In this document: piece after piece, positions 1 to 64,000 of the stretch | How positions within the stretch are numbered: position 1 is the stretch's first letter | Layout: every line of letters starts with the position of its first letter | Assembly (NCBI GenBank): GCA_965207885.1 | Contig: OZ242311.1 | Span: 4,672,001-4,736,000, forward strand | Direction: 5' to 3' | Length of the DNA: 64,000 nt | Origin: Candidatus Latescibacterota bacterium | GTDB taxonomy: Bacteria > Latescibacterota > UBA2968 | Translations under genes and position numbers: made by a program | Notes under the pieces: model-generated | Told to the model about the DNA's origin: nothing | What the model saw: only the letters and a program-made list of their open reading frames with translations | Databases searched by the model: none

Positions 1-198
1 GGGGGGCTTTCTTACATTAGTAGCTCGGGCCTGCGGGTCATTTTGCTGGTTGCCAAGTCACTCCGGAATCGCAATGCGGAATTCGCGCTTTGCTCGCTTT
101 CTGGTCCCATCGGAGAGGTCTTCAAAATCAGCGGATTTGACAAGATCATTTCGATCTACGACTCACAGGCAGAGGCTTGCGCTGCACTGGGCGGATAA
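1..198 (+). CDS. STAS-domain anti-sigma factor antagonist (RsbV/SpoIIAA-like), 5' truncated by window edge
   Basis: Not in the ORF track. Frame 1 reads GGLSYISSSGLRVILLVAKSLRNRNAEFALCSLSGPIGEVFKISGFDKIISIYDSQAEACAALGG*, with the STAS phospho-acceptor motif YISSSGLR and VFKISGF. Lies upstream of RsbU/RsbW-like genes. Confidence 0.9.
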   Translation, partial: GGLSYISSSGLRVILLVAKSLRNRNAEFALCSLSGPIGEVFKISGFDKIISIYDSQAEACAALGG

Positions 199-664
199 CC
201 TGCTGTCGCGTGTGCTCTCAAGCCATAGATGAGAGTTTGGCGTGTTTTATTTAACATTATTACACGGACCGGACCCGCCATGCTTACTGTGTGCTTCCCT
301 CAATCGGGTTACAGGCGTTCTCGAACTCATACGCCGATCCGATTTCCTGTGTATCTAGTCTATAGATCACTTTCCAGGGTATTTCTCATGCCCTGTATAT
401 CCGCTTTCAAAACCTCCCGAATAACAGCCAACCTTCTGCAATTCAGTAACCGGTGTCGTGCAGTTTGTCATTACACAATGACCGACCTGGCATTTGTCCA
501 TGTATTGTATTCTCCCCGTAGGTCCTCTCCCTTACAACGTAGCAGAGTAAGTAACAGGGACAGGCCCATGAAGCGAGGACTTTTGCTATCGCAATGATTG
601 TGTTCCGATCAAAGAGTGCTTAACATCAGTATAAGTAAGACACCATTAATTAAGAGGCGCGTAT

Positions 665-1834
665 ATGAAAAAGGCGCAATACAAAATACTCGTGGTTGAT
701 GATGAACCCGATCTCGAACATCTCGTGCGGCAGCGCATGCGGCGCGATGTTCGCGCCGGACTCTACGAATTCGTCTTTGCTTACAACGGCGTTGAGGCTC
801 TCGAGGTGCTGAACGCGGATCCGGATATCGATATGGTGCTTTCGGACATTAATATGCCGCGGATGGATGGTCTCACGTTGCTCGAACAGATGTCGGAAGT
901 TGATCCCGACCTCCGCGCTGTCATTGTCTCGGCTTATGGCGATATGAAAAACATCCGTACGGCCATGAATCGAGGGGCGTTTGACTTTGTTACCAAGCCC
1001 ATTGATTTTCAGGATTTGAGGGTCACAATTGAGCGCACTCTGGAACACCTGAAGCTTTGGCGCGAGGCTGTGGCTTCGCGGGATAAGCTGGTGGCACTGC
1101 AAAACGAGCTTCGCGTTGCCCATGATATGCAGCAGTCTATTCTGCCGAAGACCTTTCCCGACAAACCTGGCTACCAGCTATTTGGAAGCATGGAGCCTGC
1201 ACGCCAGGTGGGAGGTGACTTTTTTGATATTATCAATCTGGAAAACGACCGCATCGGCCTGGCAATTGCCGATGTCTCCGACAAGGGCGTACCGGCTGCT
1301 CTATTCATGATGTCCAGTCGCACGTTGATGAAAGGGGCTGCAATTGGCAAATCGAACCCGACCGATGTGCTGACCGAGGTCAATCATCTCCTGCAGGAAG
1401 ACAACGACGCAGCGATGTTTGTCACCGTGTTTTATGCCGAATACAATCCGGTGGATGGGTCGCTATCGTACGCCAATGGGGGGCACAATCCCCCGGTCAT
1501 CGTCCACGCAGATGGCAGCTCGACTGTGCTCCCCCAGACCAACGGAATTGCTCTGGGTATTTTGCCAGACATCGAATACGAACAAAACTCAGTCACTCTA
1601 TCGCCCGGCGATACCCTCGTGCTCTACACAGATGGCATTACCGAAGCCATGAATGCCCAGAATGAGGAGTTTGAGATGGAGCGTTTGCTTACAGTATTGT
1701 CCGGGGCGAGTTCGCAGGATGTCCGCGAAATGAATCAGGCGATCTTTCAAGCTGTGCAGGCATTTGCAGGTGATATGCCCCAGTTCGACGATATGACCTG
1801 TATGACACTTTTTTGCAGAGAGATAGGGACATGA
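665..1834 (+). CDS. Response-regulator receiver fused to PP2C/SpoIIE serine phosphatase (RsbU/RsbY-like)
   Basis: Receiver motifs VVDDE, LSDINMP, TKP; PP2C motifs VGGDFFD, IADVSDKG, LYTDG, DDMT. Confidence 0.93.
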   Translation: MKKAQYKILVVDDEPDLEHLVRQRMRRDVRAGLYEFVFAYNGVEALEVLNADPDIDMVLSDINMPRMDGLTLLEQMSEVDPDLRAVIVSAYGDMKNIRTAMNRGAFDFVTKPIDFQDLRVTIERTLEHLKLWREAVASRDKLVALQNELRVAHDMQQSILPKTFPDKPGYQLFGSMEPARQVGGDFFDIINLENDRIGLAIADVSDKGVPAALFMMSSRTLMKGAAIGKSNPTDVLTEVNHLLQEDNDAAMFVTVFYAEYNPVDGSLSYANGGHNPPVIVHADGSSTVLPQTNGIALGILPDIEYEQNSVTLSPGDTLVLYTDGITEAMNAQNEEFEMERLLTVLSGASSQDVREMNQAIFQAVQAFAGDMPQFDDMTCMTLFCREIGT

Positions 1835-2253
1835 AGGTGAAACGTTCTCTATGTATTGCGTCGGATCTCAGCGAGTTGGAGCGGCTTCACGATGCCGTGG
1901 CAGAACTCAGCGAGGCGGGAGATTGGCCCCCCGATCTCGTGTACCAGGTTGATCTCGTTCTCGAGGAATTGATCGTCAATACTGTGAACTACGGGTACGA
2001 CGACGATGCACGCCACGAGATTGAGGTCACGCTGACCTCGGATGAGGATGTTTTCACCGTTGAGATTATAGACGACGGGCATGCCTTCAATCCACTGAGT
2101 GACGCTCCCGAACCAGACCTGGACGCAGGGATAGAAGATCGGCCGATAGGGGGGCTTGGCATCCATCTGATGCGCGTTATGATGGACGATGTACACTATC
2201 GCCGCGAGGAGAATAAGAATCATCTTACTCTGGTTAAGCGGAGGAATGGATGA
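1831..2253 (+). CDS. Anti-sigma factor/serine kinase (RsbW-like HATPase)
   Basis: LEELIVNTVNYG, IIDDG, GGLGIHLMR; ATGA overlap with the upstream phosphatase gene. Confidence 0.9.
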   Translation: MKVKRSLCIASDLSELERLHDAVAELSEAGDWPPDLVYQVDLVLEELIVNTVNYGYDDDARHEIEVTLTSDEDVFTVEIIDDGHAFNPLSDAPEPDLDAGIEDRPIGGLGIHLMRVMMDDVHYRREENKNHLTLVKRRNG

Positions 2254-3422
2254 GGAGAACGCGCTACAGTTGTGCAGTTTTGCTACTCGTCTTGCTGATT
2301 GTGGAAATCCGCGCAGAAGAATCTGGAATCTCTGATGAGCGCATCCTTTTTGGGCAGTCCGCCGCCTTTAGCGGTCCCGCTCAAGAACTGGGCAAGAACA
2401 TGCGGATTGGAATTGAGGCAGCTTTTCAGGAGGCTAATGCGCGGGGCGGCGTGCATGGTCGGCAGCTCATGTTATTGTCTCTCGATGACGCATACGAACC
2501 CGAAGCTGCTATCGCCAATACCCGTCGCCTGATTGAACAGGAAGGGGTTTTCGCGCTGATTGGTGCTGTCGGCACGCCTACATCGCTCTCTGCCACCCCT
2601 GTGGCCGCAGCCGCTGACGTCCCCTACATCGCCCCCTTTACCGGTGCTGCCTTCCTGCGTGAAGCCAGGTGGCAAAACGTGATTAACCTGCGGGCGTCTT
2701 ATAACCAGGAGACCGAGGCTATGGTCGCTCGCTTGACCACAGACCTGGGTATTAAACGCATTGCCGTTATGTACCAGGATGACTCTTTTGGTCGGGCGGG
2801 TTATCGCGGCGTGCGGCAGGCACTTGAGCGGCGTAGCATGGAACCTGTGGCAATAGGGGTGTACCCGCGCAATACCACGGCGGTGAAGACGGGTCTGCTC
2901 AACCTGCATAGTGCAAACCCCGATGCAGTCATCCTGATAGGGGCCTACCAGCCGGTAGCAACGCTGATTGCCTGGGCGCGACACATAGGGCTGGATCCCG
3001 TATTCATGACCATCTCCTTTGTGGGCAGCAATGCGTTGGCCGGGGAACTCGGTCGCAGTGGTGCTGGGGTCTTTGTCACGCAGGTCGTACCTTTTCCAAC
3101 AGATAACACTCTACCCGTTGGTATTGCCTATCGCCGTGCCCTAACGGCCCACGCCCCCGAAGCGACTCCCGGCTTTGTCTCCTACGAAGGCTATTTGGCG
3201 GGGCGATTGGCTATCGCCGCTCTCGAACGCTGTGGGGGAGAGGTTAACCGCACCCGGTTTCTCAACAGTTTGCGCGGTGCGGATGCTATTGATCTGGACG
3301 GCTTTGAACTTCGCTATGACGCAAATGACAATCAGGGTTCAGACGCTGTTTTTCTCACCGTGATTGGCACAGATGGCAGTTATCGCTCGATCCAAACTCT
3401 GCGGGACGCAATAAAGCCATGA
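2250..3422 (+). CDS. Periplasmic substrate-binding protein, branched-chain amino acid (LivK-like) fold
   Basis: Signal peptide; GQSAAFSGP, GGVHGR, DDAYEP, GAVGTP, LRASY, YQDDSFG motifs; no permease or ATPase next to it. Confidence 0.88.
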   Translation: MRRTRYSCAVLLLVLLIVEIRAEESGISDERILFGQSAAFSGPAQELGKNMRIGIEAAFQEANARGGVHGRQLMLLSLDDAYEPEAAIANTRRLIEQEGVFALIGAVGTPTSLSATPVAAAADVPYIAPFTGAAFLREARWQNVINLRASYNQETEAMVARLTTDLGIKRIAVMYQDDSFGRAGYRGVRQALERRSMEPVAIGVYPRNTTAVKTGLLNLHSANPDAVILIGAYQPVATLIAWARHIGLDPVFMTISFVGSNALAGELGRSGAGVFVTQVVPFPTDNTLPVGIAYRRALTAHAPEATPGFVSYEGYLAGRLAIAALERCGGEVNRTRFLNSLRGADAIDLDGFELRYDANDNQGSDAVFLTVIGTDGSYRSIQTLRDAIKP

Positions 3423-5581
3423 TTGACATAATAAAACACCTGCTTGAAGGCCGCTACCGAATCTCGACGCAACTCTATTTGGGTATTGGCGGTGCTGTTG
3501 TCCTCACTATGGGGGCGAGTCTGGTTGGCTGGTTTTCCTTCAACAGCGTGGGTGACGCGCAAAGTCGCGTGAATGAAGGCAGTGTGCCTGGAATGGCAGC
3601 CGCATTTGGAGTCGCTCAACAAAGCGGTGCCATTGTAGCCGCAGCCCCGCGTCTCATCGCTGCGGCAACGCCGGAGACATTTGATCAGGTTATTGCCGAG
3701 ATCGCCACAGAGCGAAACACTTTTGAAGCGCAGTTGGCGGCTCTGACGCAGCAAGGTGAAGAAGAGGAACGCTTCAGTCGCATTCGCGCCCAGGGTGGTA
3801 CTCTGATCTCAAATATCGAAGAAATTGAATGCTCCATGGCGGAGCTTTTTGTGCTGCAAGCGCGGAGTGAAGCCCTGCGTGCGGAACTCGCCGAATTGCG
3901 CAATGAACTGGTTGGCGTTCTGGTTCCGCTTATTGACGACCAGTTGTTCTATGCTATGACGGGGTATCGCAATCTCGACGAAGCACCCGCGTCGCCTGCA
4001 CAGCACTTATCAAAAAAAGAGTTCGACCACTATCGCCATCTGGCTGCATTACAAGCAGACGCCACCACAGCAATCCAGCTTCTGTCGAGTGCTTTCAATC
4101 TTTCAGATGCGCCCTTGATTGAGCCATTGCGGGAGCGATTTGAGGCTGCTAAAGATAGGATTGAATGGAGTTTGTCGGCACTCGGAATGGCCCGTGCGCG
4201 CAGTCAGATCGCTCCGATATGTGCCCGCCTGTACCAGTTGGGGCTGGGGGAAGAAGGGGGCTTCGACCTGCGTACACGAGAACTCGAACTCGCCGGTCAT
4301 CAGCGGGACCTGCTCGCACGCAATCAGTCTCTTGCCCTCGATCTGGTCGCCGAAGCCGAGGGGCTGGTAAATGCTGCCCGCATAAGTGCGAAGGAAGCTA
4401 CCCACGCTTCCACACTGGCCATCGGCACCGGGCGCAGTCTTCTGTTGGTTTTGAATGTGATCAGCATTACTGGCGCGTTGTTGATCGCCTATTTATTCGT
4501 GGGACGAATGCTATTGCCCCGTCTCGAGCGACTATCCGCACGGATGCGCGGCATGGCTGACGGCGACCTGGAGGGCAAGGTCGATATCGGCGGGAACGAC
4601 GAGGTGGCAGACATGGCCGCAGCCCTTGAAGTCTTTCGCCGCCATGCCCTGGAGGTGCAGCGCCTGAATCTGGTGGAAAAACTGGCAGAAGAGTTGCAAT
4701 CTAAGAACGAAGAACTCGAAAAAGTGCTGGACGACTTGCGTGTGGCGCAGGACCAGATCGTCATGCGCGAGAAATTGGCCTCGCTCGGCGAACTCACTGC
4801 AGGTGTAGCGCACGAGATCAAGAATCCGCTGAATTTTGTGAAGAACTTTTCAGAATCGTCGGAAGAGCTAATGGAGGAATTGGTGGAGGTACTGGACGAA
4901 AGTCCCGGAGCACTGAGCGAGGAGCAGCGCGAATTGGTTGACGAGATATGCCAGGACCTCACCGACAACATGGGGCGCATCCTCCAACACGGCAACCGCG
5001 CTGACCGCATTGTTCACGATATGCTCATGATGGGGCGCGGCTCTGGTGAGAGACAGTCCATTGAAATTAATAATCTGCTCGATGAACACGCCCGCCTTGC
5101 CTATCACAGCGCACGGGCAACTGACGCGGACTTCAACTTGACTATTGAGACGGATTTCGACCCGGATGTGGGACAAATTGAGGCTGTTCCGCAGGATCTG
5201 GGGCGCGTCTTCCTCAACATGGTAGGCAATGCCTGTTACGCTACCGACGAGAAAAGGCGTGCTATTGAAGCAGATGATGGCGGGACTTTTTTCCCGACCC
5301 TGTCGCTGAGCACCAGGCGCATGGATGATCGGATAGAGGTGAGCATACGGGATAACGGGAATGGGATTCCACCCGAGGTTGTCGATAAAATTTTTAATCC
5401 TTTTTTTACCACCAAACCGACAGACAAGGGCACGGGTCTTGGCCTTGCCCTTTCCAACGATATTGTGCGCGAACACGGGGGAAATATCCGGGTTGTATCC
5501 GAACCCGGGGAATTCACCGAGATGATAGTAGAATTGCCTTTGGTGCCGCCCGCGGTGACGACTGAAGAGGTGGCGAGATAG
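3419..5581 (+). CDS. Membrane sensor histidine kinase with a helical periplasmic domain (TorS-like) and HAMP
   Basis: Two TM segments flank a long helical periplasmic region; HAMP (GDL..DEVADMA); H-box AGVAHEIKNPL; N box; DNGNG; FNPFFTTK; GTGLGL. Confidence 0.9.
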   Translation: MIDIIKHLLEGRYRISTQLYLGIGGAVVLTMGASLVGWFSFNSVGDAQSRVNEGSVPGMAAAFGVAQQSGAIVAAAPRLIAAATPETFDQVIAEIATERNTFEAQLAALTQQGEEEERFSRIRAQGGTLISNIEEIECSMAELFVLQARSEALRAELAELRNELVGVLVPLIDDQLFYAMTGYRNLDEAPASPAQHLSKKEFDHYRHLAALQADATTAIQLLSSAFNLSDAPLIEPLRERFEAAKDRIEWSLSALGMARARSQIAPICARLYQLGLGEEGGFDLRTRELELAGHQRDLLARNQSLALDLVAEAEGLVNAARISAKEATHASTLAIGTGRSLLLVLNVISITGALLIAYLFVGRMLLPRLERLSARMRGMADGDLEGKVDIGGNDEVADMAAALEVFRRHALEVQRLNLVEKLAEELQSKNEELEKVLDDLRVAQDQIVMREKLASLGELTAGVAHEIKNPLNFVKNFSESSEELMEELVEVLDESPGALSEEQRELVDEICQDLTDNMGRILQHGNRADRIVHDMLMMGRGSGERQSIEINNLLDEHARLAYHSARATDADFNLTIETDFDPDVGQIEAVPQDLGRVFLNMVGNACYATDEKRRAIEADDGGTFFPTLSLSTRRMDDRIEVSIRDNGNGIPPEVVDKIFNPFFTTKPTDKGTGLGLALSNDIVREHGGNIRVVSEPGEFTEMIVELPLVPPAVTTEEVAR

Positions 5582-5624
5582 AAGGGCGTGGAGGCACTGT
5601 CTCATTACTATGGGAGGAGTAGCT

Positions 5625-7022
5625 ATGCAGACGTTCTTGAAAACCTTTATTTATCACCGGTTCACCAACCGGGTGGGAAAAGCACTCGCGGTGCTCGGTT
5701 TGCTTGCGTGTGCTACAACCGCCGCGCATGCAGCGGTTGACGAGGAAACCCTGTTCGTCTTCAATACTTTTTCATTCCTTATTTGGGGCGCGCTGGTGAT
5801 GTGGATGTGCGCGGGATTTACCATGCTCGAGTCCGGCTCTGTGCGCACGAAGAATGCCTCCATGATCTGCCTGAAGAATATTGGCATCTATTCCATTGCC
5901 GGGCTTGCCTACTATTTCATCGGCTATAATCTCATGTACGTCGATGTGGAGAGTGTGATCGGTTCATTTAAATTCTTATACGGACCATCTGGCGATGAGA
6001 TTGCTCTGCTGGCGGCGGAAAATGATGCTGCAAAGGCGGCCGCAACGGCGGCAGTAGTTAAGAACGGCTATTCCACTATGTCGGACTGGTTTTTCCAGAT
6101 GGTCTTTGTTGCGACCACCGCTTCTATTGTCTCTGGAGCTCTGGCTGAACGAGTCAGGTTGTGGTCCTTTTTCCTTTTTATTCTGGTGATGACAGCGGTT
6201 ATCTATCCCATCGTCGGTGCGTGGACATGGGGCGAGGGATGGCTAAGTGCGATGGGTTTCAAGGATTTTGCTGGATCGACCATCGTGCATAGCACCGGTG
6301 GCTGGGCGGCTCTTGCTGGTGCGATAGTCGTTGGGCCGAGGTTGGGTAAATTCCGCAGCGATGGTACGGTCAAATCCACGCCACCATCCAATATTCTTGT
6401 GGTGACGCTGGGTGTCTTCATCTTGTGGTTAGGCTGGTTTGGCTTCAACGGTGGATCGCAACTGGCATTGGGAAGCGCGCTTGACGCGGTCGCGATGAGT
6501 CATGTACTGGTCAATACCAATCTGGCGGCCGCAGCCGGTGTTATGGCAGCTCTTTTAGTTTCTCGACCGATCCTGGGGCGCATAGATCTGTTTGCAGGGC
6601 TGAATGGCGCAATCGCCGGTCTGGTCTCGATTACTGCTGGCCCCGATATTGTTGCTCATTACTGGTCGGTCATTATTGGTGCTATTGGCGCAGTTGTGTG
6701 TACTGCCGGAATCAAGCTTCTGGAAAAAATCAAGGTGGATGATGTGGTGGGGGCGATACCGGCTCACCTGTTCGCCGGTATCTGGGGCACCATAGCGGTC
6801 TGCATCGCTGGCGGCGGCAACTTAGGCGTGCAATTGATCGGCATCGTAGCGATTGGCGCATTCGTGTTTGTGACCTCGTGGGTTTTGTGGCGCGTGATTG
6901 ATATGATGTTGAGTGCGCGTGTGTCGCGCCAGGTCGAACAATTGGGTCAGGATGTCGGGGAATTGGGAATTGACGCCTATCCCGAATTTGTGCTTATGCC
7001 GGAAGAGGATGATGAGGAATAA
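5625..7022 (+). CDS. amtB: Ammonium transporter (Amt family)
   Basis: GFTMLESG, FFQMVF, SGALAER, DFAGSTIVH, WFGFNGGS, DDVVGAIPAH (both pore His present); RBS GGAGGAG before ATG 5625. Confidence 0.95.
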   Translation: MQTFLKTFIYHRFTNRVGKALAVLGLLACATTAAHAAVDEETLFVFNTFSFLIWGALVMWMCAGFTMLESGSVRTKNASMICLKNIGIYSIAGLAYYFIGYNLMYVDVESVIGSFKFLYGPSGDEIALLAAENDAAKAAATAAVVKNGYSTMSDWFFQMVFVATTASIVSGALAERVRLWSFFLFILVMTAVIYPIVGAWTWGEGWLSAMGFKDFAGSTIVHSTGGWAALAGAIVVGPRLGKFRSDGTVKSTPPSNILVVTLGVFILWLGWFGFNGGSQLALGSALDAVAMSHVLVNTNLAAAAGVMAALLVSRPILGRIDLFAGLNGAIAGLVSITAGPDIVAHYWSVIIGAIGAVVCTAGIKLLEKIKVDDVVGAIPAHLFAGIWGTIAVCIAGGGNLGVQLIGIVAIGAFVFVTSWVLWRVIDMMLSARVSRQVEQLGQDVGELGIDAYPEFVLMPEEDDEE

Positions 7023-7963
7023 GCGCTGGCAAGAATCTTCTGCATATCTTCTGGTGGATGTGCTTCAAACATCATTTCTTCTTGTGTTACGGGATGCACA
7101 AATGTCAATCGAGTCGCGTGGAGCATCTGTCGATTTGTTTGCGCGAGCAGGTGGGTTGCCTCTCTCCGAAACAGAGGGGCAATCCCAGACAGCCGATCCT
7201 CGCGTCCACCGTATAGCGGGTCGCCAAATACAGGACGATTGAGATGCGCGAGGTGCACTCTGATCTGGTGTGTACGACCCGTCTCCAGCGCGAGTGATAG
7301 CAAAGAGAGAAAATCGTAGCGCGCTCTTATTTTCCAGCGCGTTGCTGCATATCTCCCATTCTGAGAAACGGCCATTCGCCTTCGATTTTTTGGATGCCTT
7401 CCAATTGGTGCTTCTATGCGCCCCTCATCCACTTCAAAGCCCCCCCATATCAACGCGAGATAACGCCGCTCCATTGCACGGGCTTCCAACTGGGCAGCCA
7501 ATCCGCGATGCCCTTTATCACTTTTGGCGACGACCATCAGCCCCGATGTGTCTTTGTCCAGCCGATGTACAATACCCGGTCGTAAAACCCCGTTGATACC
7601 CGATAAATGCGTGCAATGTGACAGGAGAGCATTGACGAGTGTTCCCGAGGTCACGCTCCCCGCAGGGTGTACTATCATACCCGCAGGTTTGTCGAGTACC
7701 AGCACATGATCATCTTCAAAAAAAATATCCAGAGGTATATCCTCTGGATTAATTGTACTATCTATTGGAGGGGGTATATCTATTGTGATGCTATCGCCAA
7801 CCACCAGCCGATAGCTCGACCGCGTCGTCTTTCCATTGATGCATACAGCACCCTCGACAATCAATTTTTGAAGGCGTGAACGCGAAAATTCTGGGCGTTG
7901 GTCGGTCAAATAGCGGTCCAGACGCTGGCCTTCATGTTGGGGCAGAATTTTTAGATGAATCAC
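6977..7963 (-). CDS. rluD: RluA-family 23S rRNA pseudouridine synthase with S4 domain
   Basis: RLDRYL S4 domain, GIVHRLDKDTSG, LETGRTHQIRVH, GDPLYG; start uncertain (GTG 7963 chosen). Confidence 0.92.
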   Translation of the reverse strand: MIHLKILPQHEGQRLDRYLTDQRPEFSRSRLQKLIVEGAVCINGKTTRSSYRLVVGDSITIDIPPPIDSTINPEDIPLDIFFEDDHVLVLDKPAGMIVHPAGSVTSGTLVNALLSHCTHLSGINGVLRPGIVHRLDKDTSGLMVVAKSDKGHRGLAAQLEARAMERRYLALIWGGFEVDEGRIEAPIGRHPKNRRRMAVSQNGRYAATRWKIRARYDFLSLLSLALETGRTHQIRVHLAHLNRPVFGDPLYGGREDRLSGIAPLFRREATHLLAQTNRQMLHATRLTFVHPVTQEEMMFEAHPPEDMQKILASAYSSSSSSGISTNSG

Positions 7964-8429
7964 GGTTGTACACCGTCTTACGGTGTTTAGATGTGATGCC
8001 AAAAGCAAAAATTAAAAGGGCGGTTCCCACACTGACGCAGGTATCCGCGAGGTTAAAAACCCACCACCGCGCAGTTCCAATGCCAAAATCGAGAAAATCA
8101 ATTACGACGCCAAATCGCACGCGGTCGATGATATTGCCAATTGCACCTCCCAGTACCAGAGTCAAACCAATGGCTGCGAGACGGTCTTCTGGAGAGATCC
8201 GCCACAGTAACCCACCAACCACTATGAGTGCCACACAAGCCAGTAACAGGTGCAGGTATGGGTTGCCCAATCGGATGCCGAATACTGCACCCGGATTGTG
8301 AATGTAGGTCAGCTTAAAAAAAGATCCCAATACCGGTACAGATTCTCCCAAGGTCATGGTTTGCAACACCCACCATTTGGTGAATTGATCCAGCATCAGT
8401 GCCACGCCTGTAATCCACAAAAATCTCAC
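7932..8429 (-). CDS. lspA: Lipoprotein signal peptidase II
   Basis: LDQFTK, NPGAVFG, GAIGNIIDR, VIDFLD, FNLAD. Confidence 0.96.
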   Translation of the reverse strand: MRFLWITGVALMLDQFTKWWVLQTMTLGESVPVLGSFFKLTYIHNPGAVFGIRLGNPYLHLLLACVALIVVGGLLWRISPEDRLAAIGLTLVLGGAIGNIIDRVRFGVVIDFLDFGIGTARWWVFNLADTCVSVGTALLIFAFGITSKHRKTVYNRDSSKNSAPT

Positions 8430-8438
8430 AAGTACACC

Positions 8439-8810
8439 TCATGCCGATTTGTTTTGTTTTTCTTTACAAGGAACGCAAACTTCCGTGGTCGGCACCGCTT
8501 CCAGTCTTTCTCTTGGGATGGGATCTTTACACGCTCGACACACGCCAAATTCGCGTTTTTTGATGCGCGCTAAAGCGGCTTCAATTTGGTCCAGATAAGC
8601 ACCGTCGCGTGCTGCAAATAGAAAAGCCTTTTCGCGTTCCATGGTCGAATTGCCCAAATCGGGCATGTGATCTGAATACGTCAGGTCGCCCGACGATTCT
8701 GCCGAGGTGATCTGCATGGAATGGCTCTGCAAAGTGCCCAGGTCTTTAACGATAGAGGTGCGTTTGGTCTCTAAAAGATTTCTGAAATACTCCAGATCAC
8801 GGTTTGTCAT
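8439..8810 (-). CDS. TraR/DksA-family C4 zinc-finger regulator
   Basis: Coiled coil, then ALARI..FGVCRAC..IPRERLEAVP..CVPC. Confidence 0.9.
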   Translation of the reverse strand: MTNRDLEYFRNLLETKRTSIVKDLGTLQSHSMQITSAESSGDLTYSDHMPDLGNSTMEREKAFLFAARDGAYLDQIEAALARIKKREFGVCRACKDPIPRERLEAVPTTEVCVPCKEKQNKSA

Positions 8811-8811
8811 T

Positions 8812-9276
8812 TTAATCCTTTCTATCCACAGCTTCCCGAATTTGACGCGCGTTTTCTTCGATTAGCGCGCGTTGTTCCGGCCAGAAAAACACAGGGAGTG
8901 GATCGAGTGGCACCCAGGACATGCTTTCGTGGTGCGTTGTGTCGGTTGGCACGGCATCAATCTGCTCGGTCGAATACAAAAAATAATGTGTTATTTTCCA
9001 CTCTTTCTTGTGGAAATCAAGTCGTTCTTTTGTACCGAGTTTTTCCACGAGTTGCAGTTTTGATACCCCAACTTCTTCTTCGATCTCTCGTCGGGCAGCA
9101 CATTCGATTTTCTCGCCCGCTTCAATGTGTCCTTTGGGCAACACATAGTCGGTGTGCCCTCTTTCGCTGGCCAGAGCCAGCAATATCTGATGGCCATCCC
9201 AACGCACCACCACACCGCCCGCAGCGTGACGTTCTCGCAACCCTTTGGGGCGTTTGTACCAGCTATCGTCGATCAT
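8812..9276 (-). CDS. NUDIX hydrolase
   Basis: Nudix box PKGHIEAGEKIECAARREIEEEVG. Confidence 0.92.
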   Translation of the reverse strand: MIDDSWYKRPKGLRERHAAGGVVVRWDGHQILLALASERGHTDYVLPKGHIEAGEKIECAARREIEEEVGVSKLQLVEKLGTKERLDFHKKEWKITHYFLYSTEQIDAVPTDTTHHESMSWVPLDPLPVFFWPEQRALIEENARQIREAVDRKD

Positions 9277-9303
9277 AAAAGTTATCAGTGGCTCGCGTCT
9301 TCC

Positions 9304-10179
9304 TCACGCCCAGTACTTGTCGTATAAAAGACTGAGACGTTCTTTTGCCGCGCTGGAAATAGCATCTGGCGATGTAATAATCGCAAATTGTGCGGCATTG
9401 AGACAATCGCAATCCGATGTTCTGGGCAACTGTGCAGCCAATGTGCATACAATTTGATTTGCGTGTTCGGCATTGGCTTTTAACACAGCGACCACAGCTT
9501 CGACCGACACATCTTCTTCGGCTTCATGCCAGCAATCGTAATCGGTGCCAGTAGCCAGCATCGCATAACACATTTCGGCCTCGCGCGCGAGCTTGGCTTC
9601 GGGCAAAGCCGTCATCCCGATCACGGTCGCATTGACTTCTCGGCGGTAAAAATGGGACTCTGCGCGCGTGGAGAACTGCGGTCCCTCCATACAGATATAC
9701 GTTCCGCCATCGTGGGTGGTCACTCCGGAATTTTTTGCAGCAACCAACAGCAAATCGCGCAATTCGCCGCAAAAAGGATCGGCAAAAGCCACATGTCCGG
9801 CGATGCCCCCGCCAAAAAATGTGCTTGCACGGATGCCGCGGGTGCGATCAAAAATTTGATCGGGCACTACCATATCACCCGGTTTTATGGTTCCCTGCAT
9901 AATTCCCACAGCACTTATCGCCAACAGATGCGTCACGCCCATCTGTTTCATGGCATATACATTGGCGCGATAGGGCACTTCAGAAGGCAACAGCACATGC
10001 CCGCGTCCATGACGGGGCAAAAAATATACCGATTGGTCGCTTATACGCGTTTCGACAACTGCATCTGAGGGCGCGCCAAAAGGTGTGGCAAGGCGATGTT
10101 CGGCTACGATTTCCACACCTTCCATGTGATAAACACCAGATCCGCCCATAACACCCAGTCGAACAATCTGTTCAGGCAT
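9304..10179 (-). CDS. mtaP: S-methyl-5'-thioadenosine phosphorylase
   Basis: GVMGGSG, FLPRHG, EGPQFSTRAES, IGMT..PEAKLAREAE, TDYDCW. Confidence 0.93.
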   Translation of the reverse strand: MPEQIVRLGVMGGSGVYHMEGVEIVAEHRLATPFGAPSDAVVETRISDQSVYFLPRHGRGHVLLPSEVPYRANVYAMKQMGVTHLLAISAVGIMQGTIKPGDMVVPDQIFDRTRGIRASTFFGGGIAGHVAFADPFCGELRDLLLVAAKNSGVTTHDGGTYICMEGPQFSTRAESHFYRREVNATVIGMTALPEAKLAREAEMCYAMLATGTDYDCWHEAEEDVSVEAVVAVLKANAEHANQIVCTLAAQLPRTSDCDCLNAAQFAIITSPDAISSAAKERLSLLYDKYWA

Positions 10180-10693
10180 CTTCATCGTCCTGATCTGTGG
10201 CTTCATCTTCTACTTTCGGGATATCCTCTTGCACCACATCGAAGGTTGTCACTTTCAATTGATCTAAAAAATCAGTCTGAACCTGTATCAGAGCTTTAAA
10301 TCTGGACAAGAACATATCGCGTTGATTTTGTAACTCCACAATCTCTGTGCGGATCTCATGCACCTGCGTGCGCGCTTTTTCAATGGCCCGATTGCTGCGG
10401 ATCTCTGCTTCTTTCACAATCAGCCGCGCTTCTTTTTGCCCATTTTCCTTGACTTCCTCAGCCGTTTGTTGGGCAGTTCTGAGCATCTCCTGGAGGGTTT
10501 GCTCTATTGACCGATAGTGATGCACTTCTGATTGCAACGCATTGAGATGTTCTTTTAGTTCGATATTTTCGGCGCCGAGATGTTCGACTTCTGTAGCCAG
10601 CATGTCGAGAAATGCCTGCACTTCCTCTTGATCATAACCGCGAAAAGACTTCTTAAAAATCTGCTTGCGAATATCCAGTGGTGTGATGTTCAC
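10172..10693 (-). CDS. divIVA: DivIVA-domain protein
   Basis: ITPLDIRKQIFKKSFRGYDQEEVQAFLD followed by coiled coil; yggS-yggT-divIVA context. Confidence 0.93.
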   Translation of the reverse strand: MNITPLDIRKQIFKKSFRGYDQEEVQAFLDMLATEVEHLGAENIELKEHLNALQSEVHHYRSIEQTLQEMLRTAQQTAEEVKENGQKEARLIVKEAEIRSNRAIEKARTQVHEIRTEIVELQNQRDMFLSRFKALIQVQTDFLDQLKVTTFDVVQEDIPKVEDEATDQDDEDA

Positions 10694-10712
10694 ATTTCCC
10701 CTCCCCTAAGGG

Positions 10713-11300
10713 CTATAACTCAAATACACTTTGAATGGCACTTTGAACAACCTGCAGAAGTAAAATTAACAAAATGGGCGACAAATCGAACATGCCCAGT
10801 GGAGGAACGATCTGTCGAAAAGGTCCCATAATGGGCTCAGTCAAGCTATAAAGGGTCCACATAAATCTGCCCCCGCGCACAAAGGGCAACCACGAAAATA
10901 CGATACGCGCGATAATTAAAACCAGCAAAACCGCAACGGCTCCATAGAGCAACCATCCGATGATATGCAGGATTTCGCCAGAAGAAATACCGTGTAACAA
11001 TCCTATAAGTGAACGCAGCACATCGTTGGTCAACCACTTAAAAAAAAATGCCCCGATCAATGTCGCAATCACCAGAATCAACGGTGCCGCAGCGGTATTT
11101 CCAGGCATGTGTTGCGCAATGGGCCACACGAGCGGATCGGTTATGCGCCGAACATAATATTGAGACCAGCCAAAAGAACTCATACGCACCAAAATAGCGC
11201 GTAATAGCAATAACGTCACCATGCCGATTACCAATGCAACAAGCATCCAGTCAATGGCTTGTTGTATTAAAATAATCGCCTGAGCAACCACATCAACCAT
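10713..11300 (-). CDS. yggT: YggT-family membrane protein (two YggT repeats)
   Basis: ITDPLVWP and LTEPIMGPFRQIVPPLGMFDLSP repeats. Confidence 0.88.
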   Translation of the reverse strand: MVDVVAQAIILIQQAIDWMLVALVIGMVTLLLLRAILVRMSSFGWSQYYVRRITDPLVWPIAQHMPGNTAAAPLILVIATLIGAFFFKWLTNDVLRSLIGLLHGISSGEILHIIGWLLYGAVAVLLVLIIARIVFSWLPFVRGGRFMWTLYSLTEPIMGPFRQIVPPLGMFDLSPILLILLLQVVQSAIQSVFEL

Positions 11301-11303
11301 AGT

Positions 11304-11987
11304 CTATACCGCCCGCTGGCCAAAAATCGCCGTGCCCACGCGAACCATTGTCGCGCCTTCTTCAATTGCGACTTCAAAGTCGCTGGTCATCCCCATAGAC
11401 AGGGCAGATACATGGGGCTTGTGAATTGCAATGCGGTCCCTGATTTGTCGCAATAAGACAAAATTTGGTCGCGCTGTTTCGGGGTCTGGATCAAATGCGC
11501 CAATTGTCATCAGCCCTGTCACCGAAACGCCCTGCAGGTCATCGACCTGCGCGACCAGATCCAATGCCGCGTTGGGCGATATGCCGAACTTCGATGTTTC
11601 GCCCGATGTATTTACCTGTACTAATACGCGAGTTGGGGTGTTTCTCCGCACGGCGCACCGGCTGATCTCTTTCGCCAGGCGCAATGTGTCAACCGAGTGA
11701 ATCAGGTCGAATAAAGGCAACGCCTGTTTGACTTTGTTGCGCTGTAGGTGTCCAACCAAATGCCATGATACCACGCCGTCCACCTCTGGGACCTTGTGCT
11801 GTGCCTCTTGTACGCGACTTTCACCTAAAACCCGTGTTCCCGCATCTACGACCTGTTGCACGACATCGGCAGGCCAGGTCTTTGTTATAACAATCAATTT
11901 AACCGCATCTGCCGACTGCCCGGACCGATGGATAGCCCTATCAATGCGGTCCTGGACGCGCTTTAAGTTCTCAGCAATTGCCGACAT
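11304..11987 (-). CDS. yggS: PLP homeostasis protein YggS/PROSC
   Basis: WHLVGHLQRNK, IHSVD, QVNTSGETSKFG, GLMTI, LSMGMTSDFEVAIEEGATMVRVG. Confidence 0.95.
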   Translation of the reverse strand: MSAIAENLKRVQDRIDRAIHRSGQSADAVKLIVITKTWPADVVQQVVDAGTRVLGESRVQEAQHKVPEVDGVVSWHLVGHLQRNKVKQALPLFDLIHSVDTLRLAKEISRCAVRRNTPTRVLVQVNTSGETSKFGISPNAALDLVAQVDDLQGVSVTGLMTIGAFDPDPETARPNFVLLRQIRDRIAIHKPHVSALSMGMTSDFEVAIEEGATMVRVGTAIFGQRAV

Positions 11988-12194
11988 AGGTTTCGGTCTC
12001 AAGTGAAATATAGATTTTCTAATTTATGTAAAAAACAGTGTAATGGCAACAAAAACGGCTTGGAATACTGAGGTGAGCCGCACGAGGTTTTTTGCCATAT
12101 AGGCCAAAAAATCGTTGACCTTATACAGGGGATATATGTATCGTAGAGCGCAGTGTAAGGGTCCTTTCTCTCTTTCAAATCTGGAGCTATTCTT

Positions 12195-14128
12195 ATGCCG
12201 CGAAATGGTTATGGACACATGGTGCTGGATGATTATGTTGCGCGCGTGCGGGCTGTAAATGCCGATCGCGCAAAACGCCTATCATCTATCCGCAGTAAAA
12301 AAGAAGCTTTCGCATACCGCGATGAAGTGCGCGAGGCGATTGACAAAGCCTATCGCCCCTGGCCGAGTAAAACACCGCTCAATGCGCGTGTCGTCGGTAC
12401 AATTGAACGCCGCCATTACCGCATTGAAAAAATCCTTTTTGAGAGCCGTCCGGGGTGTTTGGTCACTGCCCACCTTTACGTGCCCAGCAACCTCGACGGG
12501 CCAGCACCTGGTATTATTGGCTCTTGCGGTCATGCTGCCGATGGCAAAAATGCACCGCTTTATCAGGCATTTTGTCAGCGTCTGGCGCGCAATGGTTTTG
12601 TCGTCTTGATCTACGATCCCTTTAATCAGGGCGAGCGCGATCAATATTATGCCCTGCACAGCCGCGAGAGTGTGCGGTCGTCAACACATGCCCACAATAT
12701 GATGGGCAAACAACTCGAACTCGTGGGCGAATGGTTTGGCGCGTGGCGCGCATGGGATGGTATCCGCGCACTCGACTATTTGCTTACCCGTCCCGAAGTC
12801 GATCCCGCGCATATCGGGCTTACGGGCAATTCGGGCGGCGGTACTATGACCAGTTGGATCTGGCCGGTGGAAGCGCGTTTTACTATGGCTGCCCCCAGTT
12901 GCTTTGTCACTACGTTTGCCGCCAATCTCGAAAATGAATTGCCCGCCGATTCGGAACAGTATCCGCCAGGTGTGATTGGCGCGGGCCTGGATATGGCTGA
13001 TTTTTTATTGCCCGAGCACCTGCTCCCGTCATTTTGCTCGGGCAAGCCTATTGCTTTTTTGACCGACGCGGTCTCAAACAAGCCTATTCTGAAATCCGTC
13101 GTTTCTACGATATCATTGGCGCGCCAACCAATGCGACTGATATTTTTATCGGGTCAGAAGGCCACGGATTTTTCCGCGATAATCAGGAAGCTATGGTGCA
13201 ATTTTTTGCAACACATGCGGGCATTCAGGAGGTTACCCGTTTGGAAGAGACCGAAGACTTGAGCGATGTCTTAAATGTCACCCCAAAAGGCGAGGTTGTG
13301 CCCGAAGGGGCTACCCCCATTTACGATCTGATTGCCCAAAAAGCAGATATTCTTGCATCAAAACGCAAAGCGTTGGGTAAGGATGAACTCACCCGTTGCG
13401 TGCAGAGCACGCTCAATTTGTCTGGTGACCGCGACCTGCCCCACCACCGCTGGTTGCGCAGCACGACGGAAGATGGTGTTCGCTTGGCGCGGTATGCGAT
13501 TGAAACCGAGGGCAATATTCGCGCTATTATGCGGAAGCGTCTGTCCAATCCTTCTTATTCGCATACGCTCGATGTCGAGCGCGAGGTTCATCTCTATTTG
13601 CCACATGTTTCTGCGGAAGAAGATTTGATAGAAGATCCTTTTGCGAAAGGATTGAAAGAACAGCATCCGCTCTATGCACTCGATGTACGCGGTCTGGGAG
13701 AATCGCTTGCCGATGATGAACGCGACTTTTTTCATCCTTATGGCAACGACTATATGTGCAATGGATATGGCCTGATGCTCGGTCAGAGCTTTCTCGGACG
13801 GCGGGTTCACGATGTGTTATCCACACTCGACCTGCTGGTTTATGAAGGCGCGAAAAAAATCCATCTTTACGGTCGCGGACAGGGTGCGATTCACGCGCTG
13901 TTTGCCGGATTTCTGCATTCTGCAGTGACGACTGTTACGCTGAAAAACTATCCACAGTCCTATCGGGTCTGGACACAAACGCCCCTGGTCAGTTGGCCTG
14001 CTGCCAATATCCCTCGGGGCGTTCTCACATCTTATGATCTGCCCGATTTGATACACGCTCTGGACAAGAAACTCGAGCTTATACAGCCCTGGGGGGCGGA
14101 TATGTCGGAAGTGGAAAGTGAGAAGTAG
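12195..14128 (+). pseudogene. Two-domain alpha/beta hydrolase (acetyl-xylan-esterase-like), split by a single-base frameshift at T-run 13001-13006
   Basis: ORF 12195-13262 has GNSGGG nucleophile and WDGIRALDYL. One extra T in GATTTTTTATTGCC joins it to ORF 13034-14128 (DFFIARAPAPVILLGQAYCFFD), giving about 644 aa. Could be an assembly error, a pseudogene or slippage. Confidence 0.75.
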
Positions 14129-14143
14129 GAAGTGTGAAGGAGT

Positions 14144-14902
14144 TCATCCTTCCAGCCGCTCGCGCAAATGGGCTTCCATTGCCACGAATTGGGGGTCGGC
14201 GCGCAAGGTGTTTTCCCGAGGGTGGGGAAAATGAACGCTCAGGTCTTCCGCGATTTTGCCGGGTCTGGCAGACATTACCACAACGCGGTCGGAGAGGAGC
14301 AATGCTTCGGAGATGCTGTGGGTTATAAATAAGACAGCAGCACCTGTTGCCTGCCATATTCGCAACAGTTCAATTTGCATCTTTTCCCGCGTCATTTCGT
14401 CCAGTGCCCCAAAAGGCTCGTCCATAAGCAAAACGGATGGGCGGAAGGTCAAGACTCTGGCTATGGCGACCCGCGATTGCATGCCGCCCGATAGTTCGCG
14501 CGGATACGCATGCTCAAATCCAGCCAGTCCGACAATGTCGATCATCTCAGAGACCCGGCTTAAAACTTCTGCGTCTCCAAAGACCTCGGCGGGTAGGCGC
14601 ACATTTTCTTCTACTGTGCGCCAGGCGAGAAGCGAGGGATGTTGAAATACAAAGCCCACCAACCGTTCGCGCCGTGCGGTTTCGGGTATTTTCCCCAGTA
14701 CGCGAACCGTGCCCTTTGTCGGTGTTTCCAGGTCGCCGACAATCCGCATTAAGCTCGTTTTGCCACATCCCGAGGGTCCGATCATACTGACAAATTCCCC
14801 CTGCGCTATTTGCAGAGAAATTTGTGCGAGTGCTTCTACCCGGTTGCTGTCGGTCACAAAAACCTTTTGAATATCCCGCAGTTCAATGGCTAATTCACTC
14901 AC
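14144..14902 (-). CDS. ABC transporter ATP-binding protein, NitT/TauT type
   Basis: GPSGCGKT, LSGGMQSR, LLMDEPFGALD, FITH. Confidence 0.92.
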   Translation of the reverse strand: MSELAIELRDIQKVFVTDSNRVEALAQISLQIAQGEFVSMIGPSGCGKTSLMRIVGDLETPTKGTVRVLGKIPETARRERLVGFVFQHPSLLAWRTVEENVRLPAEVFGDAEVLSRVSEMIDIVGLAGFEHAYPRELSGGMQSRVAIARVLTFRPSVLLMDEPFGALDEMTREKMQIELLRIWQATGAAVLFITHSISEALLLSDRVVVMSARPGKIAEDLSVHFPHPRENTLRADPQFVAMEAHLRERLEG

Positions 14903-14918
14903 TTCGCGTCTTACCTTT

Positions 14919-16400
14919 TCAATGTTTGATCAAGTGCTTTTCCAGGGTCTTGACCACGGTTTTTAGCGTTTTAATGCGCGCATATAGCTTGCAATTGGAC
15001 TCGACAATGGTCCACGGCGCGTAATCTGTATTCGTGCGATACAACATGTCATCCACTGCGTCGCGATACTGATCCCATTTCTCTCGATTGCGCCAGTCTT
15101 CATCCGTAATTTTCCACTGTTTGGACGGTACTTTTTCGCGGTCTTGAAAGCGCTTCAATTGTTCGTCTTTGTCGATATCGATCCAGAATTTGAATAATAA
15201 GGTGCCGTAATTTGCCATCTGTTCTTCCATTTCGTTGATTTCGCGGTACGCGCGTTGCCATTCCGGTATTGTCGCAAATCCCTCTACGCGCTCGACCAGA
15301 ACGCGCCCGTACCACGATCGGTCAAAGATGGCAAAATGACCGGCTTTGGGCATTTTGATCCAGAACCGCCACAAATAGTGATGTGCCAGTTCAATATCAT
15401 TTGGCGCGGCGATGGGGAACACGTCGTATCCCCGCGGGTCCATGCGGCGCACCAGGCGTTTGATATTGCCTCCCTTTCCCGCAGCATCCCAGCCTTCGTA
15501 CACAATGACTACCGACTGCCTTTGCAAATACACTTCGTGCTCGATTTCCCATATCTTTTTTTGATAAATGCGGCGCAGGCGATCGTATTCTTTGCGCGTG
15601 AGTTCTCTGGACAAATCAGATGTTTCGAGCATAGAATGCGGGATTGAGGATAGGGAAACCGCTTTGGTCCGCGTCTTTTTGTTCAGAGATGCCAGTTTTT
15701 TTTCGAGGACTTCAATCACTTTTTCAAATACTGAAACCGTTGCAAAACGCCAGTTTTCAGCCGGCACAATATGCCAGGGCGCGTATTTGCTATCCGTACG
15801 TGAGATCATTTCTTCGATGACTTCTCCATACCATTCGTATTGTTTATTTTTTTTCCAGTCGTAATCTGTCACGCGCCAGGACGTCAGGGGATTTTTCTCG
15901 AGTTGCTTAAAACGCTTTTTTTGTTCTTTGCGCGAGATGTGCAGGAAGAACTTGATGATTACATGGCCGTCATCTACAAGTTGTCGCTCGAAATTATTCA
16001 CTTCTTGATACGCCTTATCAACCGGCAGTTTGCTCATCATCGGATCTAATTTTTCCACAATAAATCGACTGTACCAACTCCGACCGTAAATCGCCATGCG
16101 CCCGCGTTCGGGGATTTTGGTCCAGAACCGCCACATAAACGGTCGGTAAATCTCTTCTTCATTGGAAACTTGCGTCGAATATACTTTGACACCCCGGGGA
16201 TCGAGTACTTGCAACAACTCATTGATTTGTCGTCCTTTGCCAGAAGCGCCCCAGCCTTCGAATACAATCGTGATGGGGACTTTGTTTTCCAGTGCCTTTC
16301 GCTCGAGTTGGCCCATTTTTATTTCCAGTTTTTCCATGCGGGCGTTGTAGTCCGATTTTTTTATTCTTTGTTTTAGATCAATAGCATCCATGATTTCCAT
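14919..16400 (-). CDS. pap: Polyphosphate:AMP phosphotransferase (two-domain PPK2)
   Basis: Tandem PPK2 domains: FEGWGASGKG..LDPRG..GRSWY and YEGWDAAGKGG..MDPRG..FDRSWYGRVLVERV. Confidence 0.92.
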   Translation of the reverse strand: MEIMDAIDLKQRIKKSDYNARMEKLEIKMGQLERKALENKVPITIVFEGWGASGKGRQINELLQVLDPRGVKVYSTQVSNEEEIYRPFMWRFWTKIPERGRMAIYGRSWYSRFIVEKLDPMMSKLPVDKAYQEVNNFERQLVDDGHVIIKFFLHISRKEQKKRFKQLEKNPLTSWRVTDYDWKKNKQYEWYGEVIEEMISRTDSKYAPWHIVPAENWRFATVSVFEKVIEVLEKKLASLNKKTRTKAVSLSSIPHSMLETSDLSRELTRKEYDRLRRIYQKKIWEIEHEVYLQRQSVVIVYEGWDAAGKGGNIKRLVRRMDPRGYDVFPIAAPNDIELAHHYLWRFWIKMPKAGHFAIFDRSWYGRVLVERVEGFATIPEWQRAYREINEMEEQMANYGTLLFKFWIDIDKDEQLKRFQDREKVPSKQWKITDEDWRNREKWDQYRDAVDDMLYRTNTDYAPWTIVESNCKLYARIKTLKTVVKTLEKHLIKH

Positions 16401-16403
16401 ATT

Positions 16404-17528
16404 TTACTCCTCTATCCACGAGCGCGAGTCGGGTACATCTAACCACGCTCCGTCTTGTACAATTGATTGTTGACTGAGTAGTCCCGGTAAGGTCATGTCC
16501 ATGGCTTCGTGAATGCCAATTGGACAGGCGATTTCGCCGTTGATGCTTTGAATAAAATCCATGATTTCGAAATAGTCGCCCCCGCCGTGTCCGGCTTTTA
16601 ATGCCGCTTCAGAGGGGTTGCGCCACATGTCGGGTAAATAGTCTTCTTCCAGATCTGTCAGATCTATCCATTCATTTTTTTCGCCGCAGATATCTTCAAG
16701 CCATATGCGATTGACACCGCCGCGCATGCGCGCCGATTCATAACATCCTTTTGTCCCTTGCAGTTGAAAATTGCCGGTTGCGTGGGGGCGTTCCGATAGC
16801 ATATCTACCCGGATTTTTACCAGCCCGCCGCTCGCCATCTGGCACAACATGACGCACGAATCTTGATTTTCATACTGGTCTCCCCGCGGGTCTGTATAAT
16901 GGTGTCCGCTGCCCGCACAACACACGCGCACTACGCGGTCGCCCGGCATCCACTGCAAAAGAGGCCCCAGGCTGTGGGTGCAATAGGTGACACCATCAAT
17001 GCCCGTTTGCCACTTGCGCCGCCATTTTGTGATTTCATTCAGGGCTTTTAATTCGTGCAAATACTCTCCTTCTCCGTAATATACATCGCCAAACAAACCC
17101 CGCCGCACGAGTTCTTTTACCAGTACATTGGGGCGGGTGTAGGTGTAATTTTCTGCCATCATATAGATTGCTTTTGACGATGTTGCGGCGTGTACCAGGG
17201 CGCGACATTCCTCCACGGAGACCCCGGCTGTGACTTCGCTCAAGACGTGGATGTTGCGATGCAGTGCCTCAATTGCTTGCTGAGCGTGAAAGTGCATGGG
17301 CGTGCCGATGACGACCGCATCGAGTTCAGAACGCGCGAGCATGGTTTCGTAGTCCGCGTATTTTTCAGAGGCTCCCAATCGTTCAGCAGCAGCGTCGAGT
17401 TCCTCTTCGCGCACATCGCATACCGCGTGAATGCGAGCCGTTTCATGGGCTTCAAAAGCGACCCGAAAACTGCCCCCACGCCCAGCAGCCCCCACAATGC
17501 CCACGTTTAATTTTTCAGCAATGGCCAT
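16404..17528 (-). CDS. Gfo/Idh/MocA-family oxidoreductase
   Basis: Rossmann N-terminus VGIVGAAGRG, GTPMHFH, HVLSEV, MMAENY, GHGGGD. Confidence 0.88.
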   Translation of the reverse strand: MAIAEKLNVGIVGAAGRGGSFRVAFEAHETARIHAVCDVREEELDAAAERLGASEKYADYETMLARSELDAVVIGTPMHFHAQQAIEALHRNIHVLSEVTAGVSVEECRALVHAATSSKAIYMMAENYTYTRPNVLVKELVRRGLFGDVYYGEGEYLHELKALNEITKWRRKWQTGIDGVTYCTHSLGPLLQWMPGDRVVRVCCAGSGHHYTDPRGDQYENQDSCVMLCQMASGGLVKIRVDMLSERPHATGNFQLQGTKGCYESARMRGGVNRIWLEDICGEKNEWIDLTDLEEDYLPDMWRNPSEAALKAGHGGGDYFEIMDFIQSINGEIACPIGIHEAMDMTLPGLLSQQSIVQDGAWLDVPDSRSWIEE

Positions 17529-17575
17529 GGTTTTACTCTCAGGTGTTGTTTGTAAAGTTCATTGAATTTTTGTTT

Positions 17576-17657
17576 GCCGCTTACCGCGTTGATCGCGTCC
17601 AGACAGAGGTAGCGCAACTTCAATGAGTTTTCTGGGTATTTTGACATTCTGATTCAT
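17576..17657 (-). pseudogene. Relic N-terminus of a DUF1156-type adenine methylase gene
   Basis: Reads MNQNVKIPRKLIEVALPL; removing a 4-bp TCTG duplication continues DAINAVS. KLIEVALPLDAIN matches my recollection of the DUF1156 protein start. Confidence 0.65.
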
Positions 17658-18933
17658 ACATGCTCGTTTTATTGTGTAGGTGGGGTTTCCTGCTGAAGAT
17701 TATACACGATATACTGATTTAGATTCCCAACTACTAACATCCTCATGTGCGATCAGGCCCTATCCAATAGTGCTTACATTCTCTTATTAACTCACAATTA
17801 AGATCGTTATTCTCATAGAGCAAGTTTAGAAAATGAAATTTTGTGACCACAGTCAACTTACGGCTGAGTTTGTTCAAATTAGAAAAATCTATCTCTTCCC
17901 CTTCAAAGTGTGTGACGCCCCTTGCATTACGATATTTTTTAACTTCCTTGCCAAAATCTACGCATTCGGTGTCGTTGTCAAATATACAACCTATCAATGG
18001 CTTTGCTAACAGTCTAATCTGTTTCCACTTTTCGACTGGTTGTCGTTCCTTCTCGACAACACCATTTTTATTTATTCGTTTTCTTCTGCCTTTTAGCTTT
18101 TCGTTTTCAGGTAGGCCGGCATTGTACTTGTGAAACAGATATTCACAATCATCCGCCACAGATTTCCACCGATCTATAGGCAGAGCAGGTAAAAATCTGT
18201 AAATATATTTTTTTATAAACGATTCAAGATACTTGCCGAGCAGATTTTCTTTGCCCTTGTTAAAGTTTTTATAGCGCGTATGAGGATAGTCATTATACTC
18301 TCTTTCCCATTCACATCCCTTGTAATACAAATTCCAATAGACAGGATAGTTTATGACATCGCCTGCTATTCGTTCCCCTTTTTTGTTATATACGCCATCA
18401 ATCAGAAGTTCTTTCTCCTGTCCGGTCAAGTACCCATAGATATCTGTAATACCTATACGTCTGTCGAACAAAAAGCCAAAGAAGTACTTGATAGCCTCCA
18501 CTTTTTTTCTACAATCCTCTGCTGGCAATGGCTCCGAAAATTCCAAAACACAGTATGCTTTGGGTTCAATTGTACCAGACCATCCCCACGCTTTTAATTC
18601 TATTTTGAACGTAAAATGTTTAGTTTTGCACTCCAAAGGCTTTGGTTCATGCCATTCTATTTTGAGCGTTTTAGCGTACCCATGTTGATGAACCTCAACC
18701 TTATCATATATTGGCTTTGCTTTTTTGACACCCTCCAAGTCGGGAAGAGCAAAAACCTCGACACCGTCCAGACAGAAGCGAATTTTATCAAATTTAACTG
18801 GATCATTAGGCTCGAATCTATACCAACCTTCCCCCTGTTCTCCAAGTGAAGCTCTTTGGATTAAGCAAATTTTGGGATATAACTTTAGAGCACCACCCAA
18901 AGATTTCCCAAAATCACAGTCTAATAAAATTAT

Positions 18934-20130
18934 CATAGTACACGACAAAACCTAAATCGGGTTAAAATCTGGCGGATTAATCAGTAAACGAATGCATTTG
19001 AGGAACTGCTGGGCTTGTTGGTGTATATTGAGCAGGACATACTGCAAATAGTCCAACCCATATCGGAAGAGACTTTTTTCCATCCGTCCGTGGTTTTTGA
19101 CCTTCAAAGGTTTTGTAAGGGCGATCCATTCGCCGATGATATGGGCCCAGGTGCAGGCAATAGCCAAAAGCGCGATGAGTTTTTCAATGCGATCTTGATG
19201 TATAAGGTGGGTCTCTTCCAGATTAAATCCTCGACTTTTCAAATTTGCAAAAAGGACTTCAATGCCCCAACGTTTTTTATACACCTCCAATGCGACTTGA
19301 CGTTGTTGGTTGCTTGCAAGAATGAGGTATTGATCCTTCAATCTTAGCGCAGACACATACACAGGTAGGTCATAAACGCGGCGAGGTCTTTGTAGGCTGA
19401 CCTGCTGATGGATGTGCAAATTTTCAAAGAGTTTTTTTATGGGTATCTCTCTATCTGCCCTTGAGACAAGGGCATTTTCCTTGATGCGGATGACAAAAGG
19501 GATGTTTTGTGTGTCTAACCACGCAAACCATTCTCTTCCAATGAATTCTCTATCTGCCAATACAACGCGGATATGAGACTTGGGAATGCGCGTAAGCACC
19601 TGTTTCATCAAATTGATACGCTCATCACTATTGGAATTGCCTCGTTTTTTTAACAAGTGCCAACACATAGGAAAGGCGACCCCTTCATAGATAATGCCTG
19701 CGGTTAGGATGTTGATATTGAATTTGCCTAACTTCCAATTAGTGCGATCTATTGAGACTGCAAAATCGGTCTTTATAGGTAATAAGTGCAAGATCAGTCG
19801 CGTCACGGCTTCATAAGGAATGTCAAACTCAGCGAAAAAACGCTGTATCCTGCGGTAATTTGATTGCGGTTTGACCTGTCCATTTAGCGCATTAGCCAAT
19901 TTGGCGAAGTTGACCCTGCTCAGCTTGACCAAAGACAAGATGAAGGCCGCTGTGAAAGTGATGCGTGCTTTATGCCACCCAAAATGGCCTTGCAATACAT
20001 GGTGAAGTTGTATAACTTGACGAGACATAGACCTGTGCCTTGTTGAGATGAGAAGGTTCGTTTTCACACATTCAAACCTAACTCTTTTTCACGTTTTGCA
20101 CAGGTCTTTTATTTTTTGTCGTGTACTTTA
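18934..20130 (-). mobile_element. IS4-family insertion sequence (ISAba1-like ends)
   Basis: Terminal IRs CATAGTACACGACAAAA and TTTTGTCGTGTACTTTA; perfect 9-bp TSD TAAAATTAT at 18925-18933 and 20131-20139. Confidence 0.95.
18952..20067 (-). CDS. IS4-family DDE transposase, intact ORF
   Basis: SIDRTNW, LADREF, YKKRWGIEVLFANLK (YREK motif). Confidence 0.95.
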   Translation of the reverse strand: MKTNLLISTRHRSMSRQVIQLHHVLQGHFGWHKARITFTAAFILSLVKLSRVNFAKLANALNGQVKPQSNYRRIQRFFAEFDIPYEAVTRLILHLLPIKTDFAVSIDRTNWKLGKFNINILTAGIIYEGVAFPMCWHLLKKRGNSNSDERINLMKQVLTRIPKSHIRVVLADREFIGREWFAWLDTQNIPFVIRIKENALVSRADREIPIKKLFENLHIHQQVSLQRPRRVYDLPVYVSALRLKDQYLILASNQQRQVALEVYKKRWGIEVLFANLKSRGFNLEETHLIHQDRIEKLIALLAIACTWAHIIGEWIALTKPLKVKNHGRMEKSLFRYGLDYLQYVLLNIHQQAQQFLKCIRLLINPPDFNPI

Positions 20131-20467
20131 TAAAATTATATAAAACTGCCCATACGATGTCTCGCCATCAATTCTGGGAAATTTTAAAATTTTTCTTCTT
20201 TGTAGAATGGAAAAAAGCCTTCCAGGACCCAATCCTTCCAATTCCAACAAAAGAGAACCATCCTCTTTGATTGTCAATTCTCCTCGAAACCCTTTCTTGT
20301 TATTCCCCTGATAAATATCAGACTTAACAGGATACCTATAGTCATTCTCGCAAAACCTGAAAAAACCATCAAGCTTTTGTTCTTCTAATCTCATAACACT
20401 CTTTCTTTTTTTAAGTAGTTCCTACCCACGTTTTTTAGGCTTTATCGGCTATGTCTGTATGTTTCAG

Positions 20468-20959
20468 TCATCTTGCGTCCCTCAGCAATTGTGCCAGAGA
20501 AGTTCCACATCTGGTTCTCTGAACGATTACCGATCTCCCGCGAAACCGGACTTTGTTAGACGTGTTTCTCAGTCGTCTTTGCTCAATTTTCGAAATCCTG
20601 CCTGATGCAACAACCGGGGTAAACTTCGTACCTGCGTTATGTGGAATGATCTGATCAGCGACATCAGCACCAGCCTGAAGTTGCCTTGCGGCCTCACTGG
20701 CACTGATCCCACCCGATTTCAACTCTATGGGTACGGTCCACGGACTTCCATCTTTATCATCTAAATATCCGATGTACAGGTAGTCGCATCGTGTTTCATG
20801 CTGGCTTGGAGGTGAACCAGGAGAATTCATGTGGATCAGGACGAATTGACGCGAAATCCCCTTGAGCGAAATCGAACACTTTCCTGCCCTACACTGCTTT
20901 CTCTGGCATCGAGCATCCAATTTCTCTCGTACCGATTCCATCATCGTCATCTGGTTCAA
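20468..20959 (-). CDS. Small putative PD-(D/E)XK nuclease-fold protein, Cys-rich N-terminus
   Basis: RCDYLYIG...PIELKSG motif; start overlaps the stop of the upstream ATPase. Confidence 0.55.
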   Translation of the reverse strand: MNQMTMMESVREKLDARCQRKQCRAGKCSISLKGISRQFVLIHMNSPGSPPSQHETRCDYLYIGYLDDKDGSPWTVPIELKSGGISASEAARQLQAGADVADQIIPHNAGTKFTPVVASGRISKIEQRRLRNTSNKVRFRGRSVIVQRTRCGTSLAQLLRDAR

Positions 20960-22467
20960 TTTTCCTCAATTCGGTTGGAGATTGTTGCCCAGTCGTTGTG
21001 GGTACCGATCGCGACATCGTCGTAATCGGATCGGAATCCGCCATAATCCACATCAAGGGGTATCTCCTTCACAATCGAACCCCTGGGGCGTTTTTTAGGT
21101 TCGAACAGCCAGGTGCCTACCTGGTCGGGACTGAGCGCGTAGTCCGCACCGCCGATTCCTTTTCTGTCAGATTCTGAAAGTTCGGAGAGACGTACCAGAT
21201 TGGCGAGTTCTTCCAGTACCCATTCGCTATGTGTGGTAATGATGACCCGTATGCCAGAACGCACCGCCTCAGCGAGATGCCGGATGAACGCGACCTGCAT
21301 TCCGGGGTGTAAGTGGGATTCAGGTTCTTCGATGATTAAGACTTCTCCAGGTGAGACGACATGGCGCAGGTACAATACGACGGGCGCGAGTTCCGATACC
21401 ATTGATGAGGTATTCATCAGCGGCATGTCTTCTTTCCACCCTGTTGGTTGGTAGGAAAATACGGGATACCCAGTTTCTGATTTTTCGTTGCGAATTGAAC
21501 CACTCAGGATTTCTTTTTCAAGGCGTTGGGTGAGGTTCTCATTCAGCCTTCTCCTTCTGCTTGACAAATCGCCCAATTCAAGGAGTTGTTCGATGAAGTC
21601 TGCGACAACGCCAGAGAGCGCCGGTAATGCCCGTGTGGGATGGATACCTCGCGATGCACCCCGGATCAAAGAACCTACAACAACCTTGTGCGCGTGCATA
21701 ACGCCCGTGCGATCTGCAGGGAGATAATGGGCGGGCTGACTTATTGGATTATCGAAGTAAGAAGCAATGTTCTCAGAAAGGCCTCTCATCAATTTAGCCA
21801 CAAAAGACTTTCTTTCATCACTATCTGTCCATTTTTGTCCGAACCTTATTTTGCCTTCGGATGCGTCTTGGATATACTCCTCAAGAGCGTCTTTTCCGAT
21901 CTGCAAATTGGTATCGGGAATTGAAGAGGTAAAAGCCTCTTTTGCAATGGTGAATTTATACAATGAACTGTGGCTGTACCCGGCTTGTAGGGAGACTGGT
22001 GGGAGAGAGATCTTAGCACTTTCCTTACTTCCGTAGCGAATAAGTCTTCTGGTCTCGTCAATACCAAAACACCGCATTATCTCGTCGGCGAGATCACTGG
22101 CGGGAAGAAGATTACTGAACATAGCGCGGATCAGCGACGCAATTTCATCTGGTGGAATAGTAGAAGAATTCTCGTTCACTTGTGAAACGATTTCGTCTGC
22201 TCTGCCAATCAAACGCGTGATGTCTTGCCCGTATATCACGGCCTCGTCTGGGAAACTCGGACTGCTAATATATAAAAAAGGAGGCTCCTTTCCTTCGTGA
22301 CTATTAAAAAACTTATGCAGCGCGTAGATCAAAATTGCCAAATAAGACTTTCCCGTATTGCTCGGTCCAACAAATACGGTGAGTGGGCGCAGTTCAACTT
22401 CTGCACTATAAATCGGTCCGAAATCTTTGACCGATAGCGTAAGATTTCTGTCTTGTGATGTTGCCAT
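20956..22467 (-). CDS. ABC-type AAA ATPase (AAA_15/AAA_21-like, defence-associated)
   Basis: VKDFGPI, Walker A GPSNTGKS, YLPADR, SSMVSEL signature, Walker B IIEEPESHLHP, ITTHS. Confidence 0.88.
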   Translation of the reverse strand: MATSQDRNLTLSVKDFGPIYSAEVELRPLTVFVGPSNTGKSYLAILIYALHKFFNSHEGKEPPFLYISSPSFPDEAVIYGQDITRLIGRADEIVSQVNENSSTIPPDEIASLIRAMFSNLLPASDLADEIMRCFGIDETRRLIRYGSKESAKISLPPVSLQAGYSHSSLYKFTIAKEAFTSSIPDTNLQIGKDALEEYIQDASEGKIRFGQKWTDSDERKSFVAKLMRGLSENIASYFDNPISQPAHYLPADRTGVMHAHKVVVGSLIRGASRGIHPTRALPALSGVVADFIEQLLELGDLSSRRRRLNENLTQRLEKEILSGSIRNEKSETGYPVFSYQPTGWKEDMPLMNTSSMVSELAPVVLYLRHVVSPGEVLIIEEPESHLHPGMQVAFIRHLAEAVRSGIRVIITTHSEWVLEELANLVRLSELSESDRKGIGGADYALSPDQVGTWLFEPKKRPRGSIVKEIPLDVDYGGFRSDYDDVAIGTHNDWATISNRIEEN

Positions 22468-22496
22468 TGTTGCCTCCTCTGAATATCCTGGATGGC

Positions 22497-22595
22497 TTAT
22501 TGGGCAAGTGTACTTTTTTGGAGCAACGTTTTCAGATCCTTTGGCGGTTCAATACCTATGAGCGAGTTACCCTCAGATAAGTCTTCAAGATGCAT
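22497..22595 (-). pseudogene. 32-codon relic resembling the N-terminus of an SNF2 helicase gene
   Basis: MHLEDLSEGNSLIGIEPPKDLKTLLQKSTLAQ*; the first 17 aa resemble the M-x-LED-x7-GI(E/L)P start I recall for SNF2/DUF3883 helicases encoded with DUF1156/DUF499 genes. Confidence 0.4.
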
Positions 22596-22673
22596 TAAAA
22601 AAACCTTTATTAACAAATTTTCTCGCAATCAGCACACAGGCGTAACACAACGACATTAATGATAAAAAACTTT

Positions 22674-22707
22674 CTGGATCGCGGCTCAAAACCATGCCGC
22701 GATGACG
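22674..22707 (-). repeat. REP-like palindromic repeat, copy 1
   Basis: Reverse complement CGTCATCGCGGCATGGTTTTGAGCCGCGATCCAG; near-identical to 31227-31260 and 52985-53017. Confidence 0.8.
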
Positions 22708-22740
22708 GCTTTCGTGTATGCTTTGCTGACTGCTATAATT

Positions 22741-24426
22741 TCAACCTTTCCCAGAACTCGACAAGCGGATGTCCTCTACCAGCATTTGCACGCTGGTTCT
22801 GCCCTGCCATGTATTGGCCTGTAGTGCAAAGGCGAGATCGACGTGGTCGCCCACTGACAATTCGTAAACCCGCTCGCCCTGGCGAAACCAGATTGCATCG
22901 CACAGGTCAGCACCTGTATCTACGCTGAGTTTCAAATGCGCCCCGCGGCCGATGGCGCGCGCATCTGCAATTCGACAATCGCGAGCTACAAAACGCGGCA
23001 ACTCGTTTTTTGCACCAAAAGGGGCCAATTTGTCCAAGGTGTCAACGGTTGTCAGCGAAATATCGGACGGTTTGAGGGTGGCATCGACTTCCAGTTGGGG
23101 CGTCAGTGCTTCCTCTGATAGCCGCGCTTGAGCATCTGCGATCAACCGCTCTTGAAATTCGAAATAATTTTCAGCGGGGACCGAAAATCCGGCGGCATCG
23201 GCGTGTCCACCAAATTCGGTGAGCAGATCTGAGACGCGGAAAATCGCCTCGACGATATTGTATCCACCGGCTGTGCGCGCAGAACCCGTGTAGATGCCAT
23301 TTTTCCGAAAGTTGGTACACACCAGCGCTGGCCGCGAAAATTTTTCGACCAATCGCCCGGCGATCAGCCCGACCACACCCAGATGCCATTCTTCACCGCG
23401 CACGACCAGAATGCGATACTGATCCAACCAGTTATCTTCTACCATGCGTTCTGCTTCGGCTATGCCGTCGTTTTGCAGGGTCTGCCTTTCGCCATTTAGA
23501 CTGTTTAATTCTTCGGCGAGTTTTGCAGCCTGTTCTCGGTTTTGACAGCGCAACAAATTGAGTGCCAAATCTGCCGATGATAGGCGCCCTGCACTGTTGA
23601 TGCGCGGTCCCAGAAAGAATCCAATAGAGATTGTGTCAACGGGGCGGTTGGTCGTGCCCGCGACGGCTTTGAGTGCCTGCAAGCCCGGGCGCGCGGTGGT
23701 ATCGAGGACCTGCATCCCCTTTCGCGTAAGCAGGCGATTTTCTGCAACCATGGGGGCCATATCAGCCACAGTGCCCAATGCGACGAGATCCAGAAGCGAG
23801 TTCAAATATCGGCGGCGTTCCGAATCGGGCAGGAATTCTGATGCCAGTGCCTGTACTACTTTAAATGCCACCCCTACGGCAGCCAGTCCTTTGAAGGGAT
23901 ATTCACAGTCTGCGCGATTGGGATTCACCAGTGCCAGAGCGTCTGGCAATTTGTCCTGTGGATGGTGATGGTCAATGACTACCACATCAATTCCGGCGTC
24001 ATTAGCCGTGTCAACAGCCTCAAAAGCTGAAATGCCATTGTCCGCGGTTACAATGAGTTGTGCTCCTTGTGCGTATGCCGTCTCTACACCCGACGGTTTC
24101 ATGCCATACCCATCTCGGAACCGGTCGGGTAACAAAAATGTGGCATTGGCACCTACCAGATCAAAAAAATCCAGCAAGACAGCGGTGCTCGTGACACCAT
24201 CTACATCGTAATCGCCAAAAACCACAATGCGCTCTTTTTTGCGAATGGCTTCTGATATGCGTTCGACAATGCGGTGCATGTCTTTCATTAAATAGGGGTC
24301 ATTCAAAATATCGGGAGAATCGGCCAAATCTTCTATTTTTAATGAACGGTTTGTGAGAATGACATCGGCAATAGAATGATAGTCGCCCTTATGGCGTATG
24401 TTCCATATCGGGTACCTGGGTTCCAT
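22741..24426 (-). CDS. recJ: Single-stranded-DNA-specific exonuclease RecJ
   Basis: FGDYDVDG, DRFRDGYG, TADNG, IDHH, LGTVAD, GPRINSAGR, GSAR, FGGH. Confidence 0.96.
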   Translation of the reverse strand: MEPRYPIWNIRHKGDYHSIADVILTNRSLKIEDLADSPDILNDPYLMKDMHRIVERISEAIRKKERIVVFGDYDVDGVTSTAVLLDFFDLVGANATFLLPDRFRDGYGMKPSGVETAYAQGAQLIVTADNGISAFEAVDTANDAGIDVVVIDHHHPQDKLPDALALVNPNRADCEYPFKGLAAVGVAFKVVQALASEFLPDSERRRYLNSLLDLVALGTVADMAPMVAENRLLTRKGMQVLDTTARPGLQALKAVAGTTNRPVDTISIGFFLGPRINSAGRLSSADLALNLLRCQNREQAAKLAEELNSLNGERQTLQNDGIAEAERMVEDNWLDQYRILVVRGEEWHLGVVGLIAGRLVEKFSRPALVCTNFRKNGIYTGSARTAGGYNIVEAIFRVSDLLTEFGGHADAAGFSVPAENYFEFQERLIADAQARLSEEALTPQLEVDATLKPSDISLTTVDTLDKLAPFGAKNELPRFVARDCRIADARAIGRGAHLKLSVDTGADLCDAIWFRQGERVYELSVGDHVDLAFALQANTWQGRTSVQMLVEDIRLSSSGKG

Positions 24427-24588
24427 AAAATCTCCAGAGTGGTTGATCAGAGTGCGTATATGCGATCTCTACTTGACTTGAAGTCAATTTGAACGTTAAT
24501 TTTTGAAACCAATATTTCGCTTGCGTATCTCATAGGCAGGACGGTGGGTCACGTTACACCTTCCGCTAACCGCTTTCAGGAGTTTAAA

Positions 24589-24984
24589 ATGTCAGAATAT
24601 TTCAATACAGTCAAATCTTATCTTCAAGACCTCAATCTCGCGGTTGACGAGGAAGATACCGCTGAAGAACTCGTTGTGGTGAGCGACGAAGACCGTGGTG
24701 TCAATCACCTCATTGTCGATTGCGAAGATCCCATCCTCATTATTGAGCAGGCTATTATGCCTATTCCCAACGTCCCTGGGGATCTGTACAAAAGGTTACT
24801 CGAAATGAATCGCACACTCGTTCACGGGGCGTTTGCCCTGGACGATGAAACCGGCACGGTTCTTTTCCGCGATACCCTGCGCCTCGATACCCTCGACCGC
24901 TCTGAGCTTGAAGGCTCTATCACCGCGCTCGAACTCGCCTTAGCCGATAATGCCGCAGAATTACTCGAATATAGCCATCAGTAG
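24589..24984 (+). CDS. CesT/YbjN-like chaperone-fold protein
   Basis: Small acidic protein with LLEMNRTLVHGAFALD; RBS AGGAG; directly upstream of pspA. Confidence 0.7.
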   Translation: MSEYFNTVKSYLQDLNLAVDEEDTAEELVVVSDEDRGVNHLIVDCEDPILIIEQAIMPIPNVPGDLYKRLLEMNRTLVHGAFALDDETGTVLFRDTLRLDTLDRSELEGSITALELALADNAAELLEYSHQ

Positions 24985-25024
24985 TCAGTTGACTGCTGAC
25001 CATTTTTAAAAAAAGGAGTATCTT

Positions 25025-25735
25025 ATGAGCATCTTTCAACGTCTCTTCAGTGTGGGCAAGGCCGAAGTCCATTCGGCTATTGACAAATTTGAAGATCCGA
25101 TAAAAATGACCGAACAGGGTATCCGCGACCTGAAAAATGATCTCAATAGCGCGATGACCAGCCTGGCTGAGGTCAAAGGTCAGGCCATTCGATTGCGAAA
25201 GCAAGCCGAAGACAACAAGAAGGCATCTGCTGATTGGGAGCGTAAGGCCATGGTTTTGCTCCAAAAAGCCCAGAGCGGTGATCTGGATGCTGGGGAAGCC
25301 GACCGGTTGGCAACCGAAGCCCTCAGTCGCAAAACAGAGGCCGACAGCCGCATCTCTCAGTTTGAGCAAGATGCCGAGATGCAGGAAGATATGGCAGCTA
25401 AGCTTCAAAGTCAGGTGGAGAAACTCAAATCTACCATTGCAACACACGAAAATGAACTCATTTCACTGCGCGCGCGGGCGAAAACAGCGGCTGCGACGAA
25501 GAAAATCAACAAGCAGCTCGCCAAAGTCGATTCGTCTGGTACAATTGCCATGCTCGAGCGTATGAAAGAACGGGTTGAAGAGGATGAATCGCTCTCGCAG
25601 GCTTATGGCGAAATAGCCGGTGAATCCAAGAGCGTTGATGAGGAGATTGACGCGGCACTGAGTACCTCATCGGGTGACACAGATCAACGCCTTGCTGAAC
25701 TCAAAGCAAAGATGGGGATGACTTCGAAAGACTGA
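25025..25735 (+). CDS. pspA: PspA/IM30-family protein
   Basis: MSIFQRLF..EDPIKMTEQGIRDL, long coiled coil, LRARAKTA, LAELKAKMG. Confidence 0.93.
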   Translation: MSIFQRLFSVGKAEVHSAIDKFEDPIKMTEQGIRDLKNDLNSAMTSLAEVKGQAIRLRKQAEDNKKASADWERKAMVLLQKAQSGDLDAGEADRLATEALSRKTEADSRISQFEQDAEMQEDMAAKLQSQVEKLKSTIATHENELISLRARAKTAAATKKINKQLAKVDSSGTIAMLERMKERVEEDESLSQAYGEIAGESKSVDEEIDAALSTSSGDTDQRLAELKAKMGMTSKD

Positions 25736-25815
25736 CGCTGGGTGTGCCTGTAGGGGAGACACTGGCGCACCCGTTCTATCTGTCGTAGAAGGTTCATGGG
25801 TTGCAGGGAGAGAAA

Positions 25816-26373
25816 ATGAATTGGAATCCTTTTAAGAAGAAGAAACAAGAACCTGAAGCTCTCGATCCCCTCAGTGTTACGCTGTCCGATCTCAAGCTGG
25901 GTTATGTCCTCGACTACGATCTCAAAACCTGGCAGGTTACAGCGCAGCATTATTACGATTACGAAGGTGACCGCGCGGATGAATGGGAACTCACCTGCGG
26001 CGATGATGTGGCATATCTCGAGCGGTCAGAAGACGATAGTATCTCCTGGGCCCTGACGCGCAAGATCCCCCTTTCCGATATTGAGGGCGATATCCGTGGG
26101 CATATGCGCGACCACGATAATGAGGATCCTCCAGATGAAGTTAGATGCCAGGGGGTTATGTTCTATGGCATATCGTCAGCCGTTGGATCTTTTTACAAAG
26201 ATAGCGGGGACGAGGGACAGCAGTTTATCATCTGGAATTATCTCGACGAGTCGGAGGAACACACCCTATCTATCGAGCAATGGGACGAAGACGCTTTTGA
26301 TGCCGCGGTGGGTGAGATTGTCGAAGAATATCAATTTACCAATATTTTGCCGTCAGTAGCCAGCAGCCAGTAG
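25816..26373 (+). CDS. DUF4178 (Toastrack)-like protein
   Basis: DLKLGYVLDYDLKTWQV, EWEL, LSIEQW; typical position after pspA. Confidence 0.7.
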   Translation: MNWNPFKKKKQEPEALDPLSVTLSDLKLGYVLDYDLKTWQVTAQHYYDYEGDRADEWELTCGDDVAYLERSEDDSISWALTRKIPLSDIEGDIRGHMRDHDNEDPPDEVRCQGVMFYGISSAVGSFYKDSGDEGQQFIIWNYLDESEEHTLSIEQWDEDAFDAAVGEIVEEYQFTNILPSVASSQ

Positions 26374-26470
26374 TCAGTTGCTGGTCCGCTTAACCGCCCC
26401 AAGCTATTAGCGGTCAGCAATCAGCCAGCCTCTTGCCTCTCATCTGCGTCCATCTGCGTCCATCTGCGGA
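26353..26470. repeat. Short low-complexity intergenic repeats (CAGYAGYCAG units; ATCTGCGTCC x2-3)
   Basis: cagtagccagcagccagtagtcag and catctgcgtccatctgcgtccatctgcgg between convergent genes; related unit at about 24978-25000. Confidence 0.55.
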
Positions 26471-26484
26471 TACTTTTCTCGTCT

Positions 26485-28011
26485 TTACTCAAACCCCCAT
26501 TCTGATTTCCGATAGTATCGATCTACTGTTGGCTCCATTTCCGTGCTGACCTCGATTGCATGTTTTTCATCAAACATGCCCTTCCAGAAGTGCAACATTC
26601 CCCGCATTGCTTCTGCATTCAAAAATTGCGTTTCAATATCCTCAAAGGTGAGTTGCCGCATTCGGCGAATGAGGTCCATTTCTTCGGCTTTCATTCCCAA
26701 TACCCATCCCCAATCTCCCATTGTTGGTATATAGGTGTGATAGGGTATGGTGGAAAAACCGGCGTCTGTCATCGTGCGCTCAATGCACAGAAATGCAAGG
26801 CGCGCGTTGAGGGGACTTGATGCCTGGGTTACCAGTACGCCATCGGGTGTTAAGTGACGCGCACACAGGCGATAAAATTCCCGCGAATACAATCTGGCGA
26901 GGTCTGGTCCTTTGGGGTCGGGCAAGTCGATGATGATGATATTGAATAACGCACCTGAATGCGCCAAAAATGCGCCTGCATCGCCGATTACCACATTGAC
27001 ACGCGGGTCGTCCAGTGCCCGCGCATTCGCTTCTACAAAGACCGGGTGTGTGCGCGCCAGATTGATTATCGCTTTGTCTAAATCTACAAGGGTAATCGCT
27101 TTCACGTCTGCATATTTTACGACTTCGCGCACAGCCAGTCCATCCCCCCCGCCTAAAATGAGTACGTTGTTCCGCGATCCCGATAGTTTCATGGCCGGAT
27201 GTACCAGCGATTCGTGATAGCGTTCTTCGTCATAGGTGCTGAATTGTACGTTGCCATTTAGGTGGAGCCAGTGGTGGCCTTTCCATTCTGTTATGACAAT
27301 GCGTTGATAAGCGGTCTGATCTTGATAGATTACGCGGTCGCGATACCGACTTTGCTCGCCCCATATCACAATGGGGCGGATATAAAGCCCCAGTACCAGA
27401 AGGCCCGCGCCCAGGATCCAGAATGCCGTCAATAGCAGCGAGCGACGCGCCAATAAGTGCCGATATTGCCACAGCAATACCGATGCCACGATAAAGTTAA
27501 TCGCGCTCAACGCGAGTGGTGTGTACGTCAGGCCCAATTCTGGCAATAAAAAAAAAGCGAATAGTAGTCCGCCGATCAATGCGCCAAAATAGTCTTTTTC
27601 CATTACTGAGGCGATATTGGTGCGCAGATCCTGATATGCTTCGTTCATGCGCGCGACCAGCGGAATTTCCATGCCGATTAGTATGCCGATGGCAAAGGCA
27701 TAGCTATAGATGAAAACACCTGCCGATAAGGCGAGTACCGACCCAAAATACGCTACAACCGCACAAGTGGCACACAGGACCGAGAGATAAAATTCGATTG
27801 CGATAAAGCGATCCAGCAACCTGTCCGTCAATAATCGGCTCCATCGGCTGCCCAGGCCCATGGCAAATAACATCAGCGACATGAGCAGTGCCCACTGCAA
27901 TGTCGTGTTGCCCAATAGATAGCTCGCCAGCGTTGACAATGTAAATTCCGCTACAATGCCCGCGCATCCCGTGGCGAATATACAGGCTTTTAAGAGATAG
28001 CTCTGTCGCAT
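26485..28011 (-). CDS. speE: Polyamine aminopropyltransferase (spermidine synthase) with N-terminal membrane domain
   Basis: About 7 TM helices, then QFSTYDEERYHESLVHP, LILGGGDG, LVDLD, IIDLPDP, LYSREFY. Confidence 0.92.
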   Translation of the reverse strand: MRQSYLLKACIFATGCAGIVAEFTLSTLASYLLGNTTLQWALLMSLMLFAMGLGSRWSRLLTDRLLDRFIAIEFYLSVLCATCAVVAYFGSVLALSAGVFIYSYAFAIGILIGMEIPLVARMNEAYQDLRTNIASVMEKDYFGALIGGLLFAFFLLPELGLTYTPLALSAINFIVASVLLWQYRHLLARRSLLLTAFWILGAGLLVLGLYIRPIVIWGEQSRYRDRVIYQDQTAYQRIVITEWKGHHWLHLNGNVQFSTYDEERYHESLVHPAMKLSGSRNNVLILGGGDGLAVREVVKYADVKAITLVDLDKAIINLARTHPVFVEANARALDDPRVNVVIGDAGAFLAHSGALFNIIIIDLPDPKGPDLARLYSREFYRLCARHLTPDGVLVTQASSPLNARLAFLCIERTMTDAGFSTIPYHTYIPTMGDWGWVLGMKAEEMDLIRRMRQLTFEDIETQFLNAEAMRGMLHFWKGMFDEKHAIEVSTEMEPTVDRYYRKSEWGFE

Positions 28012-28046
28012 AAAAAAATACTCGGCGGGTGTTTATACCGCCGAGT
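28012..28046 (-). terminator. Intrinsic-terminator-like hairpin directly before the speE start codon
   Basis: Minus strand ACTCGGCGG-loop-CCGCCGAGT, then ATTTTTTT, then ATG. Confidence 0.6.
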
Positions 28047-28073
28047 TAGAGAAATTTAATACAACTTCCTTTT

Positions 28074-28919
28074 TTACAAGCTCCATACGATCAGAAACGA
28101 TGCACCGACGTAAGATGTGGCTTCGATGAAGCCCGCGCCGAGATTGGGGTGTTCTTGATTGGCGATTTCATCGGTCAGTTTTTGTCCGGGTAAGAGGATT
28201 ACATCGGAGATGAATCGGACGATGGGTAGCAAGATCAATCCCGCGACGACTTCGATTGCAAAGTCCTGTAAATTTACAGTCCAGGAAATAAAATTGCCCG
28301 CCGATGCGTGAAATACGATGATGCCAATGCCGACTAATGCGCCCGCAAAAGCGACGCCCGCGGCGACGTTGTCTTTTTCGATTTCATCGTGAATGCTATA
28401 CGGGGTAATCCATTCGTACACCAGCCCGGCCAGTACCAGAGCTACCTGACCCAATGCCCAGAAAATCACGGTTGTCACAATTCCGCCAATTTCACCCGAT
28501 ACCGCGCCAAAGATCACCAATCCCGTTGCTATGTACGACGCGGCAATCACGGCACCGGTGCCCGCGTTTTGATCGTTGATTAATTCATCCCGAATTTTGA
28601 ATCCGTGCAGGATCACTCCGTCGTTGACCAGACGCGAGAGATTTAGCAAGATGATCGCCAGCAATCCGTATATGCCGATGTCGATCAAATCGTTTTCCAA
28701 TCCCTGAGATGGGCCAGATAGGGTGCCGCCGATGGCCATGATCAATCCGAAGTAATATCCCGCCATGGCCACACCCAGTGCGACGTTGTCTTTTTCTACG
28801 AGTTCTTCTCGCACGCTGTAACTCGTTGTCGTCAAGTCCTTGATCAATTTGCCGATCCAGAATAATACAAACGCGCTGATGAGATAAATACCCGTTGCGA
28901 TTAAGTCCTGTCCTATCAT
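28074..28919 (-). CDS. DUF350 (YjfL-like) membrane protein, tandem domains
   Basis: Repeated EEL..DNVA.G, ELINDQNAG, EIEKDNVAAG, EIANQEHPNLG motifs; start 28919 by ATGA overlap. Confidence 0.85.
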   Translation of the reverse strand: MIGQDLIATGIYLISAFVLFWIGKLIKDLTTTSYSVREELVEKDNVALGVAMAGYYFGLIMAIGGTLSGPSQGLENDLIDIGIYGLLAIILLNLSRLVNDGVILHGFKIRDELINDQNAGTGAVIAASYIATGLVIFGAVSGEIGGIVTTVIFWALGQVALVLAGLVYEWITPYSIHDEIEKDNVAAGVAFAGALVGIGIIVFHASAGNFISWTVNLQDFAIEVVAGLILLPIVRFISDVILLPGQKLTDEIANQEHPNLGAGFIEATSYVGASFLIVWSL

Positions 28920-29647
28920 TTTCCAAACCCTCCAAAACTGCGGCTGCCAAATCCAGACCGGCTGCGACTCGTTGAACGCGAACTGCCAAATCCACTGCGA
29001 CTCTGGCTCGCGCGACTTTGCACTTTTTGTGTGAACGATTGTCTCTTTTGCGCTATGTTTGCCTGGCGTCGCTGGAATGTCGATGGCTTTTGTTTCTGTG
29101 TTACAGATCCCTGCGTGCCATATTCCCGATTGCGTCCGTAATACGGACGTTGATCTCGGCGATAAGACCGATAATCGTCGTAATCGTAGCGACTCATGCC
29201 AAATCCGCCGCCCCAACCGAGCATATGACTCATGAGCGCGTATTGGCCGTAGAATTCCCAGAACGATGTGCCCCCGCGATCCGTCCAACGCCCGTAGCTC
29301 GGATTGCCCACATAGTGGTATCCGGGCGGATGTGGCGTGTTGTTGACGCCATCTTGCTCAGATTTGGCAACGAGCGCCATTCCCAAAAATGGTTCGTATT
29401 TTCGATAGATGGATTCCGATACTTCTATCCAGTCCGATTGTACCTTTTTTTCTCCCTGTGTTATTAAATACCGGTGGTAATACGTGGTGAAAAGAGAGCC
29501 TTCTTCGCGTATATCATCCAGTACAATCATATATGCCGGTGCCGAGGCCAGCGATTTTTGCATTTCAACGACGGGATCGCGCTCGCCGCCGCACCCGGAT
29601 AATAACAGCAGGCCGATTAGCAAGACTGGCAGTCGTCCTCGTGTCAT
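28916..29647 (-). CDS. Lipoprotein with Gly/Ser/Arg-rich tail (YjfM/DUF1190-like role)
   Basis: Lipobox LLLSGC; FWEFYGQYALMSHM; C-terminal SRSGFGS repeats. Confidence 0.7.
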   Translation of the reverse strand: MTRGRLPVLLIGLLLLSGCGGERDPVVEMQKSLASAPAYMIVLDDIREEGSLFTTYYHRYLITQGEKKVQSDWIEVSESIYRKYEPFLGMALVAKSEQDGVNNTPHPPGYHYVGNPSYGRWTDRGGTSFWEFYGQYALMSHMLGWGGGFGMSRYDYDDYRSYRRDQRPYYGRNREYGTQGSVTQKQKPSTFQRRQANIAQKRQSFTQKVQSRASQSRSGFGSSRSTSRSRSGFGSRSFGGFGK

Positions 29648-29698
29648 AATTCCTCCTTTGTTTTATTTAAGATACCTCAATATCAGTTTTGTGCAATA

Positions 29699-31159
29699 CT
29701 ATCTCGGGTCTTCGGGTAATTGTGAGAAGTCGAATTCATTTACTTCATCAATGTCTGGTGCAAATGGGGGGATGGCGTGGGGGATATGGCTGTGCCCACA
29801 GCGTGCGATGAGTGCTCGGGCGCGTGCTTGTCGTTCGGCTTGTGCCAAGATATCATCGGCAGACCAGCGTGCAAAGATTTTTTCGAGGCCCGATTGGATC
29901 ACGTCACGATACCGGGGATCATTGGATAGGTCGCGGCGTTCTTCGGGGTCTTGGTCAATGTTGAACAATTGGCAAGAGTCAAATTCAGAGTAATAGTTCA
30001 ATTTCCACGGTCCCGTGCGGAGCATGCACGCGGGCTGGTCGCCGAGTAAGCCGATGTATTCTGCAAAGACTTCATTGGGCCAATCTGGCGGGGTACCCTG
30101 GAGGAATGGGGCGAAGCTTTTTCCGGAGACATCGGGCATGGGGTCAGCGCCCGCAATGTCCAGAGCTGTGGGTCCGACGTCGATGAGGCTGACGATGGCA
30201 TCTTCTGTGTGGTTTTCGCGAAGATGACCTGGCCCTGAGCAGATCAAGGGAATGCCTACAGAGCCTTCGTAAAAGCTGCTTTTCCACCACATGCCGTGTT
30301 CATGGGCCATGTCGCCGTGGTCTGAGGTGTAGATGATGACGGTATTGTCCGCATCGGAGGAGGATTGTACGGTGTCAATGATCTGGCCAATGTATCGGTC
30401 GAGTTCGGTTGTCAGGCCGTAATAGGCGGCTAACCCGCGGCGGTTTTGTTCTGGGGTGATGTCTTCAACGCCGCGTCTTTCGCGCCATTTTTTCATGGCC
30501 GGATGCAGGGCGTTTAAGTATTCGGGCGATTCGGGTTCGAGTGGTGGGATTTGCGCCATGTAATACTCGAAATCTTCTCTGCCGCAGATCAGGGGATTGT
30601 GCGGGTTCATGTAGCCGACGACGAGGGCATAAGCTCTGTCGCCCTCTTGCCGATCGGCGATGAATTTGCAGGCTGTTTCGGTGACGGATTTGTCAAAGTG
30701 GCGATAGCCCGTTTCGCCATGACCAGATACTTGAACGCCGTATTTGGTCTGTCCCGTTGTGCGGTTGTATCCAGAGCCGAGAATTTCTGCGGATAGCCCG
30801 CCGCAGTCGGCGTGGATGCGTTTTTCAAAGCCGTGGAATTGGTCGGGGTTTCTAAAGTGCATGCGACCGCATAGTACGGCTTCGTATCCCGCCGCGCCAA
30901 ATGCATGGGCAAATGTGGGGGTGTCAAAAGACAGGCTGCCGCTGTTGTCATAGACGCCCACGTCGCTGGGGTACTGCGCGGACATAAAGCCCGATCGCGA
31001 AGGCGCGCAGAGGGGATAGGGGCAATACGCATTGCGAAACCGGACCCCGCTGCGGGAGAGTGCGTCCAGATTAGGCGTTTGCACAATGGGATTTCCCGCA
31101 CATCCCATTACATGGGGGTTGTGCTGGTCAGAGATGATGATGATAATGTTGGGAGTCAT
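29699..31159 (-). CDS. Formylglycine-dependent sulfatase (choline-sulfatase-like)
   Basis: PNIIIIISDQH, CAPSR, GRMHF, TSDHGDM, WWKSSFYE. Confidence 0.92.
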   Translation of the reverse strand: MTPNIIIIISDQHNPHVMGCAGNPIVQTPNLDALSRSGVRFRNAYCPYPLCAPSRSGFMSAQYPSDVGVYDNSGSLSFDTPTFAHAFGAAGYEAVLCGRMHFRNPDQFHGFEKRIHADCGGLSAEILGSGYNRTTGQTKYGVQVSGHGETGYRHFDKSVTETACKFIADRQEGDRAYALVVGYMNPHNPLICGREDFEYYMAQIPPLEPESPEYLNALHPAMKKWRERRGVEDITPEQNRRGLAAYYGLTTELDRYIGQIIDTVQSSSDADNTVIIYTSDHGDMAHEHGMWWKSSFYEGSVGIPLICSGPGHLRENHTEDAIVSLIDVGPTALDIAGADPMPDVSGKSFAPFLQGTPPDWPNEVFAEYIGLLGDQPACMLRTGPWKLNYYSEFDSCQLFNIDQDPEERRDLSNDPRYRDVIQSGLEKIFARWSADDILAQAERQARARALIARCGHSHIPHAIPPFAPDIDEVNEFDFSQLPEDPR

Positions 31160-31165
31160 AGGTAA

Positions 31166-31222
31166 AAGTGTGAAGTGAGGAGGATGAAGTGTGAAGTGAG
31201 AAGGATGAAGTGTGAAGTGAGA
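31166..31222. repeat. About 3 tandem 21-bp units (GAAGTGTGAAGTGAGRAGGAT)
   Basis: Visible heptad-based tandem repeat; similar units at 14107-14138 and 31268-31280. Confidence 0.7.
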
Positions 31223-31226
31223 GGCA

Positions 31227-31260
31227 CGTCATTGCGGCATGGTTTTGAGCCGCAATCCAG
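31227..31260 (+). repeat. REP-like palindromic repeat, copy 2
   Basis: CGTCATTGCGGCATGGTTTTGAGCCGCAATCCAG. Confidence 0.8.
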
Positions 31261-31422
31261 AAGAGAAAAGTGTGAAGTGTGATGAACAATAAAATCCAAG
31301 CAACCACAGATAAACGCGGATGAACACAAAGAGATACGCCTACATCCATGTAGAAGCGATCCGGTCTCATATTCTTAGATCAGAAAATGGCCTCGCGCGT
31401 TCCAGATTGATCAATCCCGCCC

Positions 31423-32130
31423 CTATTTTCGATCATTTCCGTTATACAATCCCTCGCCGCGTACGAGCAGACGCTTGGGGTTGGGAATGTCCATGAGTTC
31501 ATCGACGCTGTGATAGCCTACTGTCATGCTCATGCGCGTGTCGTCGGTGTGGTTTTCGCCTGCGCCGTGGACGACCATGCTGTCGATTGCGAGCATTCCA
31601 CCTGCGGGCATGGGTACGGGAAGTGCCTGGCCCAGAATATCGTTTGCCCATTCTGCATCGTGAATAGATGTGGGGGTGCCGGGGAAGTGATGCGATCCGG
31701 GAATGATACGGGTGCATCCATTTTCGAGGGTGGTTTCTTCGAGGTAAAAGATGATGGTGTAGATGTTGCGCGTCCACTGTCTGACATCGCGGTGAAGATA
31801 TGCGCCTTTGTTGTCCGATGCTGTGCGCAAGGTAGCGTGGTTGTGGCGGTTGGTGAGGATTTCGATATTGGGTCCCAGAAGCGATTCGAGTGGGTCGAGC
31901 GCGTATGGATGCGTGACTGCTTCTCGAAAGACCGACGCGCGGTCCATAAGGGCAGAGATGCGCACGGCGCAGCCATCCTTATTGCGCACGATGGGTTCGA
32001 CTTCGCGGTCAATGTCTTCCATAATAGCCGCTTTCAGGTTTTCAATCATTTTTTCTGGCAAAAGGTCTGGAAGACAGAGAAAACCGTTGTTTCGGAAGAG
32101 CTGGATTTGTCGCATGGTGAGTGAGGGCAT
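31423..32130 (-). CDS. PhyH-family Fe(II)/2-oxoglutarate dioxygenase (canonical HxD)
   Basis: LHRD, ENGCTRIIPGSH, VHGAGEN, RMSM. Confidence 0.88.
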   Translation of the reverse strand: MPSLTMRQIQLFRNNGFLCLPDLLPEKMIENLKAAIMEDIDREVEPIVRNKDGCAVRISALMDRASVFREAVTHPYALDPLESLLGPNIEILTNRHNHATLRTASDNKGAYLHRDVRQWTRNIYTIIFYLEETTLENGCTRIIPGSHHFPGTPTSIHDAEWANDILGQALPVPMPAGGMLAIDSMVVHGAGENHTDDTRMSMTVGYHSVDELMDIPNPKRLLVRGEGLYNGNDRK

Positions 32131-32133
32131 GTC

Positions 32134-32883
32134 CTACTCCTGAACGGGGAGAGAATAGGGATGGGGATGTCCCGTATAGACTTTTTCGCCGCGTACGAGA
32201 ACTTTTTCCGGGTCGTCTTTGATTACGTCGTGGGCGTCGTGGGCGCGATAGGCAACCGTCATGCTGCGGCGAGAATGATCGGAACAATTTGTGTCAGAGC
32301 CGTGATAACAGCAGTCGTTAAAGAGCAGTACGCCGCCGCGCGGCATGGGGATTGGCACTGCGCGGTAATAGTTGTCGCTGTCGTAAAAATTATCTCTTTG
32401 TTTCTGTGGTCGGCGCGGGTTGAGAAATGGTCGGTTGTGGCTGCCGGGAACGATGCGCACACAGCCGTTTTCAACGGTTGATTCTTCGAGGTAGATCAAG
32501 CCGGTGATAAGGGTGTGGTCATAGGGTTCTTCACCGGCGTGCCAGGGGACGGGATAAGATCCGGATGGGCGCACCATGACGTGGTTGTGTTTGTTGGTGA
32601 GTACTTCGATGTTTGGGCCGATGATGCCTTCGAGGGCGTTGAGGATGATGGGGTGAGACGCAGCTTCAAAATAGACGGGGTCTCGTAAGAAAATTTTTGA
32701 GAGACGGCGGACATTTTTCGGTTCTCGATCCCCTTTTTCTTCCCAAACAATGGGTTCGCGCATGTCTGCAATTTGCCGGGAGGTGACTTCATTTAGACGA
32801 TCGACCAGATCGCCGGGCAAGGTTTCGCGGACTTTGTAAAATCCAGTGGTTTTGAAATACCAGAGGTCTTCTTCTGTGATCAT
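32134..32883 (-). CDS. PhyH-family Fe(II)/2OG enzyme with HxG motif (candidate halogenase)
   Basis: PWHAGEE in place of PWHxD; ENGCVRIVPGSH; distal YHGS; RRSM. Confidence 0.85.
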   Translation of the reverse strand: MITEEDLWYFKTTGFYKVRETLPGDLVDRLNEVTSRQIADMREPIVWEEKGDREPKNVRRLSKIFLRDPVYFEAASHPIILNALEGIIGPNIEVLTNKHNHVMVRPSGSYPVPWHAGEEPYDHTLITGLIYLEESTVENGCVRIVPGSHNRPFLNPRRPQKQRDNFYDSDNYYRAVPIPMPRGGVLLFNDCCYHGSDTNCSDHSRRSMTVAYRAHDAHDVIKDDPEKVLVRGEKVYTGHPHPYSLPVQE

Positions 32884-32899
32884 GTTGAGATATCCTTTA

Positions 32900-34234
32900 T
32901 TATCTCGGGTCTATTACTCGCCCGACAAATAGGGTGGTATTGGTCGCTATGTCCCGGATGAGGAAGATAAATGGCCGATCGACCGTGACTCTGGGAGGGA
33001 GGGATGTTACGCCTATGACTACGCCGGTGGCAGCAGCGGCTTCTGTGCCGTTCTCATTGACCAGGACGAACGCCTTGTGAAAGGCGTCTGAAATGGACAG
33101 GTTTTTTGTTCCATCCATGCCGGAGAAGTCCGCTAATTGCGGGTTAAAGGCATCGGATATTCCCATCTTCTGAAGCATTGCGCCCAGCTTGAATTGGGCT
33201 TCAAACTCGAATGAGGGCATGGTGAGCTCTATGCGCTGGCGTCTCAGGTCTTTCGAAACCTGACTGATGAGTTCGGCGTTTAGCGACTTTTCGAACGGGT
33301 CAAAAGTGCCTTTGTCGGGAAGCAGGATGGCCATGGATATTTCACCGCCGTCGTAGAGCAATTCGACAGCCTGATATCCCGTACCCCTCGCATAGCCGAA
33401 TGATTCGGTCTGTCGCATCATCGGTACCTTGATGCTGTTGCCAGTGAGCAAGTAGAAGTCGCCTTCAGCAGTGGCTCTTTCGTCGAAGGTGTGAAGCCAC
33501 GCCGCGTTGAAGTAGATGGCATTGGTGAGGACTAAGCGGGTCAAGTTGTCAATTGCGCCGGAAGGTATGAGGTCTTTGATTTTCTCTTCGGTTTGATGGG
33601 CAACCCAGTCGTTGATTGTGACGCGCGAGTTTTCTGGCGCCTCAGTGAAGTTTGCGATTCTCATTCCAGCGCCGTAATTTTCCGCCAGTTTGTCCAGAAA
33701 GTTCTGCAGAAAGCTATAGCCCTGTTGTCCCCAGATCGCATTGGCGATGTTCAATCGAAATCCCTTGCCATCCTGGCCACTGCTGCCTTCGCCGCGAGAT
33801 GCGAGTTGGAGATCGAGGGCGTTGAACGCGGAGTGCAACTTGTCCTGGGACAGGGTGAAGTGCAGTGCGTTTGACATCTGGCGTTCGGTTTCGCCTCTGG
33901 CACCGGCATAGGTCATGGCAAGTGCCAGCGAGATGCTGTAGGGCGAATAGAAAAGGTTTCCGCTTTCTTCTTCGCGCAGTTTCTGATACAGGCCAAAGGC
34001 GAAGTCGTTGTTGCCGCGCACCAGGTCTGTTAGCTCTGAATCTGTCGCCAGAGGTATGGTCACCCGCGTCTTTTCTGATCGCACTTCGTTTGATTGCGTT
34101 TCTTCTGTAGCAGGTGTCTCGGTTGGCGGGGGGGCTGTGGGAGAGACCTCCGGTAATTTACCGCATCCGAGTAGTGCGATTGATAGTATTATAGCAGGTA
34201 GCAAATGGTTGGTTGGCTTTTGTATCATTTTCAT
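32900..34234 (-). CDS. Serpin-family lipoprotein
   Basis: Lipobox ALLGC; FYSPYSISLALAM, LTNAIYF, hinge ENGTEAAAATG, DRPFIFLIRD. Confidence 0.95.
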   Translation of the reverse strand: MKMIQKPTNHLLPAIILSIALLGCGKLPEVSPTAPPPTETPATEETQSNEVRSEKTRVTIPLATDSELTDLVRGNNDFAFGLYQKLREEESGNLFYSPYSISLALAMTYAGARGETERQMSNALHFTLSQDKLHSAFNALDLQLASRGEGSSGQDGKGFRLNIANAIWGQQGYSFLQNFLDKLAENYGAGMRIANFTEAPENSRVTINDWVAHQTEEKIKDLIPSGAIDNLTRLVLTNAIYFNAAWLHTFDERATAEGDFYLLTGNSIKVPMMRQTESFGYARGTGYQAVELLYDGGEISMAILLPDKGTFDPFEKSLNAELISQVSKDLRRQRIELTMPSFEFEAQFKLGAMLQKMGISDAFNPQLADFSGMDGTKNLSISDAFHKAFVLVNENGTEAAAATGVVIGVTSLPPRVTVDRPFIFLIRDIATNTTLFVGRVIDPR

Positions 34235-34449
34235 GTTAGCCTCCTTGCCCGGCTATCGTCTCCATGGATGGATACAGAAAAATTATCTCAAATTATGGTG
34301 TAAATCAAGGTTTATTGTTCGCGATGGTCCAGGGCATCACATTTTTTTCAATCTGGAAGCTCTCGTTTTTTCTATGAGTAACGAAAAAAATGTAGTATAT
34401 TGAAATTACTTGAAGTTCTTTGTTTTTCATTTTGTGAAAGGATAGCTGT

Positions 34450-36285
34450 ATGCCCAACGCGTTACTTGTATATCCAAAGAATCCGGTGACGTTCTGGAGT
34501 TTTGATGAGGCTTTGAGGTTGATCGGAAAGAAGTCTGCTTTTCCGCCTTTGGGGTTGTTGACGATTGCCGGTATGATGCCCGAGCAATACAGTTTGCGCG
34601 TGGTGGATGTGAATGTGCATCCACTGACAGATGAAGATCTGGATTGGGCAGATGTTGTGATTACATCGTCGATGATTATTCACTGGCATTCCCTCGAAGA
34701 GATTATTGCTCAGTGCAATGTCGCAGGCGTGCCCGTGCTCAATGGCGGTCCGTTGCCCACGCAGTATTGCGAAGATATTGAGGGAGATGCGATTTTTTAT
34801 CTGGGCGAGGCTGAAAATGGTTTTATGGATGTGGTCGAGCGATTGGTGGCCGAACCCTACCATGGGGGGCGAGAGTACATTGATCGGCGAGGTGATTTTC
34901 AAAGCCTCTCAACAACACCGCTTCCGCGCTGGGATCTGATCAATTTTGACGATTATACTGTGATGGTGATTCAGATTACAAGGGGGTGTCCAGAAAGTTG
35001 CACATTTTGCAATATCCCCGCGCTTTACGGCAAGATAACGCGTTTGAAAAATAGTAGCCGCGTGATTCAGGAACTGGACGCGCTTTACGACAGAGGCTGG
35101 CGCGGTTCAGTTATGGCAGTTGATGACAATTTTGTTGGCAACCGCGAAGAGATTCGAGAAACACTGGAAGAAGAGGTGGTTCCCTGGCAAAGAGAGCGTG
35201 GGTATCCTTTCCAACTCTTTACACAGGCCAGCATTCGCGTGAGCGATGATCCCGCGCTGTTAGAAGCGATGCACCTCGCTGGATTTGATAAAATTTTTGC
35301 GGGGATTGAATCGCCAGTGGAAGAGAGCCTGAAGTTTATGGGCGCGCAAAAGAATCTGCAGGGCGATACGCCTTTGCTGGACAAAGTGAAGATTCTGCAA
35401 GACTATGGCATGGAGGTTCAGGCTGGTTTTATTATGGGCCTGGATACAGATCCAGATGATATTGCCGACCGCATGATTGCGTTTATCAGAGAAGCGGGTA
35501 TTCCGGTGGCTATGGTGGGGGTTTTGGGCGTGTTGCGCGACACGCCCGACTTCAAGCGCTACAAGCGGTTGGGCCGCCTGCGTGAAGATGTAAAATATAC
35601 GGGTGATTCGGGTATTTTCAGTCGGGAGTTGAGTTATGTGCCCCTCATCGATCCCGATGAACTGCTGGCGCGTCATCGCAAGGTCGTGGAAACGCTGAAC
35701 AGCCCAGAGATATTCTTTGAACGCTGCCGCACGCACTATGCACACCGCGCGCGCAGACCGATTCCATCAATGCCAATTGGTTGGATAGAACTCAGGGCGG
35801 GGTTGCGCTCTTTTTGGCATCAGGGGGTGTCCGGAACTTATCGGTGGACGTTCTGGAAGTTTATGGCCCATATGCTCTTGCATCATCCTCGCGATTTTGG
35901 CGATGCCATACGCATGTCCATTCATGGGCGTCATTTGATCCTCACCACGCGCGACGCTCTGCAAGTCGATGATGTGCAGACATTTTTGGATGAGGCGCTG
36001 GATCACCTGAAGCGATTTAGCGAGGGATATAAAGAGGTGAGCGTCGGTGATTACGCGAGCAAGTTGATGCACGCTTTGCACGGGCGGATTGATCATTTTC
36101 AGGACGATTATCGCACTTTGCAACACAACGCCGAGGTGATGTTGAAGGCGGCTCAGGAATACTGTGGGTTGATCCGCAAGGAATTTCGCCATCAGGTTGC
36201 AGAACCTCTCGAGCGTTTTCAGCAAGAGATTGAAGCAATTCTCGAATCATATCCCACACAAAGCAGTTTGCAACCTGCGCGATAG
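34450..36285 (+). CDS. Cobalamin-binding radical SAM protein (DUF4070-type)
   Basis: FPPLGLLT B12-binding start, RGCPESCTFC, VDDNF, GIES, GFIMGLD; extra C-terminal helical region. Confidence 0.9.
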   Translation: MPNALLVYPKNPVTFWSFDEALRLIGKKSAFPPLGLLTIAGMMPEQYSLRVVDVNVHPLTDEDLDWADVVITSSMIIHWHSLEEIIAQCNVAGVPVLNGGPLPTQYCEDIEGDAIFYLGEAENGFMDVVERLVAEPYHGGREYIDRRGDFQSLSTTPLPRWDLINFDDYTVMVIQITRGCPESCTFCNIPALYGKITRLKNSSRVIQELDALYDRGWRGSVMAVDDNFVGNREEIRETLEEEVVPWQRERGYPFQLFTQASIRVSDDPALLEAMHLAGFDKIFAGIESPVEESLKFMGAQKNLQGDTPLLDKVKILQDYGMEVQAGFIMGLDTDPDDIADRMIAFIREAGIPVAMVGVLGVLRDTPDFKRYKRLGRLREDVKYTGDSGIFSRELSYVPLIDPDELLARHRKVVETLNSPEIFFERCRTHYAHRARRPIPSMPIGWIELRAGLRSFWHQGVSGTYRWTFWKFMAHMLLHHPRDFGDAIRMSIHGRHLILTTRDALQVDDVQTFLDEALDHLKRFSEGYKEVSVGDYASKLMHALHGRIDHFQDDYRTLQHNAEVMLKAAQEYCGLIRKEFRHQVAEPLERFQQEIEAILESYPTQSSLQPAR

Positions 36286-36306
36286 GACGCGCTGCGATAA
36301 AAAACA

Positions 36307-36346
36307 AAAGCCCGGTATCATAAAAGATATCGGGCTTTATTTTTTC
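36307..36346 (+). terminator. Intrinsic terminator after the radical SAM gene
   Basis: AAAGCCCGGTATC-loop-GATATCGGGCTTT followed by T-tract. Confidence 0.65.
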
Positions 36347-36349
36347 TTA

Positions 36350-36388
36350 AAAAGAAGCCGGAGACACTGTCTTCGGCTTCTTTGTTTT
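36350..36388. terminator. Bidirectional terminator at the trxA 3' end
   Basis: AAAGAAGCCGGAGAC-ACT-GTCTTCGGCTTCTTT flanked by A and T runs. Confidence 0.65.
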
Positions 36389-36713
36389 AAGCGAGCACAG
36401 CTTTGAGTTTGTCTTCTATCGCGCTTTTGGGGACAGCGCCGATAAGCTGATCTGCCTGTTTGCCGTCCTTAAAGATGAGTAATGTGGGGATGCTGCGAAT
36501 GCCAAATCCCTGTGCTGTTTGCTGGGCGTGATCTACATCGACTTTGCAGATTTTAACGCGACCATCGTATTCACGGGCGAGTTCTTCAATGCTGGGGGCA
36601 ATCATCCGGCACGGACCGCACCAAGTTGCCCAGAAATCCACGAGTACCGGGAGATCGGAATCGACAACTTCTGTCTGGAAATTTTCATCTGTAACATTCA
36701 ATGGACTTCCCAC
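36387..36713 (-). CDS. trxA: Thioredoxin
   Basis: VDFWATWCGPC, IRSIPT. Confidence 0.97.
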   Translation of the reverse strand: MGSPLNVTDENFQTEVVDSDLPVLVDFWATWCGPCRMIAPSIEELAREYDGRVKICKVDVDHAQQTAQGFGIRSIPTLLIFKDGKQADQLIGAVPKSAIEDKLKAVLA

Positions 36714-36784
36714 TTTGAGACTCCTTTCGGATTGGGTTTTGTTCTGATGAGAATGTGCTAAACTACCAGATTTTTACGGGGTTG

Positions 36785-37810
36785 TCAAGGGGATGCACGG
36801 CAGATTCGATAGGCCAGATGGGCGAGTATTTCGTGTGGTGTCCCGCCGCTGGATTTGAGGCGGTTGTCTGCATCGAGAAGGGCATCATGGGCATTCCAGA
36901 GTGCTCGTTCGTCGAATAGACGGGCCTGATCGAGATAGTTGTTGAGAAAAAAAGCGGGCACTTTGAGGCGTGAAGCGATTGCATTTCTGGGTAGGCGCTG
37001 GCCCGATAACCACCGCGCGCGCCGCAAAATCCCAAAGTGACGGACGAGTAGCGCGATTGTGCCGGCGGGATGTTCTCCCTGTTCGCAGAGCCGTCCAATA
37101 AGGATCTGTGCTTTGTTCAGCTGACGGTGCCCGAGTGCGTCGGCGAGTTCAAAAACCGTGATCCCCCGCGTGTTGTCTATCACCTGAGCGACGTCTTCGC
37201 GCGAGATTGGATTGGATGGGGTAGCGATAAAGAGTTTTTCGATTTCGCCGTTCAATTCGCGCAGATTTGATCCGATGCTCATGTGGAGCAGGTGAGCCGC
37301 GTCGGGCGCGATTTGTCTGTTCAGAGATTTGACATGTGTCTGGATCCAGGCCGGAATTTCATTGTCGTAGGGCGGGCGAAATTCGATTGCAATCGCGCGT
37401 TTTCTAAGTTCGGCAAATAGTTTTTTGCGTCCATCGGGTTTGGTGGCTGTGATGATTATGGTCGTTGTTTCGGGTGGGGATTCAATGAGGGGCAAGAGTT
37501 CGGGGGTGGCTGAGTCGGGTAAACGGTCGGCGTTTTTGAGGACAATCAGGCGGCGTTGCGCCATCATTGGAAAGGTGAGTGCTTGTGCAATGACCTGCGG
37601 AATATCGATGTCTTCGGCGCGATAGATGTCGAGATTGAAGGGGCGCGCTGCGGGTTCAATAAGGGTTTCAACGAGGGTGTTGAGAAGTTGATCGCGTTGA
37701 AAGTCTTCTTCCCCGTGGAAGTAGTAGAGAGATGAGATTTCGCCTTTTTGGACGGCATCGAGAACTTGAGCTGGCGATGGGCCGGTTTTGCGAGGACGTC
37801 GGGTAGCCAT
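36785..37810 (-). CDS. holA: DNA polymerase III delta subunit
   Basis: YYFHGEE, PMMAQRRLIVLK, EIEKL, VFELADA, DNRLKSS. Confidence 0.9.
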   Translation of the reverse strand: MATRRPRKTGPSPAQVLDAVQKGEISSLYYFHGEEDFQRDQLLNTLVETLIEPAARPFNLDIYRAEDIDIPQVIAQALTFPMMAQRRLIVLKNADRLPDSATPELLPLIESPPETTTIIITATKPDGRKKLFAELRKRAIAIEFRPPYDNEIPAWIQTHVKSLNRQIAPDAAHLLHMSIGSNLRELNGEIEKLFIATPSNPISREDVAQVIDNTRGITVFELADALGHRQLNKAQILIGRLCEQGEHPAGTIALLVRHFGILRRARWLSGQRLPRNAIASRLKVPAFFLNNYLDQARLFDERALWNAHDALLDADNRLKSSGGTPHEILAHLAYRICRASP

Positions 37811-37828
37811 CTGTGTTATCCGAGGAGT

Positions 37829-38002
37829 TTAAAGGTCTTTAAAGTCCGCGTCTTCAATTTGTGAATCGTCAATATCGCGCAGGGGGTTTTTCTTAGATGA
37901 TGTACGAGTGGTTGCGCGCATTAGTATGGCGCGGAATAAACCACCAACAAAACGAAAAAACAGGACGAGGATAAGGATGAAGAGAAATATACGAAGCAAC
38001 AT
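37829..38002 (-). CDS. Small single-TM hypothetical protein
   Basis: Hydrophobic N-terminus, acidic IEDADFKDL tail; in line between RND and holA. Confidence 0.6.
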   Translation of the reverse strand: MLLRIFLFILILVLFFRFVGGLFRAILMRATTRTSSKKNPLRDIDDSQIEDADFKDL

Positions 38003-38026
38003 GGGTGTCTCCATAGCCTTAGTGGC

Positions 38027-41000
38027 TCAATCTGCGGCGGTGTGGCGATATGGGGTTGTCGATTCAATTTTGGGCGCGCCAAACCATCGCCAGATAAGGC
38101 TGATTAGAACAGGTACAACGATCAGTGTGAGGGCAGTGGCAAATGCGAGACCAAAGATGACAGCTACGCCCATTGGCCCCCACCATTGACTGCTGCGTCC
38201 CCCAATTTCCCATGAAAAGGAAAGAAAGTCAAAACTGATACCCGTGGCAAGGGGCAACAGACCCAGAATGGTGGTTATGGCTGTGAGAATGACGGGGCGA
38301 AATCTCACGACGCCTGCGCGTATGATTGCCTCGCGCGCTGAAAGGCCGCGCTGGCGCAATTGCAGGGTATAGCCAATTAGAACAATGGCGTTGTTGACCA
38401 CCACGCCTGCGAGGCTGATCACGCCGATGCCGGTCATGAGAATACCAAAGGGGGTGCCGGTGACAATCAGGCCGATTAGTACGCCAATCATAGACAAAAT
38501 GACGGATGTGAGAATGGTAAAGGGCAGGGCCAGAGAATTGAATTGCGTAATAAGAATGAGCGCAATGCCCGCCAATGCTACGAGCAGAGCTTTAGAAAGA
38601 AAGGCGGTGGCTTTTTGTTGTTCTTCAGTTTCACCGGAATAGGCGATCTGATAGCCCGGTGGCAGGGGAAAATTGGATAGGGCTGCTTGTACATCGCGCA
38701 TGGCTGCATCAGATGTGCGGTCTTGCACTTTGCCTTCGATGGAGATCACGCGTTTGAGATCCTTGCGCCGAATGCTGCCAAATCCTCCGCCCGTTTCTAT
38801 GCGTGCAACCGCGCTTATGGGCGTGATTTTGCCATCTTTTTCAATGGTGATGCGTTCGAGGTCGGCGAGGGTGTTGCGCTTGTCGGATTTGAATCTCACG
38901 CGAATATCGTATTCGTCTTCGCCCAGTCGATATTCGGATGCTTCTGAGCCGTAAACAGCCGAGCGCACCGTAGCGGCAATCAGGCGCGTATTGAGGCCCG
39001 CTATTGCAGCGGCTTCTCGATCTACGACGATGCGGACTTCGGGACGCCCCCGGTCGTAGTCATCTTTGAGATCGACAACGCCGGGCACTTCGGCCACGAT
39101 GCGTTTGATGCGTGCGGATAGTTGACCCAAAATTTCGAAATTTTCGCCGGATACCTCAACGCTGATGGGCGGGCCTACAGGTGGACCGCCGCGTTCTTGA
39201 GACAGTTCGATTTCAGCGCCGGTCAGATTTTTGAGTTTATTGCGAATTTCCTCAATGGTCTTAAAAGAGGATTGCTGCCGAAGGCTTTCATCGACAAAAT
39301 CAACGGAAATGCGACTGGCATTTGAAATGCCTTCGCCAGACGCAAATTCATCGCCGCCCGAGACACCTACGTTGGCGACATAGGTTTCAACATCGGGAAT
39401 ATCGGAGAGAACGGATTCGATTTGGCGCGCCAGTTGATCCGATGTTTCGAGGTTTGTGCCAGATGGGGCACGCACGTCTATATAGGCTGTATTGGGTTCA
39501 ATTTCGGGAAAAAATTCGATGCCCCGGCCTGTGAAATAGTACGCCACAATGACGAGGATGAGTGTGCTCGCTGCAAGAGAGAGGGTTATTCCCGGGTAAT
39601 TGAGTGCCAGTTCGAGGCGACGCTGATAGGCGTTGAGGCTGCGCTGAAGGCGGGGTGATGTTTCTTCGACCGTTCCGCGCACTGTCATGAAAGATGCACA
39701 AAATGTGGGATTGAGGACGAGGCCCACAAAGAGGGACGAAGACAGGGTTATGATCAGAGTTATGGGCAAATATTTCATAAATTCGCCCATAATGCCGGGC
39801 CAGACAATCATGGGTGCAAAAGCACATAATGTCGTCAGTGTTGAGGTGATCACAGGCCATGCAACTTCTCCCGTGCCTTCCAACGCTCCCTGGATGGGAG
39901 ATTGGCCTTCTTGCCGATGGCGATAGATGTTTTCGACAATGACGATGGCGTTATCGACGAGCATGCCGAGTGCGAGGATCAGGCTAAACAAAACGATCAT
40001 ATTGAGCGTGATGCCCATAATGGAGATAATGACAAAAGCAATGAGCATAGAGAGGGGAATGGCGATACCGACAAAAAAGGCATTGCGGAGGCCCAAAAAA
40101 AAGAGGAGTACCAGAATGACGAGGATGAGGCCGGATACGATATTGTTTTCGAGGTCTTTGACCATCATGCGAATGTCTTCGGACTGGTCGCCCAAAATGG
40201 TGATTTGTGTGCCTGCGGGAAGGGTGGGTTTCAATTCGTCGAGTGCGCTTTTAATCTGATCGGCGATGGCAATCAGATTTTCACCGCTGCGTTTGACAAT
40301 TTCGAGACTCACACTGGGTTTGTGGTTGAGGCGGGCGTAATTTGTGCGGTCCTTAAAGCCATATACGACATCGGCAACATCGCGAATATAGATCGGGCGA
40401 CCTTGCGAGGCTTTGATGAGGAGGTCGCCAATTTGAGGAACGGTTTCAAGTTCGCCGGGTACGCGTACGGCGTATTTGTATGCGCCCATATCCACACTGC
40501 CGCCGGGAAGGGTCAAATTTTCGCGTTGAATCGCTTCTATTACATCCTGGATGGCGAGTTTGTAGGCGATGAGGCGGTCGGGATCGACATCGACTTTGAC
40601 TTCGTGTTCAAGACCACCCACCACGCGGACTTCGAGAATGCCGGGAATGGTTTCGATATGATCGGCGAAGTCTTCGGCAATTTCTTTGAGCCGAATAAGT
40701 CCATAATCTCCTGACAATGCGACGATCATCATGGGGATATTGGAAAAGTTGACTTCGAGGACCAAGGGGTCTTCTGCATCATCGGGTAATTCTGATTTGG
40801 CGAGATCGACCTTGTCTTTGACGCGCTGAAGGGCATTGTCAATGTCGGCATTGGGATTAAATTCGACTGTGATTGACGAAGCACCTTCGACCGAACTCGA
40901 ACGGATTACTTTGACGTTTTCAATGGATTGAAGTTCTTTTTCCAGGGGTCGGGTGATGAGGTTTTCAACATCTTGGGGCGAGGCGCCGATATACGGCGTG

Positions 41001-41143
41001 TTGACGATGATAAGGGGTATGGTAATATCTGGCGCAGCTTCGCGGGGAAGCGACAGATAAGCCGAGATGCCCGATATGATCAGGATGCCGACAAAGACGT
41101 AAACGGTGATGCGATGTTTGAGCGCGTACGCGGTGATGGTCAT
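38027..41143 (-). CDS. RND efflux permease (AcrB/AcrD/AcrF family)
   Basis: 1038 aa; LGMLVDNAIVIVENI, GVVVNNAIVL, RFRPVILT. Confidence 0.95.
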   Translation of the reverse strand: MTITAYALKHRITVYVFVGILIISGISAYLSLPREAAPDITIPLIIVNTPYIGASPQDVENLITRPLEKELQSIENVKVIRSSSVEGASSITVEFNPNADIDNALQRVKDKVDLAKSELPDDAEDPLVLEVNFSNIPMMIVALSGDYGLIRLKEIAEDFADHIETIPGILEVRVVGGLEHEVKVDVDPDRLIAYKLAIQDVIEAIQRENLTLPGGSVDMGAYKYAVRVPGELETVPQIGDLLIKASQGRPIYIRDVADVVYGFKDRTNYARLNHKPSVSLEIVKRSGENLIAIADQIKSALDELKPTLPAGTQITILGDQSEDIRMMVKDLENNIVSGLILVILVLLFFLGLRNAFFVGIAIPLSMLIAFVIISIMGITLNMIVLFSLILALGMLVDNAIVIVENIYRHRQEGQSPIQGALEGTGEVAWPVITSTLTTLCAFAPMIVWPGIMGEFMKYLPITLIITLSSSLFVGLVLNPTFCASFMTVRGTVEETSPRLQRSLNAYQRRLELALNYPGITLSLAASTLILVIVAYYFTGRGIEFFPEIEPNTAYIDVRAPSGTNLETSDQLARQIESVLSDIPDVETYVANVGVSGGDEFASGEGISNASRISVDFVDESLRQQSSFKTIEEIRNKLKNLTGAEIELSQERGGPPVGPPISVEVSGENFEILGQLSARIKRIVAEVPGVVDLKDDYDRGRPEVRIVVDREAAAIAGLNTRLIAATVRSAVYGSEASEYRLGEDEYDIRVRFKSDKRNTLADLERITIEKDGKITPISAVARIETGGGFGSIRRKDLKRVISIEGKVQDRTSDAAMRDVQAALSNFPLPPGYQIAYSGETEEQQKATAFLSKALLVALAGIALILITQFNSLALPFTILTSVILSMIGVLIGLIVTGTPFGILMTGIGVISLAGVVVNNAIVLIGYTLQLRQRGLSAREAIIRAGVVRFRPVILTAITTILGLLPLATGISFDFLSFSWEIGGRSSQWWGPMGVAVIFGLAFATALTLIVVPVLISLIWRWFGAPKIESTTPYRHTAAD

Positions 41144-42189
41144 GGGAGGGGTTCCGCATATTTTATTGCCACGCGGTCACCATCAATGAGGTCTCGCCCG
41201 CCTTTGACGATGATCTGATCGCCAAAGGCAAGCCCCTTTTGGACGACGACGCGCTCGGCTTCTGATGGCCCCAGGCTGAGCGGACGCAAAAGTGCCTTGT
41301 TGTTTTTCACGACAAAGGCCACGGGCCCGGTTTCGCGTTCGATAATGGCTTCGCGGGGAATGACAACGACATGTCGGTGAATGCGGCGCGTGGCTTTCAG
41401 CGTGCCGATCATGCCGGGACGGATATGCCCTGTTGGATTGGGCAGGTGGATTTCAATGGGGAAAACCCTCTGGTCTGTATCTGCTGCCGGGCCAACATGG
41501 GCGATTGTGCCCTCATAAGTCTGGTTCGGTAGCGCGTCGAGGGCGAGGGTGACGAGACTGCCTTCGGCAAAGTCGATGATTTCGCTCTCGGATACCCAGG
41601 CCGCAACGCGCAGGCTATCCGTTTGTACGAGGCGATATGTTGCGTCATCTCGCGCGATATGTTGCCCCTGTGAGATGTATCGCTTTGCGATATGGCCCGA
41701 AAAAGGCGCTTGTATCCGCCCATAAGAGAGTCGATGCTTTAAGGTCTGCGCCGTTGATCTGGCTTTTTGGAATTCGTATTCTGTGGCAAAATACGCCTGT
41801 TCGGAAATCGATCCTTCAGAGAAAAGTTGTTTGCTGCGCTCGTAATTGTAGGCTTGAAATTTGAGATTGGCCTCGGCTTCGATCAATGCGGCCTGCAGAA
41901 GTTCCATGTTGAGTTGCGCGAGAGCCTCTCCGTGGTTGACGTAATCGCCTACATCTTTGTACGTGCCGATGACCTCACCTGATTCGAGCGCATTAATGGT
42001 CACATCGCGCCAGGCTTTTACTGTGGCAGACAGCCTGCTGTACTGGATGAGCGAATCGGGTTTGAGCACAAATGTAGATACATTGGTGGTGCGCTCTAAT
42101 GGCATTTCTTTTTGTGCCGAAGATTCGTCGCCGCAGCCCAGATTGATCGCGATCAAAAGACAGGGTATCAAAAGCCTGTACAAATTCAT
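41140..42189 (-). CDS. RND membrane-fusion (periplasmic adaptor) lipoprotein
   Basis: NLGC lipobox-like; IQAPFSG, IRPGM, VIPREAI. Confidence 0.92.
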   Translation of the reverse strand: MNLYRLLIPCLLIAINLGCGDESSAQKEMPLERTTNVSTFVLKPDSLIQYSRLSATVKAWRDVTINALESGEVIGTYKDVGDYVNHGEALAQLNMELLQAALIEAEANLKFQAYNYERSKQLFSEGSISEQAYFATEYEFQKARSTAQTLKHRLSYGRIQAPFSGHIAKRYISQGQHIARDDATYRLVQTDSLRVAAWVSESEIIDFAEGSLVTLALDALPNQTYEGTIAHVGPAADTDQRVFPIEIHLPNPTGHIRPGMIGTLKATRRIHRHVVVIPREAIIERETGPVAFVVKNNKALLRPLSLGPSEAERVVVQKGLAFGDQIIVKGGRDLIDGDRVAIKYAEPLP

Positions 42190-43541
42190 GGTTTATTCTC
42201 CTCACCCAAAATGCCCGCACTGAGTTCTAAATGCACGAGGGCGACCGCAAGGTCTCGTTTTGCGCGCGCGAGTTCGGCTTCGGCGCGTTGTAAAGTGAGT
42301 TGTCCATCTATGACTTCGATTTGGGTGCCAACGCCATTTTCATAACGCGATTCCGCGATTTCCAGGCCCCGACGAGCGAGATCCGCAGCCTGTATTTGCG
42401 CGCTTTTTCTGGCGCGAATTTCGAGAAAAGTGCGCCACGCCTGCAGGATGTTGAAACGTATGTCGCGCTCGGTTTGTTTTTGCATCAGTTCGGCTTGCCG
42501 CGTGTCTGTGCGGGCCTGTGCAACCTGTGCATTTGTGCGAAAGCCATCGAAAATGGGAATGTTGATGGCGATGCCCGAAAACCAGCTCTGATGAAAATCG
42601 TCTTTTACAAAATCAAATTCGTTTTTTTGAGCCTGCCACTGTCCATTGACAATTAAATCTATGGTTGGGCGGGATTCTGATTGGGCAATGGTCTCTGCAT
42701 GCTGGAGCATTTCGACCTCGAGGGAGTACTGACGTACAATGGGATGCATTTGCATTGAGAGGTCAATCAGGTCTGTCTCGGTGATAGTCGATAAAAGGTG
42801 GGATTTTTCGCGGAAAGTCCCACGAGGTATAATGGGTTCGTTGGGGGCAATGCCGATCTGGTTTTTGAACGCGAGGTCTGCCAATACACGCGCATTTTCC
42901 GTGCGTATGGAGTCTGTTAGCAATTCGGCGACCTGTACCTGTGCGCGCAGCAAGTCATAGTCTGATACGCGCCCTGCCTCGCGCAGTTTTTCGACGCGCT
43001 TGAAATTTGCACGCGCACGCGCCACAGAAGATTTGCTGACGCGCGCGAGTTCTCCAGCCAATAGCAGGTCGTAAAAAGCCGTTTCGACCCGGGTGTGTAA
43101 TTGCTGCTTTGCAGCGCGCATCTTTTCCATTGAAAATTGTCGAAACAGACGCGCGGCGCGCATGGCAGAAAAAGATTTGCCCCCGCCCCAAACTGATTGT
43201 CGGATGCCAACTGTGCCGATGAGGTTGTTGTGCGCGCCTACGGTGAATTGTTGCTGGCCTGCCGGCGTTTCAAAGAAAAAGGTGGGCAGCAACCAGTTGC
43301 GCGTGTACTGTATGGTGATATCGAGTTGGGGGAGAACATCGGCTACTGCATGGCGAACCCGTTGACGTGATTTTTCCAGATCTTCGCGCGCTATTAGCAG
43401 GTCTTCATTGTGCGATAGCGCGTGCTGCAAACTCTCTTCGAGTGTAATAGACCGGGAATAGGCTCTGGGGAGCGCGAAAAAAAAGCACAGAGGGCCGATG
43501 ATACACAGCCATCGGCAAAGAGATATATAGTCCATCGACAT
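42186..43541 (-). CDS. TolC-family outer-membrane efflux protein
   Basis: LPQLD, IPIFDG, RYENGVGTQIEV repeats; operon with MFP and RND. Confidence 0.9.
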   Translation of the reverse strand: MSMDYISLCRWLCIIGPLCFFFALPRAYSRSITLEESLQHALSHNEDLLIAREDLEKSRQRVRHAVADVLPQLDITIQYTRNWLLPTFFFETPAGQQQFTVGAHNNLIGTVGIRQSVWGGGKSFSAMRAARLFRQFSMEKMRAAKQQLHTRVETAFYDLLLAGELARVSKSSVARARANFKRVEKLREAGRVSDYDLLRAQVQVAELLTDSIRTENARVLADLAFKNQIGIAPNEPIIPRGTFREKSHLLSTITETDLIDLSMQMHPIVRQYSLEVEMLQHAETIAQSESRPTIDLIVNGQWQAQKNEFDFVKDDFHQSWFSGIAINIPIFDGFRTNAQVAQARTDTRQAELMQKQTERDIRFNILQAWRTFLEIRARKSAQIQAADLARRGLEIAESRYENGVGTQIEVIDGQLTLQRAEAELARAKRDLAVALVHLELSAGILGEENKP

Positions 43542-43619
43542 TTGGAGGGCGTTAAATTTAGGTCGAGATGTTATTTATCTGAAAATCTACAGGGTTTTGC
43601 CATGTGATGTCAAGGCGTT

Positions 43620-44492
43620 TCACAAACTGATACGGCAGACGCTGTCCAATAGTGCCAATGACTGAACAGTTTCTGCGACATCGTGAACCCTTACAATGTG
43701 AACGCCTGCGACTGCGCCCAATGCAATTGCAGAAATGCTGCCCGGCAGGCGCTCCTGGGGGTGGCTTTGAGGTGCGGTAAATTGCTTGCGAGATGCCCCC
43801 ATGAGAAGGGGGTATCCCAACGTGTGAAATTCGGATAGTCGCGCGAGTATCTCGATATTATGCGCGTATTTTTTGCCGAAACCGAGCCCGGGATCAATCA
43901 CAATCTGAGATTGGGAAATGCCCATCGCTTCTGCGCTGTTGATTTGTGCGCTTAAAAAATCGAGAATATCGGACACAACATCGTCGTACACGGGGTTCTG
44001 CTGCATGGTTGAGGGCGTTCCTTGCATGTGCATAAGGACAACAGCAACTCCCGTTTCTGCGATCAGGGGCACCATGCCAGGGTCAAAACGCAGGGCACTG
44101 ATGTCGTTGACAATGGTTGCGCCGTTGTCTATGGCCTGTCGAGCGACCTCGGCTTTGGTCGTGTCTATGGAGATGGGCACGTTGAGTTGTGGGGCAATGG
44201 CCTCAATAATGGGAATGGTGCGATTCAGTTCTTCTTTTAGCGAGACGACGGGTGCCCCTTTGCCATAAGGCCCGGCTGGGCGGGATGATTCACCCCCTAT
44301 ATCGATCATGTCGGCGCCGGCTTCAACCAGTGCCAATGCCCGCTCAACTGCTTTGCGCGGTTCAAAATAAAGGCCGCCGTCTGAGAAAGAGTCTGGCGTG
44401 ACATTGAGAACGCCCATCACGAGTGTTCGATGACCCAATTGAAGGGGCGTGCCGCAGCATGAAAGCTGGTAAACAGGGCGCGGGTGTTTCAT
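43620..44492 (-). CDS. folP: Dihydropteroate synthase
   Basis: MGVLNVTPDSFSDGG, IDIGGESSRP, SIDT, DPGLGFGK, SRK, RVHDV. Confidence 0.97.
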   Translation of the reverse strand: MKHPRPVYQLSCCGTPLQLGHRTLVMGVLNVTPDSFSDGGLYFEPRKAVERALALVEAGADMIDIGGESSRPAGPYGKGAPVVSLKEELNRTIPIIEAIAPQLNVPISIDTTKAEVARQAIDNGATIVNDISALRFDPGMVPLIAETGVAVVLMHMQGTPSTMQQNPVYDDVVSDILDFLSAQINSAEAMGISQSQIVIDPGLGFGKKYAHNIEILARLSEFHTLGYPLLMGASRKQFTAPQSHPQERLPGSISAIALGAVAGVHIVRVHDVAETVQSLALLDSVCRISL

Positions 44493-44505
44493 GGGTGAGG
44501 TGTAC

Positions 44506-44541
44506 AAAAAAAAAGAGATGGCAACCGCCATCTCTTTTTTT
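44506..44541. terminator. Intrinsic terminator after ftsH
   Basis: A9-GAGATGGC-AACC-GCCATCTC-T7. Confidence 0.8.
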
Positions 44542-46666
44542 AGTCATCCGATGGCTGTTTTTCTGGTTCAGAGGTGTGTTGTTCCGATGTTTGGTCTTCC
44601 CGATCTTCTTTCGATTCTTCTGGCTGTTTTGCGGGCTCGACTGGTTTTTCGAGTGTTTTGCCTTCTAATAACTGGTTGAGCTGTACATCGTCAAGAGTTT
44701 CAAATTCCAGCAGTGCTTTGGCGAGGATGTGGACTTTGTCGATGTTATCACTGAGCAATTGTTCGGCGCGGGATTCGGCTTTGATTACGAAGTTTTTGAT
44801 TTCCTCGTCGATCATTTCGGCCACTCTGTCGCTGTGGTCTCGACGTTGCGCCATTTCGCGGCCAAGGAATATTTCATCGTTTTGTTGCCCGTAAGCAATG
44901 GGTCCGAGTTTTGGACTCATGCCCCAATCGCAAACCATCTGCCGGGCGAGATTGGTGGCCATGCGGTAGTCTTGCTGCCCGCCTGTTGTGATTTCGCCAA
45001 AAACGAGTTTTTCGGCAATTCTTCCCCCCAATGCGTAAGCGAGAACCGCTTCACAATAACTCTGGGGATAGGTGTGACGCTCGTCGATGGGCAGGGTGTG
45101 TGTGACACCGAGAGCACGCCCACGAGGAATGATGGTCACTTTGTGGAGGGGATCGCTTTCCGGAATGAGTTTGGCAACCAGCGCGTGACCGATTTCGTGA
45201 TAGGACGTGAGGCGCTTTTCTTTGTCGGAGATGACAAGGCTGCGTCGCTCTGCACCCATCATGACTTTGTCTTTGGCATCTTCAAAGTCGTTCATAGTTA
45301 CGCGATCTCGATTATTTCTGGAAGCCAGAAGTGCGGCTTCGTTGACCAGATTGGCGAGGTCTGCGCCTGCCAGTCCGGGCGTTCCGCGCGCCAGCACCTG
45401 TAAGTTGACATCGTCGGAGAGGGGTGTGTTGCGGGTGTGGACTTTCAAAATGCCTTCGCGCCCCCTGACATCGGGACGATCTACCACGACCTGGCGGTCG
45501 AAGCGCCCGGGGCGCAACAGGGCGGGATCGAGCACGTCGGGACGGTTGGTAGCTGCGATGAGGATGAGGCCCTCTTTGGATTCAAAACCATCCATTTCAA
45601 CGAGGAGTTGATTGAGGGTTTGCTCGCGTTCGTCGTGACCGCCTCCAATACCTGCGCCTCGGTGCCGCCCCACAGCATCTATTTCGTCGATAAAGATGAT
45701 GCACGGGGCGTGATTTTTCCCCTGTTCAAAGAGATCGCGCACGCGCGAGGCACCCACGCCGACGAACATTTCGACAAAATCTGAGCCGCTCATTAAAAAG
45801 AATGGAACATCCGCTTCGCCTGCGACAGCGCGTGCCATGTGCGTTTTGCCCGTGCCGGGGGGACCAACCAGGAGTACGCCTTTGGGGATGCGTCCACCCA
45901 GACGTTGAAATTTGCGCGGATCCTTAAGGAATTCGATGATTTCCTGCAGTTCTTGCTTGGCTTCTTCGGCACCTGCAACGTCTTTGAATGTGATTTTGGC
46001 TTTGTCTTCAGAGATGAGCTTTGCCTTGCTTTTTCCAAAGCTGAACGCGCCTTTGGGACCGCCTTGCATCTGGCGCAAAATGAAAAGCCAAAGCCCTATG
46101 AACAGTATCCAGGGCAAAAAATTAAAAAATATGTTGAGCCAGTTGGAGGGCTTTTGAAAGCGAAAGTCAACGCCGTATTTGAGCCATTCTTCGCGGGTCT
46201 GGGCATCTACGACGCCAAGGTCAACGACAAAATCGCGAAAGGTGTGTTGTTGTCTTCGCCCCGGTGGGGTAAGTTCTTCTGCGACGAGGTGGCCGTGAAA
46301 TTCGTTATCAATAATGATCGCGCTCTGGATTTTTCCCTCTTCGAGGAGCATTTTGTACTCTTTGTAGCTGAGCACGACATCGCTGGAAGGGTCGCTGCCA
46401 AAAAATTTGGAAGCAAAGATGGCAACCAGGACAAAAAATATCCAGAAAGCCAGTGGTTTTGAGATGTGCCGCCAGGGCCGCTTGCCATTCTCCGAAGCCC
46501 CATTGCGATCAGCGTTATCCCGATTGAGCACTGACAAGTTGGGGCGCCGCTCTTTTTTTTCTTCAGGCGCCTCATCTTCAGGCTGTGTGGGAGCACGATC
46601 AGGCGTCTCGTCGGATGACTGTGTTTCTTCATCCGGTTTCGAGTCCCTGTCTTTGGGGTCGGTCAT
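44540..46666 (-). CDS. ftsH: ATP-dependent zinc metalloprotease FtsH
   Basis: Two TM helices, [26 protein letters not shown]. Confidence 0.98.
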
Positions 46667-48090
46667 AAATGCCTCTTTTCGCATTGTGTGATCATGCTAC
46701 TATAGGTTGCTTTGAGCACGCGCCGGGTATCTGGTGTAATAGGTGCGATCTGTGAACGCCGAAGTCCAACGACCCACAGAATGGTCGCACCACTCACCAG
46801 CAGTGGTATTTCACCGCGCAATGGGCGGGGTATTTTGCTGTCGCCGAATAATCTGCTGACTTTTTTTTTCCCCTGCATGCCAAAAGGGTGAAACCAGTCG
46901 CCCGGCCTGGGTGAACGGAGATACAACGCCCGGTTGGGAAGTTGATCCAGGTCAAAAAAGACGGTGTGTTTCGCTGTCTTTGAACTGCTGTAGCAGTTGT
47001 ACACCTGCTCCTGGTTGACCCGGTTTAATATTTTTATTGAGAATTTGCCGTTGATATCGAGCGGCACATCGGGTTCCACCAAAAAGCAGTAAGCTCGGGC
47101 GAGTTGGGTTATAATGAGTGTGTCATGCGTGCGATAAGCTGAGATTTCTGGTGTTATTTGAACGCTGTTTCCAGGAGTGGAAGAAATGTCGAGAATGCGT
47201 TCAACAACCTGGAAACGCGCGGCTTCGGCACTGGCCTGGAGAGCAAAGAGCACCTTTCGAATCAGGCGACGCCGAAGTGATATATGATAACCGAAAAATC
47301 GCTTAACATCAAGGATAAATTTTCGACTATCGCTGTATAGGAGGGTTTCTGAAAGTGCCTGTTCCGCAATGTTTTCGAGGTGTGCATCGTCATTCTGTAG
47401 CAGGGTTGCCGAGCGTGAAAGGATGTCTTCAATTTGGGGATTATATGCCTTTTGCAGGTGGGGTATCAGGTCTGTGCGAATGCGATTGCGCAAAAATTTT
47501 GGATCGCTATTTGTTTCATCGCGCAGCACCTGCAAATTGCGAGTGCGTACATAAGATTCAATTTCCGGTCTGGAAATTGAGAGCAAAGGACGAATCCAAC
47601 ACGCTTCTGAAATTGGACGGATACCCCCCAATCCGGTGAGTCCTGAACCGCGAACAAGTCGGAACAGAACGGTTTCTGCCTGATCGCTTTTTGTATGGCC
47701 AAGCGCGATCCGATTTGCGCCGGTTTTTTGTTTTACGGCGTCGAGAAATGCCCGTCGTGCATCGCGCGCTGCTTCTTCGAGAGATTGCTTTTTATTTTTT
47801 GCCCGCTGCACAACATCTTCCTTTCCGATATAGACGGGATAGTTGCGGGCGATCTGTTTGACAAACGCGGCATCGCTTTCGGCATTGGGGCGAAGTTGAT
47901 GATTGAGATGCGCGATATAAAGTGTGAGGTCCCATTTTGCTTTGAGGCGGTGGAGCAGATCGAATAAGGTGACGGAGTCGGGACCACCAGACAGGGCTAC
48001 GACCACTCCATCACTTGGTGTGAGGAGGCGTTCTTGTTGGATATAGGCTTCAACGCGATGTAGAATATCCGGGGACATGCCGAGTTCCAT
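46663..48090 (-). CDS. tilS: tRNA(Ile)-lysidine synthetase
   Basis: [34 protein letters not shown]. Confidence 0.96.
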
Positions 48091-48196
48091 TTTGCAAGTG
48101 TTTAGACGCGCAAATAGCGTCTGAAGTTTCTCGTATCACTTATGGGAAATATAAAAAAAACGGCTGTGAATTTACAGCCGATTTATACGCTTGTGA

Positions 48197-49732
48197 CTAA
48201 AAGTAGGTATTGAGGCGCATTTCCACGCCTTTGAAGGGGAGTACCAGATAGCAGGTCCCCGATGTGCAGGCGGTACCTCCCCGTCGTTCGCCCACAAAGA
48301 GGACGGCGTCGTAATGCGTGCCAAACCGCGCATTGAGGTTGAGAGACACGAAGGTGCGACTGCCCGTTTCGATATCGAAAGTTTCTGGGCGGTCAACTTC
48401 AAAAGGGTCGGTTGTGTGATCGACGACAAGGGCTGCGCCAAAACCGCGCGCGTGTTGTGCGGAGAGCGCGCCATAAGTATTGGAGAAATACGGGTCGTTT
48501 TCAAAATGGACGGCGCGTTGATACTGGAGGTCGAGGCCGAGGGTTTGGCCGTGGGCAGTTGTGGTTTCAAAAATCGCGCCGCCCGTGCGGTGGCTGTCGA
48601 TGCTTTCGAGGTCGTCTTTGCCCCAGTTAAAAAAGAAGGTGGCGGTCAGGTTGTCAAATTTGTACAGATCAAAAGAGAGATGTCTTTCTTCAAAAAAGGT
48701 CTGTATAGTCTCGGACAAGTCATTACGCGCGTGGCTGATATTGACCGTGAAATTGCCCAACCCCAGTTGCGTATAAGTACCTTCTATCTGGTAGCCTTTT
48801 TCGGTGGCGAGCTGCAGTACATGTGTGTTTTTGTTGAGCAAAAAGGCAGTGTGTTCGCGGATGAGAGATGGAGGGTCATTGAAGTGGAGGTGCATGTTGT
48901 AGTAATCTTTGTATTCGACACTCAATCCCAGATTGTTCCAGCCCATATTGCCCGATAAGTAGAGGGCGGTTCCTTTTTCGTCGTCTTCGCGTCGCGCGTA
49001 TTCGCCTTCGCGTTGCGCGTATTCGCCGTAGAAGCTGCCGTAGAGACCGGCTTTTTGCAGGATATTAGAAAGGTCGAGATCGGCAAAACCAGACCAGGCC
49101 CAATTTTTGTCGATGAGGGAATCTCTGGGGGTGATGTAGATGCCCGTGCTGCCAATTTTGAGGTTGGGATTGAGTCTGACGGCGAGTTCGCCTCCTGTGG
49201 CCCAATCTCCGCGACGGGAAATACTGCGTGGCGGGGTGCCGGATTTGGCGCCTGGGGGAATATCGCTGAGTGCTGATCGACCGATGAGCGCTCTGGCTTC
49301 TACGCGATTGCCAGTCCACGAGGCTGTCGCGCCTTCGAGGTCCTGAGCCGGGGCATAGCGCAGGCGATAAATGGGGCTTTCGAGCACGACGCCGGGCAGT
49401 TCAAATGCGCGAAGTGTGAGGCCCCGTCCGAGAATTGCGTAGTAATTGCCGATTTCCACATTTGCAGCACCATGGTTCCACCGTGCGTATTTTTGCGTGA
49501 TTTGATACGTTTCGCGGTCCGCCCCCCAGGTGTTATAAACTTCTGCTCTTAAACCGACCTGCAATCCCTTTTGCGTAATGTCGAGATTCAACTGGTTGTA
49601 GGCGGTAGAGATGGCTGTGGAGTCAGATCCCGGTACTTCACCGCGTTGCATTTCCGTCAATCCCGTGATGGTAATTTGTGCAGAAATGGGGGCTGAGAAG
49701 AGCAGGACGAGGAGCAGGCTACTTGCTTTCAT
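48197..49732 (-). CDS. Putative outer-membrane beta-barrel protein with C-terminal CxxGxC (DUF6029-like)
   Basis: Signal peptide, GNYYAILGRGL, SVEYKDY, C-terminal RRGGTACTSGTCYLVLPFKG, terminal Phe. Confidence 0.6.
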   Translation of the reverse strand: MKASSLLLVLLFSAPISAQITITGLTEMQRGEVPGSDSTAISTAYNQLNLDITQKGLQVGLRAEVYNTWGADRETYQITQKYARWNHGAANVEIGNYYAILGRGLTLRAFELPGVVLESPIYRLRYAPAQDLEGATASWTGNRVEARALIGRSALSDIPPGAKSGTPPRSISRRGDWATGGELAVRLNPNLKIGSTGIYITPRDSLIDKNWAWSGFADLDLSNILQKAGLYGSFYGEYAQREGEYARREDDEKGTALYLSGNMGWNNLGLSVEYKDYYNMHLHFNDPPSLIREHTAFLLNKNTHVLQLATEKGYQIEGTYTQLGLGNFTVNISHARNDLSETIQTFFEERHLSFDLYKFDNLTATFFFNWGKDDLESIDSHRTGGAIFETTTAHGQTLGLDLQYQRAVHFENDPYFSNTYGALSAQHARGFGAALVVDHTTDPFEVDRPETFDIETGSRTFVSLNLNARFGTHYDAVLFVGERRGGTACTSGTCYLVLPFKGVEMRLNTYF

Positions 49733-50255
49733 CTGGGGTTTCCTCTTTTTCTGGGGTTTCCTTTTTCTCTAATACTTTCTTTTCGGGTAATAGGATTTCT
49801 AAAGCGTCGATGATGGCCTTCCCATCGGATAGACCGGCCTCTCGCAATACAATTTCCCGGTCTGGAGCAATGAGAATTGTGGTGGGCAGGGCGCGAACTT
49901 GCATGCGTTTCATAACCGATCCATCGGCGTCAATGGCGATTGGGAATGTGATGTTGCGTCCTCGCAAAAATGGGCGAATGCGGTTTTGACCACGTGGCCC
50001 ATCTTCGTTTACGCCGAGAACGGTGAGTCCCCTGTCGGCGTATTTGGCGTGGATTTCTTCGAGCTTGGGCATTGCTTTGATACAGGGTTTGCACCACGTG
50101 GCCCAGAAGTCGAGTAAAACAGGACCCTTTTTGAGGAGCGCGGTTAATTGTACCCGTTCGCCACTGAGACCCGGCAGGTTGAAATCAGGGGCTTCTGTTG
50201 CGCGGGCAGATGATGCAATGAGAAGGCAGAGCCATAGTGCGAGAAGTTTTTTCAT
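49719..50255 (-). CDS. TlpA-family thiol-disulfide oxidoreductase, exported
   Basis: Signal peptide; APDFNL, LDFWATWCKPC, ALPT. Confidence 0.92.
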   Translation of the reverse strand: MKKLLALWLCLLIASSARATEAPDFNLPGLSGERVQLTALLKKGPVLLDFWATWCKPCIKAMPKLEEIHAKYADRGLTVLGVNEDGPRGQNRIRPFLRGRNITFPIAIDADGSVMKRMQVRALPTTILIAPDREIVLREAGLSDGKAIIDALEILLPEKKVLEKKETPEKEETPDESK

Positions 50256-50591
50256 GGGATGACCTCTTATGAAGTGAGGAACGGTGTACAACTGGTCGCA
50301 GTTCAGACCAGTTCACTGTGAAGTAGCCGAGCGTTGTATGTTATACGTAAAGACGGTGCCTATGTTCCCGCCTGTTGGTATAAGAGCAGCCAACCAATAT
50401 AAAATATGCCGAATTTTGCGTTTGAAGTGAAGAATTATTTTGAGATGTTGCTACAAACAAATAACACCTGTTCTTAAACAAATCCGTTTGCGGAAATAGG
50501 GACGGTGAAAAAACAATGGTGTAAAGGCTGACAGTAGAGTTATTTTATTTCACATATCAGATCAGAGAATACTGCAAAACCTCAAGAGAGA

Positions 50592-51830
50592 ATGAATATG
50601 CGTTCGCTTCATGTGCAAATCTTCATCGCGTTGATCTTCGGCGCAATAAGTGGCGTGCTATTAGGTGAATCCGTTCTCCACTTTGCCTTTTTAGGGACCC
50701 TTTTCCTCAAGGGTCTTAAAGTGATCATTGTCCCCTTGATCGTCACCTCCATTGTTTCCGGGGTGGTCGGCATGGGCCAGGTCGGTCATTTTGGACGCCT
50801 GAGTGCTCAGACCTTTACCTATTACCTGAGCTCCAGCTTGTTGTCCATTATCACCGGTCTGGTATTGGTCAATGCCATAAGTCCAGGCAAGGGGGCGCAG
50901 TTGCATTTGCAAGCACCTCCTGAACAATTGGCCCATTCCATAGCTCAATTCGGCGACGGTCCCAAAGCCGCCCTTGAGCGGATGTTGTTGGATATGGTGC
51001 CGGATAATGTATTCAAGGCCATGGCTGAAGGTCAGATTTTGCCCTTGATCGTCTTTTGCTTTCTTCTCGGATTTGCCATCATCCGCTTGCCCGATCCGCA
51101 CCAGAAGCGTCTGTGTGGGTTTTTCCAATCGGCCTTTGAGGCTATGATGCAATTGACCCATTTTATTATTCGTCTGGCACCCATCGGCATTTTTGCCCTG
51201 GTCGCCAAAGTTGTTGGTACTACCGGTCTGTCGGTTTTCATCGATTTGGGGTTGTACGCCCTCACTGTCTTTGCTGGTCTGGTCGTCCACGCGGCGATTA
51301 TCTTGCCGCTCGTGCTCTATTTTGTGGGTGGCATATCGCCTCTGGCTCTCCTGCGCGCCATGAGTCCGGCTCTTCTCACTGCTTTTTCTACCAGTTCTTC
51401 TTCGGCGACCTTGCCCATTACCATTGAATCGCTGGCACAACGCGCTGGCGTTTCCAACCGCACCACCAGTTTTGTCGCGCCGCTGGGTGCCACCATCAAT
51501 ATGGATGGTACAGCCCTGTTCGAATGCGTCGCCGCCTTATTTATTGCTCAAGCCTATGGGGTTGAGTTAGGATTTATCCAGCAATTCCTGGTCGTCCTTA
51601 CCGCTTTGTTGGCCTCCATCGGCGCGGCTGGTATTCCTATGACGGGCCTGGTGATGCTTTCTATTGTTCTATCCTCTGTGGGGCTGCCCCTGGAGGGGAT
51701 CGGTCTGATTCTGGCTGTGGATCGCATCCTGGATATGTGTCGCACCACTGTCAATGTTTGGAGTGATTCGTGTGGCACAGCCCTGATAGCCCGCCGCCAG
51801 GGCGAAAAAATAGACGTTACTAAACGCTGA
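50592..51830 (+). CDS. Dicarboxylate/amino acid:cation symporter (DAACS, GltP-like)
   Basis: FSTSSSSATLP, PLGATINMDGT, SIGAAG, AVDRILDMCRT. Confidence 0.94.
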   Translation: MNMRSLHVQIFIALIFGAISGVLLGESVLHFAFLGTLFLKGLKVIIVPLIVTSIVSGVVGMGQVGHFGRLSAQTFTYYLSSSLLSIITGLVLVNAISPGKGAQLHLQAPPEQLAHSIAQFGDGPKAALERMLLDMVPDNVFKAMAEGQILPLIVFCFLLGFAIIRLPDPHQKRLCGFFQSAFEAMMQLTHFIIRLAPIGIFALVAKVVGTTGLSVFIDLGLYALTVFAGLVVHAAIILPLVLYFVGGISPLALLRAMSPALLTAFSTSSSSATLPITIESLAQRAGVSNRTTSFVAPLGATINMDGTALFECVAALFIAQAYGVELGFIQQFLVVLTALLASIGAAGIPMTGLVMLSIVLSSVGLPLEGIGLILAVDRILDMCRTTVNVWSDSCGTALIARRQGEKIDVTKR

Positions 51831-51852
51831 CACTTACTTTTGGAGGTTTGTT

Positions 51853-52902
51853 ATGGTTTCGATAGGTATTATTGGGTTGGGATTTATGGGTATGACACAT
51901 TACCGAGGGATTCAGAATGTGCGCGGGGGCAAAGTGGCTGCAATATGCACGCGCAGTCCCAAAAAGCGAGCGGGAGATTGGCGAGGGTTGGGAGGCAATT
52001 TTGGAGAGCCGGGGGGGGTAGAAGATCTTTCGGGTATTCGCACGTATGAGAAGATTGATGATTTGCTATCGGACGCTTCAATTGATCTGGTCGATATTTG
52101 TTTGCCGACGTCGCAACACTGCGAGGTTGCGATTGCTGCGATGCGCGCGGGCAAGCATGTGCTGGTCGAAAAGCCTATTGCGCTGAGTCTGGAGGACGCC
52201 GACCGCATGGTGCGGGTTTCCGAAGAGACGGGAAGGTTGATGATGGTGGCACAGGTTTTGCCCTTTTTCCCGGAGTTTGCCTATCTCAAGCAGGTGGTCG
52301 ATGGTGGGGAATACGGCAATGTGCTCGGCGCGCATTTTAAGCGCGTTATTTCGCAGCCCAATTGGACGACTGCCTTCGGCAATATGGAAAAGAGCGGGGG
52401 ACCGGGCGTCGATTTGCATATTCACGATACGCATTATATCCTGGTGTTGCTCGGTCGGCCAGATCGGGTGGTGTCTTCGGGCAGGCTGGTGCGAGATCGG
52501 TATGTGGAATATATTTCGACGAGTTATCAATACGATAGCCAGCCGGATTTGTGCGTGACGTGTGCTTCGGGTGCTATTTCTCAGCAGGGGAGGGCGTTTA
52601 CACACGGGTTTGAGGTTTATATGGAGCGCGCTACGGTGCTTTTCGAGTTTTCGACTCTGGGGGGCAAGCCGGTTGTGACGATGCCCGTGACCTTGTTGAC
52701 GGATGACGGTGAGGTGCGAGAACCGGATTTGGGCGATGCCGATCCCGTGGTGGCATTTACCAACGAGATTCAAGCTGCAGTAGATGCTGCGGAAAGCGGG
52801 GAGGTTGCCAGAGAAATTTCTGGAGAGAGTGCTGCTGATGCACTGCGTCTGTGTTTTGTGGAGGTTGAGTCGGTAAGGCGTAGGCAGGCAGTGGCGGTGT
52901 GA
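51853..52902 (+). CDS. Gfo/Idh/MocA-family oxidoreductase
   Basis: IGIIGLGFMG, DICLPT, GKHVLVEKP, DLHIHD. Confidence 0.92.
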   Translation: MVSIGIIGLGFMGMTHYRGIQNVRGGKVAAICTRSPKKRAGDWRGLGGNFGEPGGVEDLSGIRTYEKIDDLLSDASIDLVDICLPTSQHCEVAIAAMRAGKHVLVEKPIALSLEDADRMVRVSEETGRLMMVAQVLPFFPEFAYLKQVVDGGEYGNVLGAHFKRVISQPNWTTAFGNMEKSGGPGVDLHIHDTHYILVLLGRPDRVVSSGRLVRDRYVEYISTSYQYDSQPDLCVTCASGAISQQGRAFTHGFEVYMERATVLFEFSTLGGKPVVTMPVTLLTDDGEVREPDLGDADPVVAFTNEIQAAVDAAESGEVAREISGESAADALRLCFVEVESVRRRQAVAV

Positions 52903-52984
52903 AGAGTTTGATGATAAGTAGGTATTCATTTTTTGGTATATTTGAGCGAAGAATAATGGCCCCAAAGCGGACTCGATACCATGC

Positions 52985-53017
52985 CGTCATTGCGGCATGA
53001 TTTAAGCCGCAATCCAG
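52985..53017 (+). repeat. REP-like palindromic repeat, copy 3
   Basis: CGTCATTGCGGCATGATTTAAGCCGCAATCCAG at the left edge of defence island 2. Confidence 0.78.
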
Positions 53018-53082
53018 TTTGTTTTTTTGACCATTATTATAAGCTACCACTACATCCATAATTGAGAATCGGAGGCACGAAA

Positions 53083-54243
53083 ATGCAGTACAGAGGACGT
53101 TGGGAGAAAATTGAAGACATTGGCGAAGGTGGACAAGGTAAGGTTATCCGTGTCTTAGACAAGCAAAAGGTCCAATTAGATCTTCATGCCTTCACTGAGG
53201 CAATTCAACGCTCTCAGCAGCCGGTGAATCGCGATATAATGGAGGACTGGAAGAAGATACGAAAAGGTATTACCGAAATTGTGCGTGCGGAAAATCCTGT
53301 GAACCACGGCGCGCTCAAAATTCTTCACTCGCCGAATGAAGCTCGGAATTTTGAGGATGCGGAGGAGCGTCTAAAACGCGAGTTAAAGGCTATGCAGCAA
53401 GCCGACCACCAGAATCTGCTAAAGGTTGTGGATTATAACCTTGAGGAGAAGTGGTTCGTCTCGAAATACTATCCAAATGGAACCTTGAAAGACAGATCTA
53501 ATTGGTTCACCGGACAAGTAGAACGCGCTCTAACTGCAATTCGGCCAGTCGTTGCGGGGGTTGCCAGATTGCATAGAAAGGGATTTGTCCATCGTGACAT
53601 CAAGCCAGAGAACATTTTCATAGATGAGCGGGAACAATTGGTACTTGGCGATTTTGGCCTCGTGTTCTTTGAGGATCCAGGACATACGAGAATCAGTGGC
53701 ACCTTCGAAAATGTGGGTAGTACCGACTGGATGCCATTATGGGCTACACGTATGCGTATAGAAAATATAAACCCCAGTTTTGATGTCTTTTCATTGGGTA
53801 AGACCATCTGGTCAATGGTATCGCGCGACCCGATTCTTCTCTTGTGGTATCACCGCAACCCGGAGTTTAATCTTGAGAAAATGTTCCCCGATAGGTCAGA
53901 AATGGCGCTTCTCAATGATTTGCTCGATAAATGCGTTGTCCAATACGAAGAGAACTGCCTCGAAAACACGGGTTTACTACTTAACGAGATTGATAGTCTT
54001 CTCGGTGCCCTGAGACTTGACGCAGATATAATGAGCGATTCTGAACGCCCATGCAGAGTGTGTGGTTTCGGGAAGTATCAACTGAGAGCGAACAGAAACC
54101 ATACTGACATCTACAATTTTGGGTTTGAGCCAAGAGGAGGACATGCGTTCAAGATATTTGCCTGTGATAACTGTGGACACGTTCAACTCTTCTCCTGTCA
54201 ACACGATAGTGATCCTCCGGGATGGATAGGGAGTTCCAATTAG
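53083..54243 (+). CDS. Soluble Hanks-type Ser/Thr protein kinase with C-terminal zinc ribbon
   Basis: IGEGGQG, ALK, HRDIKPEN, GDFG, DVFSLG; C-terminal CRVC...CDNC; RBS GGAGG. Confidence 0.9.
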   Translation: MQYRGRWEKIEDIGEGGQGKVIRVLDKQKVQLDLHAFTEAIQRSQQPVNRDIMEDWKKIRKGITEIVRAENPVNHGALKILHSPNEARNFEDAEERLKRELKAMQQADHQNLLKVVDYNLEEKWFVSKYYPNGTLKDRSNWFTGQVERALTAIRPVVAGVARLHRKGFVHRDIKPENIFIDEREQLVLGDFGLVFFEDPGHTRISGTFENVGSTDWMPLWATRMRIENINPSFDVFSLGKTIWSMVSRDPILLLWYHRNPEFNLEKMFPDRSEMALLNDLLDKCVVQYEENCLENTGLLLNEIDSLLGALRLDADIMSDSERPCRVCGFGKYQLRANRNHTDIYNFGFEPRGGHAFKIFACDNCGHVQLFSCQHDSDPPGWIGSSN

Positions 54244-54456
54244 TGTTCTACCTGCAGTTTTGGACTCAGTACTTAGCTGTCGAGCATCTCTGGGTAGCGA
54301 TATGATGGGATTGACTATATTATTTAAAAATGTTAGATTTTTGATTCCCAAGTATGCCAATAGCAGAGGCCACGGACATGTCGGACTGACTGTGTGGTAC
54401 TCTGGTACAATAGAATGTGAACAACTTGGGAAGCAATGATAGGAGCAAAGAGGGCA

Positions 54457-54963
54457 ATGACAAGACAACGGGTCTTTTTTAGTTTTCACTATGCACACGA
54501 CAATTGGCGGGCTGCCCAAATTAGAAATGCTGGTGTCGTCGAGGGCAATAAACTCGTCAGCGATAACCAGTGGGAAAGCTATGCCGACACCGCCTCAATC
54601 AAGAAATGGGTAGATAGTCAGCTTACCGAAGCATCCTGTACAATCGTTCTGATTGGAAGTCATACTGCCGAAAGTGACTGGATCCATTATGAAATAATAA
54701 AATCATGGGATGAGGGCAAAGGACTGCTTGGCATCTATGTTCATAATCTTAAGGATCAATACGGGAAACAATCCCTAAAAGGAAAAAACCCTTTTGATAA
54801 CATTAATATCAATGGTCAGATATTGTCAAACGTGGTAAAATCGTACAATCCGCCACATGGCGATAGCAAGGACGCTTACCATTATGTCAAGAGCAAAATC
54901 GCTGGGTGGATAGAGGATGCAATACGCATCCGCAAAAATGTCCAAGGAACAAAAAATGTCTAA
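54457..54963 (+). CDS. TIR-domain protein (MTH538/DUF1863, ThsB-like)
   Basis: RVFFSFHY..DNWRA.QIRN, CTIVLIG..T, WIHYEI (catalytic Glu position), KGLLGIYVHNLKD, GKNPF. Confidence 0.9.
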   Translation: MTRQRVFFSFHYAHDNWRAAQIRNAGVVEGNKLVSDNQWESYADTASIKKWVDSQLTEASCTIVLIGSHTAESDWIHYEIIKSWDEGKGLLGIYVHNLKDQYGKQSLKGKNPFDNININGQILSNVVKSYNPPHGDSKDAYHYVKSKIAGWIEDAIRIRKNVQGTKNV

Positions 54964-55417
54964 TCACTCGAAGTTCGATGGGAATTCCCCCGCTGTCCAA
55001 ACTCATCTGTCCACCCTTCAAGGGACCATCGGGCGAATGGCTACGAATAGTGCCGCTATTAAAACATCGTGTTTGGTATCTGTCGTAGCGGCTATAGCTA
55101 GTCTCGCCATCAGTAATAAGCCCTCTTTGATACTGATTGCCATTATTCCAACAGTCCTTTTCCTATTTCTTGACATCAAATACTTGGCACTGGAACGAGG
55201 TTTTCGGCATTCTTACAACGACTTTGTGGACAAGCTTCATAAACATGGCAAAGTCGAGTTATTAGATCTCTACAAAGTAGTTCCTCGCCGTAGCTGTAAA
55301 GAACTTTTAGCAAGCCTATTTTCTTTTTCAATTTGGCCCTTCTATGGCGCTCTGTTGGTGCTAATCTTTATCATATGGGTATGGGTAACCCCAATCTCTT
55401 GCTTATCACTAAGATGA
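54956..55417 (+). CDS. Small multi-TM membrane protein, putative effector
   Basis: HLSTLQGTIGRMATNS..K, about 3 hydrophobic segments, LD..YLALERGFR..Y, SIWPFY; overlaps the TIR stop by 8 nt. Confidence 0.75.
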   Translation: MSNHSKFDGNSPAVQTHLSTLQGTIGRMATNSAAIKTSCLVSVVAAIASLAISNKPSLILIAIIPTVLFLFLDIKYLALERGFRHSYNDFVDKLHKHGKVELLDLYKVVPRRSCKELLASLFSFSIWPFYGALLVLIFIIWVWVTPISCLSLR

Positions 55418-55509
55418 GGACATTCTTATTTTAGGTGCTGTACTTTCTTACCTCTCTCGTGTGCTAAAGATTTACCTCCGTGTTCCTATTCCATTTCCTC
55501 TTTCCCATG

Positions 55510-55560
55510 TCCCAATAGTTGCTCCTCGAACCATCGCTTAGTTTTCTGTAGCCCGTTTCA
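55510..55560 (-). repeat. Degenerate copy of the 3' end of the specificity-subunit gene
   Basis: Encodes NGLQKTKRWFEEQLLG, versus S C-terminus SGWQDAKQWFEKQLLG at about 56430-56480. Confidence 0.75.
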
Positions 55561-55572
55561 GTTTATGACAAT

Positions 55573-56418
55573 TCATTGCTGAGCTTCCCACTTTTCCAAA
55601 TATTCATCTAAATGTTTTTCCAAATCCAAACATGCAGTGGGATAATTATCAGTTATACGCTGAGTAGGCCGGCGATTGTGGGCAACGCAATTTCTCATCT
55701 GCTCAATGGGATCCATAAGATTTTTGAGACTGGCAAGAAACTCAGCATCTTCTTCATGCTCAACAGGAACCCGGAGTATTTCGGCACGGAAGGCGTCGTA
55801 TTCTTCTGTATTGTGGATTAACTCCAGTATGTCCGTGGCCGTCAGTTTGGACTTTGGACGCTGGTTCAGATTTATATATTGTTTAAAATTCAAGTGAAAA
55901 AACTGGTTCTCAGTTGCGATTTTCATCTGATCCTGCGTTTGTCTCCCTATAGTTTTGACTGTCTCCTCTCGAAGTAAGTTAAAGGGATCCTTGCCCTGGT
56001 AGGCATTCAGATAGATAATTGATAGGACGCGGCGCAACTTCATCTCCAACGCGAAAATCTCTTTGGCGTAAACAGCGAGTTCGCTTCGAAGCAATGGGTC
56101 CTCGAATTTCACGACGTGGAAGATAGGTGGGGTATCAGGAAGGGATGTGGCGAATTCATCAACGACCTCTCTGATAGACTCTATTTCGTCGGACAGTTCA
56201 AGAGCGAAGCCAATCAGATGATGGTGGGGCGTTATACCACCATCATCTGTAATCTCGCCACCGGAACGCTCGTAGCGAAATTCGATCATGTCGGCTATGG
56301 CGTCTTCATCAAATAAGTTAGAATTATTATACAACGCTTCGCTAAGCAAATTCGTAAGTATTTGTTGGATGTTCGTATCCAGTGCAGGATGGCAGGCGAT
56401 AAGGAATTCAAAGGTCAT
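55573..56418 (-). CDS. HEPN-domain protein (putative RNase)
   Basis: LEMKLRR helix and RNCVAH (Rx4H) motif; ATGA coupling to the S-subunit stop. Confidence 0.75.
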   Translation of the reverse strand: MTFEFLIACHPALDTNIQQILTNLLSEALYNNSNLFDEDAIADMIEFRYERSGGEITDDGGITPHHHLIGFALELSDEIESIREVVDEFATSLPDTPPIFHVVKFEDPLLRSELAVYAKEIFALEMKLRRVLSIIYLNAYQGKDPFNLLREETVKTIGRQTQDQMKIATENQFFHLNFKQYINLNQRPKSKLTATDILELIHNTEEYDAFRAEILRVPVEHEEDAEFLASLKNLMDPIEQMRNCVAHNRRPTQRITDNYPTACLDLEKHLDEYLEKWEAQQ

Positions 56419-57827
56419 GGTGAAGGAGAGCCTAAGAGTTGCTTCTCGAACCATTGCTTAGCGTCCTGCCAGCCGGATTCGGCTTCGGAACGAAGGCGAC
56501 GGGATTCTTCGCGGCGGTGGCTAACTTCGGCGGTGATCATTGACTGAGTGGAAGCATCCATTTTGGGGAAAGGAATTTTTAAAAGATCATCGCCATCTAA
56601 TCGGAACCGACTGGGTGTTGCGCCTCTACTTAACTGATACATGATTTTACGGTATAGGTCTGTTCGTAGTAACCATAGAATTGCTTCTGGCTGATGCCTT
56701 TGATTGCATCGCAAAACTAAAAACTCCGCTGAGGCAATCATTCTTCTTTCTTGTTTTGGGCAAAGAACAAATTTTGCATTAAGAATGGTAGGACCAAGTC
56801 TCGCAATAAGAATATCATTTTCCTGAACCTCAAAGAACGTCCCAGTAATATTCTTGCCCTTCTCGGTCCTAACAGTTTCGACTTGCCAGGGTTGGTTTGG
56901 TAGATCATCTATTCGTATCAAGTCAAATTGTTCTTCTGGTGAGTCCTTAGCGGGAGAGTATTTCTTTTTTACTAGAGATCCCACTATGCCGACAGTATCT
57001 TCAAATGGAAGACACTTCTCAAGTTGTAGTCCGCGATAACGCTCCGCGTTCATTACATTGGTCAGGTCTTTTGCATGAATTGCAAAGATATTTTTGGGTT
57101 GGGATGGTGGCCTAATGCCAAGGGTTTCCATAACGAAGTCGTCTAGACCTGACAGCAGCGAGTTAGCTTTTTCCAGCTTACCCTTTCGTTCAACTCGTGC
57201 CTCATCCATTACTGCGGCTAGTTCCATTTGGCGAGTTTCTGAAAATTTCGGAAATGGAAGAGTCTCAAGAAAATTAGCTGGAACTCGTTGTTGACCCGCT
57301 GAACCTGTAAAGGCATAAGTCGCAATGCGGCGCAACGTGTCTTGACTAATAAACTCAAAGACGAATTTTGGCAATATACCGGGGGCACGCACTCTAAGAA
57401 CATGGAACTCGGTCGAGCCGAAACCCACACCGTTTGGTAATCCATCTACTATGCACGATTTGCCATTTTGCATACATGGCGTAATCTTTGCCCACAGTAT
57501 ATCCCCATTGATGAAAGGAGAATATCCTTTTCGTACCTCTTTGAGTGGTCTGTTCGCAATCGTATATTGCCCTATGGTGTTGTCTGAAACCGCTTGCATT
57601 GGAATAAAACCAACAAGATCATCAGCGTCCAACCCAGAGACATCTGCTGATGGATTAACATCAACATACATCGATAGCGGATTAATAGCTGTTGGATTAC
57701 TGCCAAGCCTATTCAGAAAGAGTCGAATTTCTGGCGCATAACGTGAGGGACTAAATGAAAGTCCATCCACTTCGCCCCGCTTCACTGCAAAACATTGAGC
57801 CTTGCCAAGTTGGGCGGGGCTTATACG
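56415..57827 (-). CDS. Restriction-modification specificity (HsdS-like, two-TRD) subunit; start unclear, possibly reached by -1 frameshift
   Basis: TRD1 GDILWAKITPCMQNGK/GSTEFHVLR/GSAGQQRVP; TRD2 NDILIARL/SAEFLVLR; no convincing RBS plus ATG near the RM stop. Confidence 0.85.
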   Translation of the reverse strand, partial: RISPAQLGKAQCFAVKRGEVDGLSFSPSRYAPEIRLFLNRLGSNPTAINPLSMYVDVNPSADVSGLDADDLVGFIPMQAVSDNTIGQYTIANRPLKEVRKGYSPFINGDILWAKITPCMQNGKSCIVDGLPNGVGFGSTEFHVLRVRAPGILPKFVFEFISQDTLRRIATYAFTGSAGQQRVPANFLETLPFPKFSETRQMELAAVMDEARVERKGKLEKANSLLSGLDDFVMETLGIRPPSQPKNIFAIHAKDLTNVMNAERYRGLQLEKCLPFEDTVGIVGSLVKKKYSPAKDSPEEQFDLIRIDDLPNQPWQVETVRTEKGKNITGTFFEVQENDILIARLGPTILNAKFVLCPKQERRMIASAEFLVLRCNQRHQPEAILWLLRTDLYRKIMYQLSRGATPSRFRLDGDDLLKIPFPKMDASTQSMITAEVSHRREESRRLRSEAESGWQDAKQWFEKQLLGSPSP

Positions 57828-59833
57828 AAAAAAGGTGTGGGATCCTTCTGAAATTCCTGCCACTGACCAACGAGACCTGTGCCGGGAATTATTTCTCGGC
57901 GGCGTTCGCTCCAACCAGATTCTTTGGGATTCACTGTGATCCACTCATAAAACACGCGGTAGTCAAATAGATCGCAGCTATGTCGCTCTATCTTCTCCAC
58001 GCCTGCTTTTTCCTTCTCGACGCTCACTGCAAAAGTTTTGCGTCCGGTAGCATCGTAACCGATATTTTCAGCCAATGCCATGAAGATGGGTTTTTCATCG
58101 GGTACATTCTCGCCGTTGTCCAAACGGCGCAGAAAGATAATACTTGTCTTTACCCCTGCGTCGTAGTGCTGAAAGGCGAACTGCGGAAGACTAACTACGG
58201 CCAGAAGTTGGAAGTGTTTCAGTATCCAATGCCGCACACCTTCGAGGGATGAGTTGGTTAGGATACCATCGGGTAACACCACAGCGGCGCGGCCTGTACC
58301 GGGTTTGAGAAAGGCGTGTACCCGTTCCAAGAATAGGATCTCCGTTTTAACGCTGGTGCGTGCTTTCAATGCTTTTGCACCGTTTTTTGCGCTTGTGCCA
58401 TCCCCATTCCTATTCGGGCGACCAGGATAGTTTTTGCTGAGGTATGCCTGCAATTCGAACTGATCCAGATAACCATCTCCTTTTTCAGTGCGTCTGATGA
58501 CAGATCCGAAAGGCGGGTTGGTGAGAATTAGATCAAATTTGCCTTCGTCCAAGCCGAGATTCTTGCCGTGAATCTTGTTGAGAAAATCCAGGGCATCGTG
58601 ACCGACAATGTTGGTGTGACCATCGTCGTGAATAATCATGTTCATCTTTGCAACGCGGGCGAGTTCGTCATTTACCTCAATGCCGAAGAGGTTCTTTTCG
58701 GCGAAGTCATGCCAATATTGAAAATGCTGAATACTCTCTGGAGTAAAACGTTGGTTAGCCTCGCGGCGAACGTGGTCAAGGGCGTAGAGCAGGAAGCCGC
58801 CAGAGCCACAAGCGGGATCGAGAACAAGGTCGTCGCGTTTTGGATCAAACATCTCAACAGCGAAGGCTATTAGTTCGCGGGGTGTGAAGTACTGGCCGAA
58901 GTCACCCTTGAAGAAGCCTCCCATAAACTCCTCGAAAGCCACGCCTTTGGTATCCAGTTCCGTGCGGTCGAGTGAGATGCCCTCCAGATGCTCCACACAC
59001 TGAGCCAAAATAGGCGGGTCAATATTGATGTGATCAGTGAAAACATCAGGTTCGCGTTGTTGTTCAGCGTCGTAGAGCCGGTTAATGCGCTCGGCGAGAT
59101 CAATAGCGGTTTCTCCATCGCTGCGCTGAAAGTCATAGGGTTGACCCTCTTGCCTTTCCAGATTTTTTTCGTCGCGATGTTTGATAAAGACCAGCTTGGA
59201 AAACTCGCCAAATGCGGCGATAGGACTACGGCGTCCACCCTCCCACAGTGTTTGATGGCACTTGCGGATCGCTGCGCGGAGTTCTTCTCGTGGGATCGCG
59301 GCAAGATCGCGGCCCGGCCTGTCCTTCAAGAAACGCCATTTGGGTGGCCTGCCGTAGTTTACCGGAATATCAGTGAGAAGGTTTCGATCCCGCTCTCCGG
59401 GGGGAAATTTGTCGAAGCGCAATAGGCGGCGGGTAAGACCAGCGATGGCACCACAGTATTTTGCTGCCAAACTGGCGCGATAGCCACAGGCTTGTTCGAT
59501 GGATTGGTTGAACTCTGCGTCGGATACGTCTGCACGTTTGCACTCGAAAACGAAATACGGGGACTTGTGTTCGTCGTCTTCATAAATGACGAGGTCTGCA
59601 TAATTACTTGGCGTCCTCCCTGGAACACTGACTTCAAATCCAATTCGATTTGGCGGATATTGATATTTACAAATAAGCTCTGCCCATAGTTCAGCGCGGA
59701 CTTTTTCCTCTGGGTCAGTCCATTGTTCAGAGCGGTTGGCTGCAATGTAGCGAATGCGTTCGGACGTACCCTCGCCAGTAATTTCAGCGTATTTACGGTC
59801 AAAGGCCTGGTCGAGAAAATTTTTATAATTCAT
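57821..59833 (-). CDS. Fused endonuclease (HSDR_N-type PD-(D/E)XK) and N6-adenine methyltransferase, Type IIB/IIG-like RM subunit
   Basis: PEEKVR..ADLVIY..FECK; GQYFTPR; motif I DPACGSGGFL; motif IV NPPF; VLPDGIL; no HsdR helicase in the locus. Confidence 0.9.
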   Translation of the reverse strand: MNYKNFLDQAFDRKYAEITGEGTSERIRYIAANRSEQWTDPEEKVRAELWAELICKYQYPPNRIGFEVSVPGRTPSNYADLVIYEDDEHKSPYFVFECKRADVSDAEFNQSIEQACGYRASLAAKYCGAIAGLTRRLLRFDKFPPGERDRNLLTDIPVNYGRPPKWRFLKDRPGRDLAAIPREELRAAIRKCHQTLWEGGRRSPIAAFGEFSKLVFIKHRDEKNLERQEGQPYDFQRSDGETAIDLAERINRLYDAEQQREPDVFTDHINIDPPILAQCVEHLEGISLDRTELDTKGVAFEEFMGGFFKGDFGQYFTPRELIAFAVEMFDPKRDDLVLDPACGSGGFLLYALDHVRREANQRFTPESIQHFQYWHDFAEKNLFGIEVNDELARVAKMNMIIHDDGHTNIVGHDALDFLNKIHGKNLGLDEGKFDLILTNPPFGSVIRRTEKGDGYLDQFELQAYLSKNYPGRPNRNGDGTSAKNGAKALKARTSVKTEILFLERVHAFLKPGTGRAAVVLPDGILTNSSLEGVRHWILKHFQLLAVVSLPQFAFQHYDAGVKTSIIFLRRLDNGENVPDEKPIFMALAENIGYDATGRKTFAVSVEKEKAGVEKIERHSCDLFDYRVFYEWITVNPKESGWSERRREIIPGTGLVGQWQEFQKDPTPFFV

Positions 59834-60035
59834 AATTGTTCCTCAAACTGAGATATTTCGGCTTTGAAGTAGCTACTTGTGTGTAATATAATGGAAAGAG
59901 GGAAAAACGGACTGGATTACTATGTGGTAGTGTGGCTATCGCTAGCTCCACAGCGTGGCGCGTACTCCCTTACGACTGAATACGCCTGAGAAATTTACTG
60001 TATCACAGCAACTTACGACACCTATTTTTGGAGCG

Positions 60036-60101
60036 TGTCACTCCGGCGAAAGCCACAACCAGCCCCTATTCCTCTGGATTCCTGCTTTCGCAGGAATGAC
60101 A
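60036..60101. repeat. REPIN/MITE-like element with two inverted REP halves
   Basis: TGTCACTCCGGCGAAAGCC ... CTGGATTCCTGCTTTCGCAGGAATGACA at the right edge of island 2. Confidence 0.65.
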
Positions 60102-60160
60102 TATTGAGTTTCTTGCATGCATAAACCGGTAGTGCCGGGATCAGATACTAACTCTTGCCT

Positions 60161-61669
60161 TTATCTCATTCTCACCTCAGCGACAGGCGTTCCCGCTGCC
60201 CCGTCGAGCATGAGACTGCTCGCTCTGGCAAGGGTGGCTGATATGTTTTCGAGGCTTTGGCCGTCGAAGGATTGACCGCCAATGATTTTGGGGCTGATAA
60301 TGAGTGCCTGGCCAGCAGGTTCATCGAATAGGGCGAATGTCACGCCGCTGCCATAGCGCGCCATAGCGCTCATTGTGTCGTGAAATTGGGAGATGGTTTG
60401 AGTAGAGACATCGCCGACTTTCATTTCGATAAAGACAATATCGGGAAGTGCGGCATCCATGGCTTTTTGCGCGACCTCGATGATGAATGTGCTACCGAGT
60501 TTGCGGCTTTCTTCGCTGTCCATCAATACGCCGGATACCAGCCGACCAAATGCCTCATCTTTGATGATTTTTTTGAGTTTGAGAGCTTCCGGGGTCAGCT
60601 TGGGTTTGACTATGCGGTCGATATATCGCTGCGATTTGCCCTGTTTTATGGCTGTGCCGAGTTGTTCTTCTATGGTGCCTGCGATTTTTTCGAGGCTGGG
60701 TGCGTTGACGGCAGAAGGGCTGTATCTGGTACCATAGCCCTTGGTTTTGCTAACTATGGGGGGGATTTCTTTTTCCCCAGATTGATAGAAAGCCAGTGTG
60801 CGCGTATGGGTTTTGTCCTCGACGGCTTTGTTGTGATATTCAAATAGCGAAGGGATTTTGAGATTTTTGCCTTTGATTGCATTGGGTGAAGCCGTTTGAA
60901 CGGTGGTCATCCAATCGCGCGATTTTTTGCCGTAGTCGATATTGTTAAATAATGCCCCTCTGTACGTCAGATAGGCGGGGATATTCGATCCCGACCCCGA
61001 TCCGGTGACCGCAATGATGACCACGCCTTTGGGCAAGCCCTGGTCTGGTAGGACAAAAGATTCGAAAGCGTGTTCGATCATGGCGTATTGAGCAGGTGTA
61101 AAGTCGGTGATATTCAGACTGGGACCTCCGCGTCCACCTCCACCTCCACCGCCGCGTGCTCCTTGTCCTCGTCGGCCCCCCTGTCCACCGCCGCGCACTC
61201 CTTGTCCCTGGCGCTCCTGTCCACCACCGCGTGCTCCTTGCCCTTGCCCCCGACGTCCCTGTCTGCCGCCCTGCAGTGCCTGAAATTCGCGCAAGATATT
61301 GCCGAATACCGCGTTAAATTCCTGGCGATCGGTGTTGAGGATTTTGCGAAAAAAGAGTTCGAGTTGCTGGTGGCGAACGGGAAACAGATCGTCCCATTTT
61401 TTAGCCTGATCGAGTATGTACATCTGTATGGGGGCTGGCATTTGGTTGAGAATCTGCGCGTTGGCTTCGAGGAGTTTTTGGGCATCCCAGGGGTATTCGG
61501 CAAATTGTCTGCGTTGCTGGGGGCTCAAATCTGCGCGTCCACCACCGCCGCCGCCGCGTCCACCACCGCCACGTCCACCCCCTCCGCGCTGTGCGTAAAT
61601 ATCTGACAGGTCCAAGGCGCATAGTGCCGCGCCCATCAGTAAGATCGATATCCATCTTGAAGGTCGCAT
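60161..61669 (-). CDS. Exported hypothetical protein with RGG/GQG-rich low-complexity tracts
   Basis: Signal peptide ending AQ; QRGGGGRGGGGRGG and (GQGARGGG)n segments; RBS GGGAGG. Confidence 0.7.
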   Translation of the reverse strand: MRPSRWISILLMGAALCALDLSDIYAQRGGGGRGGGGRGGGGGGRADLSPQQRRQFAEYPWDAQKLLEANAQILNQMPAPIQMYILDQAKKWDDLFPVRHQQLELFFRKILNTDRQEFNAVFGNILREFQALQGGRQGRRGQGQGARGGGQERQGQGVRGGGQGGRRGQGARGGGGGGGRGGPSLNITDFTPAQYAMIEHAFESFVLPDQGLPKGVVIIAVTGSGSGSNIPAYLTYRGALFNNIDYGKKSRDWMTTVQTASPNAIKGKNLKIPSLFEYHNKAVEDKTHTRTLAFYQSGEKEIPPIVSKTKGYGTRYSPSAVNAPSLEKIAGTIEEQLGTAIKQGKSQRYIDRIVKPKLTPEALKLKKIIKDEAFGRLVSGVLMDSEESRKLGSTFIIEVAQKAMDAALPDIVFIEMKVGDVSTQTISQFHDTMSAMARYGSGVTFALFDEPAGQALIISPKIIGGQSFDGQSLENISATLARASSLMLDGAAGTPVAEVRMR

Positions 61670-61713
61670 GGTTGCCTCCCGTGTGAAGAGATGACGCGTT
61701 TTCATACATCGTT

Positions 61714-62490
61714 TCAAAGATTTTTGTCGAGCCAGTCCAGGGCGGTTGTCCACGCGTTGCCCTGGGCGAGCAAGTCGAGTCCATGTCCCGTTCCCTGATA
61801 GCCGATTACGGCAGTAACCCCCCGGGTCAATTCAGACATGTTTTGGGATGAGGTGTAGGCATATCCATCGCCAAAAGCTGCGAGATAGAGAATGTTGCGG
61901 GGTGCAAAACCGGGAATATTGGTGCCGATGAGAATTTCCTGAGCCTGATTTTCGCGAAAGCTGGGCGAAACGGATACGGTTGCTTTGATATCGGGATACA
62001 GACCCGCGCTTACAAAGGCGATGTTGGCACCGATGTCTGTACCGATGACACCGATGCGGTTGGGGTCGGCTTCTGTGCGGGTTTTGAGAAATGCAATTGC
62101 AGCGACGACATCGAGCGGCATCTGGTTGAAGTCTTCAATGGAAAAGTTCTGGATTGTGTACGGTTGCCCATTGCGAAAGATGCTGTTGCCATGCCCGCGC
62201 AGATCAAAGGCGAGTGCCAAATATCCTCGCTCGGCAACGAGTTCGGGAACAAAGTCCGCCCACTGAATGTGGTTTTCGTTAAATGGGTGGAGCAGGATGA
62301 CTGCAGGGCGAGGGGCGGGGTGATTGGGCGAAGAAAAGAGTGTGCCAAATAACAGAAAGCCGTCTGGCGTTTGAAATTGTACGGGTTCCAGGCGCGCGTG
62401 CTGGGCGGTGAGTTCAGGTTCGGTAGGCGTCGGCGCAGTAGTGCCGCCGCATCCGATTAAAAATATCGCGATCCACAGGTATTGGCGCAT
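61714..62490 (-). CDS. Alpha/beta-hydrolase-fold lipoprotein
   Basis: Lipobox LIGC; ILLH, FDLRGHG, GTDIGA at the nucleophile elbow (Asp in place of Ser), GHG. Confidence 0.8.
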   Translation of the reverse strand: MRQYLWIAIFLIGCGGTTAPTPTEPELTAQHARLEPVQFQTPDGFLLFGTLFSSPNHPAPRPAVILLHPFNENHIQWADFVPELVAERGYLALAFDLRGHGNSIFRNGQPYTIQNFSIEDFNQMPLDVVAAIAFLKTRTEADPNRIGVIGTDIGANIAFVSAGLYPDIKATVSVSPSFRENQAQEILIGTNIPGFAPRNILYLAAFGDGYAYTSSQNMSELTRGVTAVIGYQGTGHGLDLLAQGNAWTTALDWLDKNL

Positions 62491-62625
62491 GATATTATCC
62501 TTTGAGCTATTTTATTTTTGACTATTGTAGATAGATGTTTGTTCCTCAGAATAAGGGGAACATAAGGCAATTGAACTATAATAGCAAGGCGAGCAAGCAA
62601 GCATACCCCATTTTAAGGAGGAAAG

Positions 62626-62796
62626 ATGCCAGAATTTACGCGTTATGATTTGATTCTGATGGCGATTACCGGAGGGCTTTTTATCGTGGGATTGTGGTGT
62701 ACGATTTTTGCCTTTCTCTATGGATTTATGAAGCGCTTAGATCAGATTATTTTGCTGTTGAAGCAGGCGAATCAAGATGCCGATGCGGCTTCTTGA
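62626..62796 (+). CDS. 56-aa single-TM small protein
   Basis: Not in the ORF track; strong RBS AAGGAGG; MPEFTRYDLILMAITGGLFIVGLWCTIFAFLYGFMKRLDQIILLLKQANQDADAAS*. Confidence 0.6.
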   Translation: MPEFTRYDLILMAITGGLFIVGLWCTIFAFLYGFMKRLDQIILLLKQANQDADAAS

Positions 62797-62873
62797 GAAT
62801 GGTTGCCTATTTTACCATGGGCATTTATATTGGGCAAAATAGTTCCCAAAAACACTTTCTGAAAGGACAATGA

Positions 62874-64000
62874 ATGAGCAAACCGAATATTTTGATGATT
62901 ATAACTGATCAGCAGCGATGGGATGCGCTGAGTTGTGTGAGCGATTGGCTGGAGACGCCCAATATGGACCGCATTGCAGCAGAGGGCGTGCGGTTTTCAA
63001 ATTGCGTGACCAATTCCCCGGTGTGTATTCCAACGCGGTTGAGTCTGGCTACCGGGCATTATCCGCACAATACGGGGGTTTGGGATAATCAGGACCACAC
63101 GTTATCGCCAGATTGTCCAACGTGGATGCAGGCGGTGCGCGATGCGGGGTATCGCACGAGTCTGTTTGGCAAGACGCATTTACACCCGCACGGAGGCGAT
63201 TTGAGGGATCGCGAGCATTTGATGCACAGTTATGGGCTTGATGATGTGGATGAGATTGGCGGGCCGAGGGCGAGCGCGCGATGTTTGTCGTACATGACGG
63301 CGATGTGGGAAGAGAAGGGGTTGTGGGATGCGTATAAGGCAGATTTCGATGAGCGTTTTAGCAATAAGCCCTGGGTGACGCGGCCATCGACATTGCCTTT
63401 TGAGGATTATGCGGATGTGTATGTGGGGCAGCAGGCGAAGAAATATCTGGCGGGATATGACCGCGATCAACCCTGGTTCTGCTGGGTGAGTTTTGGGGGG
63501 CCTCACGAACCGTGGGATACGCCAGAACCCCATTATAGCCGGTACAATCCGGAGGATATGCCCGATCCGGTTGTGGCGCCAGATGATGACCGCGAGCGCC
63601 CACAAGGTTTATTAGACGCCAAGCAAAAGATACCGTTTGAACCGGGAGAAGAGAAATTGTTGCGCGCAAATTACGCGGGCAATGTCACGTTGATTGACGA
63701 TCAGATTGGCGAGATTTTCGATGTGATTGAACAGCGCGGCGAGATGGATAATACGGTTGTTGTACTGACGTCGGATCACGGCGAGATGAATGGGGATTAC
63801 GGTTTTATTTATAAGAGCAATCTTTTAAATGGTGCGGTGCGGGTTCCCCTGCTGATTCGCACGCCCGGGACGGCGAGTAGTGATGTTGCTGGTTCGGTGT
63901 GTGATAGTCCTATTGAGTGGTTTGACGCGGGACCGACGCTGGTCGAGCTCGCAGGGGGTGAACTCGACTTCAGGCAGTTTGCCAAATCGGCCTGTCCCGT
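62874..64000 (+). CDS. Sulfatase, 3' truncated by window edge
   Basis: Not in the ORF track (no stop); MSKPNILMIITDQQR, TPNMDRIA, CIPTR, GKTH, TSDHGEM. Confidence 0.92.
   Translation, partial: MSKPNILMIITDQQRWDALSCVSDWLETPNMDRIAAEGVRFSNCVTNSPVCIPTRLSLATGHYPHNTGVWDNQDHTLSPDCPTWMQAVRDAGYRTSLFGKTHLHPHGGDLRDREHLMHSYGLDDVDEIGGPRASARCLSYMTAMWEEKGLWDAYKADFDERFSNKPWVTRPSTLPFEDYADVYVGQQAKKYLAGYDRDQPWFCWVSFGGPHEPWDTPEPHYSRYNPEDMPDPVVAPDDDRERPQGLLDAKQKIPFEPGEEKLLRANYAGNVTLIDDQIGEIFDVIEQRGEMDNTVVVLTSDHGEMNGDYGFIYKSNLLNGAVRVPLLIRTPGTASSDVAGSVCDSPIEWFDAGPTLVELAGGELDFRQFAKSACP

What the first reader, a model, noticed from the sequence alone, without database searches (positions are those of the whole stretch)
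57795..57850. Candidate programmed -1 frameshift fusing the RM subunit to its specificity subunit
Seen (minus strand): ...CAG AAG GAT CCC ACA CCT TTT TTC GTA TAA. The heptamer U_UUU_UUC (57833-57827) lies one codon before the RM stop, and the -1 frame is the open S frame (FFRISPAQLGKAQCFAV). An SD-like AAGGA sits 9 nt upstream. A modest hairpin AGCC-CC-GCC-CAACUU-GGC-AA-GGCU begins 5 nt downstream. S has no convincing own start: the nearest is a GTG that would cut into the CFAV motif repeated as IFAI in the second half. Known: SD + slippery site + hairpin is the dnaX-type layout, BcgI-type enzymes are (RM)2S, and some Type IIB enzymes are natural RM-S fusions. Inference: recoding yields RM (670 aa) plus RM-S (about 1,140 aa), building the 2:1 stoichiometry from one mRNA. 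The stimulators are short, so conservation is the decisive test.
Basis: partly seen in the sequence, partly recalled or inferred. Interest (0 to 1): 0.82.

Follow-up and report, generated by a model that had tools for sequence, protein, structure and literature searches.

The report
Conserved frameshift site joining RM and S
A widespread restriction-modification enzyme gene ends in a conserved slippery sequence plus RNA hairpin that most likely makes ribosomes slip back one base and fuse the enzyme to its DNA-recognition subunit, which has no start codon of its own.

Summary
On the minus strand the 670-aa nuclease-methylase gene (RM, related to RM.BsaXI) ends CCT TTT TTC GTA TAA. The specificity (S) frame is the -1 frame. 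I compared 83 homologous junctions (window, 2 genus relatives, 80 public genome loci, about a dozen phyla by record title).

- 80 of 83 keep an in-phase T_TTT_TT[C/A/T] heptamer.
- In the 78 distinct junctions the 0-frame stop lies 3 nt (76) or 0 nt (2) after the heptamer.
- All 77 junctions that could be folded have a stem starting 5-7 nt downstream, with covariation.
- The codon before Phe-Phe changes its amino acid (P/L/S/R/D) but always ends in T. Phe1 is TTT in 78 of 78, although these genes use TTT for about 34% of Phe codons.
- S has no conserved start codon.
- The 3 junctions without a heptamer are natural in-frame RM-half-S fusions with the same linker length and no hairpin.
- Short-read contigs from 4 runs show T6 with no indel.

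I found no paper describing frameshifting in a restriction-modification system.

The parts
57821..59833 (-). RM gene (670 aa): N-terminal PD-(D/E)xK-type nuclease domain (HSDR_N_2) plus gamma-class N6-adenine methyltransferase (NPPF). This is the 0-frame product.
   Evidence: ORF and translation. Pfam PF13588 (E 9.2e-11) and PF02384 (E 4e-35). PADLOC MTase_I PDLC03030 (E 4.7e-119). RM.BsaXI 8w0p_A E 1.8e-35 over residues 13-571. D80, E97 and K99 are invariant in 29 homologs.
57843..57847 (-). SD-like AAGGA 9 nt upstream of the heptamer. It is present here but is not a conserved element.
   Evidence: Sequence. Only 22 of 78 distinct junctions have AGGA/GGAG/GAGG at -18..-6, against a background of 10% of 13-nt windows.
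57827..57833 (-). Slippery heptamer T_TTT_TTC (X_XXY_YYZ in the RM frame, over codons CCT TTT TTC).
   Evidence: Conserved in phase in 80 of 83 junctions. Among 78 distinct junctions it is TTTTTTC in 67, TTTTTTA in 8 and TTTTTTT in 3. Codon statistics.
57821..57826 (-). 6-nt spacer GTA TAA, which contains the 0-frame stop codon (57821-57823).
   Evidence: The stop lies 3 nt after the heptamer in 76 of 78 distinct junctions and 0 nt after it in 2. The stops are TAA 44, TAG 24 and TGA 10.
57774..57820 (-). Stimulatory hairpin of 47 nt. Outer stem 57820-57814 with 57780-57774, middle stem 57810-57808 with 57786-57784, inner stem 57805-57799 with 57793-57787, loop 57798-57794. It also encodes S-frame residues SPAQLGKAQCFAVKRG.
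   Evidence: Fold. 77 of 77 distinct junctions have a stem of at least 5 stacked pairs starting 5-7 nt after the heptamer. Covariation. The model R1 built on it hits only this place in the window.
56415..57827 (-). S (specificity) coding sequence in the -1 frame. It gives 470 aa after the shift (two target recognition domains) and no start codon of its own that is conserved. The predicted trans-frame product is 669 + 470 = 1139 aa.
   Evidence: PADLOC Specificity_I PDLC03127 (E 4.5e-53). The S frame is open for at least 430 aa in 63 of 80 junctions.
57861..57863 (-). In-frame GTG 30 nt upstream of the heptamer, a candidate internal start that I rejected as a general start.
   Evidence: It arises from the conserved Gln-Trp codons of RM. 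22 of 78 distinct junctions have an S-frame stop within 9 codons upstream of the heptamer.
57783..57785 (-). Rejected.
   Evidence: The equivalent codon is GTG in 22, ATG in 1 and TTG in 1 of 78 junctions. The rest are GTC, GTA, CTC, GTT, ATC and others.
55573..56418 (-). Third gene of the operon (281 aa, HEPN-like as a lead only). Its ATG overlaps the S stop as ATGA, which is ordinary translational coupling.
   Evidence: sequence. (ESM Atlas first hit 0.97, 'Apea-like HEPN domain-containing protein'; no Pfam hit). A tblastn relative is present in 29 of 84 sequences searched (window included).

Best explanation
The junction is a programmed -1 ribosomal frameshift cassette.

Most ribosomes translating the RM gene read CCU UUU UUC GUA and stop at UAA, giving the 670-aa nuclease-methylase. 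When UUU and UUC occupy the P and A sites, the 47-nt GC-rich hairpin that begins 6 nt downstream sits at the mRNA entry channel and resists unwinding. A fraction of ribosomes then slips both tRNA-Phe back by one base onto U_UUU_UU. Those ribosomes continue in the S frame (CGU AUA AGC CCC ...) through the hairpin and make a 1139-aa RM-S fusion.

S has no start codon of its own that is conserved, so the fusion is the main or only route to S. Free RM plus RM-S can then assemble the (RM)2S unit known for Type IIB enzymes such as BsaXI.

Shown here: the sequence anatomy, its conservation and covariation, the lack of a conserved S start, the natural in-frame fusions, and that T6 is real. Inferred: that slippage happens, its efficiency, and the stoichiometric purpose.
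For: 1. Conservation. Of 83 junctions (window, L002, L003 and 80 loci from genome contigs at 61-80% protein identity, about a dozen phyla by record title), 80 have T_TTT_TT[C/A/T] in the RM frame with the S frame at -1. In the 78 distinct junctions the stop is 3 nt (76) or 0 nt (2) after the heptamer. Two viral-contig homologs at only 50-52% identity (L099, L100) and one at 65% (L098) keep heptamer, 6-nt spacer and hairpin arms.

2. Selection acts on nucleotides, not residues (78 distinct junctions).
- The codon before Phe-Phe is CCT 66, CTT 4, TCT 3, CGT 3, AGT 1, GAT 1. The third base is T in 78 of 78, while the median third-position T in the same genes is 0.155.
- The neighbouring Pro codon varies freely (CCG 36, CCA 24, CCC 10, CCT 6).
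- Phe1 is TTT in 78 of 78, against a median TTT share of 0.34 among Phe codons of the same genes.
- The last codon is TTC 67, TTA 8, TTT 3 and never TTG.
- The 0-frame stop varies only among stop codons (TAA 44, TAG 24, TGA 10).

3. Hairpin.
- 77 of 77 distinct junctions fold with a stem of at least 5 stacked pairs beginning 5-7 nt after the heptamer. 67 are long (median span 47 nt, 17 bp) and 10 are short local GC hairpins.
- Median MFE is -29.4 kcal/mol and median z is -3.7; 61 of 77 have z < -2.
- Covariation: the outer helix is 91.5% paired with 4 of 7 pairs changed on both sides.
- On the model-based alignment, 11 of 14 pairs are changed on both sides and 49 cells are changed on both sides against 20.3 +/- 3.6 in shuffles (0 of 500 reach it). 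Slid controls are 41-52% paired against 81.6%.
- Some compensating changes are non-synonymous in S.

4. No conserved S start. 22 of 78 junctions have an S-frame stop within 9 codons upstream of the heptamer. 14 of 78 have no ATG, GTG or TTG from that stop to +60 nt. The GTG 57785 equivalent is a start codon in 24 of 78.

5. Natural controls.
- The 3 of 83 junctions without a heptamer (L016, L028, L076) are in-frame RM-half-S fusions with the same 11-residue linker. Their T run is T5, T7 and T5, and they have no hairpin (MFE -12.0, -14.7 and -17.4; z -1.0, +0.2 and +0.7).
- A 34%-identical paralogous system in the same genome uses GGAGG-N7-ATG overlapping the M stop.
- The S/third-gene junction in the window uses ATGA.
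- So ordinary coupling is used elsewhere, but not at this junction.

6. T6 is confirmed without indels in contigs of 4 runs. By contig names, at least 20 of the 80 loci come from short-read assemblers.

7. Background. U_UU.U_UU.C belongs to the H_HH.U_UU.Y class that is among the most efficient in E. coli, and it occurs in IS frameshift sites (PMC4066793, passages). An engineered EcoKI M-S fusion is active but needs free M (PMC3510504, abstract and section 19).
Against: - There is no protein, ribosome-profiling or RNA evidence. No RNA run holds the locus, so slippage and its efficiency are not shown.
- The junctions are related by descent and horizontal transfer. Counts across them overstate independence, and the shuffle controls do not correct for that. 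A3 is also fitted to the structure.
- The hairpin overlaps S coding sequence (SPA..GKA.CFAVKRG), so part of its conservation could be protein constraint.
- In 54 or so of 80 junctions an in-frame [A/G]TG lies 30 nt upstream, and 24 of 78 have a start codon at +48, so some independent initiation is possible in those members, the window included.
- The upstream SD-like stimulator is not conserved.
- 14 of 80 S frames are shorter than 430 aa without running off the contig, and most of them look broken.
- One full-length in-frame fusion exists (P0122, 1154 aa, single contig), so a covalent RM-S alone may suffice in some relatives.
- RNAalifold on the plain MAFFT alignment recovered only 4 shifted pairs.
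Confidence: 0.8

Rival explanations
1. S is made as a separate protein by independent or coupled initiation. The start would be a non-conserved or non-canonical codon: the [A/G]TG 30 nt upstream, the NTA codon overlapping the stop, TTG overlapping TGA in the T8 variants, or the GTG at +48. Terminating ribosomes would melt the hairpin, which would then be a coupling device and not a frameshift stimulator.
For: The window has in-frame GTGs at 57863 and 57785. About two thirds of junctions have [A/G]TG at -30. The genus relatives L002 and L003 have TTG overlapping TGA. EcoKI hsdM/hsdS overlap and are translationally coupled (PMC3510504, abstract).
Against: No start position is conserved. 22 of 78 junctions have an S-frame stop within 9 codons upstream of the heptamer, 14 of 78 have no ATG, GTG or TTG up to +60, and the +48 codon is a start in only 24 of 78. 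No SD precedes these codons in the window. This model does not explain why the third base of the codon before Phe-Phe is T in 78 of 78, why Phe1 is always TTT, or why TTG is never the last codon. Where this genome and this operon use coupling, they show clear SD-ATG or ATGA overlaps.
Confidence: 0.08
2. RNA polymerase slips on the T run and adds one U to a share of transcripts. Ordinary translation of those transcripts then gives the RM-S fusion (programmed transcriptional realignment).
For: A homopolymer run is the conserved core. The genus relatives carry T8. Runs of A7 and U7 are under-represented in coding sequence, possibly because of transcriptional slippage (PMC4066793, passage).
Against: 75 of 78 distinct junctions have only T6 followed by C or A, which is shorter than the runs known to give efficient bacterial slippage (recalled knowledge). 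The strictly spaced downstream hairpin forms only after the polymerase has passed and cannot act on it. The absence of TTG as last codon, while TTA occurs 8 times, follows tRNA re-pairing rules, not polymerase rules.
Confidence: 0.07
3. The junction is a broken fusion gene: a pseudogene, a sequencing error in a homopolymer, or a phase-variable tract that switches an RM-S fusion on and off by replication slippage.
For: One extra T would fuse the frames. L028 has T7 and is fused. Phase-variable homopolymers are common in restriction-modification genes (PMC3711429, passage). Many of the loci are long-read MAGs.
Against: T6 appears with no indel in short-read contigs of 4 runs. The run length is the same in 80 of 83 junctions, including isolates and short-read assemblies. 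A 0-frame stop is kept at a fixed distance while varying among TAA, TAG and TGA. A covarying hairpin is maintained. T6 is short for slipped-strand switching (recalled knowledge). The fused L028 has lost the hairpin, so it is not a simple ON variant.
Confidence: 0.03

Closest known systems
dnaX -1 programmed frameshift of Escherichia coli (tau/gamma)
   Same: Slippery heptamer plus a downstream stem-loop. One mRNA gives two products that enter one complex in a set ratio.
   Different: In dnaX the shifted product is the shorter one, whereas here it is a long fusion to another subunit. The dnaX heptamer is A_AAA_AAG, and here it is U_UUU_UUC. The upstream SD stimulator of dnaX has no conserved counterpart here (22 of 78). 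The dnaX details are recalled and were seen only in search listings.
IS3/IS911-type OrfA-OrfB trans-frame fusion
   Same: A -1 shift near the end of the upstream ORF fuses it to a downstream ORF that lacks efficient initiation of its own. A hairpin or pseudoknot lies downstream. U_UU.U_UU.C is one of the heptamers found in IS elements (PMC4066793).
   Different: The gene here is a cellular defence enzyme, not a transposase. The cassette is kept across about a dozen phyla at 50-80% protein identity.
HIV-1 gag-pol site (U_UUU_UUA plus stem-loop)
   Same: 8 of 78 junctions carry exactly U_UUU_UUA, followed by a spaced stem-loop. The motif is as stated in the abstract of PMC4373837 (listing).
   Different: Bacterial versus eukaryotic ribosomes. 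There is no relation by descent.
Type IIB restriction-modification enzymes BsaXI and BcgI, (RM)2S
   Same: RM is homologous to RM.BsaXI over both the nuclease and methylase parts (E 1.8e-35). S is separate and has two recognition domains. BsaXI is (RM)2S (PMC11997821, passages).
   Different: BsaXI RM and S are described as two reading frames with no recoding. BsaXI RM has extra 'knob' and 'paddle' parts (916 aa against 670 aa). This family also carries a third, HEPN-like gene.
Single-chain RMS Type IIB/IIG enzymes (CjeI/AloI type) and the engineered EcoKI M-S fusion
   Same: S is covalently tethered to the methylase C-terminus by a flexible loop (PMC11997821). The engineered M-S fusion is active with added free M (PMC3510504). 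Natural in-frame RM-half-S relatives exist in this family.
   Different: Those are fixed in-frame fusions. Here both the free and the fused form would come from one gene pair by recoding.
Phase-variable homopolymer tracts in restriction-modification genes
   Same: A homopolymer run at a frame junction.
   Different: The run is short and its length is fixed (T6 in 75 of 78 distinct junctions). It has a fixed codon phase, a fixed stop and a covarying hairpin.

Membership tests
-1 programmed ribosomal frameshift site | X_XXY_YYZ heptamer in the phase of the upstream frame, allowing both tRNAs to re-pair at -1 | tested here: met
   T_TTT_TTC at 57833-57827 in the RM frame. In phase in 80 of 83 junctions. 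Z is C 67, A 8, T 3 and never G among 78 distinct junctions.
-1 programmed ribosomal frameshift site | Stimulatory RNA structure 5-9 nt downstream | tested here: met
   77 of 77 distinct junctions have a stem starting 5-7 nt after the heptamer. Median MFE -29.4, median z -3.7. Covariation. The structure is lost in the 3 in-frame fusions.
-1 programmed ribosomal frameshift site | Constraint at synonymous sites of the shift site beyond protein conservation | tested here: met
   NNT 78 of 78 with five different amino acids, and TTT 78 of 78 against 34% usual use. Flanking codons vary freely.
-1 programmed ribosomal frameshift site | Long -1 ORF encoding a functional domain without a start of its own | tested here: met
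   470-aa S frame. No conserved start.
-1 programmed ribosomal frameshift site | Two protein products (0-frame and trans-frame) observed | not testable with these tools
   No proteomic or RNA data. No RNA holder was listed.
Type IIB restriction-modification enzyme (BcgI/BsaXI type) | RM polypeptide with an N-terminal PD-(D/E)xK nuclease and an N6-adenine methylase | tested here: met
   Pfam PF13588 + PF02384. RM.BsaXI E 1.8e-35 over residues 13-571. D80, E97, K99 and NPPF are invariant.
Type IIB restriction-modification enzyme (BcgI/BsaXI type) | S subunit with two target recognition domains and no ATP-dependent motor subunit | tested here: inconclusive
   S matches Type I specificity models over both halves. 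The neighbouring ORFs have no Pfam, NCBIfam or PADLOC hit and are not conserved, except the third gene. I did not search the genome for an hsdR gene elsewhere.
Type IIB restriction-modification enzyme (BcgI/BsaXI type) | Cuts on both sides of a bipartite site; (RM)2S assembly | not testable with these tools
   Needs biochemistry.
MADS (methylation-associated defence system) | MAD2 methylase and MAD5 S subunit above the NCBIfam cut-offs | tested here: not met
   NF047738 scores 301 bits against a cut-off of 720. NF047740 scores 34 bits against a cut-off of 400.
Phase-variable homopolymer switch | Tract length varies among close relatives and switches the frame | tested here: not met
   The run length and frame are the same in 80 of 83 junctions. 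No indel appears in contigs of 4 runs.
Rfam frameshift elements | Match to a curated RNA family | tested here: not met
   0 matches at E <= 1 in 57500-58100.

The most novel reading that the evidence does not exclude
The frameshift is more than a way to express S: it sets the balance between modification and restriction. The covalent RM-S made by slippage would be a self-sufficient methyltransferase core, and DNA cleavage would need a second, free RM. Frameshift efficiency would then fix, or tune, how much restriction the cell dares. It could respond through hairpin stability to temperature, or through Phe-tRNA supply to phage-induced translation stress. The family would be a living intermediate between two-gene (RM + S) and single-chain (RMS) Type IIB enzymes, here coupled to a HEPN-like third gene.
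Probability: 0.25. Interest if true: 0.9.

Novelty: new variant of a known kind. Interest (0 to 1): 0.85.

Why it matters
Programmed frameshifting in bacteria is established for very few cellular genes. I found no report of it in any restriction-modification or anti-phage system. That rests on searches, on term searches that found nothing relevant in two recoding papers and one restriction-modification review, and on the absence of an Rfam family.

If the reading is right:
- The S genes of this family, which has hundreds of relatives among species-representative genomes (395 found), are annotated with wrong starts or as fragments.
- A compact heptamer-plus-hairpin signal works across about a dozen phyla.
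- Nature already uses the 'M-S fusion plus free M' design that was engineered for EcoKI.
- There is a testable route by which multi-subunit defence enzymes control subunit ratio and link two-gene and single-chain forms.

Tried and rejected
- RNAalifold on the plain MAFFT alignment A2 gave only 4 pairs in a shifted register. I therefore used per-sequence folding, a structure written by hand from the window's fold and a covariance-model realignment.
- The upstream SD stimulator was rejected as a conserved part (22 of 78).
- GTG 57785 and GTG 57863 were rejected as general S starts.
- The heptamer count in the window is uninformative on its own (36 found, 20.3 expected).
- The plasmid collection has no close relative (6 records, all under 45% identity), so I could not see how curated records annotate the junction.
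- No RNA holder was listed for the locus, so neither expression nor transcript slippage could be examined.
- All four laid runs are contigs, not raw reads.
- MADS membership was rejected on NCBIfam cut-offs.
- No Rfam match.
- The paper PMC3199440 (disrupted-ORF pilot study) is not held.
- Supplements of PMC3711429 and PMC4066793, which list candidate frameshift clusters, could not be seen.
- I did not run structure or complex prediction. The natural in-frame fusions already show that the tether is physically possible, and RM-S binding is a textbook pair.
- I did not examine the 14 short S frames beyond listing the following open frames.

Full report
**What is there**

On the minus strand an ORF of 670 aa (59833-57821) ends CAG AAG GAT CCC ACA CCT TTT TTC GTA TAA. 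It carries a Type I R-protein N-terminal nuclease-type domain (PF13588) and an N6-adenine methylase domain (PF02384). Its best PADLOC model is MTase_I PDLC03030. Its closest solved relative is the RM subunit of the Type IIB enzyme BsaXI (8w0p_A, E 1.8e-35, residues 13-571). D80, E97, K99 and NPPF are invariant in 29 homologs.

The -1 frame is open from 57944 to 56415. From the T run onward it encodes a 470-aa specificity subunit with two recognition halves.

**The family**

The RM protein belongs to a very conserved and widely transferred family.
- 7790 proteins scored E <= 1e-30 among 8000 candidates, and the best 120 were 73-93% identical.
- Of these 120 plus the window's protein, 115 end in ...F-F/L-(V/A/G/M) or ...FF, 5 are longer than 720 aa and 1 is cut short.
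- A scan of species-representative genomes found 395 relatives, of which the best 80 were kept (61-80% identity). By record title they are Chloroflexota, Latescibacterota, Acidobacteriota, Binatia, Gemmatimonas, Bacillota, Pseudomonadota, Desulfobulbia/Syntrophus, Cyanobacteria, Armatimonadales, Verrucomicrobiota, Bifidobacteriaceae and Ignavibacteria-type MAGs and isolates.
- Two relatives of the window's own genus were added.

**The decisive test: junctions of homologs**

Of 83 junctions, 80 have an in-phase T_TTT_TT[C/A/T] heptamer with the S frame at -1. In the 78 distinct junctions:
- The heptamer is TTTTTTC in 67, TTTTTTA in 8 and TTTTTTT in 3.
- The 0-frame stop lies 3 nt (76) or 0 nt (2) after it and is TAA 44, TAG 24 or TGA 10.
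- The codon before Phe-Phe is CCT 66, CTT 4, TCT 3, CGT 3, AGT 1 or GAT 1. That is five different amino acids, always ending in T, while the median third-position T content of these genes is 0.155.
- The Pro codon two places upstream is CCG 36, CCA 24, CCC 10 or CCT 6.
- Phe1 is TTT in 78 of 78, although TTT is only 34% (median) of the Phe codons in the same genes.
- The last codon is never TTG.

This is the signature of selection on the RNA heptamer and on tRNA re-pairing, not on the peptide. The junctions are related, so the naive probabilities would overstate significance. The free variation of flanking synonymous sites is the fair internal control.

**The hairpin**

The window folds into a 47-nt two-part hairpin (57820-57774) that starts 6 nt after the heptamer.

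Folding each of the 77 distinct junctions on its own gives a stem of at least 5 stacked pairs starting 5-7 nt after the heptamer in 77 of 77.
- 67 are long (median span 47 nt, 17 bp).
- In 10 the distal arm is lost and a local GC hairpin uses the same 5' arm instead.
- Median MFE is -29.4 kcal/mol, median z is -3.7, and 61 of 77 have z < -2.

With the structure written by hand on the MAFFT alignment, the outer helix is 91.5% paired, with changes on both sides at 4 of 7 pairs.

After realignment to a covariance model:
- 11 of 14 pairs show changes on both sides.
- 49 cells do so, against 20.3 +/- 3.6 in shuffles (0 of 500 reach it).
- 81.6% of cells pair, against 41-52% when partners are slid.
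- That alignment leans towards the model.

The model finds exactly one hit per RM locus and nothing else in 812,566 bases, including the rest of the window. Rfam has no matching family.

**S has no conserved start**

- In 22 of 78 junctions the S frame has a stop within 9 codons upstream of the heptamer.
- 14 of 78 have no ATG, GTG or TTG from that stop to +60 nt.
- The codon equivalent to GTG 57785 is a start codon in 24 of 78 and otherwise GTC, GTA, CTC, GTT, ATC and so on.
- The [A/G]TG 30 nt upstream, present in about two thirds of junctions, is a by-product of the conserved Gln-Trp codons of RM.

By contrast, a 34%-identical paralogous M/S pair in the same genome has GGAGG, a 7-nt gap and an ATG overlapping the M stop. 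The S/third-gene junction of this very operon is an ATGA overlap.

**Natural experiments**

The 3 of 83 junctions without a heptamer are in-frame fusions of RM to a half S (one recognition domain).
- Their T runs are T5, T7 and T5.
- The linker from Phe-Phe to the first strand of the recognition domain has the same 11 residues as predicted for the window's trans-frame product.
- The hairpin is gone (MFE -12.0, -14.7 and -17.4; z -1.0, +0.2 and +0.7), although a similar peptide is encoded. The structure is therefore tied to the frameshift layout, not to the protein.

Protein searches found further RM-half-S fusions of 825-917 aa and a single 1154-aa full fusion on one contig.

In viral contigs:
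- One homolog at 65% identity (L098) and two at 50-52% (L099, L100) still have heptamer, 6-nt spacer and complementary C5GA.../...CG5-type arms.
- A 47% relative (L101) is a fixed fusion.
- A 48% relative (L102) has a half S in the +1 frame with an overlapping ATG.

**Is T6 real?**

Contigs of four runs cover the site with no inserted or deleted letter. They are X1 at depth about 56 (possibly the source), X5, X6 (a 2019 metagenome of another study) and X7. At least 20 of the 80 loci have contig names typical of short-read assemblers, and two are isolates. The 0-frame stop is itself under selection. A systematic homopolymer error is therefore excluded.

**Mechanism proposed**

This is a -1 ribosomal frameshift on U_UUU_UUC stimulated by the hairpin, giving RM (670 aa) and RM-S (1139 aa). 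The U_UU.U_UU.Y class is among the most efficient in E. coli and occurs in IS elements (PMC4066793, passages).

BsaXI is (RM)2S, and known Type IIB enzymes come either as RM + S or as single-chain RMS with S tethered by a flexible loop (PMC11997821, passages). The engineered EcoKI M-S fusion is active but needs free M (PMC3510504, abstract and section 19).

One free RM plus one RM-S would thus build the known unit. That in-frame fusions here carry mostly a half S, where two copies give RM2S, fits this idea. It stays an inference. The cassette is also kept in two loci whose S frame ends like a half S (L042, L055), and one full-length fusion exists.

**Rivals**

- Independent or coupled initiation (0.08) fails on the lack of any conserved start and does not explain the nucleotide constraints.
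- Transcriptional slippage (0.07) fits poorly with a T6 run and a downstream, strictly spaced hairpin. It may add to the effect in the T8 variants of the window's genus. It could not be tested because no RNA run was listed.
- Pseudogene, sequencing error or phase variation (0.03) is contradicted by the fixed run length, the conserved stop and the covarying hairpin.

**Novelty**

Six literature searches gave nothing on frameshifting in a restriction-modification system. Neither did term searches for restriction and methylase terms (and for frameshift, recoding and slippage terms in the review) in the main text of the GeneTack survey, the first 300,000 characters of the 2016 recoding review or a 2025 restriction-modification review. 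Supplementary cluster lists were closed, and one relevant paper is not held. I rate it a new variant of a known kind: a known recoding mechanism in a new class of genes, with an unusually clean comparative signature.

**Limits**

All evidence is comparative and computational. No product has been seen, and the efficiency is unknown. The loci are not independent. The hairpin overlaps coding sequence.

Noticed in passing
window 55573-56418 (-): A third gene (281 aa) starts with an ATG that overlaps the S stop (ATGA). It has no Pfam, NCBIfam or PADLOC hit. Its ESM Atlas neighbours are 'Apea-like HEPN' and HEPN_Swt1-bearing clusters (first hit 0.97). A relative follows S in 29 of 84 sequences searched (window included). 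The system may therefore be RM + S + a HEPN-type protein.
   Followed up: partly
L096 (own genome, G000:C1:4554500-4561000), also L004 and L006: A paralogous nuclease-methylase/S pair, 34% identical, uses a plain GGAGG-N7-ATG start that overlaps the M stop (ATGGTAG). This is a useful internal contrast to the frameshift junction.
   Followed up: yes
L002 3474-3500, L003 3477-3503 (same as L093, L029): Genus relatives (77% identical RM) carry T8 followed by GA. The heptamer is T_TTT_TTT, the stop TGA abuts it, and a TTG in the S frame overlaps the stop. In these members frameshifting, TTG reinitiation and transcript slippage are all conceivable.
   Followed up: partly
L016 5990-6070, L028 5985-6065, L076 6008-6090; proteins P0011, P0023, P0052, P0104, P0115: Natural in-frame fusions of RM to a half S (one recognition domain, 775-917 aa), with the same linker length and no heptamer or hairpin. 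There is one full-length fusion, P0122 (1154 aa), on a single contig.
   Followed up: partly
L018, L019, L027, L033, L035, L038, L051, L064, L067, L068, L072, L080: In 14 of 80 loci the S frame after the junction is shorter than 430 aa without running off the contig. In most of them it seems to continue after a stop or in another frame, which means broken S genes or assembly errors in MAGs. Two more (L042, L055) end like a true half S.
   Followed up: partly
L098-L102 (viral contigs): The system also lies on contigs classed as viral. These cover the 47-65% identity range and show three layouts side by side: the frameshift cassette (L098, L099, L100), a fixed fusion (L101), and a half S in the +1 frame with an overlapping ATG (L102).
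   Followed up: partly
window, whole: TTTTTTC occurs 36 times on both strands against 20.3 +/- 4.8 expected from shuffles (1 of 100 shuffles reaches 36). This is a mild excess of T-rich heptamers that I did not look into.
   Followed up: no
window 57300-58300: Near-identical sequence is held by runs labelled as sponge and marine metagenomes from several studies. The genus relatives bear Latescibacterota titles (L029, L093).
   Followed up: no
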